The notes beneath the pieces were generated by a model. The model did not search any database and was not told the DNA's origin. It saw only the letters and a list, made by a program, of their open reading frames with translations. A program made the position numbers and the translations under genes. 64,000 bases of DNA from Shigella phage ChubbyThor, in sequence record OL615013; one strand, written 5' to 3'. This document shows, piece after piece, positions 1-64,000 of this stretch (positions within the stretch are counted from its first letter, which is position 1; every line of letters starts with the position of its first letter).

Positions 1-1734
1 GCTTCCATCATGAGCAAGTTCCCGTCGTCCTATACGTTCTTCGAACTCGGCTCGCTGAACGTACCGCCGTCGCGTGAAGACCTGTCGTATGACGAATTCA
101 CGCGTGAGACGCTCTCTGAGGAGTTTAAGGGCACCGCCAATGCAATCTTGACAGAAAAGATGCGCGACCTGGAGTTGGCGTGTAAGCGTGGTCCTCTTGC
201 CCTGTATATGGAGAAGGCAAGACTGAGCGAAATGTTCGGCAGCGGGTTCCGTAAGATGGTTGAAAAGGAATACCCGGCGGACAAGCGCTTCCACGATTCA
301 TATTATCGTTACCCGCTGCCTGTTGAGATTGATCGCGATTATGACCATACCGCTCCGTTCAATGAGCTGTCATCGCCGTTCTCTATGGAGATCTTCTATG
401 ACTGGGGTGAGTCCAGTACTTTGACCATTTCAGAAATCCAGAAGTGGATTGATCGTGGACAGCATGTTACTGTGGTGATCGAAGATAGTGTTCGTGCACG
501 TAATCTGAAGATCAAGCAGCTGAAAGATACAGGAACGATGGTCATCGTGGCCAAGCCGAACACATCCTATGTCACCAAGCGCAACCAATCTAAGGACAAC
601 CCTGCGTTCAATAATTCTCAGGCTCTCTATGATTTCTTTGAAACTTGGATTGGTAAAGAAGAAACGACGGTTGATTATCTGTGCTTCGCTGACAAGTTCG
701 TCGATTGGCTGAGTGCGGTGCTGGAGCCTGCTGAAGTCAAGTTCATGAACGAACTGACGTATGTCACGCCTCCGGTCACCAAAGACCCTGGCCTGTTTCC
801 GTTCACGTCCAGCAACTTCGACATAAAACAGTATGAAGAACTGACGGGCGACCAGATCTCAGATATTATCAACAAGGGCGAGCGCATCGTCTACATTGAG
901 GTGTCTGGCCATGAGTGTATCCATCAGGTGATGGACAGAACGTTGACGGCTGCGGCGGCTCGGGGTATTCGCAAATCTCTGTACGAGCACGCTGTCGGTG
1001 CAGACGATGAAGGCAAGCCAGTGTATATCAGCGACATGCTGAACGTTCACAAGAGGATCTTCTTAGCTCGCCGTAAATCCGTGCCAATGATGAAGAAGTT
1101 TCCAGAGGTCTTCATCCCGATCGATGAAATTCTGAAGATCATGTTGGAAAACGTGAAGCCTATGATGGAGCGCGATAGCGCCAGGCGCATACTGGAATCA
1201 CACCGCCGCATGCGCCTTGGGGCGGACCGATTAAAATACGGGAGCCGTCTGGTTCATCAGGCGTTTGGTGATGTTGAAGATGATCGTTATGGCAAATTGG
1301 TCAGTCGTTACAACAAGTTAATGAAAGTTGTGGACGATATCTTGGATGAGCAGACTATACGTCATTACCAAAGCCTGGCGAAAGCCCCAGTGTCGATCCA
1401 TGATAAACGTCGTTTTAGTCATTTCCAAGACACGATAAGTTCTCTTAACGTGAATTTGTACGCCAACGAGCGTGACGAAAAGATCTTCCGTTCAGAACAT
1501 CAGATGCTACAGATCTTTGGTTACGCTTCGGATGTGTTGCGGTCTCATGGATTTACGCCGTTTGATATATCGAGGACTCCGTCATTGAAAGCAAGGCGGG
1601 AAAACCGATTGACCATTGAGCGTCACCGTGTTATCCGGTTCTTGAAAGAGAATTACAAACCAAGCGCCCTGAACCCGATTGAAAATTCTTCGGATTACTT
1701 GGACGTTATTTCAAATTCCATCATCAGGGCATAA
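1..1734 (+). CDS. rIIA: rIIA-like protein, 5'-partial (reading frame open to window edge)
   Basis: Long ORF in frame with position 1 and no upstream stop; lies immediately upstream of a clear rIIB homolog, as in T4. No motif-level confirmation. Confidence 0.45.
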   Translation, partial: ASIMSKFPSSYTFFELGSLNVPPSREDLSYDEFTRETLSEEFKGTANAILTEKMRDLELACKRGPLALYMEKARLSEMFGSGFRKMVEKEYPADKRFHDSYYRYPLPVEIDRDYDHTAPFNELSSPFSMEIFYDWGESSTLTISEIQKWIDRGQHVTVVIEDSVRARNLKIKQLKDTGTMVIVAKPNTSYVTKRNQSKDNPAFNNSQALYDFFETWIGKEETTVDYLCFADKFVDWLSAVLEPAEVKFMNELTYVTPPVTKDPGLFPFTSSNFDIKQYEELTGDQISDIINKGERIVYIEVSGHECIHQVMDRTLTAAAARGIRKSLYEHAVGADDEGKPVYISDMLNVHKRIFLARRKSVPMMKKFPEVFIPIDEILKIMLENVKPMMERDSARRILESHRRMRLGADRLKYGSRLVHQAFGDVEDDRYGKLVSRYNKLMKVVDDILDEQTIRHYQSLAKAPVSIHDKRRFSHFQDTISSLNVNLYANERDEKIFRSEHQMLQIFGYASDVLRSHGFTPFDISRTPSLKARRENRLTIERHRVIRFLKENYKPSALNPIENSSDYLDVISNSIIRA

Positions 1735-1765
1735 TAGTCCTGTTAACCAACGTGGGAACTACAAG

Positions 1766-3328
1766 ATGAACAAGATTGACGAAAAGATCCTCAAGCATTT
1801 GAAGGCAGGCATGAGCCAGAGCGCAATTGCTACTCTGTTGGGCATACCCCGCTCGACTGTACAACGTGTTGCAGACACGGAACTCGGTGTTAACCCGTTA
1901 TCGCTGAAATCTCTGACCACTGAAGAGATTCAGCAGATTCAGGTGAAGAGCAAGGCTGGTGAAAGCAACCGCGCCCTGGCTGAGTTCTTTGCTGTAAGCG
2001 CCAAGACCATTGCTCGCGCTCTGCTGGTCCGGATTACTGAGGAGGAAAACAAGGTAACTGTGATCTCTCCTATCAAGCAGGAAGAGCAGGAAGTGTTCGA
2101 GGTCCAACCGGGCGGCACGGCCAAAGACAAAGATGACTCAGAATGGTATGTTGGGGCATATCTACCGAACCACAACAAGTATCTGTGTCTCACCAAAGAC
2201 GGTAATTTCACAGGGGCTTTCTTTGAAAAGTCTGAATTGACTCCTGTTGAAGGAAACAGCCGCGCTTTCGGCGTTGAAGCTATCGGTAAGATGGCAGAAA
2301 TTTCTGTGGCGCTGTCAGAAGGTGCGGATAAAGTTCCGAGCAACGTTGAAATCAGCGTTGTGGTTGACGGGGAAACTTATCCTGTTCGTGGATCTCTGGA
2401 TGCCCGTCGCCGTGTTGGTTACTTCGATGCCATCCTCGGCCGCACTCTGCGCCTGGCTCTGTCTTCTGTGGAATTCGCTGTCGCTATCAAAGACGTTGAA
2501 GAAGTGGCTGAAGACAAGAAGACCAAGCAGGACTTCGGCGCGAAAGACCTGGACGTGTTCCTGAACGAACACCAGATCCTGATTCTGCCTGACAGCGTTG
2601 TTATCGCGATTGATGGCAAGCCGGAAACGATCACCACTTCACATCCAGCATATGACCGCATCGTACAGGCGATCAAAGACAAAGACGTGAAGCTGGCATA
2701 CTCGCTGATGCGCCCTCGTGATGCCATCGCGAAGTACGCTGAAGGTCTGGTAGACGTGTCTGACAACCGTGTCCGCTGGTCTGGTCATGACATCACAGGC
2801 ACATCCATCGCCAAGCGTGTACTGGCGCTGATGCTGAAGGGTGACTTCCACAACCTGGACCGCATGGCGAAGTTTATGGATAAAATGTTCCAGAACCCGT
2901 CGGCTGCTCTGGTTCAGTCCGGGCGCATCTACGAGTTCATGGCGTACTCCGACATCGAGATTGACGACGATGGTGACATCATCCTCTACAAATCGGTGCG
3001 CGGGAACTACATGGACAAGTACAGCAACACGATCAGCAACGCCCCAGGCACTATCGTGCGCATGGCTCGCTCATTCGTGAACGACAACAACTCTGACCTG
3101 TGTTCATACGGTCTGCATGTGTGCTCCCTGGCCTACCTGAAACAGTGTTTCGGTTCTGTTGGCCAGCGCGTTGTTCGCTGTAAGCTGAACCCGAAAGATA
3201 TCGTGTCTATCACCAACGATTATGGCTCCAGTAAAATCCGCTGCTGCGAATACCTGGTGTTGGATGACTACACTGCTGAGTACAACCGCCAGCACAAGTC
3301 TATTGACGTCACTGGCCTGTACAAGTAA
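1766..3328 (+). CDS. rIIB: rIIB-like protein with N-terminal helix-turn-helix
   Basis: C-terminal block SVRGNYMDKYSNT..NAPGTIVRMARSFVNDNNSDLCSYGLHVCS..VVRCKLNPKDIVSI matches recalled T4 RIIB C-terminus; N-terminal HTH (SQSAIATLLGIPRSTVQRV). Start moved to ATG 1766 to avoid a 56-nt overlap with rIIA. Confidence 0.7.
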   Translation: MNKIDEKILKHLKAGMSQSAIATLLGIPRSTVQRVADTELGVNPLSLKSLTTEEIQQIQVKSKAGESNRALAEFFAVSAKTIARALLVRITEEENKVTVISPIKQEEQEVFEVQPGGTAKDKDDSEWYVGAYLPNHNKYLCLTKDGNFTGAFFEKSELTPVEGNSRAFGVEAIGKMAEISVALSEGADKVPSNVEISVVVDGETYPVRGSLDARRRVGYFDAILGRTLRLALSSVEFAVAIKDVEEVAEDKKTKQDFGAKDLDVFLNEHQILILPDSVVIAIDGKPETITTSHPAYDRIVQAIKDKDVKLAYSLMRPRDAIAKYAEGLVDVSDNRVRWSGHDITGTSIAKRVLALMLKGDFHNLDRMAKFMDKMFQNPSAALVQSGRIYEFMAYSDIEIDDDGDIILYKSVRGNYMDKYSNTISNAPGTIVRMARSFVNDNNSDLCSYGLHVCSLAYLKQCFGSVGQRVVRCKLNPKDIVSITNDYGSSKIRCCEYLVLDDYTAEYNRQHKSIDVTGLYK

Positions 3329-3345
3329 TCTTCAGTAAACCTACA

Positions 3346-3370
3346 AGGGGGCTTCGGCCTCCTTTTCTTT
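3346..3370 (+). terminator. Rho-independent terminator after rIIB
   Basis: GGGGGC-TTCG-GCCTCC hairpin (one G-U pair) followed by TTTTCTTT, 18 nt after the rIIB stop. Confidence 0.6.
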
Positions 3371-3379
3371 GAGGTCGAT

Positions 3380-3685
3380 ATGTTAACCACTGATGTCTAC
3401 TTCAAATATGCCCAGCAAGCATATGGACCACACCGCCGGATAACGAAGTTCCTGATTGACTCTTTCCAATTCGAAGGAGAGACCAGGGAATACTCCCACA
3501 AACAATTCCCTCCCCGTGAAGTGCATGGCGACCAGTTCGTGAAGTTGTTCTGTCGCTGTGGTGGTTGTGACTTCACAGATGATGGGTATGCAATGCACGT
3601 ATACTGCTGCAATTGCTGTGGTAAATACATAACAGTCTATAGGAGAACCAATCATGGCGAAGAAACCCGAAACCAAGAAAGTTGA
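3380..3685 (+). CDS. Small Cys-rich hypothetical protein (possible zinc binding)
   Basis: ORF with GAGG 6 nt upstream; CRCGGCDF...CCNCCGKY cysteine clusters. 3' end overlaps next gene by 32 nt. Confidence 0.35.
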   Translation: MLTTDVYFKYAQQAYGPHRRITKFLIDSFQFEGETREYSHKQFPPREVHGDQFVKLFCRCGGCDFTDDGYAMHVYCCNCCGKYITVYRRTNHGEETRNQES

Positions 3686-4079
3686 AACCGCAACTACAGC
3701 CCCCGTTGATGACATCCAGGCGAAGGAGGAAGGTGTGTTACCCACCTACCTGCAACGCGCTGTGGACAACATACCTACAGGCGGGGATGGAGGCGTCGTC
3801 TACGCTGGCGGGTACGGTTGGGTGTGCGAATACCAAGACGGCACCAAAGAACTCCTTCAGGAGCTTCCAGGACTGGCGTCCACGCTGAAGCGTTATGGTC
3901 GCGACAAGTATGGCAAGCCGTTTGAGAAGGGCGCTGTCGTCTCCACCAACATTACTGCAGATACTCTGAACCTTCTGGGCGTGGACGACCTGAAGCTGCT
4001 GGCTGAACCTTTGGGTATCACAGTAGAAGATCGCATTACGTTGATTGCTCAACTGATCGAAAAATTGCAGATTAAATAA
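3654..4079 (+). CDS. Hypothetical protein
   Basis: ORF with strong SD (AGGAGAA, 6-nt spacer) before ATG 3654. Confidence 0.5.
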   Translation: MAKKPETKKVETATTAPVDDIQAKEEGVLPTYLQRAVDNIPTGGDGGVVYAGGYGWVCEYQDGTKELLQELPGLASTLKRYGRDKYGKPFEKGAVVSTNITADTLNLLGVDDLKLLAEPLGITVEDRITLIAQLIEKLQIK

Positions 4080-4108
4080 AGCAGTGTACAACAGCTGAAT
4101 TAATCTAT

Positions 4109-4501
4109 ATGGTTATCGTTGACGAAAGCAATCTGATAGAGTATGCCCTGAGGCATTACATTGTTGATTCTATCTCACGGGATGAGTTGCTGACAGACAT
4201 ACAGCGAATTTCGCTAATTAACCAATCATTGAAGAGATTTGTGCCTGGCAAGAGTCCAAGGCTCATATTGAATCAGCTGATCACTCTCTTCAATACGTTC
4301 GAAGCAGAAGCAGTCTGTCGTATGCTTGTGTTGAAAACGGATAAGTCTCAGCTTCCGCGCCTCAAGGCTGCTTTGTTGACGTTAGGCGTATGGCGTGATG
4401 ATTTATGTTCCGGTTCATACGAACCAGATAACGAGCTATTAATGGCTCTGAACAACGATTTGGGCGAGTGGAGGAAACCATGCCAACAATCACTGTATTA
4501 G
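4109..4501 (+). CDS. Hypothetical protein
   Basis: ORF in a co-directional block; no clear SD. Confidence 0.35.
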   Translation: MVIVDESNLIEYALRHYIVDSISRDELLTDIQRISLINQSLKRFVPGKSPRLILNQLITLFNTFEAEAVCRMLVLKTDKSQLPRLKAALLTLGVWRDDLCSGSYEPDNELLMALNNDLGEWRKPCQQSLY

Positions 4502-5289
4502 TAGCACCGGAAGTTGTTCGCAACAAACCGGAAACCGAGCGTCTGCACACCGTGACAGGCACTGCCAAGGGTTGGGAAAAGACCAGTCTTAACCAAGACC
4601 CTGACGAGATCCTGACCGAGTGTAAAGGCCTGGATGCACTTCTGACCAAGAGCAATCTTCAGGCTGATGGCGTGACCAAAGTTGATCCAACCAAGCCTAT
4701 CGGCTTCGAGATCTCTTACGAAATTCACGACCCAAGCGCCGTGCTGACCACTGGCCTGACCATCACCCCTGCTACTGCTGGTGGTGAAGTCGGTCAGGTT
4801 GTTGAACTGCTGGCGACCGTCGCTCCGGCGAACGCGACCTACCAGGGTGTCAACTGGTACTCTGGTGACATCACCAAAGCTGTACACATCGGCGGTGGTA
4901 AATTCAAGCTGCTGGCTCCTGGTTCTGTGACTGTGTACGGTGTTACCATCGAAGGTGGCCACACTGACTCCACGGTCATCACAGTGGCGGGTGCGCTGGC
5001 TCTGTCTACCGATCTGGCTGCTTCTCAGGATGTAACAGCAGGTGAAGACGCAACCTTCACCATCGCTGCTACAGGCGGCACCACCCCATACACATATGCT
5101 TGGTACTTCTCTGATGTCCCTGGCGGTGAAGGTGTGGTGATCGATGCTGGCGCTAACGCCACTGCTGCTACAGCAAGCCTGGTTATCACTGCAGTTGATG
5201 CCGCCGACGAGGGTGAGTACTGGTGTGTTGTTGAAGACGCCGACGGCCACTCTGTGACCTCCACCCGTTGTGAAATGGCTGTGGTCTAA
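4480..5289 (+). CDS. Ig-like domain structural protein (Hoc-like / Big_2-type decoration protein)
   Basis: GGAGG 5 nt upstream of ATG 4480; two Ig-like modules (VTWYSGD...; TFTIAATGGTTPYTYAWYF...EGEYWCVVED) typical of phage capsid/tail decoration proteins. Confidence 0.6.
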   Translation: MPTITVLVAPEVVRNKPETERLHTVTGTAKGWEKTSLNQDPDEILTECKGLDALLTKSNLQADGVTKVDPTKPIGFEISYEIHDPSAVLTTGLTITPATAGGEVGQVVELLATVAPANATYQGVNWYSGDITKAVHIGGGKFKLLAPGSVTVYGVTIEGGHTDSTVITVAGALALSTDLAASQDVTAGEDATFTIAATGGTTPYTYAWYFSDVPGGEGVVIDAGANATAATASLVITAVDAADEGEYWCVVEDADGHSVTSTRCEMAVV

Positions 5290-5291
5290 TC

Positions 5292-5522
5292 ATGAAGGGC
5301 TTCCAGGACTTTCTTGAAGACTCGGCAGCCCCTGGCACCACTACCACCGATGTGGGGAAACCCGAAGGTGGTATGGTGAAAGAGCCTGTCAAGAAGCCCA
5401 AGGATCTCGAGGAAGAACAAGAGCAGACCGACTTCCAAAAGATCTTTGGAAACATCTTCAAAGACCTCGACCTGAAGAATGCACGAAAGTGGAACTTCAG
5501 GACAGGCAAATATGAAGACTAA
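5292..5522 (+). CDS. Small charged protein with T4 internal-protein-like N-terminal leader (MKGFQDFLED)
   Basis: Starts 2 nt after the Ig-like gene stop; N-terminus resembles the T4 capsid targeting sequence MKTYQEFIAE; followed by a terminator. Confidence 0.45.
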   Translation: MKGFQDFLEDSAAPGTTTTDVGKPEGGMVKEPVKKPKDLEEEQEQTDFQKIFGNIFKDLDLKNARKWNFRTGKYED

Positions 5523-5546
5523 AAGAGGCTCCGGCCTCTTTTTCAT
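5523..5546 (+). terminator. Rho-independent terminator
   Basis: AGAGGC-TCCG-GCCTCT hairpin followed by TTTTTCATTT. Confidence 0.65.
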
Positions 5547-5610
5547 TTCCAGCATTCGGTGTATAATGGACCCGTTCCCCATGAGCGGAACCTAACTGAG
5601 GATACACCAA

Positions 5611-6123
5611 ATGCAATCCATGATCAAACGTAAAGTAGAAATCTCCCTGAATGCCCATGTTGAAATGATCCAGCAGCTTGTGTCTGACGCATATGAGATA
5701 CAAAAGGATCGCCAATCGAAGGGAGGCGTGATGGACCCCACCTGTCCCGGAAACATACTACACTATCGCATGCTGCGCTGGACTGGGCATACGGCTGCTC
5801 TGAAGAAACTGCTTTCTAAAAGATTCCAGGCCGAAAACGACGCCTATGTGTTTGGCGTCTTCCATAATTCGCGTGAACGCGATGCGCTCTTCTATCCTTC
5901 CCGCAACCCAAAGACAGGCGAAGAACTGCCTATCCCTGATGTCGACAAGGAAGAGAGCACGGCCACCATCGCCCATTTCATGGGCACGAATATCGATAAA
6001 GCAAACATCATCGTGTTCTCTGATACACTTCATGATCCGAAACGCTTGGCTGCCGCCCATGAAATGTTGCGCAATAGCCGCAGTGCTTTCACAAATTTGA
6101 CTTTAGTAGTGTTTCTGGGCTAG
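5611..6123 (+). CDS. Hypothetical protein
   Basis: ORF with GAGGA SD; perfect TATAAT hexamer at 5562-5567 upstream. Confidence 0.5.
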   Translation: MQSMIKRKVEISLNAHVEMIQQLVSDAYEIQKDRQSKGGVMDPTCPGNILHYRMLRWTGHTAALKKLLSKRFQAENDAYVFGVFHNSRERDALFYPSRNPKTGEELPIPDVDKEESTATIAHFMGTNIDKANIIVFSDTLHDPKRLAAAHEMLRNSRSAFTNLTLVVFLG

Positions 6124-6132
6124 ATAGTTACA

Positions 6133-6156
6133 GGGGAGGAAACTCCCCTATTTCCC
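6133..6156 (+). terminator. Putative terminator hairpin
   Basis: GGGGAG-GAAA-CTCCCC followed by TATTTCCC; lies between stop at 6123 and the RBS of the next gene. Confidence 0.45.
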
Positions 6157-6172
6157 TAACAGGAGGCGCACA

Positions 6173-6403
6173 ATGTACAAGTTCAGAATTAACAGAGAAC
6201 GTAATTCGTTCAAGTTCAGAATTAACAGAGAACGTAATTCGTTCAAGTTCGGTGTAGTCGCTGGAGTTTGTTTGTTCCTGGCGCTCGAAAGCGTTGTCAG
6301 CCTGCTTACAACATCACAAATGCAGGTGACTCGTTACCTACTTGCCATTATATTTTCTGCTGTCGGTTTACTCTGCTCCTATTTGGGGTGTGTGAAGAAA
6401 TAA
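6173..6403 (+). CDS. Small membrane protein containing an in-frame 11-codon tandem duplication
   Basis: AGGAGG 8 nt upstream of ATG; C-terminal two hydrophobic segments; N-terminal KFRINRERNSF repeated exactly. Confidence 0.45.
   Translation: MYKFRINRERNSFKFRINRERNSFKFGVVAGVCLFLALESVVSLLTTSQMQVTRYLLAIIFSAVGLLCSYLGCVKK
6178..6250 (+). repeat. Perfect 33-bp direct tandem repeat (2 copies plus 7-bp partial third)
   Basis: caagttcagaattaacagagaacgtaattcgtt at 6178-6210 and 6211-6243, then caagttc; in-frame inside the ORF. Confidence 0.9.
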
Positions 6404-6445
6404 ACTGGCTGCACACAGCAATACTTTGATTTGAGAAACTACATC

Positions 6446-6934
6446 ATGATGCTGTTAATGAGCGTTCCACAGAACAAGATGACCCCTGAAACAGAGGGTA
6501 AGAATCACTTCAACATCTACAGCCAGAGCCAAACGGAACTCGGGCGCTTCCTCTCGCATTTTGCCCATCATCCAGTGACTACCTATGAGCACGGCGTGTT
6601 CAACTCCATGGAAGGCTACTGGTATTGGCTAAAGTACAGGGATGACAACCTGCGCTTGCTCGACGGCTACGAAGCCAAGCAATATGGGCAGGGGTTGGCG
6701 GCCACTCGCATCGCTGTCCTTGATCCATCATCCGAAGAATTCAAGCGGGACATTCTGTTTGCCACCAGCATGAAACTCCAGACAATGCCCGACCTGCTGA
6801 AGATCAGATTGGCGTACAGTCGACTCCCTCTGATCCATGCATACGTTCGGAACGGGAAATATAGTTTTCAAAACTCTATGGACTATATCATTGCACACAT
6901 TAATCGTCTCCGCATACAAGGAACTCTGAAATGA
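6446..6934 (+). CDS. Hypothetical protein
   Basis: ORF-track start is TTG at 6431; first ATG at 6446 used. No recognised motif. Confidence 0.4.
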   Translation: MMLLMSVPQNKMTPETEGKNHFNIYSQSQTELGRFLSHFAHHPVTTYEHGVFNSMEGYWYWLKYRDDNLRLLDGYEAKQYGQGLAATRIAVLDPSSEEFKRDILFATSMKLQTMPDLLKIRLAYSRLPLIHAYVRNGKYSFQNSMDYIIAHINRLRIQGTLK

Positions 6935-7515
6935 AATTTATACACACCATCGTCGGCACTTCCTATGATTGCACCGCACACGAGCCAAACCGCTCGCCCG
7001 TGTTTGTTCTGAACAAACTGGGTGAAGAGATCTGTGAACTGTCTGATGTGTTTCATGGTATCGGCACAGCGTCCGAACCGTTGAATGGTGAAGTTGCTGA
7101 CGTCATTATCTCTGCCATTGACCTCCTGTATGTTATGGATTTCAATGACCAACAACTGCATGGTTGCATGACCAAAGAAGAGTTGGTCGACTCGGTTCAG
7201 ACACGTTTGGGGTTGTGTGGTGATTGTTCTCCCGAATATCTTGAAGCAGATTGGTTCCGCATTATCGATCGTGAACCCCAGAAGCATCTGAACCTCATTC
7301 ACCATTACCATGGCCGGATCATCCGATTATGCAATCAGCCTTATCGTAGCCAAGACATTCTAGAGAGGCTCGTTGCTAATTTGATCAAACATGTCGCACG
7401 GATGGCTTGCGGTGAAGGTGCCTTGCACAGCGTGAATATGTTGAGTACCCACATCAAAGTAGAGCACGCCATTGAACACAAAGTTGAAAAGTGGCGCATT
7501 AAATTTGGCCTATGA
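6931..7515 (+). CDS. Putative MazG-like nucleotide pyrophosphohydrolase
   Basis: AAGGAA SD; ATGA overlap with upstream gene; LGEEICELSDV...GEVADVIISAIDLL resembles the MazG EExxE/ExxD motif pair. Weak. Confidence 0.35.
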   Translation: MKFIHTIVGTSYDCTAHEPNRSPVFVLNKLGEEICELSDVFHGIGTASEPLNGEVADVIISAIDLLYVMDFNDQQLHGCMTKEELVDSVQTRLGLCGDCSPEYLEADWFRIIDREPQKHLNLIHHYHGRIIRLCNQPYRSQDILERLVANLIKHVARMACGEGALHSVNMLSTHIKVEHAIEHKVEKWRIKFGL

Positions 7516-8342
7516 AATACAAAATAATTTTGGATGCTCTTATACAGAGAGCAAAACTTCGAGGTAGAATGGAAGGCGTTTATCAAGAACGCCACCACAT
7601 AATCCCTGTGTGTTTGGGTGGAACCAACCATTTTTCCAACCTTGTGTGGCTCACGCCAGAAGAACATTATGTTGTTCATCACCTGCTTTGGAGGATAACC
7701 CCGCTTAACCCCGGAGTGAGGAAAGCTTGGACTGGGATGAACAACATGTCTAGGAGCAACAAAGAATTTGGGGAATTCAGGAGAAATAATTCCACCAGAA
7801 TGAAAGAAGTGATGTCATCTGATGAACAAAAGGAACGTTGTCGTAAGCAATCCAAGAAAAACTCATTGAACCCAGAAGTGCAGAAGAAACGTGCGGGTAG
7901 CTTGAGAGGTTACACTTGGGATGACGAATCAAGGCGCAGGTTGTCAAAATCCAGGAAAGGGATACCACACTCCGAAGCACACAAAGCCAACCTTACCAAA
8001 TCAGTCACCGAACGGATGAGGCGACCAGAAGAAAGGGAGAGGTATTCTGCTATGTGGCGCCAGAACAATCCCATGAATAACATACAACCTTGGGAACACC
8101 CGACTGTCGTAAAGACGGGTAAATCCCGACAATGGCTCCTGGCTGGTGAATTCTTTGAATGGTGGTGTGGTAACGGTGAAGACAAAGTGAAGAACCGTTA
8201 TTGTTTAATGTTGAAAGAAACCGGGTTAAGCTCTGTGTGTTCTAAGGCCACAGCTCAAACTTGTATATCTAAATTTCAGAAAGGTTGGATACCAAAAGAA
8301 GATCCCGCCTGGTTGAAATTTTACGGAGATAATAATGGTTGA
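7512..8342 (+). CDS. HNH homing endonuclease
   Basis: HHIIPVCLGGTNHFSNLVWLTPEEHYVVHHLL HNH motif; start and stop both overlap the neighbouring genes; paralogous to ORFs at 24926-25621 and 52872-53531. Confidence 0.75.
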   Translation: MKYKIILDALIQRAKLRGRMEGVYQERHHIIPVCLGGTNHFSNLVWLTPEEHYVVHHLLWRITPLNPGVRKAWTGMNNMSRSNKEFGEFRRNNSTRMKEVMSSDEQKERCRKQSKKNSLNPEVQKKRAGSLRGYTWDDESRRRLSKSRKGIPHSEAHKANLTKSVTERMRRPEERERYSAMWRQNNPMNNIQPWEHPTVVKTGKSRQWLLAGEFFEWWCGNGEDKVKNRYCLMLKETGLSSVCSKATAQTCISKFQKGWIPKEDPAWLKFYGDNNG

Positions 8343-10236
8343 TGTAAACAGAAAATACAAAAAGCTCTCACACATCGAGCATATACTCCTTCGCCCAGAG
8401 CGCCATCTGGGGAGTATCCGTTCTTCTGTCGGGTTGGCTTGGGTATATGATCTCAGCAAAGACAAAGTTGTATTTAAAGACAATTTTGAATATAACCCCG
8501 CTCTTATCAAACAGTTTGATGAAATCATCACCAACTGCGTTGACCACAGCAAGACGCCTGAGGGTAAATCCCTGACGGAAATCACTGTCACGGTTTCCCC
8601 GATGAACGGTCAAATCATCGTTGCTGACAACGGGGGCATCCCTGTGGTCAAGCATGAATCTGGTATGTGGTTGCCAGAAATGCTATTTTCGGAATTGTTT
8701 GCGGGATCAAACTTCAACGACGATGACGAAGAGTACAACAACCAGAAGTCTGGTGGCCAGAACGGTGAAGGGGCTTCGCTCGTCAACGTGTTCTCAAAGT
8801 GGTTCCGTGTTGCTACCAGTGACGGCAAGAAGTCTTATGCCCAGCTGTTTGAAGACAACATGAGCAAGAAGTCTAATCCGGTCATCAGCAATACGCCGAA
8901 AGAGTTCGGCACCACCATCGCCTGGATCCCTGACTATGCTCGCCTGGGCGTCAAAGGGCTTGACCAGAACAACCTGCTGATGATCTATCGCCGCGCGTTT
9001 GAAGTGGCTGCGTGTAACCCGCGCCTGAAGGTTGTGTTGAACGGGAAGCAAATCCGGATTGACCGCTTTGGTCACTTCGTTGATTACTTCCATGCTGGTT
9101 CCGCTGTTGATGAATCTGGTGAATGGTCGGTTGCTGTAGCCCCTTCATCCGGTACGTTCATGCACGCATCATACGTGAACTCTATTGCCACCCACATCGG
9201 TGGTCCTCACGTTGATTATGTCGCCGACCAGATCGTGGCTGCGATTCGTCCTCAGCTGGTGAAGAAGTTCAAGACCGAGCTGAAACCTGCCATGATCAAG
9301 AACCACATGTCCTTGTTCATTGCCGCCGACATCAACAACCCGCGCTTTGACAGCCAGACCAAGGAGCGCATGACCACTCCTGTAAGCCAGTTCGGTACGT
9401 CGTACAAGCCGAGTGACAAACTCATCCGCAAGGCGCTTGAGTTCGTTATGGCTGGTCTGAGCAAAGAACTGGCTTCCCTGCGCAATGAGCAGGATGATGC
9501 TGAGTTTGAAAAGGCCAAGAAGGATATCAGCAAGCGGGATTATCGTGAGATTGAGAAGTATTACCCGGCGACCGCCCGTGGTGACCGCAGTGGTTGCTCC
9601 CTGTTGCTGACAGAGGGTGATAGCGCCTCCAACCCTATCCTGAACGCCCGTGACACCAAGAAGATCGGATTGTTCCCGCTTCGTGGTAAGTTCATCAACT
9701 GCCTGAACGCCCCGCGCACAAAGGTGATGAACAATGAAGAGTTCAAGAACCTGTGTACGATTCACGGCGGCGCAGTGCCAGGCCAGCCCCTTGACATCAG
9801 CCGCTACCCACAGACTGTTGTGGCTACCGATGCGGACGATGACGGCATTCACATCCGTGGGTTGTTGATCACCCTGTATTGCACCTACTGGCCGGAGTAC
9901 GTCCGTCAGGGCAGGCTGAAGCTGCTGCGTACCCCTTACATGCGCGTGTGGTGTGGTAAGGTGATGCATGAGTTCATGAACAACGCCGAGTATGAGGAGT
10001 TCCTGAAGACACCTGATGCCAAGAAGATCACGAAGAAGAAATATCTGAAAGGTCTGGGCGGTAACAGCACTGAAGACTTCAAACGTATTCTAAACAACCT
10101 GGATGCGTATACTACGACGGTCACGCTGGACGATGGCTATCAACAGTCACTGAAGAATGGCTTCGGTGATGAGGCCGCCGATTACCGCAAAACCTGGTTT
10201 AGCGATGTTTGCCTGTTTGAAACTGAGGATGAATAA
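8335..10236 (+). CDS. DNA topoisomerase II large subunit (T4 gp39-type ATPase, fused gp60-like C-terminal part)
   Basis: GGAG SD; RFDSQTKERMTTP and LLLTEGDSA...FPLRGK blocks match recalled T4 gp39; GHKL ATPase N-terminus. Confidence 0.9.
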   Translation: MVDVNRKYKKLSHIEHILLRPERHLGSIRSSVGLAWVYDLSKDKVVFKDNFEYNPALIKQFDEIITNCVDHSKTPEGKSLTEITVTVSPMNGQIIVADNGGIPVVKHESGMWLPEMLFSELFAGSNFNDDDEEYNNQKSGGQNGEGASLVNVFSKWFRVATSDGKKSYAQLFEDNMSKKSNPVISNTPKEFGTTIAWIPDYARLGVKGLDQNNLLMIYRRAFEVAACNPRLKVVLNGKQIRIDRFGHFVDYFHAGSAVDESGEWSVAVAPSSGTFMHASYVNSIATHIGGPHVDYVADQIVAAIRPQLVKKFKTELKPAMIKNHMSLFIAADINNPRFDSQTKERMTTPVSQFGTSYKPSDKLIRKALEFVMAGLSKELASLRNEQDDAEFEKAKKDISKRDYREIEKYYPATARGDRSGCSLLLTEGDSASNPILNARDTKKIGLFPLRGKFINCLNAPRTKVMNNEEFKNLCTIHGGAVPGQPLDISRYPQTVVATDADDDGIHIRGLLITLYCTYWPEYVRQGRLKLLRTPYMRVWCGKVMHEFMNNAEYEEFLKTPDAKKITKKKYLKGLGGNSTEDFKRILNNLDAYTTTVTLDDGYQQSLKNGFGDEAADYRKTWFSDVCLFETEDE

Positions 10237-10237
10237 G

Positions 10238-11569
10238 ATGGTTGCCAAGAGCATTACTGTAACGGACTTTGTCAACACTGACCATAAGCAGTTTTCTGTG
10301 GTCAACAGCATCCGTCAAATCCCTCAGCTGATTGACAGCCTCAAGCCGAGCCAGCGCAAGATCCTCTTTGCTGCTCTTGAGTACAACAAGGAGGAGATCG
10401 TTGACCGCCTTGGTATGTTCGCCGCCGCCCGGACCAACTACAAGTCTGGTGGTGAGAACATGAGCGGCACTATCGTGAACATGGCTCAGGGGTTCCCAGG
10501 CACGAACAACATCCCGTACTTTGACCGCGACGGCCAGTTTGGTTCTATCATGGGGCGTGATGCTTCATCTGCCCGATACATATCCGTCGCTGTATCTGAT
10601 GTTATCCGCAAGATCTTCCGCAAGGAGGATGAGGGTATTTTAGAATACAATTACCTTGGTGAAGAAAGACTGGAGCCGAAGTTCTTCCTGCCCATCCTCC
10701 CCATGTTCCTGGTGAATGGGATCAATGGTATCGGCACCGGATATTCCACCGACACCCCGTGTCATTGCGTTAAGTCCGTGCTCAGTGCCCTGAGAGCGCT
10801 TCTCCGTGGCGAAGACCCGAAAGACTTAAAACCGTACTGGAACGGCTACAAAGGGGAGACAGGCTATACTGAGGAAGGAAGAGCATACAGTCGCGGCATC
10901 TTCCGTCGCGTCAATGCCACCACCCTGCATATCACCGAAGTCCCAGTGGGTTGGTTCGCCAAGACCTATGAGACCAAGGTGTTGCTGCCTCTGTACAAGG
11001 CTGGTATCCTGACCGAGTACGCCAACGACACGACCGAAGATGGCTGGGATATCACGGTTGTATTCAAGCGGGGTGAACTGTCCAAGCTGGATGATAATCA
11101 GGTTGAGCAGATGTTCAAGTTGTACTCTGCTAACAAGCCTGTTTGGACAGCATGGGATGAAGACGGGGTAATCCATCGTTATGCGGGTTGGCAGGATATG
11201 TTGCTACCGTTCTTCAATTATCGCCTGTCACGGTATGAAGACCGTCGCCAGTATCTGTTGAAGGACATGGCAGACAGGATCCGCAAGCTGGGTGACCGGG
11301 CGGTGTTCATTGAATGGGCGACGCGTGTTGATCTCCGCCAAAAGATTGACGTACTGAAGTCTCTGTTCATGCAGGACTACCCGGACTTTGGCGGTGATCT
11401 TGACGAGTTGTTCAAGATGCCGCTGTCATCCATCACCCTAGACGCCCGTGAGCGCCTACTCAAGCAGATTGAGAACCTTGAAGCACAGCACAAGGAATTA
11501 AGTAAGAAAGAGGACATCGATCTTTACACTGAAGACCTTGATGACCTTGAAAAGGCTCTTGGCCTATAA
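10238..11569 (+). CDS. DNA topoisomerase II medium subunit (T4 gp52-type, GyrA-like)
   Basis: FFLPILPMFLVNGINGIGTGYSTD matches T4 gp52 FYLPIIPTVLLNGVSGIATGYAT; start moved to ATG 10238 (TAAgATG junction with upstream gene). Confidence 0.9.
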   Translation: MVAKSITVTDFVNTDHKQFSVVNSIRQIPQLIDSLKPSQRKILFAALEYNKEEIVDRLGMFAAARTNYKSGGENMSGTIVNMAQGFPGTNNIPYFDRDGQFGSIMGRDASSARYISVAVSDVIRKIFRKEDEGILEYNYLGEERLEPKFFLPILPMFLVNGINGIGTGYSTDTPCHCVKSVLSALRALLRGEDPKDLKPYWNGYKGETGYTEEGRAYSRGIFRRVNATTLHITEVPVGWFAKTYETKVLLPLYKAGILTEYANDTTEDGWDITVVFKRGELSKLDDNQVEQMFKLYSANKPVWTAWDEDGVIHRYAGWQDMLLPFFNYRLSRYEDRRQYLLKDMADRIRKLGDRAVFIEWATRVDLRQKIDVLKSLFMQDYPDFGGDLDELFKMPLSSITLDARERLLKQIENLEAQHKELSKKEDIDLYTEDLDDLEKALGL

Positions 11570-11611
11570 CATCGGAGGGGTTAGCCCCTCCTCACCTGCG
11601 AGGGTTGTGCT

Positions 11612-11899
11612 ATGTTCTATCTCCGTTCTGCGGCACCTGTGGTATTCATCATTTTCCTATTTGATTTCCTGGTTCCTCGCTTTATCAAAGAAGAGGTGGC
11701 GTTTGGTCTCTATGGTGAGACGGAAGACCCAGAGGTCGATGAATATTACCCAATGTGCGCCCTGAAAGATATCGAGGAGGGGGAAGATGTTGCAATGGTC
11801 GGCACCATGCGTTCTTTCAACCTGTTTGGGCTTGCACTCTTTCCGAAACTGATCGGCGAACTTCGCCCCTACGATCCTGATGCTACTGTAGAGGGTTGA
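11612..11899 (+). CDS. Hypothetical protein with hydrophobic N-terminus
   Basis: ORF with GAGGG SD. Confidence 0.4.
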   Translation: MFYLRSAAPVVFIIFLFDFLVPRFIKEEVAFGLYGETEDPEVDEYYPMCALKDIEEGEDVAMVGTMRSFNLFGLALFPKLIGELRPYDPDATVEG

Positions 11900-11901
11900 C
11901 C

Positions 11902-12213
11902 ATGTCACAGCTTCTGAGTCCTAAACTTCTGTCTATGGGTGATTCCCTGTATTTTCACTGCCCTGGATGTGGTATGCTTCACCCATATCGCGTAAAGGGT
12001 GATACCCAAGGTCCGATGTGGTCGTGGAACAACAATGTTGTTGAGCCTACGTTCACGCCGAGCCTGCTGGTGAATGCATCTGATCCAGCATCACGTTGCC
12101 ATCTGTTCCTGACCGACGGCAAAATACAATTCCTCGGCGACTGTTTCCATGATCTGAAGAACCAGACAGTGGATATGGTCGACATCCCTGAACCTGAAAT
12201 TTGGATTGAATAG
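11902..12213 (+). CDS. Hypothetical Cys-containing protein (CPGCG motif)
   Basis: ORF-track start is TTG; ATG at 11902 with GAGGG SD. Confidence 0.4.
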   Translation: MSQLLSPKLLSMGDSLYFHCPGCGMLHPYRVKGDTQGPMWSWNNNVVEPTFTPSLLVNASDPASRCHLFLTDGKIQFLGDCFHDLKNQTVDMVDIPEPEIWIE

Positions 12214-12216
12214 ATT

Positions 12217-12627
12217 ATGAAATTACTCGGTTATTTTCGCGAACTCCCAACGGGTACTGAAGGCAAGTTGTTCTCACAGGTGAAAGGGAATGACATCGGT
12301 GATACGATGGTTCCATTGTACACCCGTGACCTTCCTGCCGAAGGTGCCTGGGAGCGCCGTGTGGTCGCTGCCGCCAACAAATATGGTGATGTGATCGTCG
12401 TTGCCGACCGTCATCACAGCCGATTCATGAACAGTCAGCTCAAGATCCTGAAAGAGGCTGGCGTCATTAAATCCACCCATACCCGCGAACAGGGATTCAT
12501 CGACAACCAGGGCAACTTCCTCACTCGTGAAGAGGCTTGCGTCGTAGCCCGTGAAGCCGGACAAATCAATCAGGTGCGCCTGAAGACAACCCCATTCCGC
12601 GAACTCTTTTCCGAAGACCTCTATTGA
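12217..12627 (+). CDS. Hypothetical protein
   Basis: ORF in co-directional block. Confidence 0.45.
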   Translation: MKLLGYFRELPTGTEGKLFSQVKGNDIGDTMVPLYTRDLPAEGAWERRVVAAANKYGDVIVVADRHHSRFMNSQLKILKEAGVIKSTHTREQGFIDNQGNFLTREEACVVAREAGQINQVRLKTTPFRELFSEDLY

Positions 12628-12676
12628 AGAAAAAGGCGGTATTATTACCGCCTGATCCCCATACGAGATAACAACT

Positions 12677-12901
12677 ATGGCTAATGAAATTGGTGATGTC
12701 GCTCAGTTCCGCGCTATCTCTCGACGCCTGAAAATGTCAGGATTTGAAAAGGAAGAGATCGACGAAGATGTGCTGGGAGTATTGGAAGGAATGTTCGGTA
12801 CTTCTGTTGGGACGGAATTGTTTGAACTCTTAAAGATGGCGGCAGACAATGAGTTTGTAGAATACGCAACCGAACGAGCCATACATGGTATAAACTCATG
12901 A
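12677..12901 (+). CDS. Hypothetical protein
   Basis: Small ORF; ATGA overlap with next gene. Confidence 0.35.
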   Translation: MANEIGDVAQFRAISRRLKMSGFEKEEIDEDVLGVLEGMFGTSVGTELFELLKMAADNEFVEYATERAIHGINS

Positions 12902-13140
12902 ACCAAGAATTTGAAAACCTGTTTGAGCGTTGCTTTGAGCCTGCGTCTGTTGCGGGTTACATGGACCGCCTCAGTAAAGAGATCATATCCCGTCTGGTGG
13001 CGAAGGGTATCCATGTTGGTACGCTCGTGCGCAACGGTGACAACTTCATCATACAGATGTCCGACTGTCGTCATCGTTCTGGCATCTTCTACGTTAAATG
13101 CATTGACAACAGCATTATTGAATGGAGACAGTACGCATGA
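12898..13140 (+). CDS. Hypothetical protein
   Basis: Small ORF translationally coupled on both sides. Confidence 0.4.
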   Translation: MNQEFENLFERCFEPASVAGYMDRLSKEIISRLVAKGIHVGTLVRNGDNFIIQMSDCRHRSGIFYVKCIDNSIIEWRQYA

Positions 13141-13736
13141 CCACATATGTAATCCATGGTGGCGATCTACTGAAAGCCGCCTGCAGCTTTAATCTGATCG
13201 ACATCTTTGCCCATGGTGCCAACTGCTGGTCTACCATGGGCGCGGGTATTGCCCTGCACATCGGCAACAACTTCCCAGCCCTACGCGAAGTCGATGCGAA
13301 CGATCCTCGTGGTCCAGAGCAACGCCTGGGTGGCATGACCTATGCATTCGACCACAGCAAGGGCGTTTGGGGCGCGAACCTCTACACTCAGTTCTACCCA
13401 GGTCCGAATGCCCGCATGCCGTCTGTCATCAGTTCTGTTCAGACCCTGTTTGAGCAGGTTCACGAAATTGTGGAAGCAACGGATGAAGAAACCGTCTATG
13501 TCGGCCTGCCTGCTATCGGCTGTGGTATCGGCGGCCTGAATCTCTACAGCGTAGTACGCCATATTAACCGGATCGCTGAAAGCGTGTATGAAGAGACCCG
13601 CCGTCGTGTCGTCCCAGTCTTCTATATCAGGGAAGGAGACGGGTTCGATGATGATCTGATGGAACTTTCTCATCTGGACGCAGAAGGTATCATGATTGTC
13701 GAAGATGAGCAAGAAATCATCGACGAGGAGGCGTAA
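13137..13736 (+). CDS. Macro-domain protein (ADP-ribose binding / processing)
   Basis: GDLL...IFAHGANC and LPAIGCGIGGL resemble the macro-domain glycine-rich ADP-ribose loops; start at ATG 13137 overlapping upstream stop. Confidence 0.5.
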   Translation: MTTYVIHGGDLLKAACSFNLIDIFAHGANCWSTMGAGIALHIGNNFPALREVDANDPRGPEQRLGGMTYAFDHSKGVWGANLYTQFYPGPNARMPSVISSVQTLFEQVHEIVEATDEETVYVGLPAIGCGIGGLNLYSVVRHINRIAESVYEETRRRVVPVFYIREGDGFDDDLMELSHLDAEGIMIVEDEQEIIDEEA

Positions 13737-14369
13737 ATGTACAAGTCTAACTTCTTGGCAGTGGCCGACAGCGAGACTCTGGGGCGCTGGGATGATGCAG
13801 TTGTGTTGTCCTGGGCGCATACCATTGCCGACCTGACCAAGCGTTATACTCTTCAGCAGCTGGTTGAGGAGCGCACGACGTTCATTAAGCTGAATGTCAA
13901 AGAGCAGATCGAACTCGGTCGCGTGAAGGACCAGGGGACGGTAGAATGGTGGTTGGGGACGGGTAAACGTAACCCGTGTGATGCGGCTCGCGCCGTCAGT
14001 CTGTACCCGACTGAGCAGGACGTCTCTATCTTCCAGCTGGCCGATGAAATCCGCAAGGGTTGTCATCGTCTTGGGGTAGACCCGCGCTCGGTTGACTGGT
14101 GTGACCGTAACTTGTTCGATCTGCGCAAGGCTCAACACATCATTGAGGTGACGTGCAAGCAGGACTCCAACGAGCCTTGGGACTACCACCACACCTTCGA
14201 CATCGTGAGCTGGCTGAAGGGTGTCGGGCAACAAGATCGCTACGCTGGCATCAAGGCGTGGGAACTGGAAGGCATGGTCTATCATGATCCTCGTTATGAC
14301 GCCGCGCTTGATTGGCTTCGCATTCAAAAGACTATGGAAGACCTGATGGGTCTGGAGGTGGTAGGATGA
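13737..14369 (+). CDS. dexA: Exonuclease A (DexA-like, DEDD 3'-5' exonuclease)
   Basis: FLAVADSETLG (DxE exo motif) and KLNVKEQIELGRVKDQGTVEWW resemble recalled T4 DexA (IIDFETMG...FDLKSQKGHRLFTKSTIEWW). Confidence 0.6.
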   Translation: MYKSNFLAVADSETLGRWDDAVVLSWAHTIADLTKRYTLQQLVEERTTFIKLNVKEQIELGRVKDQGTVEWWLGTGKRNPCDAARAVSLYPTEQDVSIFQLADEIRKGCHRLGVDPRSVDWCDRNLFDLRKAQHIIEVTCKQDSNEPWDYHHTFDIVSWLKGVGQQDRYAGIKAWELEGMVYHDPRYDAALDWLRIQKTMEDLMGLEVVG

Positions 14370-14671
14370 GCGCATTCTTCGAATTCGTCGGCGTCATAAC
14401 AGTGACGGTATTCCTCGTCGTTGTACTTGGTGTGATCTATTCCCTGTTTGTCCACCCAGTGTTCCAGGCCGTCAGTATCATGCGTTGGATCACAGCTTGC
14501 TCCTTGTCGGTGGGTAACAAGCCGCCGACCCTGAAAGAGAGATGGAGTTTCTTCAAATGGGGATATGAAATCGGTGGTCCCAGAACAACCCGCTACTCTA
14601 ACAACACCGGAGAATGGTGTGGGATAGGCCGATGGCAAGTATTCAAATCTGAAGAAGATGAAGCCCCGTGA
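14366..14671 (+). CDS. Small membrane protein
   Basis: ATGA overlap start; single strong hydrophobic helix VGVITVTVFLVVVLGVIYSLF. Confidence 0.4.
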   Translation: MSAFFEFVGVITVTVFLVVVLGVIYSLFVHPVFQAVSIMRWITACSLSVGNKPPTLKERWSFFKWGYEIGGPRTTRYSNNTGEWCGIGRWQVFKSEEDEAP

Positions 14672-14684
14672 GGGGCTTTTCTAT
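14662..14684 (+). terminator. Rho-independent terminator
   Basis: GCCCC-GTGA-GGGGC hairpin (contains the stop codon) followed by TTTTCTAT. Confidence 0.6.
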
Positions 14685-14713
14685 ATCCGGGATAGAGTAT
14701 CATTGTTTCACCA

Positions 14714-14947
14714 ATGAATCCTCGGGAAACTGCTATGACTACAGCAAGAAGTTACAGAAAGAACTTCAACATCGAAGGGATTGAGTTCTACCACCATTAC
14801 GCCCAGGACACCCATGGCACTGTATGCAACACATACATGCTTGACGGTCGCCCTGTAGGTTCCGATGAGTTCTATCGTGTTTTGCGCGAGTCTACAGAAG
14901 AATCCCTGTCTTACATTATCAATGCCAACGGATTGATTAAACCATGA
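14714..14947 (+). CDS. Hypothetical protein
   Basis: Small ORF, ATGA-coupled to the next gene. Confidence 0.35.
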   Translation: MNPRETAMTTARSYRKNFNIEGIEFYHHYAQDTHGTVCNTYMLDGRPVGSDEFYRVLRESTEESLSYIINANGLIKP

Positions 14948-15630
14948 TCAACGTATCAATAAACGACCGAGATTTCGTCCACGCTGTTATGACAAACAAC
15001 AAAGACCCTCTTGCGTACAACGGGGAGAAGGTTACTCTGTTCTGGTCAGGCGGCGTGGACAGCACGTACATGCTATTCTGGCTGTTGGCTCACGGGTACG
15101 AAGTTCACACGATCTACTGCGAACTGGAGAACAACTCCTTCAAGGTGAAGCGTGAGAACTGGTCGCGCAAGAAGATCAGGGAATGGGTGACCACAAATTC
15201 GCCGAGGTTGAACACTCATTGGCATCACAGAGAAACCCCGATCAGCAAAATGAGCATCCAGTCTGGTGAGTTCCGGCCTTGTCTGGCTCAAGCCCCTGTG
15301 TGGTTGGTGAACACCCAATTCGCGGGTGGCCATTTTGATCGAGGACTGCCAAGAACTTATGTGATGGCATACGTCAACGGAGACGACGCTCTACACTGGA
15401 TCCCTGCCTTCAACAAGATCGTGGAGGGTTATAACATGTTGGCCAAAGACGGGCATGAGATCACCGTTCTCTTCCCTCTCGCCAGCATGAAGAAGACATG
15501 GTTCTACGAAGCCTTGTCGCCAATCTACGGGCTGATGACCTGGTGTGAATATCTCGTTCTGAAAAAGAACTGTGAATGCCCCGCTTGTGTCCGCCACCGT
15601 CATGAACTTTCCGTGTTTGAGGGGAAATAA
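14944..15630 (+). CDS. PP-loop ATP pyrophosphatase (QueC-like; NadE-like not excluded)
   Basis: SGGVDS PP-loop motif (LFWSGGVDSTYML) near N-terminus; C-terminal Cys cluster C-x9-CxCxxC. Confidence 0.5.
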   Translation: MINVSINDRDFVHAVMTNNKDPLAYNGEKVTLFWSGGVDSTYMLFWLLAHGYEVHTIYCELENNSFKVKRENWSRKKIREWVTTNSPRLNTHWHHRETPISKMSIQSGEFRPCLAQAPVWLVNTQFAGGHFDRGLPRTYVMAYVNGDDALHWIPAFNKIVEGYNMLAKDGHEITVLFPLASMKKTWFYEALSPIYGLMTWCEYLVLKKNCECPACVRHRHELSVFEGK

Positions 15631-15971
15631 TGAAACCGTCTGTTGTGGTGAACGACATCACCAGATTGATAAACCTTGTCAAAGATGTGTTCCCACAACA
15701 GGTGGATGTCGAGTATGTTGGGAAGAACGGGAAGTGCTATCAGGTTGCTCTGTTGTTGAAGCACGTGTACCCTCAAGCAGAGATCCATTACAGTCAGATT
15801 GAAGGCCACGTGTACACTCTGATTGATGGGAATTATTACGACATCGACGGCATCCACTTCAGTGTGCCACCGGACACGTGTTTGCTCGAACACAACAGAG
15901 GCCACAAACCACATCGCTGGCATAAAGGATTTGTGAACGTACCGATTTTAGAATGGTTGAGGAGACCATAA
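15630..15971 (+). CDS. Hypothetical protein
   Basis: TAATG-coupled ORF between PP-loop ATPase and phosphoesterase. Confidence 0.4.
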
Positions 15972-16531
15972 TGGCAGGAATTGTGAAGTATCTGGGCGAC
16001 ACCCACCTTGGGCACAAGAAGATCTTCAAGCCCCGTGGGTTCGACACACAGGAAGCCCACGACGCTGCGGTCATTGACAGTATCTATCAGGGACTGAAGT
16101 CCCGAGACGTCCTTGAACTTGCAGGCGACATCTGCTTCATCGGGGCTGAGGGGTTCATTCGCCTGATGCGCGAGGGTGCCAAGCGGAACATTGATGAGTT
16201 CAAGCGCCGCCCAGTTCCCGATGACTGGCGTCCGAACTTTATCATCAGGGTGGCGCAAGGCAACCATGACAGCTTCAAGATGTTGATGCAGCTGTATCAA
16301 GAGGGATGGATTAGCTCCTTCGGTGCGATGTATGAGCGTGACACTCCGGTTGGTCGTGTGCTGACCACTCACGTTCCTTATCAATTAGACCGCTGGGCGT
16401 ATAATATCCATGGTCATCTTCACGGCGAAATGCGTGAAGAACGCGAATACCTGAACTGCAGCTGGGAACAATTCAAGCGCCCTGTGACATTGGCCGAGCT
16501 GCTCTATACCAATCTGGGGATTGAAATATGA
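15971..16531 (+). CDS. Calcineurin-like metallophosphoesterase
   Basis: GDTHLG, GNHD and HGHLH metal-ligand motifs in canonical order; GGAG SD before ATG 15971. Confidence 0.55.
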
Positions 16532-16845
16532 AAATTTATTTTCCTGGTCAGAAAGTGCCTTCTGAAGTGGAGAAGGTGGAGTTCACGGGTTATCGGGGAG
16601 GAGATCCCAACTTGCGTTTCTCCTCTCCTTGTATCGTGAAAAGAACAGAAACGGGCTATTACGTCAGACCAATCGTATTGATGGGCAGCGTGATGACATT
16701 AAGAGCAACCGCCGACCATGTTTCTATACAAGGCAGCCCAGAGATTACATGTGGGATAACCCACATGAACTGCAAGCCGATTATCCCGACATGGTTGATT
16801 ATTGGTGTGCTTTCTGTTTTGGCTCTGAAAGGGGTATTGTTATGA
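16528..16845 (+). CDS. Hypothetical protein with C-terminal hydrophobic anchor
   Basis: ATGA-coupled ORF. Confidence 0.35.
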
Positions 16846-17180
16846 AAAAGCCGCGCATCACAGGACACCAACTCTCGGTTCTCTACGGGATAGAGAACTT
16901 TGAGAAAGGTCATCGCCGTTATGGTGAACGGTACTTGCATCCCAAATCCTGGGCCAATGACAAGGGCAACACCGTCTGGACGTTCCAGGTATGCCCGAAC
17001 GCTGGTGGTTTCACCTCCGTCAAAGGCGATCCATGGGACACCCGCACAGGGGCTTCCCTGCTCGCCAAGGGGTTGATCGAACCAGCTGGCTCAATGGTTC
17101 ATGACGGTTCGTACGTGAACTGGCCGAACACTGAGGTGACGTTCTACCGCCTGACTGAACTCGGTAAGTCTTATCTCTGA
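16842..17180 (+). CDS. Hypothetical protein
   Basis: ORF-track start at 16629 rejected (211-nt overlap); ATG 16842 overlaps upstream stop. Confidence 0.4.
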   Translation: MKKPRITGHQLSVLYGIENFEKGHRRYGERYLHPKSWANDKGNTVWTFQVCPNAGGFTSVKGDPWDTRTGASLLAKGLIEPAGSMVHDGSYVNWPNTEVTFYRLTELGKSYL

Positions 17181-17204
17181 ATAAAGATTCAGCGGTTATT
17201 GAAG

Positions 17205-17236
17205 AAGGGGGAGTATATACTTCCCCTTAGTTTATT
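17205..17236 (+). terminator. Putative terminator (long near-palindromic hairpin)
   Basis: AAGGGG(G)AGTATA / TATACTTCCCCTT near-perfect palindrome followed by AGTTTATT. Confidence 0.5.
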
Positions 17237-17250
17237 AAGAGGAACCGGAA

Positions 17251-17592
17251 ATGACCCCATTAAAAGAAATGTATGAGCGCCTGGCTGAACTGCAGGCGAA
17301 GGAAAAGCGCTTCTCGGAAGAAGAGACAGAGCTGTCCGAGCTGAACACTTTGATCGCCACTCGCGAGAAGTACCTCCAGCGCTACATCAACCATCCTCCC
17401 CACATGGTGGAGCGTGTGTCTGAAGCGATCATGCCGTTTGCTGGGCGTGAGTTTAATGAGCAAACTCGTGAAGAGATACTCAAAGTCATCGTAGCAGAAG
17501 TCCATTCCATGGTCTCCCTCGGCCAGATCTTTGGCCGCGCAGACCAGGAGGACATGATCTTCCTTCTGAACAAGAATGTGGTGGTGAAATAA
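17251..17592 (+). CDS. Hypothetical protein (predicted helical)
   Basis: GAGGAA SD 6 nt upstream. Confidence 0.45.
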   Translation: MTPLKEMYERLAELQAKEKRFSEEETELSELNTLIATREKYLQRYINHPPHMVERVSEAIMPFAGREFNEQTREEILKVIVAEVHSMVSLGQIFGRADQEDMIFLLNKNVVVK

Positions 17593-18095
17593 TGTCCATC
17601 AAGCCCCGTATGATGTTTGCGCACATGCGCTCGGCTCATGCATATGCACTGTCCAGCTATGCTCGGCGCCTGAAGGTCGGCTGTGTTATCGTTGACCCAA
17701 ATATTGACCAACCTGTTGCCATCGGCTGGAACGGGACTGCTCCTGGTGCTCCTAACGTCTGTGAGCAAGAAGTGGACGGTCAGTTGGTAAGCCTCGAAAG
17801 TGTTGTCCATGCTGAAGAGAATGCCCTGGACAATATACGAAAGGCTCACACCGGGCTTGTAATGTTCGTAACACACAGCCCCTGTCCGAGATGCACGAAG
17901 AAGATAATCGAAAGCGGTAATATCGACCAGATCTTTTACAATGTGCCATATCGAATCACAGACGGCATCGTTGAGATGATGAACGCTGGCATTGAAGTCT
18001 ATCGCATGGTCGACCAGTACGCCGTCGTCAAACATTGCTTTGATACCGAAGGCAAATTAACATCCACCCCTGTTTTAGTGAACCCTGACAAGTAA
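17592..18095 (+). CDS. cd: dCMP deaminase
   Basis: Zinc-binding deaminase motifs HAEENAL and SPCPRCTKKI (HxE...PCxxC); TAATG coupling. Confidence 0.75.
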   Translation: MSIKPRMMFAHMRSAHAYALSSYARRLKVGCVIVDPNIDQPVAIGWNGTAPGAPNVCEQEVDGQLVSLESVVHAEENALDNIRKAHTGLVMFVTHSPCPRCTKKIIESGNIDQIFYNVPYRITDGIVEMMNAGIEVYRMVDQYAVVKHCFDTEGKLTSTPVLVNPDK

Positions 18096-18105
18096 GGAAT
18101 TTATC

Positions 18106-18513
18106 ATGCGTTATGTAGATCGTATGCTCGGCAAAGACGAGCACGTTATTGCCTTCACTCGCCCGACCTGGTGGAGCGGCTTCTGGATGTATGTGTTGGT
18201 TGTGCTTCTGTTTGTGCCAACCTTCGGCGTCAGTCTGTTGTTCCTGATCCCGACTGTACTGAACGTCCTGACCACTGAATTCGCTGTGACCAACAAGCGT
18301 GTCATCGTCAAACGTGGTTTCATCCGTCGTGATGCTGATGAGTTGCGCATCGGCAAGGTGGAAACAGTGAAGGTCGACCAGTCTATCACAGGCCGCATCC
18401 TGGGCTTCTCTACCATCAGTGTCATCGGTACGGGCGGCACTCGCCTGCTGGCCACGGGTTGTGCTGGCGGCAATGCGTTCCGTCAGAAGATCTACGACCA
18501 GCTGGACGATTGA
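18106..18513 (+). CDS. Membrane protein with bacterial PH-like domain
   Basis: AAGGAA SD; two N-terminal TM helices then a soluble domain, resembling the DUF304/bPH_2 architecture. Confidence 0.45.
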   Translation: MRYVDRMLGKDEHVIAFTRPTWWSGFWMYVLVVLLFVPTFGVSLLFLIPTVLNVLTTEFAVTNKRVIVKRGFIRRDADELRIGKVETVKVDQSITGRILGFSTISVIGTGGTRLLATGCAGGNAFRQKIYDQLDD

Positions 18514-18515
18514 TT

Positions 18516-18728
18516 GTGATCACTTCAGGCTACACCATCGACCTGTATTGTGAATGCTCCGACTGCAAATCATGTAGTTGGGCTTGGGAAGAACACCACC
18601 CCAAATGCGGATTCAAGCAATACTCTGGTGAGACTTGGGGTGAGTGTGTCAAACAGGCGCGAGCAGACGGCTGGCAAATCGGGCGTGACAGATATACCTG
18701 CTACGCCCCTGGCCACAAAAGAAGTTAA
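18516..18728 (+). CDS. Small Cys-rich hypothetical protein (start uncertain, possible GTG)
   Basis: CECSDCKSC...HHPKC...C cysteine pattern; no ATG start free of overlap. Confidence 0.3.
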   Translation: MITSGYTIDLYCECSDCKSCSWAWEEHHPKCGFKQYSGETWGECVKQARADGWQIGRDRYTCYAPGHKRS

Positions 18729-19339
18729 GGCAATAGAAGTCCATCATCCCGCTCCGTTGGGGCGGGTTTAATCTCCTTCCGCATCTGTTCCTTCAGCACC
18801 CTGACGCGTTCGGCATGTCGGCGGTCTTGCATCTCCATATCCCGTTTCTTCTTCGACTTCAGCTCAAACTGTTTGCGGACATCCGGATCTTCACCTGGAA
18901 CAAGATGCTCTTCAGTCCAGATAATGAACTTCCAGTTCTTCTTGGCACACAGTTCACGGGTAGCCTCCCACTTGGCAGAGTTGACCAACCAGGTTCGCAT
19001 CGCATTGTTGAATGTCGACTCCTTCATGTTCGGAGTCTTCTTCGGCTGCTTGATCTGGTCTTTGGGCTTGATCTCAATGAGGGTGACCTGCAGTTCCTCT
19101 TGCCCTTCACGGCGCGTCCAGACCTTGAGGTCCATGAAGTAACGATGGGTGCGCCCGTCGACTGGGGAAATGTAAGGGATTACAGTCTCCTCGCTCGACC
19201 ACTTCACTATCGCGGAGTTCATATCACAGAACTTGAAAGCCACCAACTCCAGCGAAGAGCGGAAGATGATGTTGTTCACATTCCCCTGATACTTCTTGGG
19301 ATTAACCGGGGTGTATTTCCCCTGAAGATAGTTGCTCAT
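18725..19339 (-). CDS. Head completion protein (T4 gp4-like)
   Basis: YTPVNPKKYQGN...FRSSLELVAFKFCD...VKWSSEE..IPY block resembles recalled gp4-family head completion proteins of T4-like phages; AGGA SD. Confidence 0.5.
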   Translation of the reverse strand: MSNYLQGKYTPVNPKKYQGNVNNIIFRSSLELVAFKFCDMNSAIVKWSSEETVIPYISPVDGRTHRYFMDLKVWTRREGQEELQVTLIEIKPKDQIKQPKKTPNMKESTFNNAMRTWLVNSAKWEATRELCAKKNWKFIIWTEEHLVPGEDPDVRKQFELKSKKKRDMEMQDRRHAERVRVLKEQMRKEIKPAPTERDDGLLLP

Positions 19340-19389
19340 AATTTAGTCCTAAATAGCCATAACACTCTATCTATTTAAGGGCTGAGACC

Positions 19390-20358
19390 ATGTCCGACTT
19401 CAAAAAGACAATCGATAAGATCAAAGTTCTGAACACGAAGGGATTGTCCCAGGCTCAGAAGCAATTGACTTATCCCCTGGACGTCACTGGGGGTAAGACC
19501 CTGGGCCACTATGTCCTATTCAACATCAACCGCATCTCCGGTTCATCTTACGGTGACACGGCTACCCAGACTGTCGAGAACCCAATACAGAACCCTCTGG
19601 GGAATACTCCTGTGGTCTATGGGTCCAAGTCTGGTTCCATCACCAAATATGCATGGGCGCGTCACGTTCGCTCGAACGAATCCATCGTCCTGTGTATGCC
19701 AGAGTCCATTACAACCAACTATGGCGTTGGCTGGAATGGCAGTGAGCTGGGGCTGGCTGGAATGGGGGCACAGTTCCTTTCCCGCGCCGCCCAAGACATG
19801 ACTCAGTTTAAACTGGGTGATGCATTGAACGTCGGGAAGGAGATGGGGCGATTCGCTGCCACCAAGGCCATTCAGTCGGCCTCTGAGTCTATTCCGTTCC
19901 TACCGACCATTAACGCCCATGACACCCTTGAGTTGTTCACAGGCACCATGACCAACCCGTATGTGGAGATGATCTTCCAGGGCGTCCGCAACCGTGAGAT
20001 TCCATTTACATTCAAATTCACGCCGCGATCTCAGAAGGAAGCCAAGATGGTCCGTGAGATCATCCGTCTGTTCAAGATGCACATGTACCCTGAGTACAAG
20101 TACAACAAGAACTCCAGTGCCTTCTATCTGCATCCATCGACCTTTGATATCACGTTCATGGTCAATGGTGAGCGTAACCAATGGCTCCACCGCATCTCCA
20201 CCTGCGTGCTGTCCAACATGTTCGTCAACGAGACGCCGGACAGTTCATACGCGGTTCACAAAGATGATGGTATCGTGTCCACGCAGGTTGACATGACCTT
20301 CATCGAACTGGAGCCTCTGCATAAAGGGCGCTTTGAAACCGAAGGCGATAGCTTCTAA
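19390..20358 (+). CDS. Putative tail/baseplate structural protein (tail-tube-related gp48/gp54-like)
   Basis: Heads a co-directional structural block ending in the tape measure; sequence pattern partly shared with ORF 39987-40931. Assignment by position only. Confidence 0.35.
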   Translation: MSDFKKTIDKIKVLNTKGLSQAQKQLTYPLDVTGGKTLGHYVLFNINRISGSSYGDTATQTVENPIQNPLGNTPVVYGSKSGSITKYAWARHVRSNESIVLCMPESITTNYGVGWNGSELGLAGMGAQFLSRAAQDMTQFKLGDALNVGKEMGRFAATKAIQSASESIPFLPTINAHDTLELFTGTMTNPYVEMIFQGVRNREIPFTFKFTPRSQKEAKMVREIIRLFKMHMYPEYKYNKNSSAFYLHPSTFDITFMVNGERNQWLHRISTCVLSNMFVNETPDSSYAVHKDDGIVSTQVDMTFIELEPLHKGRFETEGDSF

Positions 20359-20369
20359 GAGAGGATGCC

Positions 20370-20924
20370 ATGAAATATTTTGAGAAGTTTCCCCTTGTTT
20401 GGCATCAATTGCAAGATGTCCAAGAGAATGACCAGGTGCTGTTACAGAACTTAACGCGCCGGGTAATGATCTTACAGAAAATTAAGGACATCGAAGGGCT
20501 TCTCCTGCCGTATACGATCCAAGAGGGGGAAACCCCAAGGTCTTTCGCAGAACGCGTTTACGGATCCTTCGAGTTGTTTTGGATACCTTGTCTGATAAAC
20601 GGCATCATGGACATCAATAAGGACTGGCCGAAACCGGAACGTCGTATTGTTGAAGAACTGACTGCAGACTATGGCATCGATGGTATGTGGGATACAGCCT
20701 ATTATGTCGACCAGTTCAACAATGTGACCGACGCCCGTGCGATCAAATTTGCGTATAACCTGGACCTGGATGAGCCGTCCATAATTGCTAACTATGGTCT
20801 GACGGCAGTTTCATATCATGATGATGCAATCAGTAAGAACGAAGCCAAACGGAACATCCAAGTACTCGACCCAGATTATGTGTCTTCGTTTGTCAATCAG
20901 CTGGAGCAGGAGTTGGCGAAATGA
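20370..20924 (+). CDS. Putative baseplate/tail assembly protein
   Basis: ORF in structural block, ATGA-coupled to next gene. Confidence 0.35.
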   Translation: MKYFEKFPLVWHQLQDVQENDQVLLQNLTRRVMILQKIKDIEGLLLPYTIQEGETPRSFAERVYGSFELFWIPCLINGIMDINKDWPKPERRIVEELTADYGIDGMWDTAYYVDQFNNVTDARAIKFAYNLDLDEPSIIANYGLTAVSYHDDAISKNEAKRNIQVLDPDYVSSFVNQLEQELAK

Positions 20925-22309
20925 TCGAAAACAGAGAGACCCAAGACGGTATTGTAACACCGTCAACAACATTTGACCTGAAGTATATGGCGATCCTCCC
21001 TCATACACCCCAGGGCGGAACACCAACGCCATACGACCTGACGGCGTTGTTTGAGGAGTTCAACGTCTTCCAGGATCTGGGTCTTGAAGGGAAGTCATCT
21101 CCATCGCTTACAGCCAATGTCTTGATAAAAGAGGGGTGGGACATTCTGGACACAATGCCTATCTTGGGTGGTGAAGAAGTTGTGGTGTCATTCAAGAGTC
21201 CGGCGGCCTCGGATTACACCACTCTCTCCCTGCGCGTGGCGCGGGTAGGGCGCGTGGCTGATGAGTCCAACAGCTCGTCCAAGAAAGCATTCTGGTTGCA
21301 CATGGTGACTACCGATGCCTACAAGGACAGCATGATCCGCTGCTCCCTCGGTCTTGACGGTTCGTACTCTGACATGGCAAAGGTAATCTTCAACCAGCTG
21401 GAGTCGCGCACCAAGTTCGAAGACATCGACCCGTCATATGGCATTCAAGAGCGATTCGCCACCCCGCTCTGGCCTGTGCTGCGATCTATTGATTATATGG
21501 CGAGCCGTTCTTATGACGAATTGTTCATGCCATTCGTCTTCTATGAAGACTTCAATGGCTATCACTTCAAGAGCCTGACGACGTTGTTCAACCAGGGCAG
21601 CCAGTCATTGACGGCAGAAGAGAAGCAGGAACTGGCTCAGCAGAACAAGTTATTCCGTGATCCTCAGGACGCGCCGCTCATGCAGGATAACAACTTCAAC
21701 TCTGAGCGTTTCATGCGCACTATCATTAAGGCAGAGAAGAAGCTGGCGCGTGACCAGTTCATGGCAAACTACCGTGATGTCCTGGCGGTGAATGAGCGTG
21801 TATACGACTTTGAGACCAAGACAGTCACCCCTACACAGCGCATCTACACTGAGTGGTTTGCAGAGACGGCTCACCTTGACCCATTCCCGATGTTCTCAGA
21901 TGAATTCGATCGTCAGAACGTCCGTTATATTGAAGCCCAACCGGATGGAGCGGAGCAGATTGATTATGCTCGTCGTGTTATCAACTTCAGTCTTGCCAGT
22001 ACTGTGATGCGCGTGTTGCTCGTTGGTGATAACCGCCTGAACGTCGGCCAGGTGTTCTACATCGAAGACCAGTCCAACCGTCCTAAGAAGAACGAAAACC
22101 TGGCAGAGTTAAGTAAGCTATCGACAGGCCACTATATCGTGACCAAAGTACGTCACAAGATTTCCCGCCTGACCAAAGATTATCAGTGCATCGCTGAGAT
22201 TGCCAAGGACAGTTTGCTGGAGCAGGTGCTTCCACCTCAGACCAATCAGACAACTGCTTCCACCACTACTCCTCAGGCGATTGAGAAAGGCCAAGCACAG
22301 AAGGTTTAA
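20921..22309 (+). CDS. Putative baseplate hub protein (gp27-like by position)
   Basis: Large ORF immediately upstream of the tape measure gene. Confidence 0.35.
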   Translation: MIENRETQDGIVTPSTTFDLKYMAILPHTPQGGTPTPYDLTALFEEFNVFQDLGLEGKSSPSLTANVLIKEGWDILDTMPILGGEEVVVSFKSPAASDYTTLSLRVARVGRVADESNSSSKKAFWLHMVTTDAYKDSMIRCSLGLDGSYSDMAKVIFNQLESRTKFEDIDPSYGIQERFATPLWPVLRSIDYMASRSYDELFMPFVFYEDFNGYHFKSLTTLFNQGSQSLTAEEKQELAQQNKLFRDPQDAPLMQDNNFNSERFMRTIIKAEKKLARDQFMANYRDVLAVNERVYDFETKTVTPTQRIYTEWFAETAHLDPFPMFSDEFDRQNVRYIEAQPDGAEQIDYARRVINFSLASTVMRVLLVGDNRLNVGQVFYIEDQSNRPKKNENLAELSKLSTGHYIVTKVRHKISRLTKDYQCIAEIAKDSLLEQVLPPQTNQTTASTTTPQAIEKGQAQKV

Positions 22310-22320
22310 CGAGGTGACCC

Positions 22321-24267
22321 ATGGCACAGGAAGCAACGAACAATGATGTTGTCAAAGTTCTAGACAAGATCAAGGCGGAGATGATGCAGCGCAAACAACT
22401 CCGCGCTCAGAATGAAACCAACAAACAGCTTGACCGGATGAACAAGAATCTGGCCAAGCTGGAATCTGCTGCTAAACAGGACACCAAGGCCGAGTCCAAG
22501 CCATTTGAAATCCGCATCCCGACGGTCAATGAGATCGTCATGGGATTCGCTCGCATGTCTCCGATCTTCACCCGCGATTTCGGCGTATGGATGAAGGATA
22601 CCGTCGATGTGGGCAACGAAGGCAATCGGGAACTGGAGAACATCGCAGGCAAAATTGACCGCCTCGGCGAGATCACCCGCATGCCAACAGATGACACGTC
22701 CCTGGAGTATCTGAACCTCATCTCAGATCAGTTGAAGTCGGCCAATGATGACAGCCTCAAGCGCATGGACGAGCAGAGTGTGTCTCTGGTTCGTGTAGGA
22801 TCATTCCTGAACATGATCGACGGAGTGATGATCGAGGTTCGTGATGATGTTGCTGAACTGAAAAAGAACTCCGATGACAGCCTTACTCGCTTGTCTAGCA
22901 TTGAAGACAAGATTGGGCGCACGGGTGGTCATATCGTTGGAGCGCTGACACGCATCTTTGATGAAGACCAGAAGTGGCGTGAGAAGGACGAGATGCGCCG
23001 TGGGGAAACCGACAAAGAAACGGGTGGTCATCCTCAGGCGAGTTCTGTTATACCCAAAGACGATGACCAGAAAGACGATTCCTCCGGTATCGGGGCGGCG
23101 GTGGCGGCCATGCTTGGCCTGAATGCACTGAAGGGATTCCTGCTCAAGCCATTCAAGATCATCGGTGGCGTTGTCGGGGCTTTCCTCGGTATGTTCTCCA
23201 AGCTGGGAGAAGGTATCACCAAACTTCTGGGTCCATTTGGGAAGGTGTTCAAGTTCCTGAAAGTCGGTCCACTGGCTCTTCTGTCTATGATCTGGGACTT
23301 CGGTAAAGGCTTCATTGATGCGAAGGAGATCCTGGGTAAAGGTGCTGTCACGATAGTTGACCGAGTACGGGCGGGCATATCCGAGTTGGTCGGCGGCTTT
23401 GGTGATCTATTTGACTGGGTGTCCAAGATCTTTGGCTTCGATACAGAGGCGGGAGAAACCCTGCGCAAATATACCCTCATGCTCACTGAGGCTCCCGCTC
23501 GCTGGCTGAATGGTATTGTAGACTGGATTAGTAACGACTTGTTTGCAGGGATCGGGAGAGGGACGTCTCTTACGGATATCCCTGGCAAGCTGGCAGACAA
23601 CCTTCAGTCGGAATTGATGAAGCTGGTCGACTGGATCACAGGTGGCATCAGTGGTGTTATCGACGAGGGCATGGGTGTCGCCAACAAGGTCATTGACGAT
23701 ATCAAGAAGGGTTTTGCCGAAAACGTGAAGAAGCCTTTCTTCAACATGCTGAACGCTATCACCAACGCGATGTTCGATATCGTTGACAAATTCGTCAGCA
23801 TCATCCCAGACGCTCTGGGTGGACAGGCTGCGAAGCAGAAGATGGATGAGGCTCGCCAGTCTATGCTGATTGGCACTGATGAGAATCCGTCTCCTAATAC
23901 GACAGCGGCCTCGCAGCCACAGACGCCACCACAACCGAACATTGATCCACAAACGCTGACTCCGATACCTTCTGGTGTGTCTTCAGATTACAAGAATGTG
24001 ACTGATGACCGCACCTCTCAGCTGAAAGATGCGTATGGTTCTATTGGGGGTGGTACTCTGGGTGGGGCTATGCCATCACAAGGGAGGGCGCTGTCTAATA
24101 TTGAACAAGTGCAAGGCGGCTATTCACCGCCTCCAGCCAGCGTCGTAATGCCAGTGCAGCAGAATGTGGATGCTTCTAAGAAGATCAACACGACCAATAA
24201 CTTCAACAGCTCATCCCTTGAGCCTGAGAACAAAACAGATAATTCCCGCATCCTGTGGGAATGGTAA
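22321..24267 (+). CDS. Tail tape measure / tail length determinator (T4 gp29-like)
   Basis: N-terminal coiled-coil-like region, central Gly-rich hydrophobic repeats (GIGAAVAAMLGLNALKGF...GGVVGAFLGMF), size 648 aa. Confidence 0.6.
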   Translation: MAQEATNNDVVKVLDKIKAEMMQRKQLRAQNETNKQLDRMNKNLAKLESAAKQDTKAESKPFEIRIPTVNEIVMGFARMSPIFTRDFGVWMKDTVDVGNEGNRELENIAGKIDRLGEITRMPTDDTSLEYLNLISDQLKSANDDSLKRMDEQSVSLVRVGSFLNMIDGVMIEVRDDVAELKKNSDDSLTRLSSIEDKIGRTGGHIVGALTRIFDEDQKWREKDEMRRGETDKETGGHPQASSVIPKDDDQKDDSSGIGAAVAAMLGLNALKGFLLKPFKIIGGVVGAFLGMFSKLGEGITKLLGPFGKVFKFLKVGPLALLSMIWDFGKGFIDAKEILGKGAVTIVDRVRAGISELVGGFGDLFDWVSKIFGFDTEAGETLRKYTLMLTEAPARWLNGIVDWISNDLFAGIGRGTSLTDIPGKLADNLQSELMKLVDWITGGISGVIDEGMGVANKVIDDIKKGFAENVKKPFFNMLNAITNAMFDIVDKFVSIIPDALGGQAAKQKMDEARQSMLIGTDENPSPNTTAASQPQTPPQPNIDPQTLTPIPSGVSSDYKNVTDDRTSQLKDAYGSIGGGTLGGAMPSQGRALSNIEQVQGGYSPPPASVVMPVQQNVDASKKINTTNNFNSSSLEPENKTDNSRILWEW

Positions 24268-24933
24268 TCAGATTCCGTGGGCTTGTATTAGCTCACGGAG
24301 TCTCTGTTTTGAATATGTTGTATCCTCATCCGGCACCACAGCATTCGTCTTCCTGAGCAGGAAAGCCTCAGAGTTCCAGTAGATGTCCTCCCGCAGCTGG
24401 GTGTCATACAGGTGGATGAACCCCACTATCTTGTTCAGACCAACCAGGAACCACATCGGGAACCGCTTGGTGATGATGTCTGTCAGCAGCGCCGGGTGCC
24501 CCTGGCCTGTACCCTTCACATAATCAATGAACGATAGGTTGCGCTCTTTGATGGCCGGGATCATCTCCCTCTCGAACTCCTCAAGGAAGTTGTATGTGAA
24601 GTTGTCGTACAGCTTGCGATATTCATCATAATTCGATTGCGCCTGGCGGGTAAGCAATGTTGTCACCCAGGTCTTCGGTGATTTGATGAAGTTGGCGATG
24701 ATGTAGTTCTCTACCACTTCACCCTGGGATGTTTCGAACCGACGAGCCAGGCGAGCAAACTGTTTGCACACGGCTTCCTTCGCCAAGAAGGTTTCGAACT
24801 TGTAGTTCATCGGTCCATACAAACTGTAGTCGAAGTCCTTGGTGGTGAAGTGCAACTTAATCGCCATGAAGACACAATACACGTTGAACGCCCGTTCAAA
24901 CTGCATTTTTTCCCAATCGGTATACTCACGCAT
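24268..24933 (-). CDS. Putative helicase loader (T4 gp59-like)
   Basis: FNVYCVFMAIKLHFTTKDFDY resembles recalled T4 gp59 YKLYLMIKQHMNGKYDV; AGGAAA SD. Weak. Confidence 0.35.
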   Translation of the reverse strand: MREYTDWEKMQFERAFNVYCVFMAIKLHFTTKDFDYSLYGPMNYKFETFLAKEAVCKQFARLARRFETSQGEVVENYIIANFIKSPKTWVTTLLTRQAQSNYDEYRKLYDNFTYNFLEEFEREMIPAIKERNLSFIDYVKGTGQGHPALLTDIITKRFPMWFLVGLNKIVGFIHLYDTQLREDIYWNSEAFLLRKTNAVVPDEDTTYSKQRLRELIQAHGI

Positions 24934-25621
24934 TTTTCATTTCCTCGAAAAACTTAACCCAATTCTCATCATTGTACGGCACCCATCCTTTTTGAAATCT
25001 TTGTATGCAACTTTTGGCGGTCATTTCGGCGCGATCTACCCCCAATTCCTTGGCCATCGTTACATTTCGACATATGCCCAACCTGGCACCATCGGCTACC
25101 CACCAATCATAGAATACTCCTGCCAAAGCCCAATATTTGCGGGTATGCTTCGCATTTGGACTCTCCCAAGGCTTTGAATGGATTTGTTTTAATTTGGAAC
25201 GTTGTGAATCTGATTTGGGTCTGTCCATCAGCGAATCGGAAATTTTCGATCTGTGTTCGCGGGATAACGCCACCCCCTTGAATCTTTCACTGCATTTTCG
25301 TTTAAACTCTGGAGTGCTGTTGGCTGCCTTCATCCTTTCCCATTTTCTGAGAGCAAACTCTTCATATTGGCGTGAAGTTTGTGATTTTGATCTATTTCTC
25401 ATCAAAGAAAAGATTTTCACGTATGCAGGGGACATACTGAATATCTTGGCCAAAAGTTTGTGAACTATGAAATGCTCCCGAGCAGTTAGAACAGCAATAT
25501 TCTCCGCAGTATCACTCCCTCCCAAGCTCCTGGGTTCTCTATGGTGTCTTTCTGAATACCCAATCAGATTGCGAGAATAAGACCTTTCAAGGATAGAAAA
25601 CAACGCTCGGGTGTAGTTCAT
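24926..25621 (-). CDS. HNH homing endonuclease paralog (degenerate HNH motif)
   Basis: ERHHREPRSLGGSDTAENIAVLTAREHFIVHKLL; C-terminal FQKGWVPYNDENWVKF module shared with the other two HNH genes. Confidence 0.6.
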   Translation of the reverse strand: MNYTRALFSILERSYSRNLIGYSERHHREPRSLGGSDTAENIAVLTAREHFIVHKLLAKIFSMSPAYVKIFSLMRNRSKSQTSRQYEEFALRKWERMKAANSTPEFKRKCSERFKGVALSREHRSKISDSLMDRPKSDSQRSKLKQIHSKPWESPNAKHTRKYWALAGVFYDWWVADGARLGICRNVTMAKELGVDRAEMTAKSCIQRFQKGWVPYNDENWVKFFEEMKNA

Positions 25622-25956
25622 TTGCGCTTCCTCTTATTTCGCCCAGCTTCTACATCATTTAGTTTCAGCCAGTTGGTCTCCTTGACGTCAGAAGACCCCC
25701 AGCCCTGGGATTCATGGTGTTTGATGTATTTCATCAACTCTGGCATGAGGTCCAGTTCGTGAATAAACCGCAACACCAGCATGAACCGCTTGAAGGAAAC
25801 AGGAATCTGTCGATACCCCATAGTCCAATGGTTCACCACGTTAGAGCAAGACAGCACCCTTGTCAATGCGCTCTGGTTCATCCCCATCATCTTCAAGAAT
25901 TTCAATAGGAACAGAGAGTCATTATTTTCCTTGACTTCTCGAAGTTTTGAAATCAT
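25618..25956 (-). CDS. Putative helix-turn-helix DNA-binding protein
   Basis: MNQSALTRVLSCSNVVNHWTMG HTH-like segment; ATGA-coupled to the HNH gene. Confidence 0.4.
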   Translation of the reverse strand: MISKLREVKENNDSLFLLKFLKMMGMNQSALTRVLSCSNVVNHWTMGYRQIPVSFKRFMLVLRFIHELDLMPELMKYIKHHESQGWGSSDVKETNWLKLNDVEAGRNKRKRK

Positions 25957-26179
25957 GATATTTGTCCGCTAATGTCTTGTAATGTTTGTCAGGATTATAC
26001 TCCTGTTTGGAATAGTGAAGAGTAAGGGAAGCGCTCAGACCGAGGATCATCACGGCGATGAGAACCCTGTGGTTCTTGATGTCGGGAATAGCTATCCACA
26101 CCAGCACCATTACAAGCGAGCTGACAACCAGGGACAGCAAGAACGTTAATGTAAACACCAATGCGAATAGCTCGTCCAT
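25922..26179 (-). CDS. Small membrane protein (2 TM helices)
   Basis: Two hydrophobic helices. Confidence 0.4.
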   Translation of the reverse strand: MDELFALVFTLTFLLSLVVSSLVMVLVWIAIPDIKNHRVLIAVMILGLSASLTLHYSKQEYNPDKHYKTLADKYHDFKTSRSQGK

Positions 26180-26180
26180 A

Positions 26181-26414
26181 TTACACCTCTTTGTGATTCT
26201 TCATCTTGCGAACAGTGCCCACAAATCCAAGATCCTTCCCACAGTGGGTGCAGATAGCATGGCAAGCACGGTTCTCGCGGTAGGTGCTGTGCTTACAGCG
26301 CCATTGCCTGAAAGCCGAACGGATAACCGGAATCATGCCGATACAGAAGAGGACCAGGAACACAATACCGGATATCTGAAGTTCAACCAAGAACTTCGCC
26401 CACCAGAAACTCAT
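26181..26414 (-). CDS. Small membrane protein with C-terminal Cys/His cluster
   Basis: Start moved to ATG 26414 (MSFWW...) just downstream of the ligase stop; ORF-track start would overlap ligase by 113 nt. Confidence 0.35.
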   Translation of the reverse strand: MSFWWAKFLVELQISGIVFLVLFCIGMIPVIRSAFRQWRCKHSTYRENRACHAICTHCGKDLGFVGTVRKMKNHKEV

Positions 26415-26418
26415 ATAC

Positions 26419-27849
26419 TCACCCATTATCCGACTCCAACAGGAACACGATGTTTTCGATGTATGCTTTTTGAATCGCATAGACTTCATCCAGCGTGTTG
26501 GCCACTTTCTTGTCAATACGGATTTCCGCAAGGCGTGGCAGGAACAATGACTTCAGCGCATCATCTGTCTTATCCTGTACGCCATTGGAGAGCACTGCGG
26601 CAATCTTGCCAATGTAGTCGCCCTGGTTCTCCCACATCCGGAGCCTCAGCTCATCTGAGATCCCTGAGACGCCAACAACAAGCAAGCCATCGGAAGTCTT
26701 ACACAGCAGGGAGCCAAAGGTCTTGGCGTGTTTGCCCTTCTTGTCGGCTTCGTTGAAACCAACAATTTCAAGGTCACACTCCACTTCCATCTTCAGCTTC
26801 AGACCTTCGGAAGAAGTCCCATCTTCCCACGGCATGTCGGCGGCCTTACAGATCGTGCCTTCTTCTTTACGAGCCAGCGCGTCTTTGAAGTGGTCGACAG
26901 CTTCGGCAAATGAGTGAACAACACGGGTTTCCTGAACCTGAACCAGCCCATCTTCTCCGTGGAACATTTGCATGATCATGTCGAAGCGGGTTTCATACGG
27001 TAGGTCTATGCGCTCGGCGTTGAACCATTTCTCATAAGGCACGACATCCCACACCCGATAGATCACCTGATAACGATCTTCCAGGGGTTCGCCAGTCTGA
27101 ATCACACTGTTGAGTTTGCCGTTACCGACAGCGCGAGGTAGGATAGAATTCGACTTGAGGTCAACAACGAGTAGTTCGCCATGGAACACGCTCTCACCAA
27201 TCCCCGTATCATAGATAATGTCCTTGAACACCAGTGACAGATTGTCAACCGAACCGCCTGCGATAAGGGAACCGGAGCGAGAGCGTATCTCAGGCTCTTT
27301 GTTGTAACGACAGATGATGTTGGCGAACATACCGTCTGACTTCAGCTGGCTGTAGACGCCGCGCTTGAAGTCCATCTTCTTCAGCAGGTCAATCGTCATG
27401 TTGTCATAACGATGATATGGAAGGATGTTGATCAGGCGGCCTGTACCCCCAGCTGCGTTGAATGCAGCGTTGATGCCCTTTTCAGCAATACCCGCCTTGA
27501 TATCACGGTCCAGGATCATCTGGATGAGTTCGTGGTATTGGGGATCCATCTTCAGGGCAACAGAGGCCAACAGGGCATCAGCCTTTTGACCACCGACAAG
27601 GCGCTGCGCCATCTGGTCGAGGACGTCATAGACTTCGCTGATGTCATCAGTCTTCTCACGGACGAGCATGCGAGGATACGCGCTGAGCTTCAACTCAGTC
27701 CGATAGAACGACGTCATTGGGTCATAGACATACTGCAGGAAGTCTACCAAGTCTGGGTTGTTCTTGAATGCTTCGGTCAGCACAGCTTTCTTCGCATTGC
27801 TGCCTTTGGTTTCGCGAAGTCGGTGAACTGTTTCGAGGATAGGGATCAT
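26419..27849 (-). CDS. ATP-dependent DNA ligase (T4 gp30-like)
   Basis: N-terminus ILETVHRLRETKGSNAKKAVL parallels T4 ligase ILKILNEIASIGSTKQKQAIL; adenylation motif LKSDGMFANI (KxDG); GGAGA SD. Confidence 0.85.
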   Translation of the reverse strand: MIPILETVHRLRETKGSNAKKAVLTEAFKNNPDLVDFLQYVYDPMTSFYRTELKLSAYPRMLVREKTDDISEVYDVLDQMAQRLVGGQKADALLASVALKMDPQYHELIQMILDRDIKAGIAEKGINAAFNAAGGTGRLINILPYHRYDNMTIDLLKKMDFKRGVYSQLKSDGMFANIICRYNKEPEIRSRSGSLIAGGSVDNLSLVFKDIIYDTGIGESVFHGELLVVDLKSNSILPRAVGNGKLNSVIQTGEPLEDRYQVIYRVWDVVPYEKWFNAERIDLPYETRFDMIMQMFHGEDGLVQVQETRVVHSFAEAVDHFKDALARKEEGTICKAADMPWEDGTSSEGLKLKMEVECDLEIVGFNEADKKGKHAKTFGSLLCKTSDGLLVVGVSGISDELRLRMWENQGDYIGKIAAVLSNGVQDKTDDALKSLFLPRLAEIRIDKKVANTLDEVYAIQKAYIENIVFLLESDNG

Positions 27850-27962
27850 GTGGTGTCTCCAGGGTTATATGTGCTGCTATTATAACCCTGGCGACTTCAA
27901 TAGATTATTGGCGGGTGCGGGATCTTGCCTGGCTGACGATGAGGTCAGTATGTAGTCCTCAG

Positions 27963-28304
27963 TTATTTCTTCGGGGGTTTAATGGAGGTGAAAGAATCCT
28001 TCCAACTCTTGAATTGTTCAACCAGAGCATCTTTACCCAGCTCGCCATTTGACACGCTGTGAACGTAGGCGAATGCTCCATAGCCGGATCCTGGCATAGC
28101 CTTGCAGATGCGCAGACTGACCAAAGACTCGCCCACAGAAACAAGGTAATGGTCGCGGCGATTGTTCATGGCATAGTGGTTGTCGTGAAACTTGTCGATA
28201 ACAACACAGTTCTGAGGTTCGACGTCAATCGGTAGCCCGTTGGCTTCGGATCCACCGCGCCCAAGCACGCAGCCTGGGAATAATGTTTCTACGAGTGTGG
28301 TCAT
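27963..28304 (-). CDS. Hypothetical protein
   Basis: AGAAGGAA SD 6 nt upstream. Confidence 0.45.
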   Translation of the reverse strand: MTTLVETLFPGCVLGRGGSEANGLPIDVEPQNCVVIDKFHDNHYAMNNRRDHYLVSVGESLVSLRICKAMPGSGYGAFAYVHSVSNGELGKDALVEQFKSWKDSFTSIKPPKK

Positions 28305-28358
28305 GGTCTGTTCCTTCTGTAAGTTCCCATGTATTATATGGGTGAATCGTTTAATGAA

Positions 28359-28709
28359 TTATTTGTTATGAAATCCCAGAGCCTTGCGGACTTCTTCACG
28401 GTGTTTCTGCTCTTTCTGAGCCTCTGTGCGATTAATCCGGCGCTTGTGGTGTCGGACAAGGGCTCTGTGCACAGCCTTGGCTTCATGGTGAGGCAGGCAA
28501 TCTGTGTTATAACCAATATCGACCGTGTAGCCCGAACAGCTGTTGACCGTGTAAGCATACACTTTGACGCCGTTATAGATCACAGCATCGATCCCAACCA
28601 GTCGCTCTCCGTTCCATTCAACGTCATCGGCGTCAATGGCATCGATTAGACAACGGATTTCGGCGCTTAGTGGTGGTATACAGAACAACCAGTTGATAAA
28701 CTTGATCAT
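28359..28709 (-). CDS. Hypothetical protein
   Basis: ORF in tightly coupled minus-strand operon. Confidence 0.4.
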   Translation of the reverse strand: MIKFINWLFCIPPLSAEIRCLIDAIDADDVEWNGERLVGIDAVIYNGVKVYAYTVNSCSGYTVDIGYNTDCLPHHEAKAVHRALVRHHKRRINRTEAQKEQKHREEVRKALGFHNK

Positions 28710-28710
28710 G

Positions 28711-28923
28711 TCACTTCCTCATCAGTGAGAGCAGGTTGACCACAGCCGGACGCGCATCAGGGGCGTAGAAGACGTCCTGAGAGTGCCTCTTACAGCACGG
28801 GCAATCCTTCGTGGCGATTACACAGGGAGCCTTGTCCACGGCAAATCCGGCGGCTTCGGCTTCCTTCACGGTGGTGAATGGCAGGTAAGCACTTGTGCCC
28901 TGCCCTCCGCATGAACATTCCAT
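28711..28923 (-). CDS. Small Cys-rich protein (CSCGG...CxxxxxxCPCC)
   Basis: TGATG-coupled to the upstream micro-ORF; 7 Cys in 70 aa. Confidence 0.4.
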   Translation of the reverse strand: MECSCGGQGTSAYLPFTTVKEAEAAGFAVDKAPCVIATKDCPCCKRHSQDVFYAPDARPAVVNLLSLMRK

Positions 28924-29039
28924 CAACGTTTCCTCTTAAAGGGGATGATCAGAGCTATGATGACAAGCATAGCTGTAATCACCCCGCATGCTATCAGACC
29001 AAAGGCGAACGACTTCAGAACAAACTCAATCAAATTCAT
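28923..29039 (-). CDS. 38-aa single-pass membrane micro-protein (not in ORF track)
   Basis: Hand translation MNLIEFVLKSFAFGLIACGVITAMLVIIALIIPFKRKR; ATGA overlap with upstream 398-aa gene and TGATG overlap with downstream gene. Confidence 0.3.
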   Translation of the reverse strand: MNLIEFVLKSFAFGLIACGVITAMLVIIALIIPFKRKR

Positions 29040-30229
29040 AACTTCCTCAATTTGGCTCTGGTGACCTGAGTTTGTTTAACGCCATTATACTCGGTCAGTT
29101 CTTTGACACGACCGCGGATGATCATATCGCCCTGCAGGAACTCGGTATCCATGTACGAGGTCTTCCAGGTAATTGTATTACCTTCTGCTGTTTTGAAAGT
29201 GAACAGGTAGCTGTCGCCGTATTCATTAGAGAAGAGGAAGGTACGCTTGTCAAACGTGACGCGGACTTCCAGCATTTCACCGACTTCTGCTACCCACTTG
29301 TTCTCCGTCTTGCGGTCGGTGCGAGGACGATGGATGTAATCGTAATATTTCTTGGCACCCCAACGGACTGTGTTATTGTCCTTGATGAGGTGGTAGCCCG
29401 GTTCGCACATGCGTTTCAGACGAACGTTGAACTCGTTGGATTCAGACAGCGCGCTGATGAAGAGCATCATGTGGTACATTTCTGACTCGGCATCTTCGCG
29501 ATATTCACGAGCCTTAATCAGAAACATCTCGGCATCAGAACCCGCCTTTGGCTTCTGCCCAGCACGCAGGTAGCCCAGCACCTGGTCAAACAGTTCTGAT
29601 TTGATGTCCACTCCGGCCAGCAGCACCTGGAAGCATGCACGCAAATAACCGTGGGTGTCCACGAAGCGTTCATTCCGGACGCGATAGATCCCCTCTGGGT
29701 CGTCTTCATCCGGCATGAAGAATTCGGTGATACCCAGATAGTAGGACATAATCGCATCAAGCGATTTCTGATGCGGTACGTAGTGATGCATGCAGGTGCT
29801 ACCAATCAGCATCTGGGTGTGGGTCTGCTCATTCTCAATCACATATGTGTTCTTGCGATTGATGAGCAGATTGCAGTGCTGGCACCAAGAAACGTTCTCC
29901 CCCTCGAAGCGGCGGATGAAGTCGGCATTGATGTTGTCAGACAGTTTGTTCAGGATGACCTTTGGGTATTCGTGATTGAACTGACCGATAATCTTCCATC
30001 CGCCGTAAGAAACCGGGCGGTCAATGCCTTCTCCTTCGAGGGTGACGGGTTTCCACCAGTGAGTGAGAATCTCACCAGTGATGTCACGGGTGTGGGTCTT
30101 GAAGGGTTCACCATAAGTCACAGTCGGGAACGGGACACCCAGCCTTTCGGCAGTGCGCTCGAGCTTCTTCAGCCGCTCAACGACCAGTTCTTCATTGTCG
30201 ATCGGAATGTTGAATGTTTTGGCGTTCAT
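29036..30229 (-). CDS. Hypothetical protein (398 aa)
   Basis: Start set at second ATG (MNAKTFNI) with GAGG SD; no recognised motif. Confidence 0.5.
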   Translation of the reverse strand: MNAKTFNIPIDNEELVVERLKKLERTAERLGVPFPTVTYGEPFKTHTRDITGEILTHWWKPVTLEGEGIDRPVSYGGWKIIGQFNHEYPKVILNKLSDNINADFIRRFEGENVSWCQHCNLLINRKNTYVIENEQTHTQMLIGSTCMHHYVPHQKSLDAIMSYYLGITEFFMPDEDDPEGIYRVRNERFVDTHGYLRACFQVLLAGVDIKSELFDQVLGYLRAGQKPKAGSDAEMFLIKAREYREDAESEMYHMMLFISALSESNEFNVRLKRMCEPGYHLIKDNNTVRWGAKKYYDYIHRPRTDRKTENKWVAEVGEMLEVRVTFDKRTFLFSNEYGDSYLFTFKTAEGNTITWKTSYMDTEFLQGDMIIRGRVKELTEYNGVKQTQVTRAKLRKL

Positions 30230-30356
30230 TTCCAGCCTCATGATTTAGTAACAACTCTTCAATAGAGATTAAATATTAGGCGCTTTATTCTTGAAAGTAA
30301 AGTTATTGAAATTAAAAAGCCCAGTACTTGACTGGGCTTCTTGGTATTCGGTCCGT

Positions 30357-30677
30357 TTATTCTTCAGCAGAATCAACGTTCGGGTCGCGATCCGGTTTAG
30401 CGTTCGGGAACAAGGATTCATAAAGATCCTGATACTTCTCGCTCGTTTCGATCGTTTTCTGGTAGGTGCCGTTCGCGCGGTCAGACACAACCTTACGCAG
30501 GTCGCTGGCCTTAATGCCCGTGTCTTTCGCCAGCTCGGCCAGAGTCTCAGTAATGAAAGTCTGTTCCGATTTGATGCGGACCTGGGCGGCGCGGCAGTTT
30601 TCAATCGCGCCCATCAGCTTGCGGCGAGACTCAGGATCAGACGGTAGTGCATAAAAGCCGATTTGTTCTACAGACAT
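30357..30677 (-). CDS. Hypothetical protein
   Basis: AGGAA SD 6 nt upstream. Confidence 0.45.
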   Translation of the reverse strand: MSVEQIGFYALPSDPESRRKLMGAIENCRAAQVRIKSEQTFITETLAELAKDTGIKASDLRKVVSDRANGTYQKTIETSEKYQDLYESLFPNAKPDRDPNVDSAEE

Positions 30678-30692
30678 TTGTTGTTCCTCTTG

Positions 30693-31028
30693 TTAAGATC
30701 TCATGCCTTGTGGGATCAGATTAGCCCCACGGCGGCGTAAAAAGAAGTTTACGATGGAGTGATATTGGAACTTCGGGATGATCTCTACACCGTCTTCCGT
30801 CGTATACCATTCCACTGTGTTGGTGCGCACTGGAAGGGGGAATGACGGCAGATCCAGCTGTACGAGTTCACCCTCTTGGCAGATCATGCCGATGCCATAT
30901 TCCTCCCAGATTTTACGATTGTCAAAGAACTCCAGAGTCTGCTCCGGACTCAGTTCAATCGCTTGTTTGGTGTGGCACACCTGTTTGGCGGCCTGCACCA
31001 GGCCAGCCATAAAATCATTGTGTAACAT
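30693..31028 (-). CDS. Hypothetical protein
   Basis: Start moved to ATG 31028 with AGGAG SD; perfect TATAAT hexamer about 35 nt upstream. Confidence 0.4.
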   Translation of the reverse strand: MLHNDFMAGLVQAAKQVCHTKQAIELSPEQTLEFFDNRKIWEEYGIGMICQEGELVQLDLPSFPLPVRTNTVEWYTTEDGVEIIPKFQYHSIVNFFLRRRGANLIPQGMRS

Positions 31029-31090
31029 GATGTGCTCCTGGTTTAACATTCAGATCATAGAATTATACCCTATGACCCACGGTATTGAAT

Positions 31091-32518
31091 TTAGCCGAAA
31101 TTCCAATTATTGACTGTTTGGGCTTTCTGCTCATCGCTCGCCGCCGAACCTGACTTGTTGAGGTCATGTTTGATGTGTACATTCTCAACATATTTGGCCT
31201 CAGCCTCAGTCAGGTCCTTCTTAACTTCATTCCAGTCCAGGTCAAACAGGATCTGTTTGTCTTGGTCCATACCAAACAGGAATGACTTGAGCTTCTGCTT
31301 GTTGGCATAACGGTTCTTGAGTATTGAGGCTCGGGCTTTCTTGACCGCCGCCAGTTCGTCAGGAGCATAGAATGCCATGATGAAGTCGGCCACCTTCGGG
31401 ATACCGATAGCATCTGCCAGATCACTGATTCCACCATCCGTGCTATTCTGATTCTCACGGTTGAACTGCATACCAGTCCATACAGGGACATCAAACTCAA
31501 ATCCCAGCGCACGAAACTCACGAGCCACAGACGTGTAATAGACGTTCGTGTTCTGCATCAGGTGGGCGGGCAGGCGCGAGGAAGCGGCTTCACCAAGATA
31601 GTCAATAACGATAACATCAGGAGCGCGACCTGTCGCCTGGATATACTCAAGGATGTCGCGGCGGAATAAACCTGTGTGTCCAGCGCCGGACGGATATTCC
31701 TTGATGACGATATCACCCTTGGGCGCACCATCTTGGCGACTGCGGAGCTTCTCTATCGTGGCGATGTACTCGTGCCTTGTGAGTTTCTCTAAAGACTCAA
31801 AGTCGCGACGCATGATACGGGCATCAAGACGGTGTCGCCAGACGTTCTCGGCCACTTCGAGGGTGAAGACAAAGACGTTCAGCCCCTGCTCCGAGTACCC
31901 TGCGGTCAGGTCAATCAGCGTTGTGGTCTTACCTGCGTTGATCGCGCCTGTTACGATGTTCAGTGTCTTCTTACCAACGCCGCCGCGCGTCGCCTTGTTG
32001 AAGATCTCAACCGCGAACGGGATCTTGGCCTCGTTGGAGTTCATATGGTCATACTGCTCTGCCGCCATCTCCCAATAGATGTGGCCGAGGTATGAATCAA
32101 ACCGGATCGCCAGGGCTTCCTGCAACAGGGTCGGGATGTTGTTCATCTCGTCCTTGCGCTTCTCATCCCCATAGATGTTGACGGCGGTCTTGATTGCGTT
32201 ATGTACAGCCTTTTGCCGCGCCCAGGTCTCTGTTTCCTTCGCCAGCCACTCTTCATTGAAGGTGTTGTCGTTGATGTTCTCCAGGGCAGATACTGCCTGG
32301 TCAAACACATATTCGTTCAGCTTTGTCCGTTCAAGAATGATAGACAGTGCTTCGATGGACGGGCGGGCATTGTACTCTGCGGCATAACTGTCAATCAGGC
32401 CAAAGATAACCTTTTCGCCTTCGTTGTCAAAATAATCGGCTTTCAGGTACGGCAGGATCTTTCTTTGATAATCTTCATTGTAAATCAACTGTGAAAGCAC
32501 GACAGATTCGAGTAACAT
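31091..32518 (-). CDS. Replicative DNA helicase (T4 gp41-like, DnaB family)
   Basis: N-terminus MLLESVVLSQLIYNEDYQRKILPYLKADYFDN parallels T4 gp41 MVEIILSHLIFDQAYFSKVWPYMDSEYFE; Walker A GAINAGKTT; ORF-track TTG start replaced by ATG 32518. Confidence 0.9.
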   Translation of the reverse strand: MLLESVVLSQLIYNEDYQRKILPYLKADYFDNEGEKVIFGLIDSYAAEYNARPSIEALSIILERTKLNEYVFDQAVSALENINDNTFNEEWLAKETETWARQKAVHNAIKTAVNIYGDEKRKDEMNNIPTLLQEALAIRFDSYLGHIYWEMAAEQYDHMNSNEAKIPFAVEIFNKATRGGVGKKTLNIVTGAINAGKTTTLIDLTAGYSEQGLNVFVFTLEVAENVWRHRLDARIMRRDFESLEKLTRHEYIATIEKLRSRQDGAPKGDIVIKEYPSGAGHTGLFRRDILEYIQATGRAPDVIVIDYLGEAASSRLPAHLMQNTNVYYTSVAREFRALGFEFDVPVWTGMQFNRENQNSTDGGISDLADAIGIPKVADFIMAFYAPDELAAVKKARASILKNRYANKQKLKSFLFGMDQDKQILFDLDWNEVKKDLTEAEAKYVENVHIKHDLNKSGSAASDEQKAQTVNNWNFG

Positions 32519-32524
32519 TGGCAA

Positions 32525-32854
32525 CTACCCCACCAAAAATTTATTGTATTCCTGAGCATTACGCTGCATGAGGGTTACAAGGATATCCCCTGTCACCTCA
32601 GTGAACAAGTCATTTTCTTTCAAATTCACAAACATCAGACGTAATGGTTTCTTCAATATATCGGTCACGAAAGACAGGCGGGGTTCGCCGTCCACTTCGT
32701 TGATGGCAACCTTGCCGAACCGGAATTGAACGCCACGGAATTTGCCAGAAGTGATCTTGATGATCGCCAGCTGATCAGCACCAGGGTCGATGATTGTGTA
32801 GTTATTGGGGGAGTTGCCTCCCCCTCCGTTGTCACTCGGATGTGTTGATAACAT
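32525..32854 (-). CDS. Hypothetical protein (occupies the T4 gene 40 position between uvsX and helicase)
   Basis: Positional only; start uncertain. Confidence 0.3.
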   Translation of the reverse strand: MLSTHPSDNGGGGNSPNNYTIIDPGADQLAIIKITSGKFRGVQFRFGKVAINEVDGEPRLSFVTDILKKPLRLMFVNLKENDLFTEVTGDILVTLMQRNAQEYNKFLVG

Positions 32855-33917
32855 GGTCCATTTGCTCCAGCATGTTCGCAGGCATAACAGTACCGTTAGA
32901 AACACCGAACATCTTCTTCACGTCATCGGCGAAGTCGACATTCTCCAGCAGCGGATACCAGAAATCATCATCCATCTGACGCTTCTGATATTTCTTTTCC
33001 TTCTCAGGATCGAAGCCGCCCTTGGCTGTACGCACATACCAGCCGGAAGACGGCATATCAACGTAACCCAGAGCACGAGCGATCTCAAGCAGGCCGCTCC
33101 AGCGGTCAATACCACCGTCGTACAGCACCGTCACAGGGAGCTTGGCTTTCTCTTTGACATGGCGACCTTTCATGATGCCGATGTTGAAGTTCCAGCCCAG
33201 CAGATCTTTGTCTTCCTTCACCTGAGAACGGGTGATGAACCAGATCAGGTTAGACGACAGGAAGCCCTGCTTGCCGCCTTTGATGTTAGGCTCGGCATAG
33301 ACGTTGCCGATCTCGTCATAGTAGGAGTTGATCCACACCAGAACGAGTTCTTTGCTGTTGATTTCGGGAGTAATGACACGCCAGAAGCTGTTGAGGGCAC
33401 GGGCACGGGTCATATCCTGTGTATCTTTACCAGCGATAGCGTCTTCAACTTCTTTGGTAGACGGCAACTGGCTGATTGAGTCGATGAACACGATGACCTT
33501 GTCACCCTTCTTGACTTCCTGAAGGATTTGCAACAGGCGGATCTTGGTCTGCTCAACGTTGTCAATCGGCACGTACAGGACGCGATCCATGTCAATACCC
33601 ATAGACGTCCAGTAATCGGCGTTGGCACCTTTCTCAGAGTCCGCGAAGATACACAGGGCATCAGGGAACTTGTCCATATACGCCTTGACATCTACCAGAC
33701 CGAACATCGTTTTGAAGGTACGGGAATCACCCACCATCATCTTGATACCGGAGATCAGGCCGCCGTCAATACGCCCGGACCAGGCGATGTCGATCAGGGG
33801 AATACCAGTAGAACAGATGATAGACGGTTCCAGAGCGTCTGATTGGGACAGCACTGAAGCCTGGTCGTCATGTTTCTTGGCAACCTTCAGCATGCGGTCC
33901 ATTAATGAACTGGCCAT
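32832..33917 (-). CDS. uvsX: Recombinase UvsX (RecA-like)
   Basis: Multiple blocks match recalled T4 UvsX: IPLIDIAWSG / IPMMNIALSG, KVIVFIDSISQL / KVVVFIDSLGNL, DMTRARALNSFWRVITP / DMTRAKTMKSLFRIVTP. Confidence 0.9.
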   Translation of the reverse strand: MASSLMDRMLKVAKKHDDQASVLSQSDALEPSIICSTGIPLIDIAWSGRIDGGLISGIKMMVGDSRTFKTMFGLVDVKAYMDKFPDALCIFADSEKGANADYWTSMGIDMDRVLYVPIDNVEQTKIRLLQILQEVKKGDKVIVFIDSISQLPSTKEVEDAIAGKDTQDMTRARALNSFWRVITPEINSKELVLVWINSYYDEIGNVYAEPNIKGGKQGFLSSNLIWFITRSQVKEDKDLLGWNFNIGIMKGRHVKEKAKLPVTVLYDGGIDRWSGLLEIARALGYVDMPSSGWYVRTAKGGFDPEKEKKYQKRQMDDDFWYPLLENVDFADDVKKMFGVSNGTVMPANMLEQMDHVINTSE

Positions 33918-34444
33918 TTCACTTCCTCTTTATTGTTGATCGTCGTTAATAATTCTACACCCATAACCTTCTGGGACAAAATGTTAATCGCCTCTTGGAT
34001 GCTCTTCAGAGACATCATCTCAACAGGCGACGGTGCATCATTATGTCGGTCGGTTAGGTACATATTGCGCAGATTGTTGTAGTTCGTGCGGTTGATGCAC
34101 GCAGCGTTCAGCGCAATATTCAGGATATACATCATCTGTTCAATGGTTACATCCTTCGGCATGGCGTGGATGTAATAGATCGAGCCTTCGAAGTAGACGT
34201 CCAGCAGTTCATCTGGTATCTCGACGCCACCACTGGCATACTCTTCGATCATCCTGAACAGAGACTCTGGTTGCTCGCTGGCGATCTTATGCGTGACAGT
34301 CGCCGAAAGACCATCACCCAGTTTAACAGGCCTGGTGTATTCAGTGATGAATACATTATGACCGCCGCCGATGATGTGCTCGGCGAAATTAGCGGATGCG
34401 TTCGCCGCGTTGTCTGCATGATATGAAACGACGACTGTAAACAT
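33902..34444 (-). CDS. Hypothetical protein
   Basis: ORF coupled to gp56-like gene; no recognised motif. Confidence 0.4.
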   Translation of the reverse strand: MFTVVVSYHADNAANASANFAEHIIGGGHNVFITEYTRPVKLGDGLSATVTHKIASEQPESLFRMIEEYASGGVEIPDELLDVYFEGSIYYIHAMPKDVTIEQMMYILNIALNAACINRTNYNNLRNMYLTDRHNDAPSPVEMMSLKSIQEAINILSQKVMGVELLTTINNKEEVKWPVH

Positions 34445-34998
34445 TAGAACTCCAGGGTCAGAGGGGTTTCTGCGGACTTGTCGTAATCCGCGCCGCCAGC
34501 AGCACGCAGACGATTGCGATCGTTCTTGCGCTTGTGTGCCAGCATGTAAGTCTCAATATCGATCTCCATGTAAGAACACGCAGCCGACAGGAAGAACATG
34601 AGGGTCTCGACACAAGGTTCGTTCATGAACTGCCCAAGGCGATACGTCACACCGCGATGCCCAACAGCACCCAAAGCAGATGGGGTGAATTCGCGACCAC
34701 CGAGGATTTCGAATTCTTCTTCGATCTCGCCTTTGGTGCGGTCCATAAGGATGAAGCACAGCATGAAGTGTACCACGTCCACCAGTTCATAGACTGCGTT
34801 CGCATGGTCAAACCCGATGTCGTTGCCATAGACCTTCCAGTCGCGGCTGGTTTCGTCAAGGAACTCTGCCCATTCACGATAGATGGAGTTGATGACTGCG
34901 TTCTGACTCCATACATTCTTCCACTCTTCCCCAAAGTAGGCCACGTTGGTGGCCTTTTGGAGTTCGAGCAGGCTTTTGATATGCCCTGCTGTGATCAT
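34444..34998 (-). CDS. dNTP pyrophosphatase (T4 gp56 dCTPase-like, all-alpha MazG/dUTPase_2 family)
   Basis: ELVDVVHFMLCFILM matches T4 gp56 ELVDIFHFVLNMFVG; size 184 aa. Confidence 0.55.
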   Translation of the reverse strand: MITAGHIKSLLELQKATNVAYFGEEWKNVWSQNAVINSIYREWAEFLDETSRDWKVYGNDIGFDHANAVYELVDVVHFMLCFILMDRTKGEIEEEFEILGGREFTPSALGAVGHRGVTYRLGQFMNEPCVETLMFFLSAACSYMEIDIETYMLAHKRKNDRNRLRAAGGADYDKSAETPLTLEF

Positions 34999-35564
34999 TT
35001 ACGTTCTCCGTAGAATTTAACGAACGGTGCCCAACCATCAAATGGATTGAGGAATTCGTAGTCCACTTTCATCTCGTCAATGAAAGCCTCTATATCGTCC
35101 TCTATGATACCAGCGCGGTCGGCCTTTGAAATGCGGGTGATAGGACATTTCGTACTCAGCGCCCATTCATATTCCTGAGGGGTGCGCAGATCGCTCACGA
35201 TATAATGTACATGAGGGTTCTGCTCCACCAAAGGAAGCTGGAAGCGCTTGAAGAATGCCAGGAACAGATCGGGCTGCACGTAACGCAAGCCCGTATCGCT
35301 GCCGAGATGGAGCCAGATCTGCCTTGGGGTTAAGCCCTTGGGGTTATCAGGGTGGACGTAAGGAACGTCCTTCACGGCATCCTCTACCTCCGCTGGCAGC
35401 CACGGGTAGATGTAATTGGCAACCCGGCGCAGTTCGTCTGAGAACGAAAGGCGCTGGATATCCATATCACCCTGTAGATGGTGATAGCTGATGAGGGACT
35501 CCAAACAGAAGTCCTTACCGGAGCGCTTGCGCCCCGTAAAGAATTCAAGGTTCGGGTACATCAT
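34995..35564 (-). CDS. Deoxynucleoside monophosphate kinase (T4 gp1-like)
   Basis: FFTGRKRSGKDF matches T4 gp1 FLSGVKRSGKDT P-loop. Confidence 0.75.
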   Translation of the reverse strand: MMYPNLEFFTGRKRSGKDFCLESLISYHHLQGDMDIQRLSFSDELRRVANYIYPWLPAEVEDAVKDVPYVHPDNPKGLTPRQIWLHLGSDTGLRYVQPDLFLAFFKRFQLPLVEQNPHVHYIVSDLRTPQEYEWALSTKCPITRISKADRAGIIEDDIEAFIDEMKVDYEFLNPFDGWAPFVKFYGERK

Positions 35565-36610
35565 ACCACACCTTCCAGGAACTTAGGATCAACGATCTTG
35601 CGGTCAACTGGAGAATGGGTGAGCGCAATGTTCAAACCATGATCCTGAATCCGGTTCATGTTGATGAGCTTATCGTTCAGTTTGCAGTACAGGCAGTATG
35701 CCATTTGCATGATCAAGCCACGATCAGCATCATATTCCTTCAGGTGGGCGACCACAGTTTCCCACGGGCTACCGATATCACAGTGATGAAGCACACCAGT
35801 GAACAGATTGCGGATATGGTTCTGGTTGGTCACGTTCTTGAAGTGAATCATGGAGTTGATGAACCCAGCTTCTACTTTGGTGTCCTTCGTGATCTTGCCC
35901 AGCTGCTTCTGGCTGACTTCATTGTTATAGTAATGAAGATTGTTAGAGAAGAGCTTGTACTGGCCGACATCAACATCCAGCACCTGAGCAATCACTTCCT
36001 GAAGAATAGAGAACTCAATGAAGTTGATTGAACTCATACCCCACAGAACATCCTGTGAGCGGTTGATGACCGTCAGGTTCAGACGACCTTCAACGATGGC
36101 GAACAACAGAGCCAGGTTACACACCATGTCTTTAGTCTTCGCTTCGCCGCTCTCGCTGAACTTCGCCAGACCAGCATCTGAATCTAGAGCCGGATCATAG
36201 ATGGTGAGGTACGCCTGACGGGTGTTTGGGTTCTTGCGCAGACGGTTGATGACGCTATCCAGCTGGCCATGGGCGTACAGACGCGGACCATAAGCGGCTC
36301 GCCATGTGTGGCCGTTGTCGGAAAAGTTGGCGGCGCGGGGCAACACGCGGGACAGGAAGCGAACGTCATCGCGCCCGGACAGAACCCAGAAGGTCTCGCC
36401 GATGGCAGCGATAGCCGATGAGTTACGGCCTTCAACGGAAAGCCAGCGGTCACGGATGTCACTGACGGTGATAGTCACACCATCAAGGAATCGGGTGCCG
36501 TCCGTGTTGATCTCCGCATTACCAGGATCAGATTCAATTCCGTATTCGCGGATAGCCAAGACAGCCTGCTTCAGCATGTCATTGTTGTTAATTGCTTTGA
36601 TTTCCATCAA
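35561..36610 (-). CDS. Thymidylate-synthase-family enzyme, probable pyrimidine hydroxymethylase (T4 gp42-like)
   Basis: VCNLALLFAIVEGRLNLTVINRSQDVLWGMSSINFIEFSILQEVIA aligns to E. coli ThyA [42 protein letters not shown], but PCH is VCN; sits in the T4 gene 42 position. Confidence 0.6.
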   Translation of the reverse strand: MMEIKAINNNDMLKQAVLAIREYGIESDPGNAEINTDGTRFLDGVTITVSDIRDRWLSVEGRNSSAIAAIGETFWVLSGRDDVRFLSRVLPRAANFSDNGHTWRAAYGPRLYAHGQLDSVINRLRKNPNTRQAYLTIYDPALDSDAGLAKFSESGEAKTKDMVCNLALLFAIVEGRLNLTVINRSQDVLWGMSSINFIEFSILQEVIAQVLDVDVGQYKLFSNNLHYYNNEVSQKQLGKITKDTKVEAGFINSMIHFKNVTNQNHIRNLFTGVLHHCDIGSPWETVVAHLKEYDADRGLIMQMAYCLYCKLNDKLINMNRIQDHGLNIALTHSPVDRKIVDPKFLEGVV

Positions 36611-37269
36611 TCAATACTCCCAAAATCACGACAGAGGAATGCCATTACAGCCTGGTCTACTGTTAGACCGTGAGACTTCATCATACCTGCGGCCACCGTA
36701 GGGAACAAGCCTTTATGGCGCTGGCGATGGTCTTGAACACGCTCCCACTTCTCTACCACGAGGCTCTCATTGAAGTCCGCACCGCCGTTACGTGATTTAA
36801 CACGGGCTATGCAGGTTTCAAGAGGGGTGTCCATGAAGAGAACAACCAGTTCGCGCGGTGGGCGCGTCAGGCGGGGGATCCAGGAACTCAGTAGAGTTGA
36901 AGGGATGATGCCTTCGAAGATCACATCGTATACCTGATATTCAGGTAGATCAGCGATGCTCAGGGCGAATAGCATTTGTTCGGTATCCTTCAGGGAATCA
37001 ACCCCCTTGGACTTTGACTTGTCATATTTGCCGATACACACCACGTTGAATGACGGGCAGACCGTCAACATAATCTTGCCATCATGCGTCACAACATACG
37101 CCTGAGGATCCCTCTCCGCCAGCTGAGACGGTACGGTGGATTTGCCGCTACCATTGGATCCTTTGACGTAATAGAGTTGCCCTCGTGCTGGGTAGATCCC
37201 CTTTACGACAGGCGGTTTAATGAATGTGTGGACGGGGCGCTTGAGCAACCCCTTGAGGGAGTAGGACAT
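36607..37269 (-). CDS. P-loop kinase of unknown substrate
   Basis: Walker A GSNGSGKST and Walker B-like YDVIFEG; start set at ATG 37269 with GGAG SD. Confidence 0.5.
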   Translation of the reverse strand: MSYSLKGLLKRPVHTFIKPPVVKGIYPARGQLYYVKGSNGSGKSTVPSQLAERDPQAYVVTHDGKIMLTVCPSFNVVCIGKYDKSKSKGVDSLKDTEQMLFALSIADLPEYQVYDVIFEGIIPSTLLSSWIPRLTRPPRELVVLFMDTPLETCIARVKSRNGGADFNESLVVEKWERVQDHRQRHKGLFPTVAAGMMKSHGLTVDQAVMAFLCRDFGSID

Positions 37270-37278
37270 AGACTGCTC

Positions 37279-37313
37279 CAATAAACAAAAGGAGCTGCTA
37301 TTATAGCAGCCCC
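37279..37313 (-). terminator. Rho-independent terminator (minus strand)
   Basis: Minus-strand GGGGCTGCTAT-AATAGCAGCTCC hairpin followed by TTTTGTTTATT, 30 nt after the stop at 37344. Confidence 0.6.
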
Positions 37314-37343
37314 TTCATCTATTGAACAGCTTCTGAACTTAAA

Positions 37344-38210
37344 TTACGCGGCAGCTTTCGCTTCGGCCAGCGCCTGAGGCAACCAGGCGTTGATTGCTTT
37401 GACCAGAGACTCGGCATCGGCCTCTTTGATCTTCTGGCGTTTGGTGAAGGACTTGCCGTTCACGTACAGACTGAAGCCCCAGCCACCGGAAACGATAGGC
37501 GCGACGTCAACGTATGTGTTGGTGCGGGCATGCAGGTTTTCAGGGTTGGCCAGTTCGGTGACCGGGAACTGGAACCAGCGCATGTCTGGGTTCACGTAGC
37601 TCAGGAACACACCTGGGACAACTCCTGCTTCAATCGCAGCCAAGACCGGACCGTGGTTAGAAGCGCGAGCCGCGTCAACCATTTCTTCACGTTTGGTATG
37701 ACGGCGTTTACGCTCTTCCAGCGCCGCCTGCGGGGTCAGGGTCTTACCCTTCGCCGCTTCTTTCAGCATAGAAGACGCCAGGGAACCCACTTTCGCGTCG
37801 GACGGCTGATTACCTTCTTCCAGCGCTGCGTTGACTGCGTCTTTAACCGCGTCTACCGGGGCGTCGGACACTGGGGCTTCACCTGCGTCGGCGTTACCAG
37901 CACCAGCGGTTGCGTCGGCGGAGATCGGCGCTTCAGCAACAACGGTTTCAGCGTCTTTCAGGGATACTTCAGCGTGGGCTTGCTCTTGGGCTTGCGCCAG
38001 AGCCTGCTGAGTTTCTTCCTTCTCTTCAGCGCTCAGACCTTCAATCAGTTCGAATCCGTTGGCGGACTGAAGAACGCCTTCCACCATACGGCGCAGGGTA
38101 ACGTTGCCGATCATCAGGCCTGCTTCTTTGATTTCAGCCTGGATAGCCGTAACGTCTTTGCCTTCAATTTCAATTTTGGTTCCAGAATCTACATGAAGAA
38201 TATATGACAT
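37344..38210 (-). CDS. Hypothetical protein with central Ala/Asp/Glu-rich low-complexity linker
   Basis: ORF-track GTG start replaced by ATG 38210 (MSYILHV); sigma70-like promoter about 70 nt upstream. Confidence 0.45.
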   Translation of the reverse strand: MSYILHVDSGTKIEIEGKDVTAIQAEIKEAGLMIGNVTLRRMVEGVLQSANGFELIEGLSAEEKEETQQALAQAQEQAHAEVSLKDAETVVAEAPISADATAGAGNADAGEAPVSDAPVDAVKDAVNAALEEGNQPSDAKVGSLASSMLKEAAKGKTLTPQAALEERKRRHTKREEMVDAARASNHGPVLAAIEAGVVPGVFLSYVNPDMRWFQFPVTELANPENLHARTNTYVDVAPIVSGGWGFSLYVNGKSFTKRQKIKEADAESLVKAINAWLPQALAEAKAAA

Positions 38211-38280
38211 AATAAAAACCCTTTCGTTATTAAGACCGTCTTCGCGGCATATTGCTGTTCTGACCGTGTAGTGAGAACAT

Positions 38281-38308
38281 AATATACTGCATTTTTCATA
38301 AATGTAAA
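38281..38308 (-). promoter_or_regulatory. Sigma70-like promoter (TTTACA, 16-nt spacer, TATATT) reading the minus strand
   Basis: Minus strand reads TTTACA tttatgaaaaatgcag TATATT; located in a 210-bp intergenic gap. Confidence 0.4.
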
Positions 38309-38422
38309 CCACTTTTTATTGAAAAGAAGTTTACACCTTAGTGTTAAACCGCGCCCAGCCAAGCGGAGCGCGAACTTGCGTGAATATTAACTTTCAACGT
38401 CAGTATTGAAAACAAGTTTCAG

Positions 38423-39166
38423 TCACTTGTTCAGCAAGTAGAAGTTGGGGATGTCTTCTGAATATTCAGCTGGCGTGAACTCCAGTTTCACTTTGGCTTC
38501 GACGTTTTCCCGAACTTTGCGAATAACTTCTTCCCTTTGTTCAGTGGCCATGACTTCTTCAATCGCGCCGTACAGAGTTTCAACAATCACGCTGATGTAA
38601 TTGTGAATCGCCCGACAGGTGTTCTGGTCATATTCCATGTCTGGGTCAATCTTCAGTTCAACCTGATCACGCCCAACCAGCAAATGCCCGTTAGACACAT
38701 TCACGGTGTGCTTGAACACATCACTCGCTTTCATGGACACGCCATCAGCCTGCGCCAGGTAAAACTCAGTCTTGGAGAACTGCTCCAGAACATCGGCAGG
38801 GAAATCGATTTGAATATCACTACGGTGGCGGCCAAGGTAATACAAGCAATGTGAAAGTCTGAGACACGCTTCTTGTGCCATCTTCACATGGGATTTTGCG
38901 TGTTCGTATCCAGCCAAGACATCACGCAAAAAGTCTGCGATTTCCTGGCTCCCATACTTGACCTGATCTTCTAAATCCAAGGCAGTAGGGCTATCCCACT
39001 CAACGCCCAAGACATCCAAGATGTTTTGTTCACGGACAGATTTACCCTGACGATTAAACCCCAGAGTGCACCCCACTTCAAACCCGGTTGGTTCAAAGGT
39101 GGTCAGTTTCACATCAAGACGAGCTGGAGTGAAATCTAGCCCGAACAGACGATAAATTTGTGACAT
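38423..39166 (-). CDS. Hypothetical protein
   Basis: ORF; no recognised motif. Confidence 0.45.
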   Translation of the reverse strand: MSQIYRLFGLDFTPARLDVKLTTFEPTGFEVGCTLGFNRQGKSVREQNILDVLGVEWDSPTALDLEDQVKYGSQEIADFLRDVLAGYEHAKSHVKMAQEACLRLSHCLYYLGRHRSDIQIDFPADVLEQFSKTEFYLAQADGVSMKASDVFKHTVNVSNGHLLVGRDQVELKIDPDMEYDQNTCRAIHNYISVIVETLYGAIEEVMATEQREEVIRKVRENVEAKVKLEFTPAEYSEDIPNFYLLNK

Positions 39167-39228
39167 GTTATAGCCTCATTGTTTAGGATTACCCGTTCAT
39201 GAATTATCCCTCGGAACGGGTTATAGAA

Positions 39229-39933
39229 CTATTTCTTCTTATGCATCCGACGCGCATCTTTCCAAACAGACATCTGACTCTGTTTCTGGAAGCGAGCGGT
39301 GCGCATGAAGAGGACGATCTCCCAGTACTGTGGCTCGATCTCATAGAGCTGAGTGCGGAAGCGGTCGGCGCGGTACAGCTTCACACAGTGATTGTACAGC
39401 GGGTGGTTGGCAAACCGCTTCAGAGCATCCCAAGTGAGCTTCAGACGCGTCTTTGAGCGGTACGCCCGTTCGTTGCGCAACTTGATGAGATCTTCGAACA
39501 CTAACAGCCTGAGCTTCGGTGGGAGGTAATGCATGTTCAGTCCCCAGAGGTATGTCACGCCCTTCTCTCCAAAGGTGATTCCATCACCCTTGGCAAAGTT
39601 GAAGAAGAACACCAGAGGATACATATCCCAGTACGGCAGTTCGTCCTTCGTCAGAGCATCGTATTTGAAATAGAACATGCGCCCGACCATATACCGCACA
39701 CCCTGTACGGGACGCTTGTGATCAGCGAACGCCTGTTTCATATGGTTGGGAGTCAGGTTGGCGTCCTTAGACACACGCTCCATGAACCACACATGCGAAC
39801 GGCGGATGTTGCGCTTCGCCTCTGGACCGAAGTGTTGGCGGTACTTTCGGATGTATCGCTTGACGAGTTCAGGGGCGTCCATCTCGGCCGGAAACAGCAA
39901 CGGATCTTCTTCGCCAGCTGCATTCTTTGCCAT
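39229..39933 (-). CDS. Hypothetical basic protein
   Basis: ORF; no recognised motif. Confidence 0.45.
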   Translation of the reverse strand: MAKNAAGEEDPLLFPAEMDAPELVKRYIRKYRQHFGPEAKRNIRRSHVWFMERVSKDANLTPNHMKQAFADHKRPVQGVRYMVGRMFYFKYDALTKDELPYWDMYPLVFFFNFAKGDGITFGEKGVTYLWGLNMHYLPPKLRLLVFEDLIKLRNERAYRSKTRLKLTWDALKRFANHPLYNHCVKLYRADRFRTQLYEIEPQYWEIVLFMRTARFQKQSQMSVWKDARRMHKKK

Positions 39934-39986
39934 TTGTCAACTCCTATAAATAACAACAGTTATCTTATTTAAGTGGAGTCCTCACC

Positions 39987-40931
39987 GTGGAAGACTATCG
40001 CAATTTTATCACACAGATGTTACAGCGGGGCTTGTCACGCAAGAACCGCTTCAGAGTGACCATCCCTCTGCCACCAGGGATCTTTGACTCCAATGCCACT
40101 CTGGCTAATGACGGAAAGGCGTACAGCACCAATTCATCTTTCGGTGACTTGTTTAAGCAGTCAGCCCGTATTGTAAACGCTTTCTTTGGAGGGACAAACC
40201 AGACTTCCCGTTCCCTTCAGATGATGTGTATGGTTGCCTCATTGCCGGGGGTTGGTATTGACACCACCCCAATGACGAACAACGGCAACCACATCAAGAT
40301 GCCGAACAACAAGTCCAACGTCGACCTCGACCTGTCATTCTTGTTGGCTAATGACTATTACGAGAAGTCTGTGATGGACAAGTGGAAGAGTCTGATCTTT
40401 GATCCATACACTACCAAGATGGGCTATTACGAAGACTTCGTCACCGACATCTGCATTGAGCAACTTGATACTGAAGATCAGGTGGTCCACCGCGTCTACA
40501 TCGTCGAGGCTCATCCGATCAACTTCAGTTCCATCGAGTTGGACAAAGGTGCTACAGATCAGTTCAACCAATACAACATCTCTTTCTCTTACAACAAAGT
40601 GCTATCGGAGACAGAATATGAAACACGCAGCCTTTCCAGCGATTTTCTTCCTCTCGGTATTGCTGACGCTCTTACCAGTGGTGACTGGGAAACTGCGGCC
40701 TCAAAAGCCGGACAGCTTTATCGGAAAGTCAAAGAAGGAAACTTCACAGGAGAGGCTCTCCTGGCTTACAAACAGCTTGACCAACTTGTAAACAACCTGG
40801 CTGGGATCAGCCTACAGGACTTCGAGCGCATCTCGGTGGGTATCTCTCGTGACATCATGGGCAACGATAACCTGACGGCGGCGGAGAAGACAAGCCTGTT
40901 GGGGATATTGCAAGATGTGATGGGCAAATAA
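39987..40931 (+). CDS. Putative tail/baseplate structural protein (tail-tube-related family), GTG start
   Basis: GGAG SD 8 nt before GTG 39987; VVHRVYIVEAHPINF block loosely parallels WLHRISTCVLSNMFV in ORF 19390-20358. Confidence 0.3.
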   Translation: MEDYRNFITQMLQRGLSRKNRFRVTIPLPPGIFDSNATLANDGKAYSTNSSFGDLFKQSARIVNAFFGGTNQTSRSLQMMCMVASLPGVGIDTTPMTNNGNHIKMPNNKSNVDLDLSFLLANDYYEKSVMDKWKSLIFDPYTTKMGYYEDFVTDICIEQLDTEDQVVHRVYIVEAHPINFSSIELDKGATDQFNQYNISFSYNKVLSETEYETRSLSSDFLPLGIADALTSGDWETAASKAGQLYRKVKEGNFTGEALLAYKQLDQLVNNLAGISLQDFERISVGISRDIMGNDNLTAAEKTSLLGILQDVMGK

Positions 40932-40956
40932 AAAGCCCTCCGAAGAGGGCTTTTTC
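40930..40956. terminator. Bidirectional rho-independent terminator
   Basis: AAAAGCCCTC-CGAA-GAGGGCTTTTT between convergent genes. Confidence 0.7.
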
Positions 40957-40957
40957 A

Positions 40958-42004
40958 TTAGTTAGACTTGAGATACTGCTCGAAGTCGTCAATGGAAGCC
41001 GTGTTCTTGGCATCCGGTGTAGACTGAGACTGAATTTGAGTCTGAGTCTGTGACGGCGCGGCCTGCTGTTGTTTCAGGCTGTCTTGAGCAGTTGGCTGCT
41101 GGTTGACGGGCTGCTGGTGAGCAGTCTGGGTGTTAGGGGCATGTGCCATCGTGGCCGCACCACCTTCAACCAGAGGCTGGCCATCAGGGATTGCCAGAAC
41201 TTTACGCAGACGCTTTTCCAGAGAGTCGTAGTCTTTGAAGTTAGCCGGATTGAAGAATTCAAACAGGCTGTGTTCACGAGACCACACGTCTTCCATGTAG
41301 GCTTCGTCGTCGCTCAGTGGAGCCGGAGCAGCCCAACTGACGTTGGAGAAGTTGGCCACCAGACCTTCCCAGTTCCCAAACTTCTTCTGCTCACCAAAGA
41401 GCTTCAGGTTCAGGTTGGCACCTTCCCACAGATCGAACGGATCGAATTTAGGGTCGGTTGGGAATTTCGGGTTCTGCGCCTGATCCAGGATTTTCTTGAT
41501 GGCGTTACCAAACTCCAGCAGGAAGACCTTGCCGTTGTTTTCCGGTACGTTGGCATCGTTGATCACCAGGATGTTGGCGTAGTATTTGGTGTCAGGCAGA
41601 CGTTTCTTCAGGATGTCCTTCAGCTTTTCGTCGTTCGTTTCTTTCTGCTGCGCCCACAGCGGACGGTCATGGTCGCGCACCGGATCGTCGTTGCCGAACG
41701 TCTGAGGTGAGTTCTCAATGTACCAACCACCAGGTCCCTGGAACTGATGCTTCATGATCATGGCGCAAGGGGTCAGGATCTGATCTTTATCGATCGTTCC
41801 TTCTTCCTGTGCCTTGATGTCTACCAGTGGGACTGGCAGGAAGCGGATGGTGTTCTCGGAGATGCCATCTTTGTTCCAAGTCCATTTCCAGATGCGAGGA
41901 TCCTTCTGGAAGCCGGACTTCTGGCCTTGCTGTGCAAGACGCGCCTGCATTGCGTCAGCTTGCTGACCACGGGACGCTTTCAGACGATCGAATAAATTAC
42001 CCAT
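40958..42004 (-). CDS. Single-stranded DNA-binding protein (T4 gp32-like)
   Basis: IRFLP, NNGKVFLLEFG and WEGANLNLKL parallel T4 gp32 IRFLP, NEGKVFKYRFG, WEGANFVLKV; acidic C-terminus; AGGAA SD. Confidence 0.85.
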   Translation of the reverse strand: MGNLFDRLKASRGQQADAMQARLAQQGQKSGFQKDPRIWKWTWNKDGISENTIRFLPVPLVDIKAQEEGTIDKDQILTPCAMIMKHQFQGPGGWYIENSPQTFGNDDPVRDHDRPLWAQQKETNDEKLKDILKKRLPDTKYYANILVINDANVPENNGKVFLLEFGNAIKKILDQAQNPKFPTDPKFDPFDLWEGANLNLKLFGEQKKFGNWEGLVANFSNVSWAAPAPLSDDEAYMEDVWSREHSLFEFFNPANFKDYDSLEKRLRKVLAIPDGQPLVEGGAATMAHAPNTQTAHQQPVNQQPTAQDSLKQQQAAPSQTQTQIQSQSTPDAKNTASIDDFEQYLKSN

Positions 42005-42102
42005 TTCTTAATTCCTCTGTTTCCGCCCCTCAGGGCTATTCTGTTACATGTATTTTCAGTTTGCTACAAAGCGGGGTAATTATACCCCGATACTACATTG
42101 AT

Positions 42103-42342
42103 TTAACCTTTAAGCACTTGATTTGCTGGGTCAATTTCAATAATGTCGAACACGTCCGAAAACGTCTTCTTGCCTTCCTCGTGGGTATGGTACTCAACGA
42201 CATATGAGCGACCATCAGGGGTAACGTAACGAATACGATCCGTCTGGTCGGCATGCTCGTTCAGGCTACCCACTCGCCAGCGCATTGCGCCAGGAAGAAA
42301 CTCGGCAGCTTTCATTGCGCTGTAAATTGATTCTTTGCTCAT
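42103..42342 (-). CDS. Hypothetical protein
   Basis: Small ORF. Confidence 0.35.
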   Translation of the reverse strand: MSKESIYSAMKAAEFLPGAMRWRVGSLNEHADQTDRIRYVTPDGRSYVVEYHTHEEGKKTFSDVFDIIEIDPANQVLKG

Positions 42343-42349
42343 AATAAAC

Positions 42350-42595
42350 CTACACTAATTTCTTGGACTTCAGCGTGTCTTTGATCAGGCGCGCATCGGA
42401 GCACTCAGCTGTCAGTCGCGACAACAATGGTGCTGTAATCATCTTTCTGACTTTGGTTTCGTCTATGTCGTTCTCTTCACAGACAGCAGCCAGAGTCTCA
42501 AGGATACTATCCTTGGTTTGGGCGGCGCGCAGTAGGACAATTTCAGAAAATGATTCTGGTGTCATTACAAGCGCTGGTAGTTTTTCGTCAGACAT
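42350..42595 (-). CDS. Hypothetical protein
   Basis: Small ORF. Confidence 0.35.
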   Translation of the reverse strand: MSDEKLPALVMTPESFSEIVLLRAAQTKDSILETLAAVCEENDIDETKVRKMITAPLLSRLTAECSDARLIKDTLKSKKLV

Positions 42596-42833
42596 CGATC
42601 GTGTTCCCCTTGCCCGAACCCTTCTTTATCGTGCGCAAGACGTCCTTGAAGCCGTCTGGAGCCGATTGTGGTCCCTTCACCCCAGAGACAATCTTGGGAG
42701 CACCCACCACCATTTTAATCTCCCCTCCGCACTCAGTGCAGGGGTTGGATTCAGGCTCATGGCGATCTGCAATAGATTTACGCAGTGTCAACGCGTTACC
42801 ACAGCCCTTGCATTGATAATCATACAGCGGCAT
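42588..42833 (-). CDS. Zinc-ribbon protein (FmdB-like CxxC...CxxC)
   Basis: YDYQCKGCG...NPCTECGG motif. Confidence 0.5.
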   Translation of the reverse strand: MPLYDYQCKGCGNALTLRKSIADRHEPESNPCTECGGEIKMVVGAPKIVSGVKGPQSAPDGFKDVLRTIKKGSGKGNTIDV

Positions 42834-43131
42834 GGAACACCCCCACAGTTGTCAGCACAAAACGAACCATAATGATAACCAGCAGCAACACTGTAGAAAA
42901 CACAATGCGCTTAATCATTTTGTCACGGATCTGAATGAACTGATATGAGAGGATAGCCTCGGCCTGTTGATCGGCACGAACGTTCGTGTCACGATGTGGT
43001 GACAGTGTGTAGAAGTTGATCTGGTACACATACGCATGAACCAGAGTGAAGAACGACTTCACCCAGACCAAGACAACCACTAACAACAAAGCGAACGTCA
43101 GGAAGTTCGCCAACAACCAGTAATCGACCAT
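42820..43131 (-). CDS. Small membrane protein
   Basis: Hydrophobic helices at both ends. Confidence 0.4.
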   Translation of the reverse strand: MVDYWLLANFLTFALLLVVVLVWVKSFFTLVHAYVYQINFYTLSPHRDTNVRADQQAEAILSYQFIQIRDKMIKRIVFSTVLLLVIIMVRFVLTTVGVFHAAV

Positions 43132-43721
43132 TATACACCTCTGTTGAAGTCTGGATTATTCTCAATGAAGTAAGAGCCACAAGCCATTATCGCAAACGAA
43201 TCCACGAGGTCATCGATTGGCTTGGGATCCTTAACTTCCAACATGTCCATTATACCGCGCATATTAACATTGAACAGCGACTCGAAGTGAGCGATCATGG
43301 CGTGTTTATCCGCGTTGCCCTTGTCGGTGAACATCTTCTTCACATGGGATGGCGTCACGATCTGGAAGTCGAAATTGTTACGGCGCAGGGCTTGCTTCAA
43401 CAGAGAGGTATTCTCTGCGGTCTGGCAGATGTTGTTGGAGTTCTTAGAGTTGCCCATGGCATACCCTTCAAGAGTGATCGCATCCGGCTTCTCGGTCAAC
43501 AGGACAGCCTCAGCCCATTTACAGATGTTATAGAAGCGCTCTTCTGGGGTCTCCCACTTCGGCTGCTTCATGATGAGGATGTTCTGGCGAATCTGAGTGC
43601 AGTACTTCTCCACAGTATAATATGCGTAGAAGCGCAGATGATCAAAATCAAGAGGGTCCTTGTCATCCCAGAAGCACAGGGATGGGCAACCATAGGAGTA
43701 GTCGATTCCGCAATATTTCAT
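43131..43721 (-). CDS. Putative RuvC-like Holliday junction resolvase
   Basis: N-terminal CGIDYS, mid LEGY and C-terminal DDLVDSFAIMACG resemble the RuvC-fold acidic motifs. Confidence 0.4.
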   Translation of the reverse strand: MKYCGIDYSYGCPSLCFWDDKDPLDFDHLRFYAYYTVEKYCTQIRQNILIMKQPKWETPEERFYNICKWAEAVLLTEKPDAITLEGYAMGNSKNSNNICQTAENTSLLKQALRRNNFDFQIVTPSHVKKMFTDKGNADKHAMIAHFESLFNVNMRGIMDMLEVKDPKPIDDLVDSFAIMACGSYFIENNPDFNRGV

Positions 43722-43772
43722 GTAAATAGCCCATAACGAAGTTTCATTGGTGTATGGGCTATTTACGCCGGG

Positions 43773-44264
43773 TTAACGGGTGATGATTTTACCTTCAGGT
43801 AGAATCAGACCAGGGTGGTCCAGGTTCTTCTGCATCTGTTGGATACTCTGCAGGATCACGGTAGTGTCGATGTGGCGTTTCACTTTGCGAGCCTCATCAC
43901 CATAAGAGATCTGCCCCTGAGGATCGATATAATGAGCCGACACAACCTGCAGGTCATACCCGCATTTCATCAGGTACTTGGCGATGTTGCTGACTTCCAG
44001 CGACAGGGATTCACCGTCAACGCCGATGTTGGCTGAGTAGACGATAGCGCCGTTTTCTGCTGCTGTCGGGTCAAACAACACCATACCAGCGATCGTCTGG
44101 ATCAAAGGAACTCCCTCGGTATCGAAAGCCACCTGATCGAACGCACCGATGAACTCATCCGGCACTTTACCTTCGGCATCAGAAACTGTGTGTTTCATCA
44201 GGTCCAGGACGTGTTGTTGTACTTCCTCAATCGGAGCACGTTCAACGGGTTTTTCGTTTTGCAT
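43773..44264 (-). CDS. Hypothetical protein
   Basis: Start set at ATG 44264 with GGAGA SD (23-nt overlap with upstream gene). Confidence 0.35.
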   Translation of the reverse strand: MQNEKPVERAPIEEVQQHVLDLMKHTVSDAEGKVPDEFIGAFDQVAFDTEGVPLIQTIAGMVLFDPTAAENGAIVYSANIGVDGESLSLEVSNIAKYLMKCGYDLQVVSAHYIDPQGQISYGDEARKVKRHIDTTVILQSIQQMQKNLDHPGLILPEGKIITR

Positions 44265-44766
44265 TACTTTTCTCCAGTTCATAATCGCGCTCCACAACAT
44301 ATTGGTAGACACGCATCTTAATATAGTCGGCACCACCTGCTGAAGACAGCACCCTCCATCCACTACTGAGGGCATTCATCTTATATTGACCAACCCCCTC
44401 TTGAAAATAACTTTTAATCTGTTCCAGCTTTCGCCCACGATGATAATAAGAGATGAGTTCACCGATAACAATACAATCGGGATAATTTTTGTCAAGGGTG
44501 TCAATATTGCGGTGGACATAGACAGGCAACACTTCTTCATCGTCGATAGGGCTGTAGCACGGGTCTACGATGACCACCTGTAGGCCATACGACAATAAAT
44601 CCTTGACGCCCAGACGACAGAACTTATAATCTTCGTGCTTCATTGCCACCTGGAGAATATTCTCTTTCTTGGCATAATCGGACAGGAAGATAAAGAAGTC
44701 TGTGTTGGGATCGGGATATTGTATAGACAATTCTTTGCCTATTTCACTAAAACAAAATCCGCGCAT
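44242..44766 (-). CDS. Hypothetical protein
   Basis: Start set at second ATG with GAGG SD. Confidence 0.4.
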   Translation of the reverse strand: MRGFCFSEIGKELSIQYPDPNTDFFIFLSDYAKKENILQVAMKHEDYKFCRLGVKDLLSYGLQVVIVDPCYSPIDDEEVLPVYVHRNIDTLDKNYPDCIVIGELISYYHRGRKLEQIKSYFQEGVGQYKMNALSSGWRVLSSAGGADYIKMRVYQYVVERDYELEKSNAKRKTR

Positions 44767-44815
44767 TTTCATTCCTCGTTATAATTACTCTTACAATATA
44801 CCGTGGAGATACATT

Positions 44816-45622
44816 ATGAATTTGCCATCATTGCCCAGAACAGAAAAGACATATAAAAGCGACTTTTGGCCTACTGTGATCAAATATCGCGCCTTTACTG
44901 CGGGGCAACAAACTTTATTACTTCAGGTGTCAGATCCGCAAACGCCGATTGAAGAACGCGCGGCCATGATGGAGAGCCTCTTCAGCGAATGTGTAAATGC
45001 AGGTGCGCCATTCAGCAAACTACCAATCGGTGTTGTCGAAGAAGTGTTCATCCGTATGCGCATGATCGCCATCGGCGAATTGATGAAGATTCGCTACAAG
45101 TGCAATAATCAGGTTGAAGAAACGATCGATCTGGGAGATGGCCAAGAAAAGCGCCAGATGGTTCCCTGTGAGCAGGAACTGACTCTGCCTATCCCGCTGA
45201 ACAATGTAAAATGCATTGCTCAGGACGGCTTCCAGGAGACGTTTGACCTGCCGGGTGGCTATCACCTCAAGATGCGCCAACCTTCCTTCTCGGACGCCAC
45301 GGCGCTGTCTGATGCTGTAAGTGTTGAGATGATGCTGGCCACCTTTATCGACTGCCTGTACGATGATGACGGTCAGGTGTGGAAGGTTGAGAATCCTGAA
45401 GAAATCGGGATCACTCCGGAAGAGGCTACCGAGCGCCGCCGTGTGAAAGAAGCGTTTGTTGAGTGGGTGAAGGATAACATCGAATCAGATGTCATCGACA
45501 GCATTACGAAGAACTTCTTCCACAAAATACCGCGCATCCACTACAAGAGTTCAATCAAGTGTCCGAAGTGTGGTAAGGAACACAAGATCGAATTCAATAG
45601 CATTAATGAAATTTTCATCTAA
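44816..45622 (+). CDS. Hypothetical protein with C-terminal CPKCG zinc-ribbon-like motif
   Basis: GGAG SD 8 nt upstream; TATAAT hexamer about 30 nt upstream; ORF-track start rejected. Confidence 0.4.
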   Translation: MNLPSLPRTEKTYKSDFWPTVIKYRAFTAGQQTLLLQVSDPQTPIEERAAMMESLFSECVNAGAPFSKLPIGVVEEVFIRMRMIAIGELMKIRYKCNNQVEETIDLGDGQEKRQMVPCEQELTLPIPLNNVKCIAQDGFQETFDLPGGYHLKMRQPSFSDATALSDAVSVEMMLATFIDCLYDDDGQVWKVENPEEIGITPEEATERRRVKEAFVEWVKDNIESDVIDSITKNFFHKIPRIHYKSSIKCPKCGKEHKIEFNSINEIFI

Positions 45623-45769
45623 TGTTTGAAACTGATTTACTATCCTACTTCGTGATGTGTGATGAATTGAAGTTACACGGCTATAGCATATTTGAAATCA
45701 ACGAGTCGATGCCGTGGCATCTTGACTTGTTAACCGAAGCCCTCAAGGTCAGGTTGTCTAAGAAACAGT

Positions 45770-45795
45770 AATCCCGCTTCGGCGGGATTTTTATT
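45770..45795 (+). terminator. Rho-independent terminator
   Basis: ATCCCGC-TTCG-GCGGGAT followed by TTTTTATT. Confidence 0.65.
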
Positions 45796-46132
45796 GGCTT
45801 AACTGTAAAACAGGTTAACGCGTGCTCTCTTTACCTGAAATTGTTATAATGGGCTTGTTCCTGAGTCATTTGTTGGGGATCGTCTATTTTGAATCAGATT
45901 GTCAGTAAAATACCATTTTTCAAGGAGTGTTCTGAGGTGTACAGTTATTGCCTCGCTCTTATGCCTCCATGGCATTGGAATGGTGCTGCCTGCATAAGGC
46001 GGTGTGATGAGCGAAGCGAATAGGATCGAATAACAAATAAAATGAACGGAAGCAGAGCTTCCTATAGTATATAAGGCAAAATCCGCTGCGCATAAATACC
46101 TTCAAATCCTTGTTTGACAACCGGAACTCAAT

Positions 46133-47743
46133 ATGTTAGACAATATGAGATGGTTTTATGGCACCGTTGAAGATGTCAACGATCCAGACCAAAACGGGCG
46201 CGTCGCCGTCCGCATCTATGGCGTCCACACTGATGACACCGTCCTCCTGCCTACGGACAAACTCCCATGGGCGAAGGTGCTGATGCCTGCTTCAAACGCC
46301 TCCTCTGCTGGTTTAGGTTGGTCTCCAACGGGTATCATTCCTGGCACTGAGGTCATGGGGTTCGCCCTTGACGAAGCATACCAGAACTTACGCATCACCT
46401 GGACTTGGCCTGGGGCAAATCCCACTGATGGAGCTGACACGAATCCGCTGGCTCTCGGACAGGTCGTTCAATCTGTAGAACGTCAGGCGTACAACGCTGT
46501 CACTGACGTTCCTGTGAAACAAGAAGACGAACCACAACCAGATCCACAACCACCTGTTGGCGGGTATGATCCTGAAAAATGGATGACCATCGCTCGTGGC
46601 GAGCTGGGTGTCAAGGAGTACGCCGGAAAGTTCAACAACAACCCGCGCATTATAGAATATCACAAGACAACCTCCCTTGGCGCTTCTGAAGATGAAGTGT
46701 CGTGGTGTGCGGCGTTCGTGGGCTGGGTTATGTTGCAGGCTGGATACACGTCTACGCGCTCCGCTCTTGCCCGATCTTACCTTACATGGGGTAGTGCACT
46801 GTCAGCACCACAATATGGTGCTATCGTAGTCTTCCGGCGCGGTAACAACCCTACATTTGGACACGTGGCGTTTGTACAGAAGTTCGACGCAAACTATGTC
46901 TGGTGTATCGGTGGCAACCAATCCGATTCAGTGAAGGTCAGCCGCTTCAGCCGTTCGTCAGTCCTGGGCTACCGCTGGCCTGGTCCGGCGAATACAGCTT
47001 CAGCCGCCCCAGCGCAACAGAACGGGAAATGGTCTGAGCCTATCCCTGATCGTACCCCAAAAGAGCAGGCAACTCCGGCTCCTACAGGGCGCGTACAGGA
47101 TATTGATAACACGGGCGAAACTATGGTTCCGGCAGCGGGTGGCTCCAAGTACCCGTACAACAACGTCATGGCATCCCGAGCAGGTCACATAATGGAGGTG
47201 GACGACACTCCTGGTGGTGAGCGTCTTCATTGGATGCACATGTCCGGTTCCTACAAACAGATGCTCCCGAACGGCGACGTCGTCAACAAGTCAGTGAAGG
47301 ATCATTATGACCTGACCATGTTTGACAAGCGCTATTATGTCGGCGGGGACCACAACCTGACGGTCAAAGGAACTGAAGTGCAGCGCAAGACTGGCGAGGT
47401 CTATCACCTTCACTCCAACAACTACTCCAACGTGGTTGCGGGTACAGCGCTGATGAAATTCAGTGACCTGGCTGAGTTGCAAGCACAGAATATTCTGCGC
47501 ATCATCTGCGAGACTCTGGAGGTCGGCGGGACGTTGAAGGTTCCTAAGATTCTGGCAACAGAGATCATCGCCGACAAACTGACGGTTGCTCAGACGATTA
47601 ATGGTAACATCATATATGCCGAAGGTGCTGGTCGCGCTTCTTCTCTGTCAGGTGCAACCCCTGCATCCCCTACGGGACCAGGTGAGATTGATATCAAGGC
47701 AGAATTAAAAGACAATGGTGGTAATTTCGGCACCGAAGAGTAA
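46133..47743 (+). CDS. Baseplate central hub/spike protein (gp5-like) with internal CHAP/NlpC-P60-like peptidase domain
   Basis: N-terminus WFYGTVEDVNDPDQNGRVAVRIYGVHTDD resembles gp5/VgrG OB-fold; central block with conserved Cys (SWCAAFVGW) and His (FGHVAFV) resembles CHAP amidases. Confidence 0.55.
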   Translation: MLDNMRWFYGTVEDVNDPDQNGRVAVRIYGVHTDDTVLLPTDKLPWAKVLMPASNASSAGLGWSPTGIIPGTEVMGFALDEAYQNLRITWTWPGANPTDGADTNPLALGQVVQSVERQAYNAVTDVPVKQEDEPQPDPQPPVGGYDPEKWMTIARGELGVKEYAGKFNNNPRIIEYHKTTSLGASEDEVSWCAAFVGWVMLQAGYTSTRSALARSYLTWGSALSAPQYGAIVVFRRGNNPTFGHVAFVQKFDANYVWCIGGNQSDSVKVSRFSRSSVLGYRWPGPANTASAAPAQQNGKWSEPIPDRTPKEQATPAPTGRVQDIDNTGETMVPAAGGSKYPYNNVMASRAGHIMEVDDTPGGERLHWMHMSGSYKQMLPNGDVVNKSVKDHYDLTMFDKRYYVGGDHNLTVKGTEVQRKTGEVYHLHSNNYSNVVAGTALMKFSDLAELQAQNILRIICETLEVGGTLKVPKILATEIIADKLTVAQTINGNIIYAEGAGRASSLSGATPASPTGPGEIDIKAELKDNGGNFGTEE

Positions 47744-47816
47744 GTTGGTATAAGTTTAGTGGCAGAGGGGCAGCATGCCTCTCTGCTCCTTATAGGCATC
47801 CTGAGAGGATCGCGAA

Positions 47817-48197
47817 ATGAAAGAGTACAAAGATGTCGATCTGAAGTTCGGCATGCACCCGGTGACCAAAGATGTCACCATGAAATCAGGCGTATACGCT
47901 GTCTTGCAATCTGTGCGGAATATTGTCATGTCTTCAGCCGGTGACTGGCCCACTTATCCTGGGATCGGCGCGGGGCTTTATGGGCTGCTGGGTGAAAACA
48001 CGACACCGACTATCCAGGTAGATGTGAAGAACAAAGTAGAGGACGCCATCGCCCTGTATGAACCCAGGGCAGAGGTAGAAGAAGTCACGGTGAGTCTGTC
48101 AGAGGATTACCACTCTCTGGGCGTGACCATCACATTCTATGTGGTCAACAATCCAGATCCAATAACAGACACCGTGTGGTTGAAAAGGACGAATTAG
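47817..48197 (+). CDS. Baseplate wedge protein (gp25/GPW-like)
   Basis: Size and pattern (KDV..HPVTKDV...NIVMSSAGDWPTYP) typical of the gp25/GPW family; GAGAGGA SD. Confidence 0.65.
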   Translation: MKEYKDVDLKFGMHPVTKDVTMKSGVYAVLQSVRNIVMSSAGDWPTYPGIGAGLYGLLGENTTPTIQVDVKNKVEDAIALYEPRAEVEEVTVSLSEDYHSLGVTITFYVVNNPDPITDTVWLKRTN

Positions 48198-48544
48198 AAT
48201 TTCGTCCTGAATGCCGGAGCCACGACTAACATGAAGTGGCTCAATAACCTGAACATCTCCTTACCGTTGAAGTGGTAGAGGATAATTATCGGTCTGACAC
48301 CAACTACCGAACCATCCAGCTTCTTGTTCAACACAAATCTGGAATCGACACTGACCTTCCCACTCTCTTCTTCTCCTTGTTTGTCGTAGACCACGCAACT
48401 TGTGACATAACCGATCTGAGATCCATCCTCAGACTGCAATGGTAGCATGTGCCCTTCAGACAACAGATGATGCAGGTTCTGGTATAAACCTTTGTCTGGT
48501 ATGGGGACTGCCAGCTGCATGCTCAGCTCTTTGTAATCTTGCAT
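48194..48544 (-). CDS. Hypothetical protein
   Basis: ORF. Confidence 0.4.
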   Translation of the reverse strand: MQDYKELSMQLAVPIPDKGLYQNLHHLLSEGHMLPLQSEDGSQIGYVTSCVVYDKQGEEESGKVSVDSRFVLNKKLDGSVVGVRPIIILYHFNGKEMFRLLSHFMLVVAPAFRTKF

Positions 48545-48549
48545 GAGGA

Positions 48550-49011
48550 CTACTCCGCCAGGGTGATCACAACCATATTTAAGACTGTGTCGATAGCTCG
48601 GCCTGTTTCCTCTTCATGGAGGGTTTCGGCGCGGAGGTGTACGTCGGTGATGAAATTGTCGATGTGCATTGACGTCAGGTACGGGCGGTGCTGGCTGACC
48701 GGACGGTTGATCAGTACATAGTTGCGCAGTGTGTTGAAGTCCTGCTGAGAGCACCCTGTGGTGTCGATACGAAGGAAGCGTTCATTGTGGCTTGTCTTCA
48801 GTTCAGTTACTTTGCCGAGGTAGACCAGAGGTCCATTGCGACCGATACGGAACATAACATCAACAACAGACTTGAAGATTTCGCGTTCAATCAGTGCGGT
48901 GGGTGACCAGCAGATCTCTTCTTTGTCGTCGGCGTACAGGGTGTCGATCACCAGAGGGAGTTGAATGTAACCGAAGTTGTGCAGTGGATTGGTGAGTACT
49001 TTGTTTGTCAT
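48550..49011 (-). CDS. Hypothetical protein
   Basis: ORF. Confidence 0.4.
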   Translation of the reverse strand: MTNKVLTNPLHNFGYIQLPLVIDTLYADDKEEICWSPTALIEREIFKSVVDVMFRIGRNGPLVYLGKVTELKTSHNERFLRIDTTGCSQQDFNTLRNYVLINRPVSQHRPYLTSMHIDNFITDVHLRAETLHEEETGRAIDTVLNMVVITLAE

Positions 49012-49116
49012 GATATAGTTCCCGCTTTCAATTTGTGGCGAATGCCAATGAATTACTGGGAAGTATAAGCGCAGGGATTATAGAAGTAAAGCCCCTCATT
49101 GAGGGGCTTTGACAGA

Positions 49117-49341
49117 TCAGCGTTTGAGGCTGGCGGCGAGTCCACTAACGTCGGTCACGGTCTGGTCAGCGAGGACGATTACAGGCATAGACATGCGTGG
49201 CTTACCCGTCAACTTCTGAAGTTCTTCCAGCTGGTAGTCTTTGTCCAGCTTGAGGATCTTGTGTTCCAGCCCTTTCATCTTGCACAGATTTTCAGCTGTA
49301 ACACACTGAGCGCAACCTTGTTTGGAATAGATCGTAATCAT
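49117..49341 (-). CDS. Glutaredoxin-like redoxin (NrdH/NrdC-like, CAQC active site)
   Basis: 74 aa, CxxC near N-terminus in thioredoxin-fold context; immediately upstream of nrdB. Confidence 0.7.
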   Translation of the reverse strand: MITIYSKQGCAQCVTAENLCKMKGLEHKILKLDKDYQLEELQKLTGKPRMSMPVIVLADQTVTDVSGLAASLKR

Positions 49342-49350
49342 TTCTCACCT

Positions 49351-50454
49351 TTAAGCGAATTTGAGGCCGTCGGATACTGAACCAGTCAGTACACCCATCA
49401 GATAATCAGGAGCTTCAGCTTCCTGCAATGCGTATTGCATTGTTTTATTATCTAGCCAGTCGTTAATCCATGGGACTGGGTTCTCCTTGCGAGGTTCACC
49501 AGGATATGGGTGTCCGATAGCCCCCATTCGATGGGTTGCCAGCCAGTCTACCATCTGATGAAGGATCTTGGCGTTCAGCCCCAGGATGGAACCGTCTTTG
49601 AACAGGTAGTTCGCCCACTCCTTCTCTTGATGAACCACGTCCAGGAACATCTGGGTCATCTCACCACGCAGTTCCTCACGGATGATTGCAAAGTCGGGGT
49701 CCATGCCAGGCAGGCGGTTTAGCAGCGTCTGGGTCAGGATCAGGTGATCTTGCTCATCACGGGCGATCTGGCGGATAATTTTAGCGTTACCCTCCATCTT
49801 CTGCTGGAACTGCATGAACGCCCAAGAACATGCAAAGGACACGTAGAAGCGGATACCTTCCAGTGTGTTGGCAGCAAACAGAGCACGCCAGAATGCACGT
49901 TTGGCATTCATCAGATCTTCTTGGGTGAAGACGCGCCCAGCCATGCGCATGCCGCTGTAACGAACCATGTCGTCGTAGTACACGCTGATCTGGTGGGCAC
50001 AGTCTACGATCTCTGCAACGTCCAGCACGTGGTCAAACACGATACCAGGATCGTTCACAGTATTGCGCAGGATGTGGGTGTAAGACAGAGAGTGGATGGC
50101 TTCCTGGCGCGTCCATTCAAGGACAGCGAACTGCATTTCAGGGGTGGAAGCCCATGGGCCAAACGCCTCGAACGGAGCCGCACCCTGAATAGAATCCAGC
50201 ATGGTCTGGCGCTTCAGGTTGCTGAAGTAGACGTGCTTCTCTGCTTCATTCAGAGTAGCAAAGTCGGCCTTGTCCTTGGTGATGTCTACCTCTTCAGGGC
50301 GCCAGAACTGGCTGAGGCCTTTTTCATACCACTTCTGTACGAATGGCCAGGCCACGACGTCGTAGCGCTGGATGCTCACTGGGTCACCGAAGAACGGCAG
50401 ACCAGTGTTGTTCGAGCTTGGGTCGAATACGGAGAATTGTTTCTGTTCGCTCAT
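49351..50454 (-). CDS. nrdB: Ribonucleotide reductase class Ia small subunit
   Basis: Diiron/tyrosyl radical subunit pattern and size (367 aa); adjacent to nrdA. Confidence 0.9.
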   Translation of the reverse strand: MSEQKQFSVFDPSSNNTGLPFFGDPVSIQRYDVVAWPFVQKWYEKGLSQFWRPEEVDITKDKADFATLNEAEKHVYFSNLKRQTMLDSIQGAAPFEAFGPWASTPEMQFAVLEWTRQEAIHSLSYTHILRNTVNDPGIVFDHVLDVAEIVDCAHQISVYYDDMVRYSGMRMAGRVFTQEDLMNAKRAFWRALFAANTLEGIRFYVSFACSWAFMQFQQKMEGNAKIIRQIARDEQDHLILTQTLLNRLPGMDPDFAIIREELRGEMTQMFLDVVHQEKEWANYLFKDGSILGLNAKILHQMVDWLATHRMGAIGHPYPGEPRKENPVPWINDWLDNKTMQYALQEAEAPDYLMGVLTGSVSDGLKFA

Positions 50455-50523
50455 GTTTCTTTCCTGATTAATAGGGGTGATCTCTCACCCCTGATGATAT
50501 AACGGCAGCAGATTTAGACCAAT

Positions 50524-52812
50524 TTATACAACACAGCTATCGCACTGAGTTTCCTCAGCCTGCTTCAGCTCTTCGTCTTCCTTGGCGTCCTTGTTTGTGT
50601 TGTAATACAGAGTCTTGCCACCCCACATATAGAACGACAGGATATCCTGCATCATCTTGGCGCGAGGGATCTTGCCATCTGGGTACTTCTCTGGGTCATA
50701 CCACGTGTTGGTACTGATGGACTGGTCAACCCAGCGCTGGATGACAGCAGCGGTCTTCAGGTACTCAATGCAGTCCAGGTCCCACTTGAGGTCATACAGC
50801 GGTCCAAGGGTCTCTACATCCGGAACAACCTGCTTGTATGCTCCGTCCTTGCTTCCTTTGACGCTCACCAAGCCCTTCGGTGGCTCAATGCCGTTCGTTG
50901 CGTTGAGGACTTGTGAGGAGCTTTCGGTAGGGGCTACCGCCAACAGAGTGGCATTGCGGATACCATAGGTCTTCAGGTCATCCTTCAGCTCATCCCAATC
51001 CAGCCCGTATGCCAGCCCTTCCGGCTTCTTACCATTTGGCAGGATGTCGAGTGGAAGCGGCTGAAGATCGGCGGTGACCTGCCCATTATTGTGGATGGTT
51101 CCGCGTTTACAAGCCCCGAACTTCATAGCCAGACGGTTGGATGCTTTGACCAGATAGAAGTGAAGGTGTGCCATCCACGCATCCAGCATCTCGAGGCCAG
51201 CTGGTGAACCGTAGCCCGTGAAGTTCTTGGCCAGGAAGTGAGCCACGTTCACGATACCAACACCCAGAGGACGATAGTCTTCAACAGCTTTACGAGCCTG
51301 AATCGCTGGATAGTCCTGATATTCCAACAGCATGTCCAGCGCAGACACCAACACGAACGCCACGTCTTCCATTTCCGTAGGATCTTCGAACGCCGTCAGG
51401 TTAAAGGAAGCCAGGGTACACAGAGCCACGCGTCCGTTTTCATCGTTGTACTGCTCGAACTCACGGGTCGGCAGGGTGATTTCAAGACACAGGTTGGAGC
51501 TGTAGATGGTGTCGAGGTTGAATGGGCTGTATTCATTCATGTGATCGACAAATGCGATGTAGATGCGGCCTGTGTCTGAACGCTGGTCTAACAGCATCTG
51601 GAACACTTCTTCGGCCTGCAGCTTCTTAGAACGAACCAGGCCTGCATCGGCGGCCTTGATCATGTTCTCATACAGAGTACGGAACTTGTCAACGTCGGCG
51701 AAGTATGCTTCGTACATTTCGCGGTTGTCTTTCGGGTCGAACAGATACAGAGGCTGCTTGGCAACCAGGCGCTCAAACATCACGCGGTTGATCTGAATAC
51801 CGTAGTCGATACGGCGTTCGCGGTTTTCTTCAGTGCCACGGTTATTCTTCAGTACAACGACGTCATCGAACTGGTAATGCCACAGAGGGATGTACGCTGT
51901 CGCCGCACCACCACGAATGCCGCCCTGGGAGCACGACTTGAGCGCCCCAGTGAGATACTTGATGAATGGGATCAGGCCTGTGTGAACCATCTCTCCACCG
52001 CGAATAGGACTGCCAATCCCACGGATAGCCCCGACGTCAAAGCCGATACCCGCACGTTTGGACACATAGTCAACGATGGTCTTGGCCGTTGCGTTGATAG
52101 AGTCCAGGGTGTCACCAGTTTTGATCAGGACACAGGAACTGAACTGACGGGTAGGAGTACGAACACCTGCCATAATCGGGGTGGGAAGACTGAACTTGCC
52201 TGTGCTGGCATATTCATAGAACTTCTTCACCATCTCCAGGCGGCTGTCTTTGTCCCAGTTAGAGAACAACGCCATGGCGATGCCCATGTACATGACCTGT
52301 GGGGTTTCGTAGAAGATCTTGCTGTCTTTCTTGGAACGGTCGCGCAGCAGATACTTCTCTGTCAGCTGGCCCATGGCCGCCCACGTGAAGTTCTTATCGC
52401 GTTTGTGGTTAATGACATCGTTCAGCTCGTTGAACTCTTCGGTCGTGTAGAGATCAAGGAACTCACGATCATACACGCGCTGTTTGATGTTCTTGACGAA
52501 GATATCCAGCAGGTGAGGCGGCTTGTACTGGCCATAGACAGCCTTGCGCAGATCATATGACTTCAGACGAGCAGCCACATACTGGTAATTGGGTTTGTCT
52601 ACAGAGATCAGTGAAGCCGCAGCCTGGATGAGGATATCCTGAATGCGATCTGTTCTCATGTTGTCGGTGAACTGAATCTTCGATGCAGCGATTACCTCTG
52701 ACATTGATACACCAGTCAGGCCGTCACATGCGCGGTCTACGACTGCGTGTAGTTTCTCAATATCAAAGGGGACAGAAGATCCGTCACGTTTAATAACGTT
52801 AATTTCGCTCAT
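50524..52812 (-). CDS. nrdA: Ribonucleotide reductase class Ia large subunit
   Basis: N-terminal ATP-cone (VIKRDGSSVPFDIEKL) and 762-aa catalytic subunit. Confidence 0.9.
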   Translation of the reverse strand: MSEINVIKRDGSSVPFDIEKLHAVVDRACDGLTGVSMSEVIAASKIQFTDNMRTDRIQDILIQAAASLISVDKPNYQYVAARLKSYDLRKAVYGQYKPPHLLDIFVKNIKQRVYDREFLDLYTTEEFNELNDVINHKRDKNFTWAAMGQLTEKYLLRDRSKKDSKIFYETPQVMYMGIAMALFSNWDKDSRLEMVKKFYEYASTGKFSLPTPIMAGVRTPTRQFSSCVLIKTGDTLDSINATAKTIVDYVSKRAGIGFDVGAIRGIGSPIRGGEMVHTGLIPFIKYLTGALKSCSQGGIRGGAATAYIPLWHYQFDDVVVLKNNRGTEENRERRIDYGIQINRVMFERLVAKQPLYLFDPKDNREMYEAYFADVDKFRTLYENMIKAADAGLVRSKKLQAEEVFQMLLDQRSDTGRIYIAFVDHMNEYSPFNLDTIYSSNLCLEITLPTREFEQYNDENGRVALCTLASFNLTAFEDPTEMEDVAFVLVSALDMLLEYQDYPAIQARKAVEDYRPLGVGIVNVAHFLAKNFTGYGSPAGLEMLDAWMAHLHFYLVKASNRLAMKFGACKRGTIHNNGQVTADLQPLPLDILPNGKKPEGLAYGLDWDELKDDLKTYGIRNATLLAVAPTESSSQVLNATNGIEPPKGLVSVKGSKDGAYKQVVPDVETLGPLYDLKWDLDCIEYLKTAAVIQRWVDQSISTNTWYDPEKYPDGKIPRAKMMQDILSFYMWGGKTLYYNTNKDAKEDEELKQAEETQCDSCVV

Positions 52813-52871
52813 TTATATTTCCTGGATTTATTGGTGAATGAACTCCACCCCAATAATAAACTCTTCGGGGC

Positions 52872-53531
52872 TTATTGACTTACAAACTCTAACCACTCTG
52901 GGTCGGCTTTGGGATTCCACCCAGATTTAAATTTATTAATCATTGTGAAATGCGGAGTCGTCTTGTTTTTGAACCCAAACGCTTTCGCCATGAACGTGCA
53001 ACCTTTTTGGTTGCACAACCACCAATCATAATATTCGTCGGCGCGTTTCCATATATCCAAAGACTCTTTGGTGGCATGGTTACTTTCCCAAGGTTGTTTT
53101 ATCACGCAGATATTGTTTTCCTTCAAACGTTTAGACTGTATTTCCCGCAAATGAGGATACTTTACATGTGTCTGTTTCATTTGATCGGAACGAATTTTCC
53201 TCAAATTAGGGTTGTCTTTGTACATCTGTTTATTGGAATGAGAAAGTTTTCTCCGCAACCAACCGAATAATTTGTTACAAGATCTACCGGAGAATTCATT
53301 GTTTACGCACATAGCATTAGCTGCAAATGCTAATTTGAAATTTTTGGGATATATTTTGACTAACAATTGATGTGCCAAATAATGTTCTTCTGGTGTCAAC
53401 TCCACCAGATTATGTTTGTCATCTTTCCCTCCCATACATCTAGGGATAATATGGTGGGTTTCAGAATAACCAACCAATGAACGGGTCTTGGCTCTTTGTA
53501 TCAGAGAGTCATAGATATTTTGATAATTCAT
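52872..53531 (-). CDS. HNH homing endonuclease
   Basis: THHIIPRCMGGKDDKHNLVELTPEEHYLAHQLL; C-terminal KFKSGWNPKADPEWLEF module; inserted between phoH and nrdA. Confidence 0.7.
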   Translation of the reverse strand: MNYQNIYDSLIQRAKTRSLVGYSETHHIIPRCMGGKDDKHNLVELTPEEHYLAHQLLVKIYPKNFKLAFAANAMCVNNEFSGRSCNKLFGWLRRKLSHSNKQMYKDNPNLRKIRSDQMKQTHVKYPHLREIQSKRLKENNICVIKQPWESNHATKESLDIWKRADEYYDWWLCNQKGCTFMAKAFGFKNKTTPHFTMINKFKSGWNPKADPEWLEFVSQ

Positions 53532-53600
53532 GATTAGTCTCGGAACATATTATACGCCGCCCTCGTAGATTGAAGGCGGCGGGGAGTGTTGGTGAGTTAC

Positions 53601-54443
53601 TTAAATGTCGTACAGATCGTTGACTTCCAGCATCAGGCGGGTGAAGTCACCACGCCCGTTGCGGTCGGACTTGTCGAATTCGATGATACTGAACGGCTGG
53701 ACCCATTCAGGGTACTCATCACCGACACCAACACCATCGATCTTCAGAGTTCCGGCCTCCAGCTTGGCGTTGAAGTCGCGGAAGGAACCGACGTACCTTT
53801 CCAGGGCGCTATCACGCAGGCGCTTGTTGGACTGTTTGATGTCACCGTTGACAAAGATGTAGGTTGAATCAGATGCGCGGGTCAGCAGGTTCTTCAGCTG
53901 CTCCATATCGCATTCTTGGGCTTCTTCGATGATCAAGAAGGTGTCGTCAAAGGTCATCCCCTTGATGGTCTCCAGATCCTGGATCTCGATGATCCGCTTC
54001 TCCCACAGGTAGTTGAAGAAACCGTCGCTGCCAGTATCGGTCTTCAGCACCTTCTTCAACGTCTGAATCAGGGGCATCAGGTATGGCATGAGCTTTTCGT
54101 ACGTGTCGCCAGGACGGAAGCCTGCTGTCTGACCTGTTGGCAGCGGAGAGCGCGTGATGACGATCTTGCTGACAACTTTATCGATCAGTAGCTTGGCGGC
54201 GGCTGAGGCACCACAGTACGATTTACCTGTACCAGCAGGACCGATCGCGATGGTGAGGTTTTCTTCAAGAGCAGATTGATATGCGAGGTTCTGATTCTCT
54301 GAGAGGCCATTGAACGGAGCGATTCTAAAGTCACCTTTGGAGAACTTCATCCAGTCATCTTCTTTCTGAACAGTCTCCTTCTTACGTGCTGACTTGGTCT
54401 TGCCCGCTGGCTTCATACTTACAACTTTGGTGGCAGATTGCAT
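53601..54443 (-). CDS. phoH: PhoH-like ATPase
   Basis: Walker A GPAGTGKS and PhoH-type downstream motifs; start set at ATG 54443 with AGGAAGG SD. Confidence 0.85.
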   Translation of the reverse strand: MQSATKVVSMKPAGKTKSARKKETVQKEDDWMKFSKGDFRIAPFNGLSENQNLAYQSALEENLTIAIGPAGTGKSYCGASAAAKLLIDKVVSKIVITRSPLPTGQTAGFRPGDTYEKLMPYLMPLIQTLKKVLKTDTGSDGFFNYLWEKRIIEIQDLETIKGMTFDDTFLIIEEAQECDMEQLKNLLTRASDSTYIFVNGDIKQSNKRLRDSALERYVGSFRDFNAKLEAGTLKIDGVGVGDEYPEWVQPFSIIEFDKSDRNGRGDFTRLMLEVNDLYDI

Positions 54444-54547
54444 GGGAACCTTCCTATATCTCAGGGGTGTCATCAACCTTAATTAAGGCGACACACCCAG
54501 CATACCCGAGGGGTGGATAAAGAAAAAGGCCGTTTCCGGCCTTTGAG

Positions 54548-55342
54548 TTAACTGAAACTCTTGTATGCAGCAGCGAGCTTCGTGTCGTACTGGTTCTTGG
54601 CATACGCCGGACCATTATAGCGCCGCGCAAACTCAGCCCAGTTCTTGTCCTTCAGAGCCTGCCAGAGCTTGGCGTCGGCCTTGATGAACTTCACGAATGC
54701 CATCAGATGAGCACGTTCGCCCGTCAAGAAGTCATTGAACATCTCCTTGGCGTTGGCGTACCCACAGACCTGGCAGTTGAAGCCCATGATCTGGAAGAGG
54801 CCGTAAGAGGCGCTCTCGTACGCACAATCCTCGTCGATGTTAATGGCTGCATGGAGTCGATCCAACTCCGCGTCGCCGCCCGTGTACCCGCCTGCCACTG
54901 GACTGACAAGGGTTGGATACATTTGACCAGCCGCGTTCGCCCGAGCCTGCCCGAACTTCGCCATCATCTTCTTGTACATGATGTGACGCTCAAACAACGT
55001 CTTGATCTTACCAGACTTGGTGAAGCCAGTGCCACGGGATTCAACCTGATTGACTGCCTTCACAGAGGCGAGGTCAACTCCCAGCTGGTTGGCTGCGTCG
55101 ATAAGGTCAGCCTCAGTCAGGTGATCCTGATGGGCGTCTCCGGCGTTGCGAATAGCATAGGAGGTCTTTGGACCCACAATACCATCAATGACAAGCCCCG
55201 CACCCGCCTGAACAGTCTTGACAGCGTTCTCTGTTGCCTTACCAAAGATGCCGTCAGCGACGAGGGTGAAGCCGATTTTGTTGAGGCTCTGCTGAAGTGA
55301 TTTGACTTCAGTGCCACGGTTGCCAAGTTTTAGAATGGCCAT
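54548..55342 (-). CDS. Endolysin: N-terminal peptidoglycan-binding domain plus muramidase-like catalytic domain
   Basis: PG_binding_1-like repeats (GxEVKSLQQSLNKIGF...DGIFGKATENAVK); start set at ATG 55342 with GGAGG SD. Confidence 0.65.
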   Translation of the reverse strand: MAILKLGNRGTEVKSLQQSLNKIGFTLVADGIFGKATENAVKTVQAGAGLVIDGIVGPKTSYAIRNAGDAHQDHLTEADLIDAANQLGVDLASVKAVNQVESRGTGFTKSGKIKTLFERHIMYKKMMAKFGQARANAAGQMYPTLVSPVAGGYTGGDAELDRLHAAINIDEDCAYESASYGLFQIMGFNCQVCGYANAKEMFNDFLTGERAHLMAFVKFIKADAKLWQALKDKNWAEFARRYNGPAYAKNQYDTKLAAAYKSFS

Positions 55343-55411
55343 AAGAAAATACCTCCGCAATGAATGCGAAGGTATTTAAAGTGAAAGTGAACTACTTGAG
55401 GAACTGCTGCA

Positions 55412-55711
55412 CTACATCGATTCGAGCATGGAGTTATATTTGGCTATCTTTCGACCAAAGCCTTGCTTCATGCCATTATAAGCACCGACCGCAGTGTCAT
55501 ACCCCTTTGTGGACATGTACTGATTTATGTCGTCGGTGCGCGCTAACCAATGACCTTCCTGCTGCCTGTAAATCAGAGTCAGGATAGAAGACTCGGACGT
55601 TACCATGATTCTGCCCGTAATCCTGATTACGGATGATACCCAGACTTTGCCCGTCACTTCTTTAAGGTGGGCGCAAGAGGCTTCGGCCAATTGCTCAAGA
55701 GTCATTTTCAT
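55412..55711 (-). CDS. Hypothetical protein
   Basis: ORF. Confidence 0.4.
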   Translation of the reverse strand: MKMTLEQLAEASCAHLKEVTGKVWVSSVIRITGRIMVTSESSILTLIYRQQEGHWLARTDDINQYMSTKGYDTAVGAYNGMKQGFGRKIAKYNSMLESM

Positions 55712-55893
55712 CTTGCCACCACAGGCATGACTTCGTTGAAGGACGTACGAACTTCAGTGTCGTACCCGTATTTTTCCAGGACTGCTAACATCGCCTGCTC
55801 GAGTTCCTCTTGGAACTGAGGGAAGACTTTGTTCGGAATGCGGTCAGCAACCCAGAGAGCGCCTGAAGAGGCTTGAATGACAGCGCGGGGCAT
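55708..55893 (-). CDS. Hypothetical protein
   Basis: Small ORF, ATGA-coupled. Confidence 0.35.
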   Translation of the reverse strand: MPRAVIQASSGALWVADRIPNKVFPQFQEELEQAMLAVLEKYGYDTEVRTSFNEVMPVVAR

Positions 55894-55954
55894 GGTAATC
55901 TCCTACCAAAAATCTGAATGAGAGGGGAGTTGCCTCCCCTGTTATGCGTCTGGC

Positions 55955-56443
55955 TTAGGCCAGTTTGCTCACCAGAGCTTCAACTGCGTCGGCGCTCAGT
56001 TTACCCATTTTGACGTACTGGGTTTTGGCTTCGCCGCCTGCTGCTTTCACGATGTCTTCGTTTGCGTAGCCTTTCTTAGGGAAGACCATCACAGAGAAGG
56101 AACCGTTGTTCAGCGGGTTCAGCTGGATGCGACCTTTACCAACTACGATGGTGCCGTAAGTTTCGGTGTTCGCTTCGACGACGTGGATGTCGTGACCCAG
56201 GTCTTTCAGCATGCCAACTTTGTCGGCGGTCTTAGCAACCACAGCTTTGTCAACCACAACCTGCTCTACCAGGGTGAAGCCGTTAGTCGCTTTCACTTTG
56301 CCGTTCAGCAGGTTCATGAAGGAAGTTTTACCACCAGTGAAGCCAGCTGCCTGAGCGATGCGGAACATTTCAACTTTAGCAACTTCGGTGTTCAGTTCGA
56401 AAGAGATGGTGCCGTTGGTGATCAGAGTTTTGGTAGTAGCCAT
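55955..56443 (-). CDS. Hypothetical protein with strong expression signals
   Basis: Start set at ATG 56443 with AGGA SD; preceded by sigma70-like promoter and a terminator; followed by a 60-bp gap. Confidence 0.5.
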   Translation of the reverse strand: MATTKTLITNGTISFELNTEVAKVEMFRIAQAAGFTGGKTSFMNLLNGKVKATNGFTLVEQVVVDKAVVAKTADKVGMLKDLGHDIHVVEANTETYGTIVVGKGRIQLNPLNNGSFSVMVFPKKGYANEDIVKAAGGEAKTQYVKMGKLSADAVEALVSKLA

Positions 56444-56516
56444 GATGTAATTCCTCATAATGTAGTTGGTTCGTTTCACTTTTCATTCGGCGGTGTGTTG
56501 CCGCCCTATGTGAACT

Positions 56517-56545
56517 ATAATAGTGCATCATTATTGAAGAGTAAA
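56517..56545 (-). promoter_or_regulatory. Sigma70-like promoter (TTTACT, 17-nt spacer, TATTAT) reading the minus strand
   Basis: Minus strand reads TTTACT cttcaataatgatgcac TATTAT in an AT-rich gap. Confidence 0.4.
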
Positions 56546-56580
56546 GTCTTTTTCAATAAATTTTTAAAATAATTTTGAAG

Positions 56581-56610
56581 TATTTTAAAAGGCCTCATTC
56601 GACGAGGCCT
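56581..56610 (-). terminator. Rho-independent terminator (minus strand)
   Basis: Minus strand AGGCCTCG-TCGAA-TGAGGCCT followed by TTTTAAAATA. Confidence 0.6.
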
Positions 56611-56638
56611 GGAGGGAGGTGATGTGAAGTAAAAAGTT

Positions 56639-56845
56639 TTAGCTCGGGCGAACTCTTACAAACTCTCTGGCCAATTCGGCCTGCTCAGCGCTGATAGGAA
56701 CCCCATGGAAGTCCACCTGGCCATTCTTCCAGCCGTGGATGAAACTCGGGGACTCTTCCCCAGATAGGACATACCCCTCACGAGATTTCAAGTATCCCCG
56801 CACGATCTCCCCGTCGTCCAGTTTGTTCAGTTCTTCTAACGTCAT
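56639..56845 (-). CDS. Hypothetical protein
   Basis: Small ORF coupled to primase gene. Confidence 0.35.
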   Translation of the reverse strand: MTLEELNKLDDGEIVRGYLKSREGYVLSGEESPSFIHGWKNGQVDFHGVPISAEQAELAREFVRVRPS

Positions 56846-57900
56846 TTCACTTTCCTCAGTTCAGCGAATTGTAATGAAGCGGCCATACCCTGGTAGACGT
56901 TCTTGGCGATCAGCTTCAGGAGGTCTTGTATCGGCATGTTGCCCTTTGATGGCATGACCATGTCGTTGATATCCTTCCACGGAACGTCCGGTGGGAACAG
57001 CACGACCTTGACACCTTTATCTATCATCTTCTGAATACCATCACAGACCTGCGGGTTCCGGTACTGGTTGTCAGGGATATAGATGTCGCCCTTCACGCTC
57101 AACAAGTCGGCATCTGCTGACGCCATACAATTCGGCAGGAAGAGGCTATCAATCGGACCTTCCACCACCAGCTTGGTCTTGTGAATGTTCACCCGGTCTT
57201 CCCCATAGACTTTGGTGTCCTCGTCCTTGGGCTTGACTGTCGCGTATCGCAGGGTCGCGTTCTTGTCGAATGCACGCCCCTGAACGACCTTCATCCGCCC
57301 GTCTTGCGTCCAGAATGGAATCACCAGCCGTTCGTCATCAGGGATCTTCAGTTGCTTTTCGGGGTCTGTTTCAAACAGCTTCAGGTCTTCACGAAAGCGC
57401 TGTGTGTAGTACAGTAAGGACCAAGTGCTCTCCGGCAGCCCTCGCCACTGTACGTACTGTCGAGCCTTATGGTCAGGCGGTAGTAGATCAAGCCGGAGCA
57501 TATTGCCGAGGAGGCTTTCGTCGCGTTTTGCCGCCACTGAGCCAATACGGGCGGTCTGTGTCAGCTTTGGCAACGGCTTCAGGGAAGGAAGTGGTCTGCC
57601 TGACGTATCACCCAGCAGGCGGAACTTCTCCATGTTGTACTCTGTTGAGAGGCGTTCGTCGAACTTCTTCAGCCAGAACTCAAATGACCAGCCATTCATC
57701 TGGTTGCAGTTGTGGCACTTGAACCGGAAGCAGTCATGATCCCGATCATAGAAGAAGTATCCACGGCGCTTGTTAGCAGACTTCGTGGAGTCACCACACA
57801 GGGGACAACGGAAGTTTGCGACAGTACCAACGCGCTCCCACTTGAACTTGTCAAGGCGGGGCGACACGTTGTTGATAAATTGCTCGTCAAGAAATTTCAT
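56842..57900 (-). CDS. DNA primase (T4 gp61-like)
   Basis: Zinc finger FRCPLCGDS / T4 FRCPVCGDS and VEGPIDSLF / T4 LEGPIDSLF; start set at ATG 57900 to match T4 N-terminal length. Confidence 0.85.
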   Translation of the reverse strand: MKFLDEQFINNVSPRLDKFKWERVGTVANFRCPLCGDSTKSANKRRGYFFYDRDHDCFRFKCHNCNQMNGWSFEFWLKKFDERLSTEYNMEKFRLLGDTSGRPLPSLKPLPKLTQTARIGSVAAKRDESLLGNMLRLDLLPPDHKARQYVQWRGLPESTWSLLYYTQRFREDLKLFETDPEKQLKIPDDERLVIPFWTQDGRMKVVQGRAFDKNATLRYATVKPKDEDTKVYGEDRVNIHKTKLVVEGPIDSLFLPNCMASADADLLSVKGDIYIPDNQYRNPQVCDGIQKMIDKGVKVVLFPPDVPWKDINDMVMPSKGNMPIQDLLKLIAKNVYQGMAASLQFAELRKVK

Positions 57901-58511
57901 TAGATCTTCGGCCTCTGGAACACTTCGGTCACAGTATAGTCTACACCACGACTTTGAGCTATACACAGTTGGCGCCAAGCCCCATACAGGATATTCTGCT
58001 CCCCAGCCGTGTTGCGCTCAAAGTGGGCGAAGCCGTCGAGGAGTTCCATGTAGCTGCGCATATGTCGGGTAACGGTTCTTCCTCTCTTGATCTGTTCATC
58101 AAGATACTTCTGATAATGCTCTGGTGATGACAATGAAGAGTACTGCATGTCTGGCACATGAACTGGCATCAGGGACTTGCGGGGTGTGAAGTAGAACAAC
58201 CCCCACTTTGGTGGCAGGTCTTCAACCCTGATCACATCCTGAGGGCAGACATAAAAGCGGTATGCGCCCATCCCTGTTGTGGGGTCCATCCGATGGGGCT
58301 TCTTCTTGTCAGTGAGGAAGTCGGCGCGGGACACCTTCACTTCCATCAGGACAGAGCACCCGCCTGAACGAAACCCGATGGCATCAGGTGATTCTTTGTT
58401 GTCAAACGAATTTGGCTCGATGAAGACAGCGCCGCAGTTCATGCGACCGCGCAGGTAGTTGGCCGCGATCTCACATCCTTCACGATGTGTCGGGGTAAAG
58501 ATTTTGCTCAT
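57900..58511 (-). CDS. Putative PD-(D/E)xK-fold nuclease
   Basis: D(AIGF)...LMEVKVSRADF resembles PD-(D/E)xK motif II/III; ATG 58511 with AGGAAAGGA SD; stop overlaps primase start (TAATG). Confidence 0.4.
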   Translation of the reverse strand: MSKIFTPTHREGCEIAANYLRGRMNCGAVFIEPNSFDNKESPDAIGFRSGGCSVLMEVKVSRADFLTDKKKPHRMDPTTGMGAYRFYVCPQDVIRVEDLPPKWGLFYFTPRKSLMPVHVPDMQYSSLSSPEHYQKYLDEQIKRGRTVTRHMRSYMELLDGFAHFERNTAGEQNILYGAWRQLCIAQSRGVDYTVTEVFQRPKI

Positions 58512-58568
58512 TGTCCTTTCCTTTCGGTGAATAATGAGCAAAATTATATGCCTTTATTTCGTATTGAC

Positions 58569-58922
58569 TTACGACAGCTGCTTCAGTTTGTAGATCGTCT
58601 GATAGCACAGCGTCTTGATTTCATCAAGCGTGTTCTGAAGGTGGGAGTCACACTGCCTGTAGATGCCATCGACGTCTATCACCACGCTGTTGACATAGGA
58701 GATAGGGTCTGGGTTATAGAGCTTGATGTTCTCAAACGACGGAACGTACTGGCCACCCGCACCGATGTATGCTTCGGTAAACGTGTCCAGCAAGTCCTCC
58801 AGTTCCCCGTAGAACTCCCCGAGTGCCTTGTGCTTGGCGTAGGACGTTGTAACGAAGTGCAGGGCATGAGAGTGGGCTATAGCAAGCAGTCCACGGTTGA
58901 TGAAAATACTCGCGTTAACCAT
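58569..58922 (-). CDS. Hypothetical protein
   Basis: AGGA SD; no recognised motif. Confidence 0.4.
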   Translation of the reverse strand: MVNASIFINRGLLAIAHSHALHFVTTSYAKHKALGEFYGELEDLLDTFTEAYIGAGGQYVPSFENIKLYNPDPISYVNSVVIDVDGIYRQCDSHLQNTLDEIKTLCYQTIYKLKQLS

Positions 58923-58935
58923 GATGTTGTCCTCA

Positions 58936-58967
58936 GAAAAAGAAATCCCCCTGTATTTAGGGGGATT
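58936..58967 (-). terminator. Rho-independent terminator (minus strand)
   Basis: Minus strand AATCCCCC-TAAATACA-GGGGGATT followed by TCTTTTTCT. Confidence 0.65.
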
Positions 58968-58971
58968 GTCA

Positions 58972-59211
58972 TCACGGCTTGACCAGAGTCATCTTGACGG
59001 TTTCACCCGTGTCGGTGTCTGTCAGGGTCATGACGTCTTGTGCGTTCACAGACTTCACTTTCCCTTGTCTCTTGTCGCCGTTGCGATTGTAGTAGTCGAT
59101 CAGTTCGCCTTTGGTTGGGCGGCCAACATCGGTGATGTCATACTGTCCACGCTTGCCCAGCGCCCGGTGGTCGACCTTTGCCTCTGTCAGGAAGTCTTTA
59201 AACCCTTTCAT
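58972..59211 (-). CDS. Small basic protein with internal-protein-like leader (MKGFKDFLTE); candidate packaged protein
   Basis: N-terminus nearly identical to ORF 5292 (MKGFQDFLED) and similar to T4 IP leader MKTYQEFIAE; GGAGG SD. Confidence 0.45.
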   Translation of the reverse strand: MKGFKDFLTEAKVDHRALGKRGQYDITDVGRPTKGELIDYYNRNGDKRQGKVKSVNAQDVMTLTDTDTGETVKMTLVKP

Positions 59212-59220
59212 ACAACCTCC

Positions 59221-59790
59221 TTAGACAGGCTTGACGCCGAGGAACTTGGCGATATCAGCAGCCAGGTTTTTACCCTTGCTGATGTCGTGTTCTTTACCGC
59301 CGACAGTAACGATCACATATGGGTCGTCTTCACCGCCGAAGTTCACAGACACAGCCTTACCATGGCCGGGGATGCCAGAGTATTCGAACTCAGTGCGACC
59401 ACTCTTGCGAGACTTGCCAACACCCAGTGCTTTACCGATCATCTTGTCCATGTTCGCCAGTTCCTGAGCATAGGCTTCGGTCACCTGGCCTTTGTCAGCA
59501 GACTTGCCAAAGAAGAATTCGAAGCCGTCATGGACAGCAACGACTTCCTGACCTTGGGAGATACCGTGAGTCTGGTCTGGGGTCAGCTTCACCTTGATGG
59601 TATTGCCGTTGGTTAACTCCAGGTTGTAGACATCCGCCTGATTGTCAGGAGTGATCTGGGTCACGGTAGCACCGGAGCACCACTGAGTGCCGTCAGCTTG
59701 CTTGGTGATGGATACGCTTTTGCCCTGGACACCAGCATGGGTCTGAGGCTGAGCAGCTTGTTCTTTAAAGTATTGAAGGAACGGTTTCAT
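59221..59790 (-). CDS. Protein with internal-protein-like leader (MKPFLQYFKE); candidate packaged protein
   Basis: GAGGAG SD; TATAAATA 25 nt upstream of ATG. Confidence 0.45.
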   Translation of the reverse strand: MKPFLQYFKEQAAQPQTHAGVQGKSVSITKQADGTQWCSGATVTQITPDNQADVYNLELTNGNTIKVKLTPDQTHGISQGQEVVAVHDGFEFFFGKSADKGQVTEAYAQELANMDKMIGKALGVGKSRKSGRTEFEYSGIPGHGKAVSVNFGGEDDPYVIVTVGGKEHDISKGKNLAADIAKFLGVKPV

Positions 59791-59815
59791 CTCGAATCTC
59801 CTCGGGGATTTCAGT

Positions 59816-59823
59816 TATTTATA
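59816..59823 (-). promoter_or_regulatory. T4-type late promoter core TATAAATA
   Basis: Exact TATAAATA on the minus strand, 25 nt upstream of the ATG at 59790. Confidence 0.5.
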
Positions 59824-59865
59824 AGCCCCCGAAGGGGCTTTATTCTGTTCAAGTCCAGCTAGTTT

Positions 59866-61866
59866 TCACCAAACATTCAGAAATAGTGCATGACCCATAC
59901 CACCGTTTGACTGAAGAGACCATTTTCCTGTTTCTCTTCCCAGGCGTTCTATGTTGTTGAGTTGGTTTATCGACAATTCAGAAGAGTCAAATAATACCAC
60001 ATCACGTTTTTTGGGTTCTCTCAAATAAGGTCCGAGATCAATATCAATCATCCGGTTTATAAATTCTACTACTTCGGCTTGTTTCTTTGGTAATGTGATA
60101 TCCGGATTGTTTGTCACTTTCTCCAAGCGTTTATTTTCTGCGCTTATCATGGATAGCATAATTTGTGTAACTTTGCCGTCAGACAAGTTGTAATCGTTCC
60201 AAATCACTTCACCTTTATCCGTGATGGTTATATCATTCAAGAAAACCTGGTTTGGGTTGTATGTCTGACTTTTCAACTGTTGGAGGTTTCTGGAAAGATA
60301 TTCCATTTTTGATGAGATTTCATTAATCACACTCTGGACCAAATCTTTGTTCAAAGGAAGTTCATATGTCTTCGGATTGTTCAGGGTACGCCCTTTCTGA
60401 GAGACAATTGGGGTGAATGCAACTTTGCCTTTGTCATGATAATAGGTTACGTTGGTTATCATAGAAGTACCGGCATATTTTCCCGTTTCGGGGAAATTGA
60501 TTCCAGACCAAGTGATGGACATGCCGTTCTCTGTTTCCCCGAACACTGATGCGTTTTTCGGGATTCGCAGGTCTTTGGAACTGATAGTTGGGCCAGAAGA
60601 ATACTTCTTATACAGGTCGTGGAACTGGGCGACAATCGCCTGCGCCGCACTTTTGAAGTCGCGGTATTTCAGATCTGCTGCTTTATCTACCAGTTTACCA
60701 TCTTTATAAACCAGGTAATCTGATTTGATGGTGGTGTCAGAAGGTTCCCAAGCAGCGCCAGTAGCACTGATCAAAATCTCACTGAACTTGGAAGACAGGA
60801 CGAAAACATGATCGTCTTTGCGGCGTATATTAGAATCAAGTTTGTTGATCTCAGCCCAAACTTTGTCCGCCTTCGCTTTCGCCACATAGTTGTTACGGGC
60901 TGTGGTAGAAAGACCTGGAGGAGGGATAATGTCATCACCCTGGATACTGGTTGCCCCCACCCCAAATTCGACGTATGCGATGATCTTACCACCAGACTTC
61001 AGTTCCCAACCCATACCCTGACGGTCAGACGCTGCCATCAGTTTGCGGTCCACTTCACCACGACCAACATACTCTTTGTTGAACACAGTTACCTGGGCGA
61101 TGGTTTGGGTGCGGGCAATCTTCGCCATTGCGCCGTCTTTGACCATGATGGCCAGATCATTGGAACTCAGAGTCACGTCGTTGGCACCGACTACCTTCAC
61201 AACAGAACTGAAGATACCGTTGGATTTTGCCATGACGGAGATGTTCCAGTCGGGGTTGTTTGACGAAGTCCCCACATCAGGGGTGTTGTTCTGAACCGGA
61301 ACGTCACCGACCTTGTCCGGGTCATCCCAGGTGATACCCTGCATCTTCGGACCGTCGAATACCTGAGCCGGATCTTTACCCTTACGAACGAGCCACACAT
61401 AACCACGGTCAGGGACAGGCGCGTAGGTCAGGTCCATCACGTTCAGCTTCTGCTTCAGGCCGGACTGGCGGATGATCTTAGGAATCAGGGTCATCCCGCG
61501 TTCCAGCGCTTTCTTAGAGAAGTTGACAGCATAACCATCGATGGTCTTGCCCAGAGGGGTCGCCAGGAACTGCTTGGTCGCTTCGATCATGGAGGCGATG
61601 ACGCGCATTGGGTTCTTGAAGCGAGCGATGGCATCAGGATAAACAGAGCCGCGCTTCTGGCCGATGAAGACCTGACGAACGTTCTTGCCCAGCCCCTGAG
61701 GGGTATAGAACTGAATGCGGTATTCCTTTTCATCTTCGTCGATGAAGGTGAAGAACACATCGCCTGCGTTCTTCTTGCCCATGGTCAGCTCATACGGAGC
61801 AGAGTTGAACGCTTCGTCCAACTGATCCTTTTCCTGCATGAACTGAAGGAAATTTGGCTTTGACAT
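59866..61866 (-). CDS. Large (666 aa) candidate packaged protein (Alt-like by size and leader; function unknown)
   Basis: Start set at ATG 61866 (MSKPNFLQFMQE) with AGGAG SD; leader resembles the three other MK..F..F..E N-termini. Confidence 0.4.
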   Translation of the reverse strand: MSKPNFLQFMQEKDQLDEAFNSAPYELTMGKKNAGDVFFTFIDEDEKEYRIQFYTPQGLGKNVRQVFIGQKRGSVYPDAIARFKNPMRVIASMIEATKQFLATPLGKTIDGYAVNFSKKALERGMTLIPKIIRQSGLKQKLNVMDLTYAPVPDRGYVWLVRKGKDPAQVFDGPKMQGITWDDPDKVGDVPVQNNTPDVGTSSNNPDWNISVMAKSNGIFSSVVKVVGANDVTLSSNDLAIMVKDGAMAKIARTQTIAQVTVFNKEYVGRGEVDRKLMAASDRQGMGWELKSGGKIIAYVEFGVGATSIQGDDIIPPPGLSTTARNNYVAKAKADKVWAEINKLDSNIRRKDDHVFVLSSKFSEILISATGAAWEPSDTTIKSDYLVYKDGKLVDKAADLKYRDFKSAAQAIVAQFHDLYKKYSSGPTISSKDLRIPKNASVFGETENGMSITWSGINFPETGKYAGTSMITNVTYYHDKGKVAFTPIVSQKGRTLNNPKTYELPLNKDLVQSVINEISSKMEYLSRNLQQLKSQTYNPNQVFLNDITITDKGEVIWNDYNLSDGKVTQIMLSMISAENKRLEKVTNNPDITLPKKQAEVVEFINRMIDIDLGPYLREPKKRDVVLFDSSELSINQLNNIERLGRETGKWSLQSNGGMGHALFLNVW

Positions 61867-61908
61867 TTTGTATCTCCTGATGGAATTATGGCGGTTTCTT
61901 CTAATTAG

Positions 61909-61936
61909 CGAAACCAAAAGAGAGCCGAAGCTCTCT
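61909..61936 (-). terminator. Rho-independent terminator (minus strand)
   Basis: Minus strand AGAGAGC-TTCG-GCTCTCT followed by TTTTGGTTT. Confidence 0.6.
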
Positions 61937-61943
61937 TGTCAGA

Positions 61944-62336
61944 TCATGCCCAGGTGGATTTACTTACGGAAAGGTAGTGATCTTTAGACTCGATCAGTTC
62001 TTTACCGGATTTGACGATGGCGTCCATGGAGTAGAATCCAATCTGGAACCCATCTTTCAGGAAGATCGTGTGGTGCATGTGGTCAACTGGCAAACCATTC
62101 ACTGGGGAATTTTTGAAATTCCAACCTTCAGCCAGGAATTTTGCGTGGACCGCTTTCATCGTAGCGTCGCGATCACCGTTTGTCATGATACCCATTTCAA
62201 CGTTGTCTGCCAAACCACGGTCAACAATCTGACCTTCGAGGGTTACAACGCCGAAGCCAAGGGATTCAAGGATAGACATTTCTGGTTTGGTGAAATCTGT
62301 TTTGATCGCGTTCATGATATAGTTCCTTCGTTTCAA
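61944..62336 (-). CDS. Hypothetical protein
   Basis: ORF. Confidence 0.4.
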   Translation of the reverse strand: MKRRNYIMNAIKTDFTKPEMSILESLGFGVVTLEGQIVDRGLADNVEMGIMTNGDRDATMKAVHAKFLAEGWNFKNSPVNGLPVDHMHHTIFLKDGFQIGFYSMDAIVKSGKELIESKDHYLSVSKSTWA

Positions 62337-62387
62337 GTTGGTGTCGTACTGCTTATGGAATGAAGTATAGGGAAGGATATTGAAGAA

Positions 62388-62412
62388 GTAAAGGGGCGAA
62401 AGCCCCTTTTAT
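62388..62412. terminator. Putative terminator hairpin
   Basis: AAAGGGGC-GAAA-GCCCCTTTT between two minus-strand genes. Confidence 0.5.
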
Positions 62413-62422
62413 TGAATTATTT

Positions 62423-63061
62423 TTACGGCGTTGGGTTCACCACAGGAATATGGAATCTGATCCCGGCGATGATATCCTTCAGCTGAGGCTTCCAACCATC
62501 CACCAAACGGGGGAGAGCGATAGCACCAGGCTGAACTAAAATGATGTCGCTGCCTGTGATATTGTGCTGAGGGAACTGGGCAAGGTACTGCTCCATGGTG
62601 ACACCCTCATCAATCAGAACCGCACCGACGTCAGACGATGCGTAGGTTGCACCCAGACCGTCAACGCCCCACGCCAAGATGCCCCAGTCAGGGATGTTGG
62701 CTTCAGATGTGATGGTGAATCCAAACACGGTGTTCAGGGAGGTGAAGGAATAGACATCGTGAGTTATGTCATACACCAGATACCCCTTGGCCAGCATATC
62801 GGCAAAGATCGCGTCCGTATCTCCCGCCGCCGGAGTTGGCACAGAAAACAACAGCTCGCCCTCAGGAGGGGCAGGATACGTGCCGAGGGCATAGAGGCAC
62901 CATGCATCAATGCACTTCTTAATGAATGCCTCGGGTGCGACGTAATCGGCAAGGCGCACAGTCCCCGAGTACTCGGATACGATGATGCCTTCCTTCGCGC
63001 CCTGTAGAGCGATGAAGACCAAGATATGTTCATATCCGGTCTGAGATGGAGTGATGTTCAT
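62423..63061 (-). CDS. Hypothetical protein
   Basis: Start set at ATG 63061 (MNITPSQ), TAATG-coupled to upstream gene. Confidence 0.45.
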   Translation of the reverse strand: MNITPSQTGYEHILVFIALQGAKEGIIVSEYSGTVRLADYVAPEAFIKKCIDAWCLYALGTYPAPPEGELLFSVPTPAAGDTDAIFADMLAKGYLVYDITHDVYSFTSLNTVFGFTITSEANIPDWGILAWGVDGLGATYASSDVGAVLIDEGVTMEQYLAQFPQHNITGSDIILVQPGAIALPRLVDGWKPQLKDIIAGIRFHIPVVNPTP

Positions 63062-63675
63062 TATCTTGTCCTCTTCAGTTTCTCTATCGTGCGCTTGTTC
63101 ATGGCGATCACCCGAGGATCTACCTCGGAGATGGTCCGGCCTTTGAAGGACACACATTTCTGAAGATATTTAGCTTTCTTCACGACGTCAGCGGCATAAG
63201 CGTTCGATGCGGGATTACGGGCGAAGCCAGCATTGTAAGAGGAGAGGGATTTGCGTACATTCTGCTTGTGATATGTCAGCCAGAACTGCATCTCATCGAG
63301 GGCGGCTTGCGCGGCATATTCTTGGTCGGTCAACAACTTGATGGCGACATTGGCATAGCACTTGCGATTCTTACAACCTTCGCGATCACCAACTGTCTTC
63401 ACCTTGTTCTGAAAGGCTCCCATGTTGGCCGCCTTGAGACCGTAGCGCATTGACACTACATCTTCACCAGCACGGCTCTCTCGCCAAGATATGGCAGCCA
63501 GGGTGTAACCAAGATCTTGTGTCTTGCCTATGTGATAGGCAGTTGCCAGCGTATTAAGTTGTTGCTCGGAGAAATCATAAACACATTGACTTGTATTTTG
63601 GGAAGCGTGCACATTCCCGCTGGCAATGGTAAAGGTCACGGACAAGGCCATGGCCTTCAACGTTGTCATCGTCAT
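63061..63675 (-). CDS. Secreted/periplasmic protein with N-terminal signal peptide
   Basis: MTMTTLKAMALSVTFTIASGNVHA-SQ signal-peptide-like N-terminus; AAGGAA SD. Confidence 0.5.
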   Translation of the reverse strand: MTMTTLKAMALSVTFTIASGNVHASQNTSQCVYDFSEQQLNTLATAYHIGKTQDLGYTLAAISWRESRAGEDVVSMRYGLKAANMGAFQNKVKTVGDREGCKNRKCYANVAIKLLTDQEYAAQAALDEMQFWLTYHKQNVRKSLSSYNAGFARNPASNAYAADVVKKAKYLQKCVSFKGRTISEVDPRVIAMNKRTIEKLKRTR

Positions 63676-63730
63676 GATGGCGTTCCTTATGTGGATTGTC
63701 GACTTGCAGCTCGCTTGAGCCTCCTGACAG

Positions 63731-63770
63731 GGGTTAAAAGATAAAGGGCACGTGGTATTTAGTGCCCTTT
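63731..63770 (-). terminator. Rho-independent terminator (minus strand)
   Basis: Minus strand AAAGGGCAC...GTGCCCTTT hairpin followed by ATCTTTTAA, just after the stop of the partial gene. Confidence 0.5.
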
Positions 63771-63772
63771 GG

Positions 63773-64000
63773 CCTCATTCATAGATGAGGTGGTAGGATT
63801 CTTCGATGCACTCCAGCCAGCCGTAGACGAACTGTAGAGGGTCATCCCAGTCACACGCCTTGCCGATCGTGAACTGACCGTCTAGACAATCCCCGCGCTC
63901 GTAGAAGTTCACGGTGCCATCAATCGTGATAACGTTTCCAGTCTGCATCACTGTTTTGACACCAACCGCAACCTTGTGGTGTTTATGTTTCGCATTCCAG
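63773..64000 (-). CDS. Hypothetical protein, 5'-partial (start beyond window end)
   Basis: Open frame from window edge to TGA at 63773; not in ORF track because truncated. Confidence 0.3.

What the first reader, a model, noticed from the sequence alone, without database searches (positions are those of the whole stretch)
5292..5522. Fourth copy of the MKGFxDFLxE leader, 54 kb away, directly after the Ig-like decoration gene
This 76-aa highly charged ORF starts MKGFQDFLED, almost identical to the leader of ORF 58972-59211, yet the remainder of the two proteins is unrelated. A conserved 10-residue N-terminus on otherwise different small proteins argues for a shared targeting or processing signal rather than common ancestry of the whole protein. 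It is translationally coupled to a structural (Ig-like) gene, consistent with late expression.
Basis: seen in the sequence. Interest (0 to 1): 0.55.

Follow-up and report, generated by a model that had tools for sequence, protein, structure and literature searches.

The report
T4-type capsid-targeting leader on small phage protein
The ten-residue start shared by this 76-residue protein and three others in the window closely matches the "capsid targeting sequence" that phage T4 uses to load internal proteins into its head, so this Shigella/Salmonella-type phage probably uses the same loading system, although this particular protein has not yet been seen in virions.

Summary
ORF 5292-5522 (76 aa, = Shigella phage Ag3 gp007) starts MKGFQDFLED, and ORF 58972-59211 starts MKGFKDFLTE. 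Two more divergent copies head the genes at 59221-59790 and 59866-61866.

The window is an Ackermannviridae (Agtrevirus) genome. The leader matches the T4 capsid targeting sequence (CTS) MKTYQEFIAE of internal proteins IPII and IPIII, with aromatic residues at positions 4 and 7, the T4 targeting determinants. The near-identical Ag3 genome encodes homologues of the T4 gp21 protease and of the gp22 and gp68 core proteins.

The same leader heads unrelated proteins in uncultured T4-like viral contigs: 96 of 121 pattern matches are ORF starts, against 13 of 120 for a permuted control.

Homologues of the other three leader proteins are found by mass spectrometry in LIMEstone1 and/or Sajous1 virions. 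The gp007 homologue is not.

gp007 also deviates at the processing position. It has Leu8-Glu9-Asp10, and Asp10 blocks cleavage but not targeting in T4. Its body is predicted to be disordered, and it stays translationally coupled to the Ig-like head-decoration gene even in distant relatives.

Verdict: a new member of a known kind. It is very likely a prohead-targeting leader, but the fate and function of this cargo are unresolved. I found no publication describing a CTS in Ackermannviridae.

The parts
3622..3629 (+). Late-promoter-like element (gGTAAATAC) upstream of the four-gene operon gp004-gp007
   Evidence: TAAATAC match at 3622. The same position (record 4645-4650) is annotated as a 'putative late promoter' by the LIMEstone1 authors. 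Not experimentally verified.
3654..4079 (+). gp004 homologue (141 aa, DUF7440 family), first gene of the operon
   Evidence: ORF list. Ag3 gp004. DUF7440 sits at the syntenic position in distant relatives.
4109..4501 (+). gp005 homologue (130 aa, DUF7207 family)
   Evidence: ORF list. DUF7207 is conserved at the syntenic position.
4480..5289 (+). Ig-like (Hoc-like) virion protein, Ag3 gp006
   Evidence: Pfam Ig_3, I-set and Big_2; PHROG 215 and Hoc-like families. The LIMEstone1 ORF006 homologue was confirmed in virions by MS.
5292..5522 (+). The finding: 76-aa protein (Ag3 gp007, phrog_4805) with a CTS-like leader and a body predicted to be disordered
5292..5321 (+). Leader codons, residues 1-10 MKGFQDFLED (Phe4 and Phe7 at the T4 targeting positions; Leu8-Glu9-Asp10 at the processing positions)
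   Evidence: Alignment A2: M1, F4 and E9 are invariant; K2 and D10 are at least 90% conserved. Comparison with T4 leaders. PSSM score 28.7.
5337..5372 (+). Invariant core TTTxDVGKPEGG (residues 16-27); function unknown
   Evidence: Invariant columns in A2. Retained as NVGKPDGG in remote relatives. A similar TDVGRPxKG occurs in the 79-aa protein.
5521..5548 (+). Intrinsic terminator closing the operon
   Evidence: Nine-pair hairpin followed by a U-run; -15.2 kcal/mol, z -3.3.
5540..5567 (+). Sigma-70-like promoter of the next, separate gene (histone-like, 5611-6123)
   Evidence: TTTTCA-16-TATAAT, 10 of 12 matches.
58972..59211 (-). 79-aa protein with leader MKGFKDFLTE|A and an SH3/Tudor-like beta-barrel body
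   Evidence: The Sajous1 gp216 homologue gave 20 spectra in CsCl-purified virions.
59221..59790 (-). 189-aa protein with leader MKPFLQYFKE|Q
   Evidence: Homologues found in virions: LIMEstone1 ORF080 and Sajous1 gp215, 32 spectra.
59816..59823 (-). T4-type late promoter TATAAATA upstream of the 189-aa gene
   Evidence: Exact TATAAATA about 30 nt before the ATG. A late promoter is annotated at the equivalent LIMEstone1 site.
59866..61866 (-). 666-aa protein with leader MSKPNFLQFMQE|K, a conserved N-terminal domain of about 190 aa and a swapped, variable remainder
   Evidence: Homologues found in virions: LIMEstone1 ORF081 and ORF082 and Sajous1 gp214, 196 spectra.

Best explanation
The first ten residues of the 76-aa protein are a T4-type capsid (prohead-core) targeting sequence. 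The proposed sequence of events is as follows. The gene is the last in a probably late operon and is translated by re-initiation after the Ig-like head-decoration gene. The leader, a short helix with Phe4 and Phe7, docks the protein onto the gp22/gp68-type scaffolding core while the prohead assembles, so the protein ends up inside the shell. The three other leader proteins in the window end in hydrophobic-x-Glu and are probably trimmed by the gp21-type protease. This protein instead has a conserved Leu8-Glu9-Asp10, so it is probably not cut at that site. Its mostly disordered body, with the invariant TTTxDVGKPEGG core, either stays inside the head at low copy number and is ejected with the DNA, or acts only in the prohead and is lost at maturation. 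Shown here: the leader, its conservation, its match to the T4 CTS, its spread on unrelated cargo in T4-like viruses, the presence of the protease and core genes in the near-identical Ag3 genome, and virion residence of the other leader proteins in related phages. Inferred: targeting, the lack of processing, and the fate of this protein.
For: The window is 98.5% identical to Shigella phage Ag3, an Agtrevirus of the Ackermannviridae.

T4 leaders read from NC_000866 are ipII and ipIII MKTYQEFIAE|A and ipI MKTFKEFTSTTTPVSTITE|A. The CTS sequence is confirmed in PMC8442874. In T4, residues 4 and 7 carry targeting and residues 8 and 10 carry processing; Asp10 blocks processing but still allows targeting (PMC9026906).

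In the gp007 family F4 and E9 are invariant, position 7 is Phe or Tyr, and D10 is at least 90% conserved. Remote relatives keep the leader.

A PSSM built only from metagenomic leaders ranks T4 ipIII, ipII and ipI as the top three ORFs in 31 kb of T4. In the window it ranks 58972, 5292 and 59221 as the top three.

The leader pattern in IMG/VR gave 96 ORF starts among 121 matches, against 13 of 120 for a permuted control (p 1e-28). T4-core-like genes lie nearby in 61 of 120 loci against 16 of 120 (p 5e-10).

Ag3 encodes portal, gp68-like, gp21-like, gp22-like and gp23-like genes. Its protease matches T4 gp21 (PDB 5JBL) at E 1e-16. The T4 gp23 cleavage site is SFLTE|A, and the 79-aa protein's leader ends DFLTE|A.

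Leader residues 1-10 of the 79-aa protein are disordered and lie outside its fold. Homologues of the other three leader proteins are virion proteins by MS.
Against: The gp007 homologue was not detected in LIMEstone1 virions, where the neighbouring Ig-like ORF006 was. It is also not listed for Sajous1 virions, although the Ig-like gp83 is not listed there either, so that dataset is weak evidence.

The canonical L/I-x-Glu cleavage motif is absent from its leader. No experiment on any Ackermannviridae leader was found. Similarity over ten residues cannot prove function. The protease and core genes lie outside the window and are known only from the near-identical Ag3 genome.
Confidence: 0.6

Rival explanations
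1. gp007 is a transient prohead-core or assembly accessory. It is targeted by the same leader but then degraded or expelled at maturation, like T4 scaffold components, so it is not an ejected internal protein. This is a variant of the main explanation that differs only in the protein's fate.
For: The protein was not found in two virion proteomes. It is predicted to be largely disordered (pLDDT 63, pTM 0.20). It is tightly co-expressed with a head protein. An L39-E40-E41 site could be cut by a gp21-type enzyme (read from the sequence).
Against: The gene lies far from the head-morphogenesis module, which is at about 102-108 kb in Ag3. It has no similarity to T4 gp67 or gp68 or to their Ag3 homologues. 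The LEE site is not conserved in remote relatives.
Confidence: 0.3
2. The shared N-terminus reflects common descent. gp007 and the 79-aa protein would be diverged paralogues that share an ancestral 5' segment, and the leader itself would have no targeting role.
For: Similarity extends beyond the leader: 35 aligned positions at E 0.002 in a small database, with a shared TDVG[KR]PxxG motif.
Against: The same leader heads many unrelated proteins in T4-like contigs, far above a permuted control. It also heads the T4 IPs, where its function is proven. With the leaders removed the residual match is E 0.23. One body is a folded beta-barrel and the other is predicted to be disordered. Descent and signal function are not mutually exclusive.
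Confidence: 0.07
3. The conserved start is an expression feature, for example a 5' coding-region element that enhances translation or a host-protease degron, and has nothing to do with the capsid.
For: Met-Lys starts are common in highly expressed phage genes. gp007 lacks a Shine-Dalgarno sequence.
Against: The leader codons differ at synonymous sites between copies while the residues are kept, so selection acts on the peptide and not the RNA. The conserved positions are exactly the T4 targeting residues. The leader is enriched in genomes with T4-type head genes.
Confidence: 0.03

Closest known systems
[quoted passage not shown]
   Same: It is N-terminal and about 10 residues long, with a Met-Lys start, aromatic residues at positions 4 and 7 and an aliphatic residue at 8. 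It sits on otherwise unrelated small proteins. The phage has a gp21-type protease and a gp22-type core. Several leader proteins are virion components. The cargo genes are variable between close relatives.
   Different: The host phage belongs to a different family (Ackermannviridae, not Straboviridae). The cargo has no similarity to any T4 IP. This protein carries Glu9-Asp10 instead of x-Glu10, is mildly acidic (pI about 5) rather than basic, is predicted to be disordered, and has not been detected in virions.
T4 CTS E10D mutant (targeted but unprocessed; PMC9026906)
   Same: Asp at position 10 of an otherwise CTS-like leader.
   Different: Here the Asp is the conserved natural state of a whole protein family, not a laboratory mutant. 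The specificity of the Ackermannviridae protease is untested.
T4 prohead core proteins gp67 and gp68 and the scaffold gp22
   Same: They are small, charged, partly disordered proteins that enter the prohead and are processed by gp21. The Ag3 gp22 homologue starts MKPELQKLFE|G and the gp68 homologue contains F-A-D-F-L near its N-terminus.
   Different: There is no sequence similarity. The gene is not in the head module, and Ag3 already has gp67-like, gp68-like and gp22-like genes.
T4 Inh (minor head protein, inhibitor of the gp21 protease), encoded next to hoc
   Same: Positional analogy only: a gene adjacent to the Ig-like decoration gene.
   Different: There is no sequence similarity to any of the window's gp003-gp007. 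Inh is 226 aa and lies upstream of hoc, not downstream.

Membership tests
T4-type CTS-bearing head-internal proteins | N-terminal leader of about 10 residues with aromatic residues at positions 4 and 7 (the targeting determinants in T4) | tested here: met
   MKGFQDFLED. F4 is invariant and position 7 is Phe or Tyr in 15 homologues and in remote relatives. The PSSM score of 28.7 lies between T4 ipI (23.4) and ipII/ipIII (34.1).
T4-type CTS-bearing head-internal proteins | Processing determinants: aliphatic residue at position 8 and Glu at position 10 (gp21 site L/I-x-E followed by a small residue) | tested here: not met
   The leader has Leu8-Glu9-Asp10|Ser11, with Asp10 at least 90% conserved. 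In T4, Asp10 blocks processing but not targeting. The 79-aa protein does meet this feature (FLTE|A).
T4-type CTS-bearing head-internal proteins | The leader is modular: the same leader sits on unrelated cargo | tested here: met
   The four window proteins have no significant similarity once leaders are removed. Ninety-six diverse leader ORFs were found in IMG/VR against 13 for a control pattern. The leader is disordered and lies outside the fold of the 79-aa protein.
T4-type CTS-bearing head-internal proteins | The phage encodes a gp21-family prohead protease and a gp22-type scaffolding core | tested here: met
   Ag3 gp159-gp163 are annotated accordingly. The protease matches T4 gp21 (PDB 5JBL) at E 1e-16. 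These genes lie outside the window, in the 98.5%-identical genome.
T4-type CTS-bearing head-internal proteins | The protein is present inside proheads or virions | tested here: inconclusive
   It was not detected in LIMEstone1 (ORF007) or listed for Sajous1 (gp82) virion MS. Sajous1 also failed to list the Ig-like gp83. Homologues of the other three leader proteins were detected.
T4-type CTS-bearing head-internal proteins | The leader is removed in mature particles and the protein is ejected into the host with the DNA | not testable with these tools
   This needs N-terminal or top-down MS of virions and ejection assays. The stored copy of the Sajous1 peptide table is truncated and held no relevant peptides.
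T4 prohead core/scaffold proteins (gp22, gp67, gp68) | Sequence homology and a location in the gp20-gp23 head module | tested here: not met
   No similarity was found. The gene lies next to rIIB and the Ig-like gene, about 97 kb from the head module.
Capsid decoration proteins (Hoc/Soc-like) | A folded Ig-like or Soc-like domain that binds the outer capsid surface | tested here: not met
   No Pfam domain was found. The AF2 model has pLDDT 63 and pTM 0.20 and is mostly coil. There were no PDB sequence matches.

The most novel reading that the evidence does not exclude
gp007 is a naturally uncleavable CTS protein, with a conserved Glu9-Asp10. It would enter the prohead as a pseudo-substrate of the gp21-type protease and regulate or time maturation, or stay anchored to core remnants. 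That would be a function distinct from ejected internal proteins and loosely analogous to T4 Inh, which also sits beside hoc. More broadly, the rule M-K-x-F-x-[DE]-F-[ILVM]-x-E at an ORF start would be a T4-superfamily-wide packaging code. It could predict encapsidated and possibly injected proteins directly from sequence, including enzyme-like cargo seen in uncultured viruses.
Probability: 0.12. Interest if true: 0.7.

Novelty: new member of a known kind. Interest (0 to 1): 0.48.

Why it matters
Ackermannviridae such as ViI, CBA120, Ag3 and LIMEstone are widely used biocontrol and therapy phages. In the papers I could search, their internal head proteins are not described. A 2024 review of the family never mentions internal proteins, and no paper pairs 'capsid targeting' with these phages.

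Recognising a T4-type leader does several things:
- It assigns a likely location, inside the head, to at least four 'hypothetical' proteins.
- It offers an alternative to the published 'ferrojan horse tail operon' reading of the Sajous1 gp214-217 cluster.
- It nominates candidates for ejected host-takeover or anti-defence proteins in phages with hypermodified DNA.
- It gives an engineering handle for packaging foreign proteins into these capsids, as is done in T4.

The metagenome scan suggests the same short code marks packaged cargo across the T4 superfamily.

Tried and rejected
1. Peptide-level evidence. I searched the Sajous1 supplementary MS table for gp007 peptides and for the leader-bearing N-termini. 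There were no hits, but the stored file is truncated, so this is uninformative.

2. T4 Inh. It is encoded next to hoc, but it has no similarity to the window's gp003-gp007. It remains a positional analogy only.

3. Ag3 gp184 cargo and the T4 ipI locus. In Klebsiella phage Matisse the homologous domain is the C-terminus of the 57B-like 'RNA ligase', not an internal protein. The link was dropped.

4. P0042. This 1432-aa hit of the gp007 profile is a cysteine-rich repeat protein matching only 'DVGKPE'. I treated it as chance.

5. Structure route for gp007. The AF2 model was too poor to justify a fold search, and a PDB sequence search gave nothing.

6. The gp007 HMM against the 96 metagenomic leader ORFs gave only leader-level matches of at most 11 bits.

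7. The C-terminus of the 666-aa protein hits phrog_7673, 'internal head protein', at 7e-9. I treat this as an annotation label and not independent evidence, because there is no similarity to the T4 IPs.

8. The ViI proteome paper (Pickard 2010) is not held. The phiD3, EspM4VN, PP35, CBA120 and Ag3 papers gave no information on this protein.

Full report
**What the window is.** The region 4400-6200 is 98.5% identical to Shigella phage Ag3 (phiSboM-AG3; Ackermannviridae, Agtrevirus), and window position plus 1023 gives the Ag3 coordinate. ORF 5292-5522 is Ag3 gp007, annotated 'hypothetical protein'. It matches phrog_4805 (unknown function) and no Pfam family.

**Checking the observation.**
- The ORF is there as described: 76 aa, MKGFQDFLEDSAAPGTTTTDVGKPEGG..., with 13 Lys/Arg and 16 Asp/Glu.
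- ORF 58972-59211 (-) starts MKGFKDFLTE. Two weaker copies are 59221-59790 (-) MKPFLQYFKE and 59866-61866 (-) MSKPNFLQFMQE. 'Fourth copy' is therefore a fair description.
- A strict regular expression for the leader hits three times in the window, each time at an ORF start, and never in 300 Markov-simulated windows.
- The two best copies use different codons at most synonymous positions (AAG/AAA, GGC/GGG, TTC/TTT, TTT/TTC, CTT/CTG). The peptide is conserved, not the DNA.
Both proteins carry T-D-V-G-K/R-P-x-x-G shortly after the leader, and it lies in a strongly conserved block of each family. With the leaders removed this match is not significant on its own (E 0.23).

**What the leader is.**
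- I read the T4 internal-protein genes from NC_000866. ipII and ipIII start MKTYQEFIAE|A, and ipI starts MKTFKEFTSTTTPVSTITE|A.
- MKTYQEFIAE is the T4 capsid targeting sequence (PMC8442874).
- According to the review PMC9026906, the first 10 residues of IPIII suffice for packaging into the head. Residues 4 and 7 mainly carry targeting and residues 8 and 10 carry processing. Asp at position 10 blocks processing but still allows targeting. The gp21 protease cuts after L/I-x-E.
- The window leaders fit this template: an aromatic residue at position 4 and another three residues later, then an aliphatic residue, any residue, and an acidic residue.
- The 79-aa protein ends its leader with DFLTE|A. 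The T4 major capsid protein is cut at SFLTE|A: the full-length protein has 521 aa, the mature chain in the PDB has 456 aa, and the sequence was read.

**Independent test of the match.**
- I scanned IMG/VR for the back-translated pattern M-K-x-F-x-[DE]-F-[hydrophobic]-x-E. Of 121 matches, 96 are clean ORF starts, meaning an ORF of at least 40 aa, an in-frame stop within 25 codons upstream and no upstream ATG.
- A control pattern with the same codons in permuted order gave 13 of 120 (Fisher p 1e-28).
- T4-core-like genes (gp17, 18, 20, 23, 43, 44, 46, 47, 61 and others) lie within the locus of at most 15 kb in 61 of 120 cases, against 16 of 120 for the control (p 5e-10).
- The unconstrained positions behave like T4. 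Position 3 is Thr or Ser in 71% of cases. Position 8 is Ile or Leu in 76%. Position 11, the residue after the predicted cut, is Ala or Ser in 55%.
- A PSSM built from these metagenomic leaders alone ranks ipIII, ipII and ipI as the top three ORFs in 31 kb of T4. In the window it ranks 58972 (33.5), 5292 (28.7) and 59221 (18.9) as the top three.
- The cargo behind the leader is very diverse.

**The rest of the system.**
- Ag3 encodes, at 102.5-107.8 kb, homologues of the major capsid protein gp23, the core protein gp22, the gp21 protease, gp68, a small gp67-like ORF and the portal. The protease matches T4 gp21 (PDB 5JBL) at E 1e-16. These genes lie outside the window.
- Scanning the remaining Ag3 sequence found a fifth clear leader gene, gp184 (MKTFGDFIAE|W), in the tRNA cluster. 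A possible sixth is gp187 (MKAFSDFVNNRLQE), which is sporadically distributed.

**Virion evidence from the literature.**
- In LIMEstone1 the authors reported an unexplained cluster of 'unknown structural proteins', ORF078-085 (PMC3296691). Mapping shows that ORF080 is the 189-aa leader protein. ORF081 plus ORF082 are the large leader protein, split by a frameshift in that record.
- In Kuttervirus Sajous1, MS of CsCl-purified virions gave the following (PMC10892097):

| Sajous1 protein | Leader | Spectra |
|---|---|---|
| gp214 (795 aa) | MAIPSFLNFLEE | 196 |
| gp215 | MKPFIEYFKE | 32 |
| gp216 (79 aa) | MKGFPDFLKE | 20 |
| gp217 (DUF5856, ferritin-like) | none | 10 |

- That paper read gp214-217 as a 'ferrojan horse' tail operon. 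The leaders suggest a location inside the head instead.
- AlphaFold places residues 1-10 of the 79-aa protein as a disordered tail on a confident SH3/Tudor-like barrel (pLDDT 87).
- An exact T4-type late promoter, TATAAATA, precedes the 189-aa gene.

**The 76-aa protein itself.**
- Homologues occur across Agtrevirus, Limestonevirus, Kuttervirus and Taipeivirus. In 15 full-length members M1, F4, E9 and the block T16-G27 (TTTxDVGKPEGG) are invariant, and D10 is at least 90% conserved.
- A profile search of 1.8 billion representative proteins found only a handful of further relatives, for example MKSFKDFLESEAPASVDSNVGKPDGG.... Their contigs keep the order rIIB, DUF7440, DUF7207, Big_2 Ig-like gene, small gene, with the stop and start codons overlapping as TAATG.
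- In the window the junction is TAA-tc-ATG with no Shine-Dalgarno sequence. Expression therefore probably depends on re-initiation after the Ig-like gene.
- The operon begins after the rIIB terminator. It carries a late-promoter-like TAAATAC at 3622, annotated as a putative late promoter in LIMEstone1. It ends at a good terminator at 5521-5548, and a sigma-70-like promoter for the next gene follows.
- The AF2 model is poor (pLDDT 63, pTM 0.20): a short helix over residues 4-9 and little else.

**What does not fit.**
- The LIMEstone1 homologue (ORF007) was not detected, although the adjacent Ig-like ORF006 was.
- In Sajous1 neither gp82 (the homologue) nor the Ig-like gp83 is listed, so that dataset says little.
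- The leader has Glu9-Asp10 where the other leaders and T4 have x-Glu. By the T4 rule this predicts targeting without cleavage. Whether the Ackermannviridae enzyme follows that rule is untested.
- I therefore commit to 'prohead-targeting leader' at about 0.6. I leave the protein's fate open between low-copy retention and transient residence.

**Comparison with known systems, and novelty.**
- The system works like the T4 CTS and internal-protein system and meets its sequence-level criteria, except for the cleavage residue in this one protein. Virion residence and processing of this protein remain unproven.
- I found no paper that links 'capsid targeting' to Ackermannviridae, ViI-like phages, CBA120 or LIMEstone. 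The 2024 family review does not mention internal proteins, proheads or Hoc.
- The searchable library is incomplete, so this is absence of evidence only.
- I file the finding as a new member of a known kind and of moderate interest. The kind is expected in a T4-related phage. The value lies in locating several unknown proteins, in a conserved non-canonical variant, and in a simple sequence rule that seems to hold across the T4 superfamily.

Noticed in passing
window 59866-61866 (-); Ag3 L002:11739-14118; LIMEstone1 L004:7416-9012: The large leader protein is one intact 666-aa ORF here. It is annotated as two or three ORFs in Ag3 (gp098, gp097, gp096) and LIMEstone1 (ORF082, ORF081), apparently through frameshifts. 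Only the N-terminal 190 aa or so are conserved; the rest is swapped between this window and Ag3 although the genomes are otherwise about 97-98% identical. This cargo variability recalls the T4 internal-protein loci.
   Followed up: partly
Ag3 record 137998-138195 (L003:37998-38195) and 140287-140796; outside the window: There are further leader genes in the same phage type. gp184 (MKTFGDFIAE|W, 65 aa) lies in the tRNA cluster, and its cargo domain also occurs as the C-terminus of a 57B-like protein in T4-like Klebsiella phage Matisse. gp187 (MKAFSDFVNNRLQE, 169 aa) is present in only 9 phage records spanning three host genera.
   Followed up: partly
IMG/VR loci L008-L127: The leader heads very diverse cargo in uncultured T4-like viruses. 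Judged by eye from N-terminal motifs, and not checked with any domain search, these include proteins that look like a P-loop kinase (L026, L031, L051...GGPGSGKST) and a nucleotidyltransferase (L052, L122...PPTAGHGH). There are also several recurrent families. Many of these genes sit next to the primase (gp61) and nrdA/nrdB, as the window's cluster does.
   Followed up: partly
window 58569-58922 (-): The DUF5856 protein (called 'ferritin' in PMC10892097 from a Phyre2 match, and labelled 'starvation-inducible transcriptional regulator' in PHROGs) is a confirmed virion protein in LIMEstone1 and Sajous1. It lacks the leader, although it is the next gene after the three leader genes and has its own CTAAATAC element upstream. 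How it enters the particle is unexplained.
   Followed up: no
Ag3 L003:3980-4846 and 5568-5873 (head module, outside the window): The gp22 homologue starts MKPELQKLFE|G and the gp68 homologue starts MEIEEVATFADFLAS, both reminiscent of the leader. The capsid protein has NLGE|SDAPG, which resembles gp007's FLED|SAAPG.
   Followed up: no
window 6173-6246: There is a tandem duplication of about 33 bp. The hairpin GAACGAATTACGTTC occurs twice on the minus strand, and the overlapping ORF reads FRINRERNSFK twice. It lies just upstream of a small membrane-protein gene.
   Followed up: no
window 5337-5372 and 59126-59152 (-): A second short motif, T-D-V-G-K/R-P-x-x-G, is shared by the 76-aa and 79-aa proteins and is strongly conserved in both families. 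Its function is unknown, and it is absent from the other leader proteins.
   Followed up: partly

Follow-up and report, generated by a model that had tools for sequence, protein, structure and literature searches.

A recent, probably slippage-derived 33-bp tandem duplication in a small membrane protein gene of Shigella phage ChubbyThor

Introduction

Shigella phage ChubbyThor (record OL615013) carries, in the stretch of 64,000 nucleotides that we analysed (the window, to which all positions refer unless stated), an open reading frame for a small membrane protein of 76 amino acids (6173–6403, plus strand) with a perfect 33-bp tandem repeat near its start. We consider it highly probable that this repeat is one very recent in-frame duplication, formed by slippage at the heptamer CAAGTTC and probably neutral or mildly deleterious, in an accessory membrane gene of early type. 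It is an ordinary mutation and not a new biological system, that is, an unrecorded length allele of a catalogued but uncharacterised phage gene family, produced by a textbook mutational mechanism.

ChubbyThor is an Agtrevirus (Ackermannviridae, Aglimvirinae) which over 25 kb shares 96.9% identity with Shigella phage vB_SboS_Gloob and 96.3% with phage Ag3. The membrane-protein ORF is orthologous to Ag3 orf009.1/gp009 (YP_003358496.1), whose product of 65 amino acids is annotated as a hypothetical membrane protein. It belongs to PHROG family 4835 (phrog_4835, function unknown; E = 1.3e-29), with residues 14–76 matching positions 1–63 of the 63 in the profile, so that the profile covers everything beyond the first repeat unit. 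The ChubbyThor gene is thus the duplicated allele of a gene that normally encodes 65 residues.

Results

The ORF is preceded by the Shine-Dalgarno sequence AGGAGG (6161–6166, plus strand), as an earlier reading made from the sequence only had noted; it lies 6 nt before the ATG and is kept in relatives. Its product begins MYKFRINRERNSFKFRINRERNSFKFGVV and reads in full MYKFRINRERNSFKFRINRERNSFKFGVVAGVCLFLALESVVSLLTTSQMQVTRYLLAIIFSAVGLLCSYLGCVKK. Tandem Repeats Finder places an array at 6178–6250 with a period of 33, 2.2 copies, 100% matches, 0 indels and a score of 146, which confirms the perfect in-frame 33-bp tandem duplication described in the sequence-only reading. The array occupies codons 3–26, and it is one of just two tandem repeats scoring at least 40 in the whole 64-kb window, the other being much weaker; with 40 consecutive matches at period 33 it is beyond chance in 64 kb. 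Copy 1 (6178–6210, plus strand) can be regarded as the unit that is extra relative to all relatives and falls in a 33-column gap in Ag3, Gloob, SKML-39 and SW16-7, although which copy is called new is arbitrary; copy 2 (6211–6243, plus strand) was delimited by Tandem Repeats Finder and by alignment to relatives. The bases CAAGTTC that follow (6244–6250, plus strand) had been described as a 7-bp partial third copy. They are indeed present, but we reread them as the third occurrence of a 7-bp microhomology (the others being 6178–6184 and 6211–6217), and specifically as the downstream microhomology that would have generated the duplication. Each 33-bp unit also contains the inverted repeat GAACG-TAATT-CGTTC (6197–6211, with a second copy at 6230–6244), found by a site scan and folding, and the exact 24-mer across the junction is TTCGTTCAAGTTCAGAATTAACAG. 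A minus-strand ORF of 32 amino acids (6148–6246) was set aside as a by-product of the repeat, because the pattern of substitution fits the plus frame.

When the gene is aligned with those of Gloob, Ag3, SKML-39 and SW16-7, one 33-column gap appears in all four relatives, and apart from this gap there is no other difference from Gloob, Ag3 and SKML-39. Once one unit is removed, ChubbyThor matches Gloob without a difference for 331 bp on the left of the ATG and 542 bp on its right (873 bp), and Ag3 for 100 + 542 bp, the whole genomes differing from these two phages by 3–4%. The 33-bp insertion is also the largest indel in approximately 48 kb of the ChubbyThor–Ag3 alignment. The complete lack of substitutions over 873 bp relative to Gloob, taken with the absence of the second unit from relatives, indicates that the duplication is private and very recent, and it appears to post-date the common ancestor with Gloob. 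The earlier suggestion of a recent duplication is thus borne out, with Ag3, Gloob, SKML-39, P46FS4 and MK-13 having exactly one unit and being otherwise identical.

The single-copy allele contains CAAGTTC twice, exactly 33 bp apart, coding for K-F at residues 3–4 and again at 14–15, and it is this pair that points to a slipped-strand event. The longest run of period-33 identity is these 7 bp (CAAGTTC) in the alleles of Ag3, Gloob, SKML-39, P46FS4 and LIMEstone1. Most alleles, which lie outside the Ag3 and LIMEstone lineages, have a period-33 identity of only 3–5 bp and would therefore be unable to slip in the same way. An ancestral direct repeat spaced by the length of the unit and a seamless junction, both of which are found here, are the marks of a microhomology-mediated tandem duplication, and we infer slippage as its mechanism. 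Starting from an ancestral gene with two CAAGTTC direct repeats 33 bp apart, a single slipped-strand mispairing of the heptamers (copy slippage) would yield the perfect 2.2-copy array, and a hairpin formed by GAACG-TAATT-CGTTC between the heptamers might bring them together and so favour slippage. The peptide KFRINRERNSF would thereby be added at the far end of a predicted cytoplasmic tail, leaving the first 38 nt of the ORF unchanged and one complete native tail next to the first transmembrane (TM) helix, so that the duplicated protein has most likely kept both its membrane insertion and its function.

The sequence-only reading had also proposed that the array might be a hotspot for repeat-number variation, and the comparison of copy number across relatives speaks against this. 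When 111 nt across the array are used as the query, just 75–78 nt align, corresponding to a single copy, in 34 of 34 matching phage records, and the exact 76-residue sequence has no match among 15 billion proteins or in a gene-position index (153 billion gene positions). No change in copy number was seen among approximately 45 distinct protein sequences on approximately 320 contigs, a count made up of 17 cluster representatives and every member of 11 inspected clusters, whose members are 61–65 amino acids long except for one 42-residue frameshift product. The same was true of the 12 representatives from a profile search of 1.84 billion proteins and of the family loci in IMG/VR, where five of five are single-copy. 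A degenerate DNA pattern for the junction peptide NSF/KF[RK]IN, which is highly degenerate and matches by chance, gave 45 matches in IMG/VR, none of them a family member by local tblastn, which is a true negative; in the metagenome and genome collections the pattern gave at least 120 chance matches each, which are uninformative on copy number. Across these three collections, none of the 285 pattern loci listed held a family member by local tblastn. Copy number at contingency or phase-variable loci is polymorphic among related strains, and such polymorphism was not found here. From what is generally known of slippage and recombination, the two-copy allele, with 40 bp of perfect direct homology, should be unstable, with collapse or expansion far readier than in its ancestor.

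The profile search of 1.84 billion representative proteins returned 12 matches, the intact ones being 63–66 amino acids long and sharing a common plan: a basic tail of 14–16 residues ending in F-x-L/F-G, TM1 with an Asp or Glu in mid-helix, a short loop, then R-F, TM2 and two basic residues at the C-terminus. The ChubbyThor protein departs from this plan in length, with 76 residues and a tail of 27 residues to the conserved Gly, and is the sole outlier on the long side among the approximately 45 distinct family sequences. Since the excess is fully explained by one 33-bp duplication, its membership of the family by descent is not in doubt. The locus resembles Ag3 orf009.1 in its position, DNA (except for the 33-bp unit), ribosome-binding site, TM hairpin, C-terminus, upstream hairpin and promoter, and differs in encoding 76 rather than 65 residues, with an N-tail of 27 residues as opposed to the 14–16 of every other family member. 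In the Kuttervirus CBA120, the RefSeq annotation holds only an internal fragment of 42 amino acids, whereas the full ORF of 63 amino acids lies at 7181–7372 of that sequence (our locus L303) and matches the membrane-protein family with an hhalign probability of 97.5% (E = 6.6e-12), which extends the PHROG 4835 family to both Ackermannviridae subfamilies. Like the ChubbyThor protein, CBA120 gp009 and Det7_155 have a basic tail (with NSFKLG in CBA120), two TM helices, a terminal KK(I), the same flanking genes and the hairpin; unlike it, they are only about 36% identical and CBA120 is without the repeat. In the Gloob record the gene is unannotated.

Among 10 distinct DNA alleles of the gene, pairwise dN/dS was 0.07–0.3 at dS up to approximately 2, from which it follows that the gene is translated and under selection; on this pattern of substitution it appears to be a real gene held by purifying selection. 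The first 16 codons, with a dN/dS of approximately 0.1, are under constraint no weaker than that on the TM hairpin, and the segment ERNSFKFG is invariant in Aglimvirinae. Synteny is likewise kept, the order being histone-like gene, hairpin, membrane gene, orf010-like gene, MazG-like gene and topoisomerase II, and even the most distant members retain DUF7207, an Ig-like protein, an 87-residue ORF, the histone-like gene, the membrane gene, and the orf010-like and MazG-like genes in this order. In ChubbyThor the histone-like DNA-binding protein gene (5611–6123, plus strand; phrog_4164, E = 1.2e-82, and the annotation of Ag3 orf009) is the first of the transcription unit, and the conserved ORF downstream (6446–6934, plus strand), which is the ortholog of Ag3 orf010 (phrog_652, unknown function), is always syntenic with the membrane gene. 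A reading of this downstream ORF as NADAR/YbiA-like found no backing in Pfam or PDB sequence searches.

The two hydrophobic helices noted in the sequence-only reading have their cores at residues ~26–46 and ~55–74. Hydropathy, alignment and the AlphaFold2 model agree on a predicted TM1 (6248–6310, plus strand) with a conserved acidic residue (E/D) in mid-helix and a predicted TM2 (6335–6394, plus strand) followed by a C-terminal KK. In the 76-residue protein the N-tail carries a net charge of +7, the loop +1 and the C-terminus +2, a distribution that by the positive-inside rule predicts both termini to be cytoplasmic. The topology check that had been suggested earlier thus gives, from hydropathy and charge, two predicted TM helices in an N-in/C-in arrangement, as a putative hairpin protein of the inner membrane with the basic N-tail and the KK predicted to lie inside. 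The anticipated lengthening of a basic, presumably cytoplasmic N-terminus also holds, as the duplication adds 11 residues and raises the net charge of the tail from +4 to +7. AlphaFold2, run on an alignment of 18 sequences, predicts a two-helix hairpin (helices at residues 2–45 and 48–74) with moderate confidence (mean pLDDT 69.6), and a Foldseek search of this model, a bare helical hairpin of moderate confidence, against BFVD gave 0 matches at E ≤ 0.001, an outcome that is uninformative for so simple a fold. A PDB sequence search found no relative of the membrane protein, Pfam had no family above threshold (sub-threshold matches to GtrA and a cation-ATPase being generic TM noise), PADLOC returned nothing for the gene, and in PHROG only family 4835 was significant at E ≤ 0.01, with just weak families of unknown function up to E = 10. 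Readings of the N-terminus as a lipobox or a Tat signal were rejected, the former since Val precedes the Cys and CBA120 does not share this Cys, and the latter since there is no RR motif. The amphipathicity of the N-tail is not significant, with 74% of shuffles having an equal or higher hydrophobic moment.

The upstream transcription unit appears to end at a terminator-like hairpin read from the sequence, AGAGGC-TCCG-GCCTCT followed by a T-run (5524–5543, plus strand), which is near-invariant between Aglimvirinae and CBA120 and has compensatory stem changes in the distant relative L305. It is followed by a putative sigma70-type promoter, TTTTCA-16-TATAAT (5540–5567, plus strand), predicted in silico as the likely early promoter of the operon. 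This site has 10 of 12 matches, is the best promoter-like site in 4000–8500 and is ~100% conserved across the subfamilies; indeed, the whole block of ~120 bp before the histone-like gene (T-run hairpin, promoter and 5'UTR hairpin) is almost invariant between Aglimvirinae and CBA120, and its stems show compensatory changes in a distant relative. An identical promoter sequence is independently listed for Ag3 as Porf009, among a handful of putative early promoters (Table S2 of PMC3121705). The same table gives the stem-loop between orf009 and orf009.1 as a rho-independent terminator, Torf009, of −15.4 kcal/mol (PMC3121705). Its ChubbyThor counterpart, GGGGAGG-AAA-CTCCCCT followed by ATTT (6133–6153, plus strand), was recognised by folding and is a probable leaky terminator or attenuator; a hairpin stands at this position in four lineages (including CBA120, L305 and L307) with differing stem sequences. 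As this hairpin stands only ~20 nt before the ATG, with no further promoter-like site in that interval, the membrane gene is most simply expressed by read-through. Its transcription would begin early, at the conserved sigma70-type promoter in front of the histone-like gene, and pass through the weak terminator, so that less of the membrane protein than of the histone-like protein would be made. Only two copies of the T4 late promoter motif TATAAATA are present in the 64-kb window (39945 and 59816), neither of them near the membrane gene, and a literature search on Ackermannviridae transcriptomics found nothing relevant.

Several phages of Dickeya have lost the gene. In JA15, a deletion of ~463 bp relative to LIMEstone1, with breakpoints at a short imperfect repeat, runs from the 3' end of the histone-like gene through the hairpin and the whole membrane gene into the start of orf010, and the same 890-bp footprint is found in phiD3, phiDP23.1, Ds5CZ, Ds9CZ, Ds16CZ and Ds20CZ. 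In Coodle, an independent 101-bp deletion between two 8-bp TTGTTCCT repeats shifts the frame inside the gene. Both Coodle and the JA15/phiD3 group are viable Dickeya phages isolated as lytic, and phiD3 is described as lytic in the literature (PMC4581121). These losses in viable lytic phages indicate an accessory factor that is dispensable for plaque formation; the protein thus appears, from the distribution of the gene, to be conserved in nature and yet dispensable. The events in Coodle and JA15-type phages have breakpoints at short direct repeats in common with that in ChubbyThor (7 bp in the latter), but they destroy the gene, whereas in ChubbyThor one in-frame unit is gained and the protein is preserved.

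Discussion

Granted that the duplication is real, it is very probably neutral or slightly deleterious, which we judge from its being the most conservative lengthening possible, in a gene that can be lost outright. The strict conservation of length at 63–66 amino acids means that a tail longer by 11 residues could be non-neutral, and a change of function through the longer tail is a minority possibility. That the duplication is adaptive, the more basic tail (+7 as opposed to +4) altering activity, partner binding or insertion kinetics and having been selected in the host or during propagation, is in our view unlikely. Constraint on the protein is strongest in the N-tail, with its low dN/dS and the invariant ERNSFKFG, which does suggest that the tail is functionally important; moreover, the two-copy allele is fixed in the consensus in spite of its expected instability. 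Tail charge can also matter greatly in small phage membrane proteins, since one extra N-terminal positive charge converts a holin into an antiholin, as in lambda S107/S105 and phage 21 S71/S68. Against this, the duplicated allele stands alone among ~320 contigs, the family has kept its length through deep divergence, Dickeya phages can do without the gene and nothing in the 64-kb window points to selection. That the allele occurs in no other genome would be expected if it had arisen as an artefact of sequencing or assembly, or were a minority variant taken into the consensus, with the real phage carrying the 65-residue allele. We give this very little credence, as the 73-bp array would fit within one short read, assemblers are more prone to collapsing repeats than to expanding them, the duplication is in frame and exactly what slippage at a pre-existing 7-bp microhomology predicts, and two further natural microhomology events have occurred in the same gene. 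Those two events, with the present one, amount to three independent microhomology-mediated rearrangements in a gene of ~200 bp, and together with the 40 bp of perfect direct homology in the current allele they could be taken for a programmed contingency or hypervariable locus, whose copy number is routinely varied to tune the protein. Yet relatives provide no copy-number variant, even though at least nine distinct phages (Ag3, Gloob, SKML-39, MK-13, P46FS4, LIMEstone1, RC-2014, phiDP10.3 and Kamild) independently carry an identical precursor with both heptamers, most alleles have no comparable microhomology (3–5 bp only), and the other two events are gene-destroying deletions and not changes in repeat number, making such a locus extremely improbable. 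There is a slim chance, to our minds, that these three events mark the gene as a recurrent target of microhomology remodelling by virtue of a host-dependent accessory role, the longer basic tail being an adaptive change- or gain-of-function allele; if true, this would provide a natural allelic series for assigning function to an orphan protein found throughout the Ackermannviridae. An accessory role of this kind might be, for example, superinfection exclusion, defence evasion or control of lysis timing, with its cost and benefit flipping between hosts.

The remaining question is whether the protein could be the missing Ackermannviridae holin, class II-like with two TM domains, in which case the duplication would alter the timing of lysis as the sequence-only reading had suggested. 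In its small size and its two predicted TM helices with a predicted N-in/C-in topology it would resemble class II holins and pinholins (phage 21 S68/S71) as well as lambda S105/S107, and in these proteins N-terminal positive charge tunes function. The Ag3 genome paper, which found neither holin nor lysin, named gene 9.1 among five small TM-domain proteins that 'could' be holins on the basis of size and number of TM domains (PMC3121705), and one UniRef entry, for the ortholog in phage YX22, is named 'Holin'. No holin has so far been assigned in Ackermannviridae, our literature search for an identified one having found none and later papers still reporting no holin in Kuttervirus, and the endolysin, being soluble, would need one. 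However, neither Pfam nor PHROG shows any holin family homology even at E ≤ 10, and beyond TM2 there is just KK and no hydrophilic, charged C-terminal domain as in class II holins. The endolysin lies ~46 kb from the membrane gene (~54 kb and ~7 kb, respectively, in PQ306799); it is annotated as a soluble PG-binding muramidase without TM neighbours, and an Rz-like spanin is elsewhere, at ~74 kb in PQ306799 and hence ~67 kb from the membrane gene. Instead, the gene belongs to a DNA-metabolism block and has a predicted sigma70 early promoter in front of it, which would make it early where a holin would be late. Lysis does not seem to require it, as the JA15/phiD3/Ds*CZ group lacks it altogether and Coodle has only a frameshifted copy, all of these phages being lytic isolates, although lysis in these gene-less Dickeya phages may proceed through another, redundant holin. 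This dispensability and the missing holin features argue against the 'holin' label, and we regard the identification of the protein as the holin as quite unlikely; a role in lysis timing is, on the same grounds, weakened and appears unlikely. With a predicted early promoter and read-through, an early accessory membrane factor, a class that includes superinfection-exclusion proteins and host-membrane modifiers, seems more likely than a holin. Early inner-membrane proteins of the T4 Imm type offer a parallel, in that they too are small, have two TM helices, lie in an early region, are dispensable for lytic growth and are conserved in nature, although this likeness is a functional analogy only, with no detectable homology (the PHROG search returned no match to Imm, 4835 being the only significant family).

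For our preferred reading of a single recent slippage event, the importance of the duplication is small as it stands. It does provide a clean natural tandem duplication at a 7-bp microhomology with the precursor preserved in sister genomes, and the duplicated allele can serve both as a handy strain marker and for following how often slippage and reversion occur in a T4-like replication system. The annotation of the gene is also sharpened, in that the family is present in both subfamilies, the CBA120 fragment and the Gloob omission can be put right, the gene is assigned to an operon predicted to be early, with a conserved attenuator hairpin in front of it, and its dispensability counts against the 'holin' label that crept into UniRef.

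Putative regulatory sequences around the membrane gene

The histone-like gene of ChubbyThor (5611-6123, plus strand) is preceded by a block of ~90-120 bp (5521-5610) that combines a sigma70-like promoter with two hairpins, one terminator-like and accompanied by a T-run, the other in the 5′UTR and having the sequence GTTCC-CCATGAGC-GGAAC. Between the Aglimvirinae and the Kuttervirus CBA120 this block is almost 100% conserved, far above the adjoining coding DNA, and in a distant relative (L305) both stems carry compensatory changes and the loop CCATGAGC is retained. Because near-100% conservation is combined with compensated stems around an unchanged loop, the sequence suggests that the block is a structured regulatory leader.

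Between the stop codon of the histone-like gene and the ribosome binding site of the membrane gene (6173-6403, plus strand) there is a stem-loop at 6133-6153, which appears as Torf009 in the publication on Ag3 (PMC3121705). It is found in four lineages with differing stem sequences, its counterparts being at ~7143-7162 in CBA120 (L303), at ~2187-2215 in the distant relative L305 and at ~513-529 in L307. This element is likely to be a leaky terminator or attenuator that would hold expression of the membrane gene at a lower level.

On the 3′ side of the membrane gene lies a conserved ORF (6446-6934), the ortholog of Ag3 orf010 (phrog_652), whose product contains the motif FLSHF...F.S.EGYWYWLKY. 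A resemblance of this motif to NADAR/YbiA-type domains was supported neither by Pfam (E <= 0.1) nor by a PDB sequence search.

Natural loss and annotation of the membrane gene

In Dickeya Limestoneviruses the membrane gene has been removed or frameshifted by two independent natural deletions. One, of ~463 bp, occurred at a short imperfect repeat (~1050-1059 in JA15, L308) and is common to phiD3, JA15 and the Ds*CZ phages, while the other, of 101 bp, lies between TTGTTCCT repeats in Coodle (L309, ~924-931). The JA15-type deletion reaches into the histone-like gene and into orf010 as well, truncating both, and therefore all three genes are dispensable in those phages.

Public records of the orthologs contain annotation errors. 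Specifically, CBA120_gp009 in RefSeq is a 42-amino acid fragment with its start called at an internal ATG, the full 63-amino acid ORF (L303 7181-7372) being the family ortholog; the 65-amino acid gene of Gloob (L001 2074-2271) is not annotated; and the YX22 ortholog carries the unsupported UniRef name 'Holin'.

As regards lysis genes, those of Agtrevirus for the endolysin and the Rz-like spanin (53565-54359 and 74218-74544, respectively, in PQ306799.1, L304) are scattered in the style of T4. The endolysin comprises a PG-binding domain and a muramidase, without a TM or SAR segment. No TM segments were found in the ORFs flanking it, and the 50-100 kb stretch of this genome contains no annotated holin.

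Mosaic differences from Ag3 and Gloob

An HNH homing-endonuclease gene (7512-8342), with ~94% identity to F-LimI of Dickeya phage LIMEstone1, has been inserted so that it separates the MazG-like gene from the topoisomerase II large subunit gene, overlapping both. The closest relatives, Gloob and Ag3, have a 50-bp gap at this site instead, a typical mobile-element mosaic difference. A segment of ~900 bp (14714-15630), which is missing in Ag3 and has 100% identity to its Gloob counterpart, codes for a 77-amino acid ORF and a 228-amino acid PP-loop ATPase with an SGGxDS motif and a Pfam QueC match above the gathering score (E = 1.8e-6). It occurs in only seven phage records, among them CAU_YEP3 and EspM4VN, in which it is annotated as 'QueC-like', and may bear on the modification of bases in DNA or tRNA. 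Conversely, ~1.65 kb of Ag3 (27619-29273) is missing from the window at ~27946-27951; according to the Ag3 annotation it includes several small membrane-protein ORFs (orf046-048), wholly or in part, together with most of the e.6-like orf049, and is a further mosaic indel, in a small-membrane-protein cluster. Finally, an in-frame 15-bp insertion relative to Ag3 (41098-41112), which makes an imperfect tandem (GGCTGCTGGTTGACG followed by GGCTGCTGGTGAGCA), may represent a second, older slippage-type duplication.

Follow-up and report, generated by a model that had tools for sequence, protein, structure and literature searches.

On balance, we favour reading the 228-aa product of a gene at 14944..15630 (+ strand) of the window, the 64,000-nt stretch of phage DNA analysed here, as an active-looking PP-loop ATP pyrophosphatase from a phage-restricted branch of the QueC superfamily, encoded as a solo accessory gene and independent of the metallophosphoesterase that lies downstream. 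The enzyme would adenylate an oxygen (a carboxylate or a ring carbonyl) of a small substrate, handled otherwise than that of QueC, and would then pass the activated substrate to ammonia or an amine; adenylation is the expected chemistry because every characterised PP-loop enzyme works in this way. Judging from fold neighbours and gene context, the substrate is probably nucleobase- or nucleotide-like. The gene appears to act alone, as an accessory to the DNA-replication and nucleotide-metabolism module of the phage, and is probably ancestral in the Ackermannviridae and lost in some lineages.

The source phage belongs to the Ackermannviridae, of the Shigella/Salmonella type, with a megablast match of 95.5% to Shigella phage Gloob (Agtrevirus) over positions 13000–18200. 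The PP-loop gene (PHROG 1550, ‘QueC-like’) is preceded by a small ORF (14714..14947, + strand; 77 aa, PHROG 16682) that overlaps its start as ATGA, and is followed by a YunG-like gene (15630..15971, + strand; PF24591), which separates it from the stand-alone metallophosphoesterase gene (15971..16531, + strand; 186 aa, PHROG 547). Because this gene string is tightly packed, with stop/start overlaps, the phosphoesterase is probably co-transcribed with the PP-loop gene. The 77-aa ORF and the PP-loop gene are both found in Gloob and both missing from phage Ag3, and the YunG-like gene is retained by relatives without a PP-loop gene. The 77-aa ORF is not kept 5′ of the PP-loop gene in other genera, where different small ORFs or none precede the gene, and its product was accordingly rejected as a candidate substrate or partner.

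Neither the PP-loop gene nor the phosphoesterase gene is a chance ORF, given their numerous homologues (195 and 739 phage records, respectively), and the motif residues of each protein are all invariant among its close homologues. The SGGVDS PP-loop that the earlier note had read in the first of them is intact (aa 35–40; 15046..15063, + strand) and invariant family-wide. The C-terminal cysteine cluster described there as C-x9-CxCxxC is also present (15544..15588, + strand), but its first spacing is x8, not x9: C201-x8-C210-x-C212-xx-C215, aligning to C186/C195/C198/C201 of the QueC zinc ribbon. The family carries the zinc motif C-x8-C-xx-C-xx-C, with a one-residue spacing variant in the Ackermannviridae, where deletion of one residue gives C-x-C-xx-C in place of the CGxCxxC of the wider family. 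Invariant across the family are W34, G37, D39, S40, E71, Y143, D147, A149, K184, C201, C212 and C215, and nearly so N63, N64, Q116, D148, E202 and C210. The protein begins with a 27-aa N-terminal helix ahead of a core of about 190 aa; in longer family members (300–435 aa) a Pfam search recognised no additional domain. An Fe–S cluster, prompted by structural matches to TtuA, was considered and rejected: C59 is conserved in the Ackermannviridae clade only, and the four family-wide cysteines match the QueC zinc site.

The earlier note judged the protein most like QueC, and at the superfamily level this holds. Pfam QueC is the sole family above its cut-off (28.1 versus 22 bits, in a match limited to the N-terminal 50 aa). 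Since searching PDB, NCBIfam and Pfam with the single sequence gave matches confined to the N-terminal ~50 aa, classification needed family profiles, which matched Bacillus subtilis QueC (3bl5, E 3.6e-9) and Cap9 (9nto, E 8.9e-8) over their full length. With hhalign, the family aligned to a shallow QueC alignment (Bacillaceae only, at least 73% identical) at a probability of 96% over 181 columns. The QueC equivalog model TIGR00364, by contrast, scores the protein at 18.8 bits against a cut-off of 150.3, where a bona fide phage QueC reaches 172 bits. In Escherichia coli QueC, four residues at Tyr/Arg/Tyr/Tyr positions are essential by mutagenesis (PMC13329287), and in the hhalign alignment all four are replaced, by L61, Q116, I153 and E202. 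Thus, of the QueC motif YxQxHxxE the protein keeps the Glu (E71) only, the Tyr position being L61 and the Gln and His not conserved; the Arg of VPxRN falls at the near-invariant Q116, with a clade-specific R111 five residues upstream; YPDC aligns to I153-P154-A155-F156; and E202 occupies the place of the Tyr that follows the first zinc Cys. The residues with which QueC and Cap9 bind and turn over 7-carboxy-7-deazaguanine (CDG) give way to a signature particular to the family (NN63-64, K67..RE71, Q116, Y143-x3-DDA, FPLxxxKK and WCE), while the ATP/pyrophosphate-binding loop, E71, K184 and the structural zinc ribbon of QueC type are retained. In an HMMER alignment D147 may match the deazaguanine-contacting Asp of Cap9 (D117), the Cap9 and QueC HMM alignments differing in where they put the NDDA motif, and the aromatic W152 lies one position from an essential QueC Tyr, which makes a CDG pocket in remodelled form conceivable. 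The predicted protein is a real but divergent QueC relative, without the catalytic residues and pathway partners of QueC.

By homology and gene context, the PP-loop family is large, almost confined to phages and seated in DNA-replication and nucleotide-metabolism modules. A word-indexed protein search returned close relatives only (at least 53% identical), so that exhaustive HMMER searching was needed to reach the wider family, which comprises 1148 clusters at 50% identity (E ≤ 1e-3). Searches with near-identical peptide patterns located 58 loci in IMG/VR versus 6 in 185,579 cellular genomes. Neighbouring genes, most identified by Pfam or record annotation and some by sequence reading, encode DNA polymerase, an AAA ATPase (unannotated), DnaB, UvsX/RecA, SSB, FEN, an SbcC-like protein and dCMP deaminase; conserved-neighbour analysis across the 58 viral loci recovered replication-module genes only and no recurrent partner gene. 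One contig of a distant phage (L018) carries a true QueC, the one scoring 172 bits, and a member of the PP-loop family about 7 kb apart, which argues that the two are non-redundant. The single homologue on a bacterial chromosome (L069) has a WD40 protein on one side and IS elements on the other, an uninformative context.

Two further readings start from the QueC relationship. The earlier note raised 7-deazaguanine DNA modification with partner genes elsewhere in the genome, a proposal that the results do not support. EspM4VN has a PP-loop protein of 97% identity, and its complete genome carries no annotated folE, queD, queE or dpdA, an annotation-based absence that very divergent analogues could escape, and tblastn with the phage 9g enzymes detected none of the four in the window, the EspM4VN genome or 40 distant loci. 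Enterobacterial hosts make CDG, and EspM4VN encodes tRNA-Tyr and tRNA-Asn, which are queuosine-family tRNAs; together with the QueC homology, the kept PP-loop, E71, K184 and zinc ribbon and the ‘QueC-like’ name of PHROG 1550, this would suit a functional preQ0/ADG synthase working on host CDG, either for a hidden 7-deazaguanine modification of DNA or for queuosine in phage GUN-anticodon tRNAs. We nevertheless regard such a synthase as quite unlikely: the host already has QueC, the distant phage carries a real QueC beside its family member, the TIGR00364 score is far below cut-off, all four essential residues are replaced and dpdA/tgt, folE, queD and queE were not found in the window or the EspM4VN genome. 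Reports of DNA modification in the Ackermannviridae concern thymidine (5-NeOmdU), not guanine (10.64898/2026.05.19.726188), and the same doubt was voiced by Hutinet et al. (2019; PMC6884629). The database label ‘QueC-like queuosine biosynthesis’ should accordingly not be taken to show that these phages modify their DNA with 7-deazaguanine. The gene is accessory and patchy among phages, as is typical of counter-defence genes, and one may ask whether it performs a Cap9/QatC-like ligation of a carboxylated base to a protein amine, or consumes or diverts CDG to counter type IV CBASS and QatABCD. The PADLOC CBASS ‘QueC’ model gives a weak partial match to the protein (24.6 bits) and a full-length match of 37 bits to the homologue P0027, and the ~190-aa minimal core, the ‘CE’ after the first zinc Cys and PF/L-x4-K are also found in Cap9 (PMC13329287). 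Such a role is very unlikely all the same, as the Cap9 CDG-binding motifs are not kept, no candidate substrate protein is conserved next to the gene, the recurrent context is replication machinery and not known anti-defence loci, and the literature searched gave no experimental hint.

Readings that place the protein in another PP-loop family, which the earlier note had left room for, fared no better in profile searches, where tRNA_Me_trans (18.0 bits, <20.6) and ThiI (16.0 bits, <20.5) both stay below cut-off; the protein groups with none of TilS, MnmA, ThiI and TtuA and is not a housekeeping tRNA-modification ATPase. A nucleic-acid base-modifying enzyme of the TtuA/TtcA/TilS/ThiI kind, adenylating the carbonyl of a pyrimidine or purine, whether in tRNA, in DNA or in a nucleotide, for thiolation or amination, would fit the placement of the gene in nucleotide- and DNA-metabolism modules, the Foldseek search, in which the top 15 PDB matches are TtuA (E ~1e-5), and the alignment of the family motif G-Y-V-M-N-D-D-A with G-H-N-L-D-D-E-A of TtuA. 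It is unlikely, however: TM-scores to TtuA (0.43–0.49) are below those to Cap9/QueC (0.52–0.53), the profile match to TtuA (E 7e-4) is far weaker than that to QueC, THUMP, PUA and TilS C-terminal RNA-binding domains are absent from a core of this size, the conserved Fe–S triad is missing and the window holds no tRNA genes. The earlier note also suggested that a NadE-like NAD synthetase, the phosphoesterase and a nearby macro domain might form an NAD/ADP-ribose module against NAD-depleting defences. All three genes lie on one strand within 3.5 kb, and relatives have genes for a Prs-like and Nampt-like pair at another genomic site, which indicates that NAD metabolism matters to these phages. The module is barely credible even so, and largely refuted already: neither the NAD_synthase profile nor the closest fold points to NadE, the Pfam model missing the window protein and matching 1 of 40 family members (E 0.004); the PP-loop and phosphoesterase genes are gained and lost independently; and the macro domain is DarG-like, resembling a DNA ADP-ribosyl glycohydrolase, which suggests reversal of DNA ADP-ribosylation. 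NadE is not known to have a zinc ribbon. The ribbon is a feature of the QueC family, which Cap9 and QatC also have and which the LarE and GMP-synthase clusters have lost (PMC13329287).

The metallophosphoesterase announced two genes downstream, with GDTHLG/GNHD/HGHLH motifs, is complete and is the second gene after the PP-loop gene. Numbered from the start of the ORF at 15953–16531, its motifs fall at aa 15–20 (GDTHLG), 58–59 (GD), 103–106 (GNHD) and 153–157 (HGHLH). Translation most likely starts not at 15953 but at an ATG at 15971, since this codon forms a TAATG overlap with the stop of the gene before it and the matching Met opens nearly every homologue; most homologues are 185–190 aa long. 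The protein has the DxH, GD, GNH[DE], H and GHxH elements and the fold of the calcineurin-like superfamily; it scores under the Pfam Metallophos thresholds and bears a lineage-specific insert at aa ~64–95. Its structure model is moderate (pLDDT 75, with residues 134–156 poor), and fold matches beyond aq_1665 call for cautious reading. It is not the Mre11/SbcD-type nuclease fragment that had been considered, as neither a nuclease-plus-capping-domain architecture nor a Rad50/SbcC partner nor a closest fold of that type was found. Ag3 carries the phosphoesterase without the PP-loop gene, EspM4VN has the PP-loop gene without the phosphoesterase and over 500 phage records, T5-like and other, have the phosphoesterase alone, from which we conclude that the two genes are independent. 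The phosphoesterase is a predicted intact binuclear-metal enzyme of the aq_1665/T5 family in its own right, functionally separate from the PP-loop gene.

Both genes fall in already annotated families (PHROG 1550 and PHROG 547), and the PP-loop gene has been noticed before: Hutinet et al. (2019) flagged ‘QueC singletons’ in Salmonella phage SFP10 and Escherichia phage ECML-4 (PMC6884629). These are the same gene family, Kuttervirus orthologues in PHROG 1550 that are 60–63% identical and hold the equal genome position. That work is the prior description, to which we add how large the family is, what signature and structural neighbours it has, its restriction to phages and its genomic context; beyond that work, we found nothing characterised in the literature on the function of the Ackermannviridae gene. 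The clade comprises more than 1000 clusters at 50% identity and spans the Ackermannviridae, including therapeutic and biocontrol Kuttervirus, and many jumbo phages. The QueC-family proteins Cap9 and QatC have recently been shown to attach deazaguanine to proteins and so arm anti-phage immunity; the family does far more than preQ0 synthesis, which makes a large, phage-restricted clade of QueC-like proteins, with a conserved active-site signature of its own, a defined target for biochemistry. To learn what the clade acts on would bring to light either a transformation of nucleotides or nucleobases that is new to phage DNA metabolism or a new form of counter-defence. That the clade performs new ATP-dependent nucleobase chemistry, by consuming host CDG or diverting it from Cap9/QatC immunity or by amidation or amination of a DNA precursor, is a long shot on the sequence data at hand.

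Set beside the systems it resembles, the PP-loop protein agrees with QueC in its Rossmann-like PP-loop fold, in SGGxDS, in a conserved Glu that follows strand 2 and a conserved Lys, in its zinc ribbon (C-x8-C..C-xx-C) and in its length of ~220 aa; the phage-restricted PP-loop family is without queD, queE and folE as neighbours. From Cap9, the deazaguanylase of type IV CBASS (9NTO), the protein differs in missing the nucleobase-binding motifs Y/FxQ, RN and YxDC; E71 and possibly D147 are its sole counterparts to residues of Y/FxQ(x)5E, RN and H(x)4YxDC. It likewise has no QatC-type extensions or QatC-specific motifs. Cap9 is encoded in defence islands with CD-NTase and Cap10 partners, whereas the PP-loop gene is phage-encoded and, in place of these or of QatA/B/D, is flanked by phage replication and nucleotide-metabolism genes. 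With TtuA, TtcA and TilS the family shares G-[HY]-x-x-[ND]-D-[DE]-A after strand 4; it lacks their Fe–S triad and their RNA-binding or N-terminal zinc-finger domains, and its own C-terminal zinc ribbon is of QueC type. The phosphoesterase, in turn, resembles Aquifex aq_1665 (PDB 1XM7) and the small metallophosphoesterases of phage T5 type (PHROG 547).

Every gene between about 11.9 and 18.7 kb of the window lies on the + strand, and the region 13000-18200 aligns over its full length with Shigella phage vB_SboS_Gloob (95.5% identity) and with other Agtrevirus phages of the Ackermannviridae (87–94%). The genes are tightly arranged, their stop and start codons overlapping (ATGA at 14944, TAATG at 15630 and TAATG at 15971), and include those for a QueC-like PP-loop protein of 228 amino acids (14944-15630, +), a YunG-like protein (15630-15971, +; PF24591, E 1.3e-43), a metallophosphoesterase (15971-16531, +) and a DUF7618 protein (16528-16845, +; PF24594, E 1.6e-53). 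As the earlier note had described, the PP-loop ORF carries SGGVDS (residues 35–40) and a C-terminal Cys cluster, and the phosphoesterase, two genes downstream, has the motifs GDTHLG, GNHD and HGHLH; the latter also has a GD motif. Both genes are real and conserved, and the first spacing of the cluster is x8 rather than x9 (C201-x8-C210-x-C212-xx-C215). We placed the phosphoesterase start at 15971, although the ORF is open from 15953, because nearly all homologues (most 185–190 amino acids) begin at the matching Met and the ATG overlaps the preceding stop. The YunG-like and DUF7618 proteins that flank it are conserved and function-unassigned, each tied to its neighbours by overlapping stop/start codons.

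In single-sequence searches, only the N-terminal ~50 residues of the PP-loop protein matched known families: Pfam QueC scored 28.1 bits (cut-off 22), TIGR00364 (QueC) 18.8 bits (cut-off 150.3), and the MnmA and ThiI models fell under their cut-offs. PHROGs assigned the protein to phrog_1550 'QueC-like' (E 3.6e-73). When close homologues were built into a profile and searched exhaustively with HMMER, a family of 1148 50%-identity clusters emerged (E ≤ 1e-3; 474 of them at E ≤ 1e-10), most of whose proteins are ~200 amino acids long, the match spanning residues ~28–220. The family signature, derived from an alignment of 40 diverse members, reads WSGGlDST ... NN..K..RE ... Q.P.W ... GYVmNDDAIS ... 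FPL.K.KK ... TWCE ... CGxCxPC, with W34, G37, D39, S40, E71, Y143, D147, A149, K184, C201, C212 and C215 invariant and N63, N64, Q116, D148, E202 and C210 nearly so. The 40-member profile aligned end to end with Bacillus subtilis QueC (3BL5; E 3.6e-9) and with Cap9, the QueC-family deazaguanylase of type IV CBASS (9NTO; E 8.9e-8), reached only 7e-4 against TtuA, and gave E > 0.01 for NAD-synthase-domain and TilS proteins. Profile–profile comparison with a QueC alignment returned 96% probability over 181 columns. In a separate comparison, the values were 11.8 for QueC, 11.4 for YcfA, 11.0 for ThiI, ~10.3 for NcsA and TtuA, 9.6 for TilS and ≤9.0 for NadE. Foldseek ranked TtuA first by E-value, yet with TM-scores below those of Cap9 and QueC. 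These profile and structure comparisons together place the protein in the QueC superfamily, as the earlier note preferred, and not among the NadE-like enzymes it had offered as an alternative. On one viral contig (L055) the divergent family is present as a tandem pair whose copies overlap (7163-7879 and 7876-8499).

A tblastn search detected the PP-loop gene in 195 phage records, virtually all of them from Ackermannviridae, among them Kuttervirus, Taipeivirus, part of Agtrevirus, and phages that infect Serratia, Erwinia and Vibrio. Its absence is confirmed in Ag3 and, from partial coverage and host lists, apparent in MK-13, SKML-39 and Dickeya phages. More distant members reside in jumbo phages of Pseudomonas, Ralstonia and Burkholderia and on numerous large contigs from uncultured phages. 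Since just 6 loci, mostly MAG fragments, came out of a comparable pattern scan across bacteria and archaea (185,579 genomes), the family is essentially phage-restricted. The sole cellular member on a long, chromosome-level record (4.2 Mb, a metagenome assembly; L069 7962-8648, OW818669.1) has a WD40-repeat protein of 1087 residues on one side and a pair of IS-type integrase genes on the other; the five others lie on short MAG contigs.

Neighbours vary by lineage, yet repeatedly belong to replication, recombination and nucleotide metabolism: DnaB, UvsX/RecA, gp32-like SSB, FEN, SbcC-like, Nudix-like and dCMP or dCTP deaminase genes, a DNA polymerase B (our reading of the sequence) and an unannotated AAA ATPase. 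No recurrent partner gene emerged among these neighbourhoods, nor any recognisable fused domain in the long family members. At L020–L024, loci with distant members, the gene directly downstream encodes an AAA+ ATPase (for example, L023 7204-9237) and is interrupted by an apparent LAGLIDADG-type intein (...LAGLIDTDG...). Within the window, HNH-like 'HH..P....GG' signatures in three ORFs (7512-8342, +; 24926-25621, −; 52872-53531, −), one of them immediately preceding the gene for the topoisomerase II large subunit, suggest homing endonucleases scattered among replication genes.

A 7-deazaguanine DNA modification, with partner genes outside the window, had been one proposal for the PP-loop gene, and it found no support. 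Enterobacter phage EspM4VN, which encodes a 97% identical protein, has no annotated folE, queD, queE or dpdA/tgt anywhere in its complete genome, and tblastn with phage 9g DpdA, FolE, QueD and QueE found no match there, in the window or in 40 loci with distant members. The 9g Gat-QueC query retrieved a second, canonical QueC on two uncultured phage contigs, L018 and L028, which carry it together with a divergent family member (L018 522-1319 and ~8001-8678; L028 1428-2231) within about 7 kb, inside an SSB, UvsX and FEN module. As the L018 QueC (172 bits on Pfam QueC) sits ~7 kb from the family member, the two proteins are not redundant. EspM4VN also encodes tRNA-Ser, tRNA-Tyr and tRNA-Asn (L064, record 56911-57672); the latter two belong to the tRNA classes that receive queuosine, a curious coincidence beside a QueC-like gene in the genome, and the window itself has no tRNA genes. 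Ackermannviridae reportedly replace thymidine with 5-NeOmdU (10.64898/2026.05.19.726188), and a row, in the window, of a thymidylate-synthase homologue (348 amino acids; 35561-36607, −), a dNMP kinase (34995-35564, −) and a MazG-type NTP pyrophosphohydrolase (34444-34998, −) fits such 5-hydroxymethyl-dU-based hypermodification. The 'QueC singletons' of Kuttervirus phages SFP10 and ECML-4, both among our orthologue matches, were set aside by Hutinet et al. 2019 (PMC6884629) as probably another N-type ATP-pyrophosphatase subfamily.

The other proposal, NAD/ADP-ribose metabolism involving the phosphoesterase and a macro domain, fared no better. The macro-domain protein ('Tk.4' in relatives; 13122-13736, +), immediately followed by a DexA-like exonuclease (13737-14369, +; PHROG 255), has hits to DarG models in NCBIfam (E 1.8e-8) and PADLOC (E 1.7e-7). 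The match suggests a role in undoing DNA ADP-ribosylation, not in NAD metabolism, and the protein may act against DarT as a DNA ADP-ribosyl glycohydrolase. Relatives encode a Prs-like and Nampt-like pair about 100 kb off, with no link to the PP-loop gene. In EspM4VN, adjacent ribose-phosphate pyrophosphokinase and nicotinamide phosphoribosyltransferase annotations (L065, record 112754-115269, outside the window) resemble the published two-gene phage NAD-reconstitution pathway (Prs-like plus Nampt-like).

The phosphoesterase, whose metal-ligand motifs are all invariant among homologues, matches PHROG 547 'phosphoesterase' (E 4e-44) and weakly NCBIfam PdeM (E 0.0011), with no match to Pfam Metallophos. 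Homologues occur in 739 phage records, including T5-like phages, which lack the PP-loop family and where the annotation is 'putative Ser/Thr phosphatase'. Ag3 retains the YunG-like gene and phosphoesterase without the PP-loop gene, whereas EspM4VN has the PP-loop and YunG-like genes but no phosphoesterase; the PP-loop gene and the phosphoesterase are therefore independent. Since gp46 and gp47 exist as genes of their own in relatives, the phosphoesterase is also not the Mre11/SbcD fragment raised earlier as a possible identity.

The PP-loop is intact and the Zn ribbon is of the QueC type; the family is homologous to QueC and Cap9, has a strongly conserved polar residue set of its own where QueC binds substrate, keeps to phages and sits in a replication-module context with no fixed partner gene. 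These features incline us towards a divergent enzyme with a predicted non-QueC substrate. PP-loop enzymes share one chemistry, by which the phage protein would adenylate a small substrate, probably nucleobase- or nucleotide-like, at a carboxylate or ring carbonyl; ammonia or an amine would then attack the adenylate. The family was in the catalogues already (PHROG 1550) and had been singled out as odd in 2019; this analysis adds its breadth, signature, structural neighbours, coexistence with true QueC and phage restriction. An orphan QueC-like family is in itself no surprise, but these enzymes merit an assay, the more so after the recent Cap9 and QatC discoveries.

All four rivals rank lower than a divergent enzyme with a non-QueC substrate. 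Membership of a NadE module, for which the nearby macro domain had spoken, is scarcely credible given the profile results. A TtuA/TilS-like nucleic-acid modifier would accord with the Foldseek ranking and with the motif G-Y-V-M-N-D-D-A, which resembles G-H-N-L-D-D-E-A of TtuA, and is unlikely in view of the poor profile matches to both. Cap9-like conjugation, or counter-defence by diverting 7-carboxy-7-deazaguanine, is very unlikely: the Cap9 nucleobase contacts R86, Y115 and D117 (10.1101/2025.04.06.647259) are not conserved, save a possible D117/D147 equivalence. A true QueC is quite unlikely as well. The canonical signature comprises SGGxDS, YxQxHxxE, VPxRN, YPDC, a conserved Lys and C-x8-CxxCxxC, with Y35, R99, Y131 and Y189 essential by mutagenesis (Libby et al. 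2026, PMC13329287). In hhalign alignments the phage protein shares E71, K184 and the four Cys with QueC, whereas L61, Q116, I153 and E202 occupy the four essential positions; on these residues, it is no canonical QueC.
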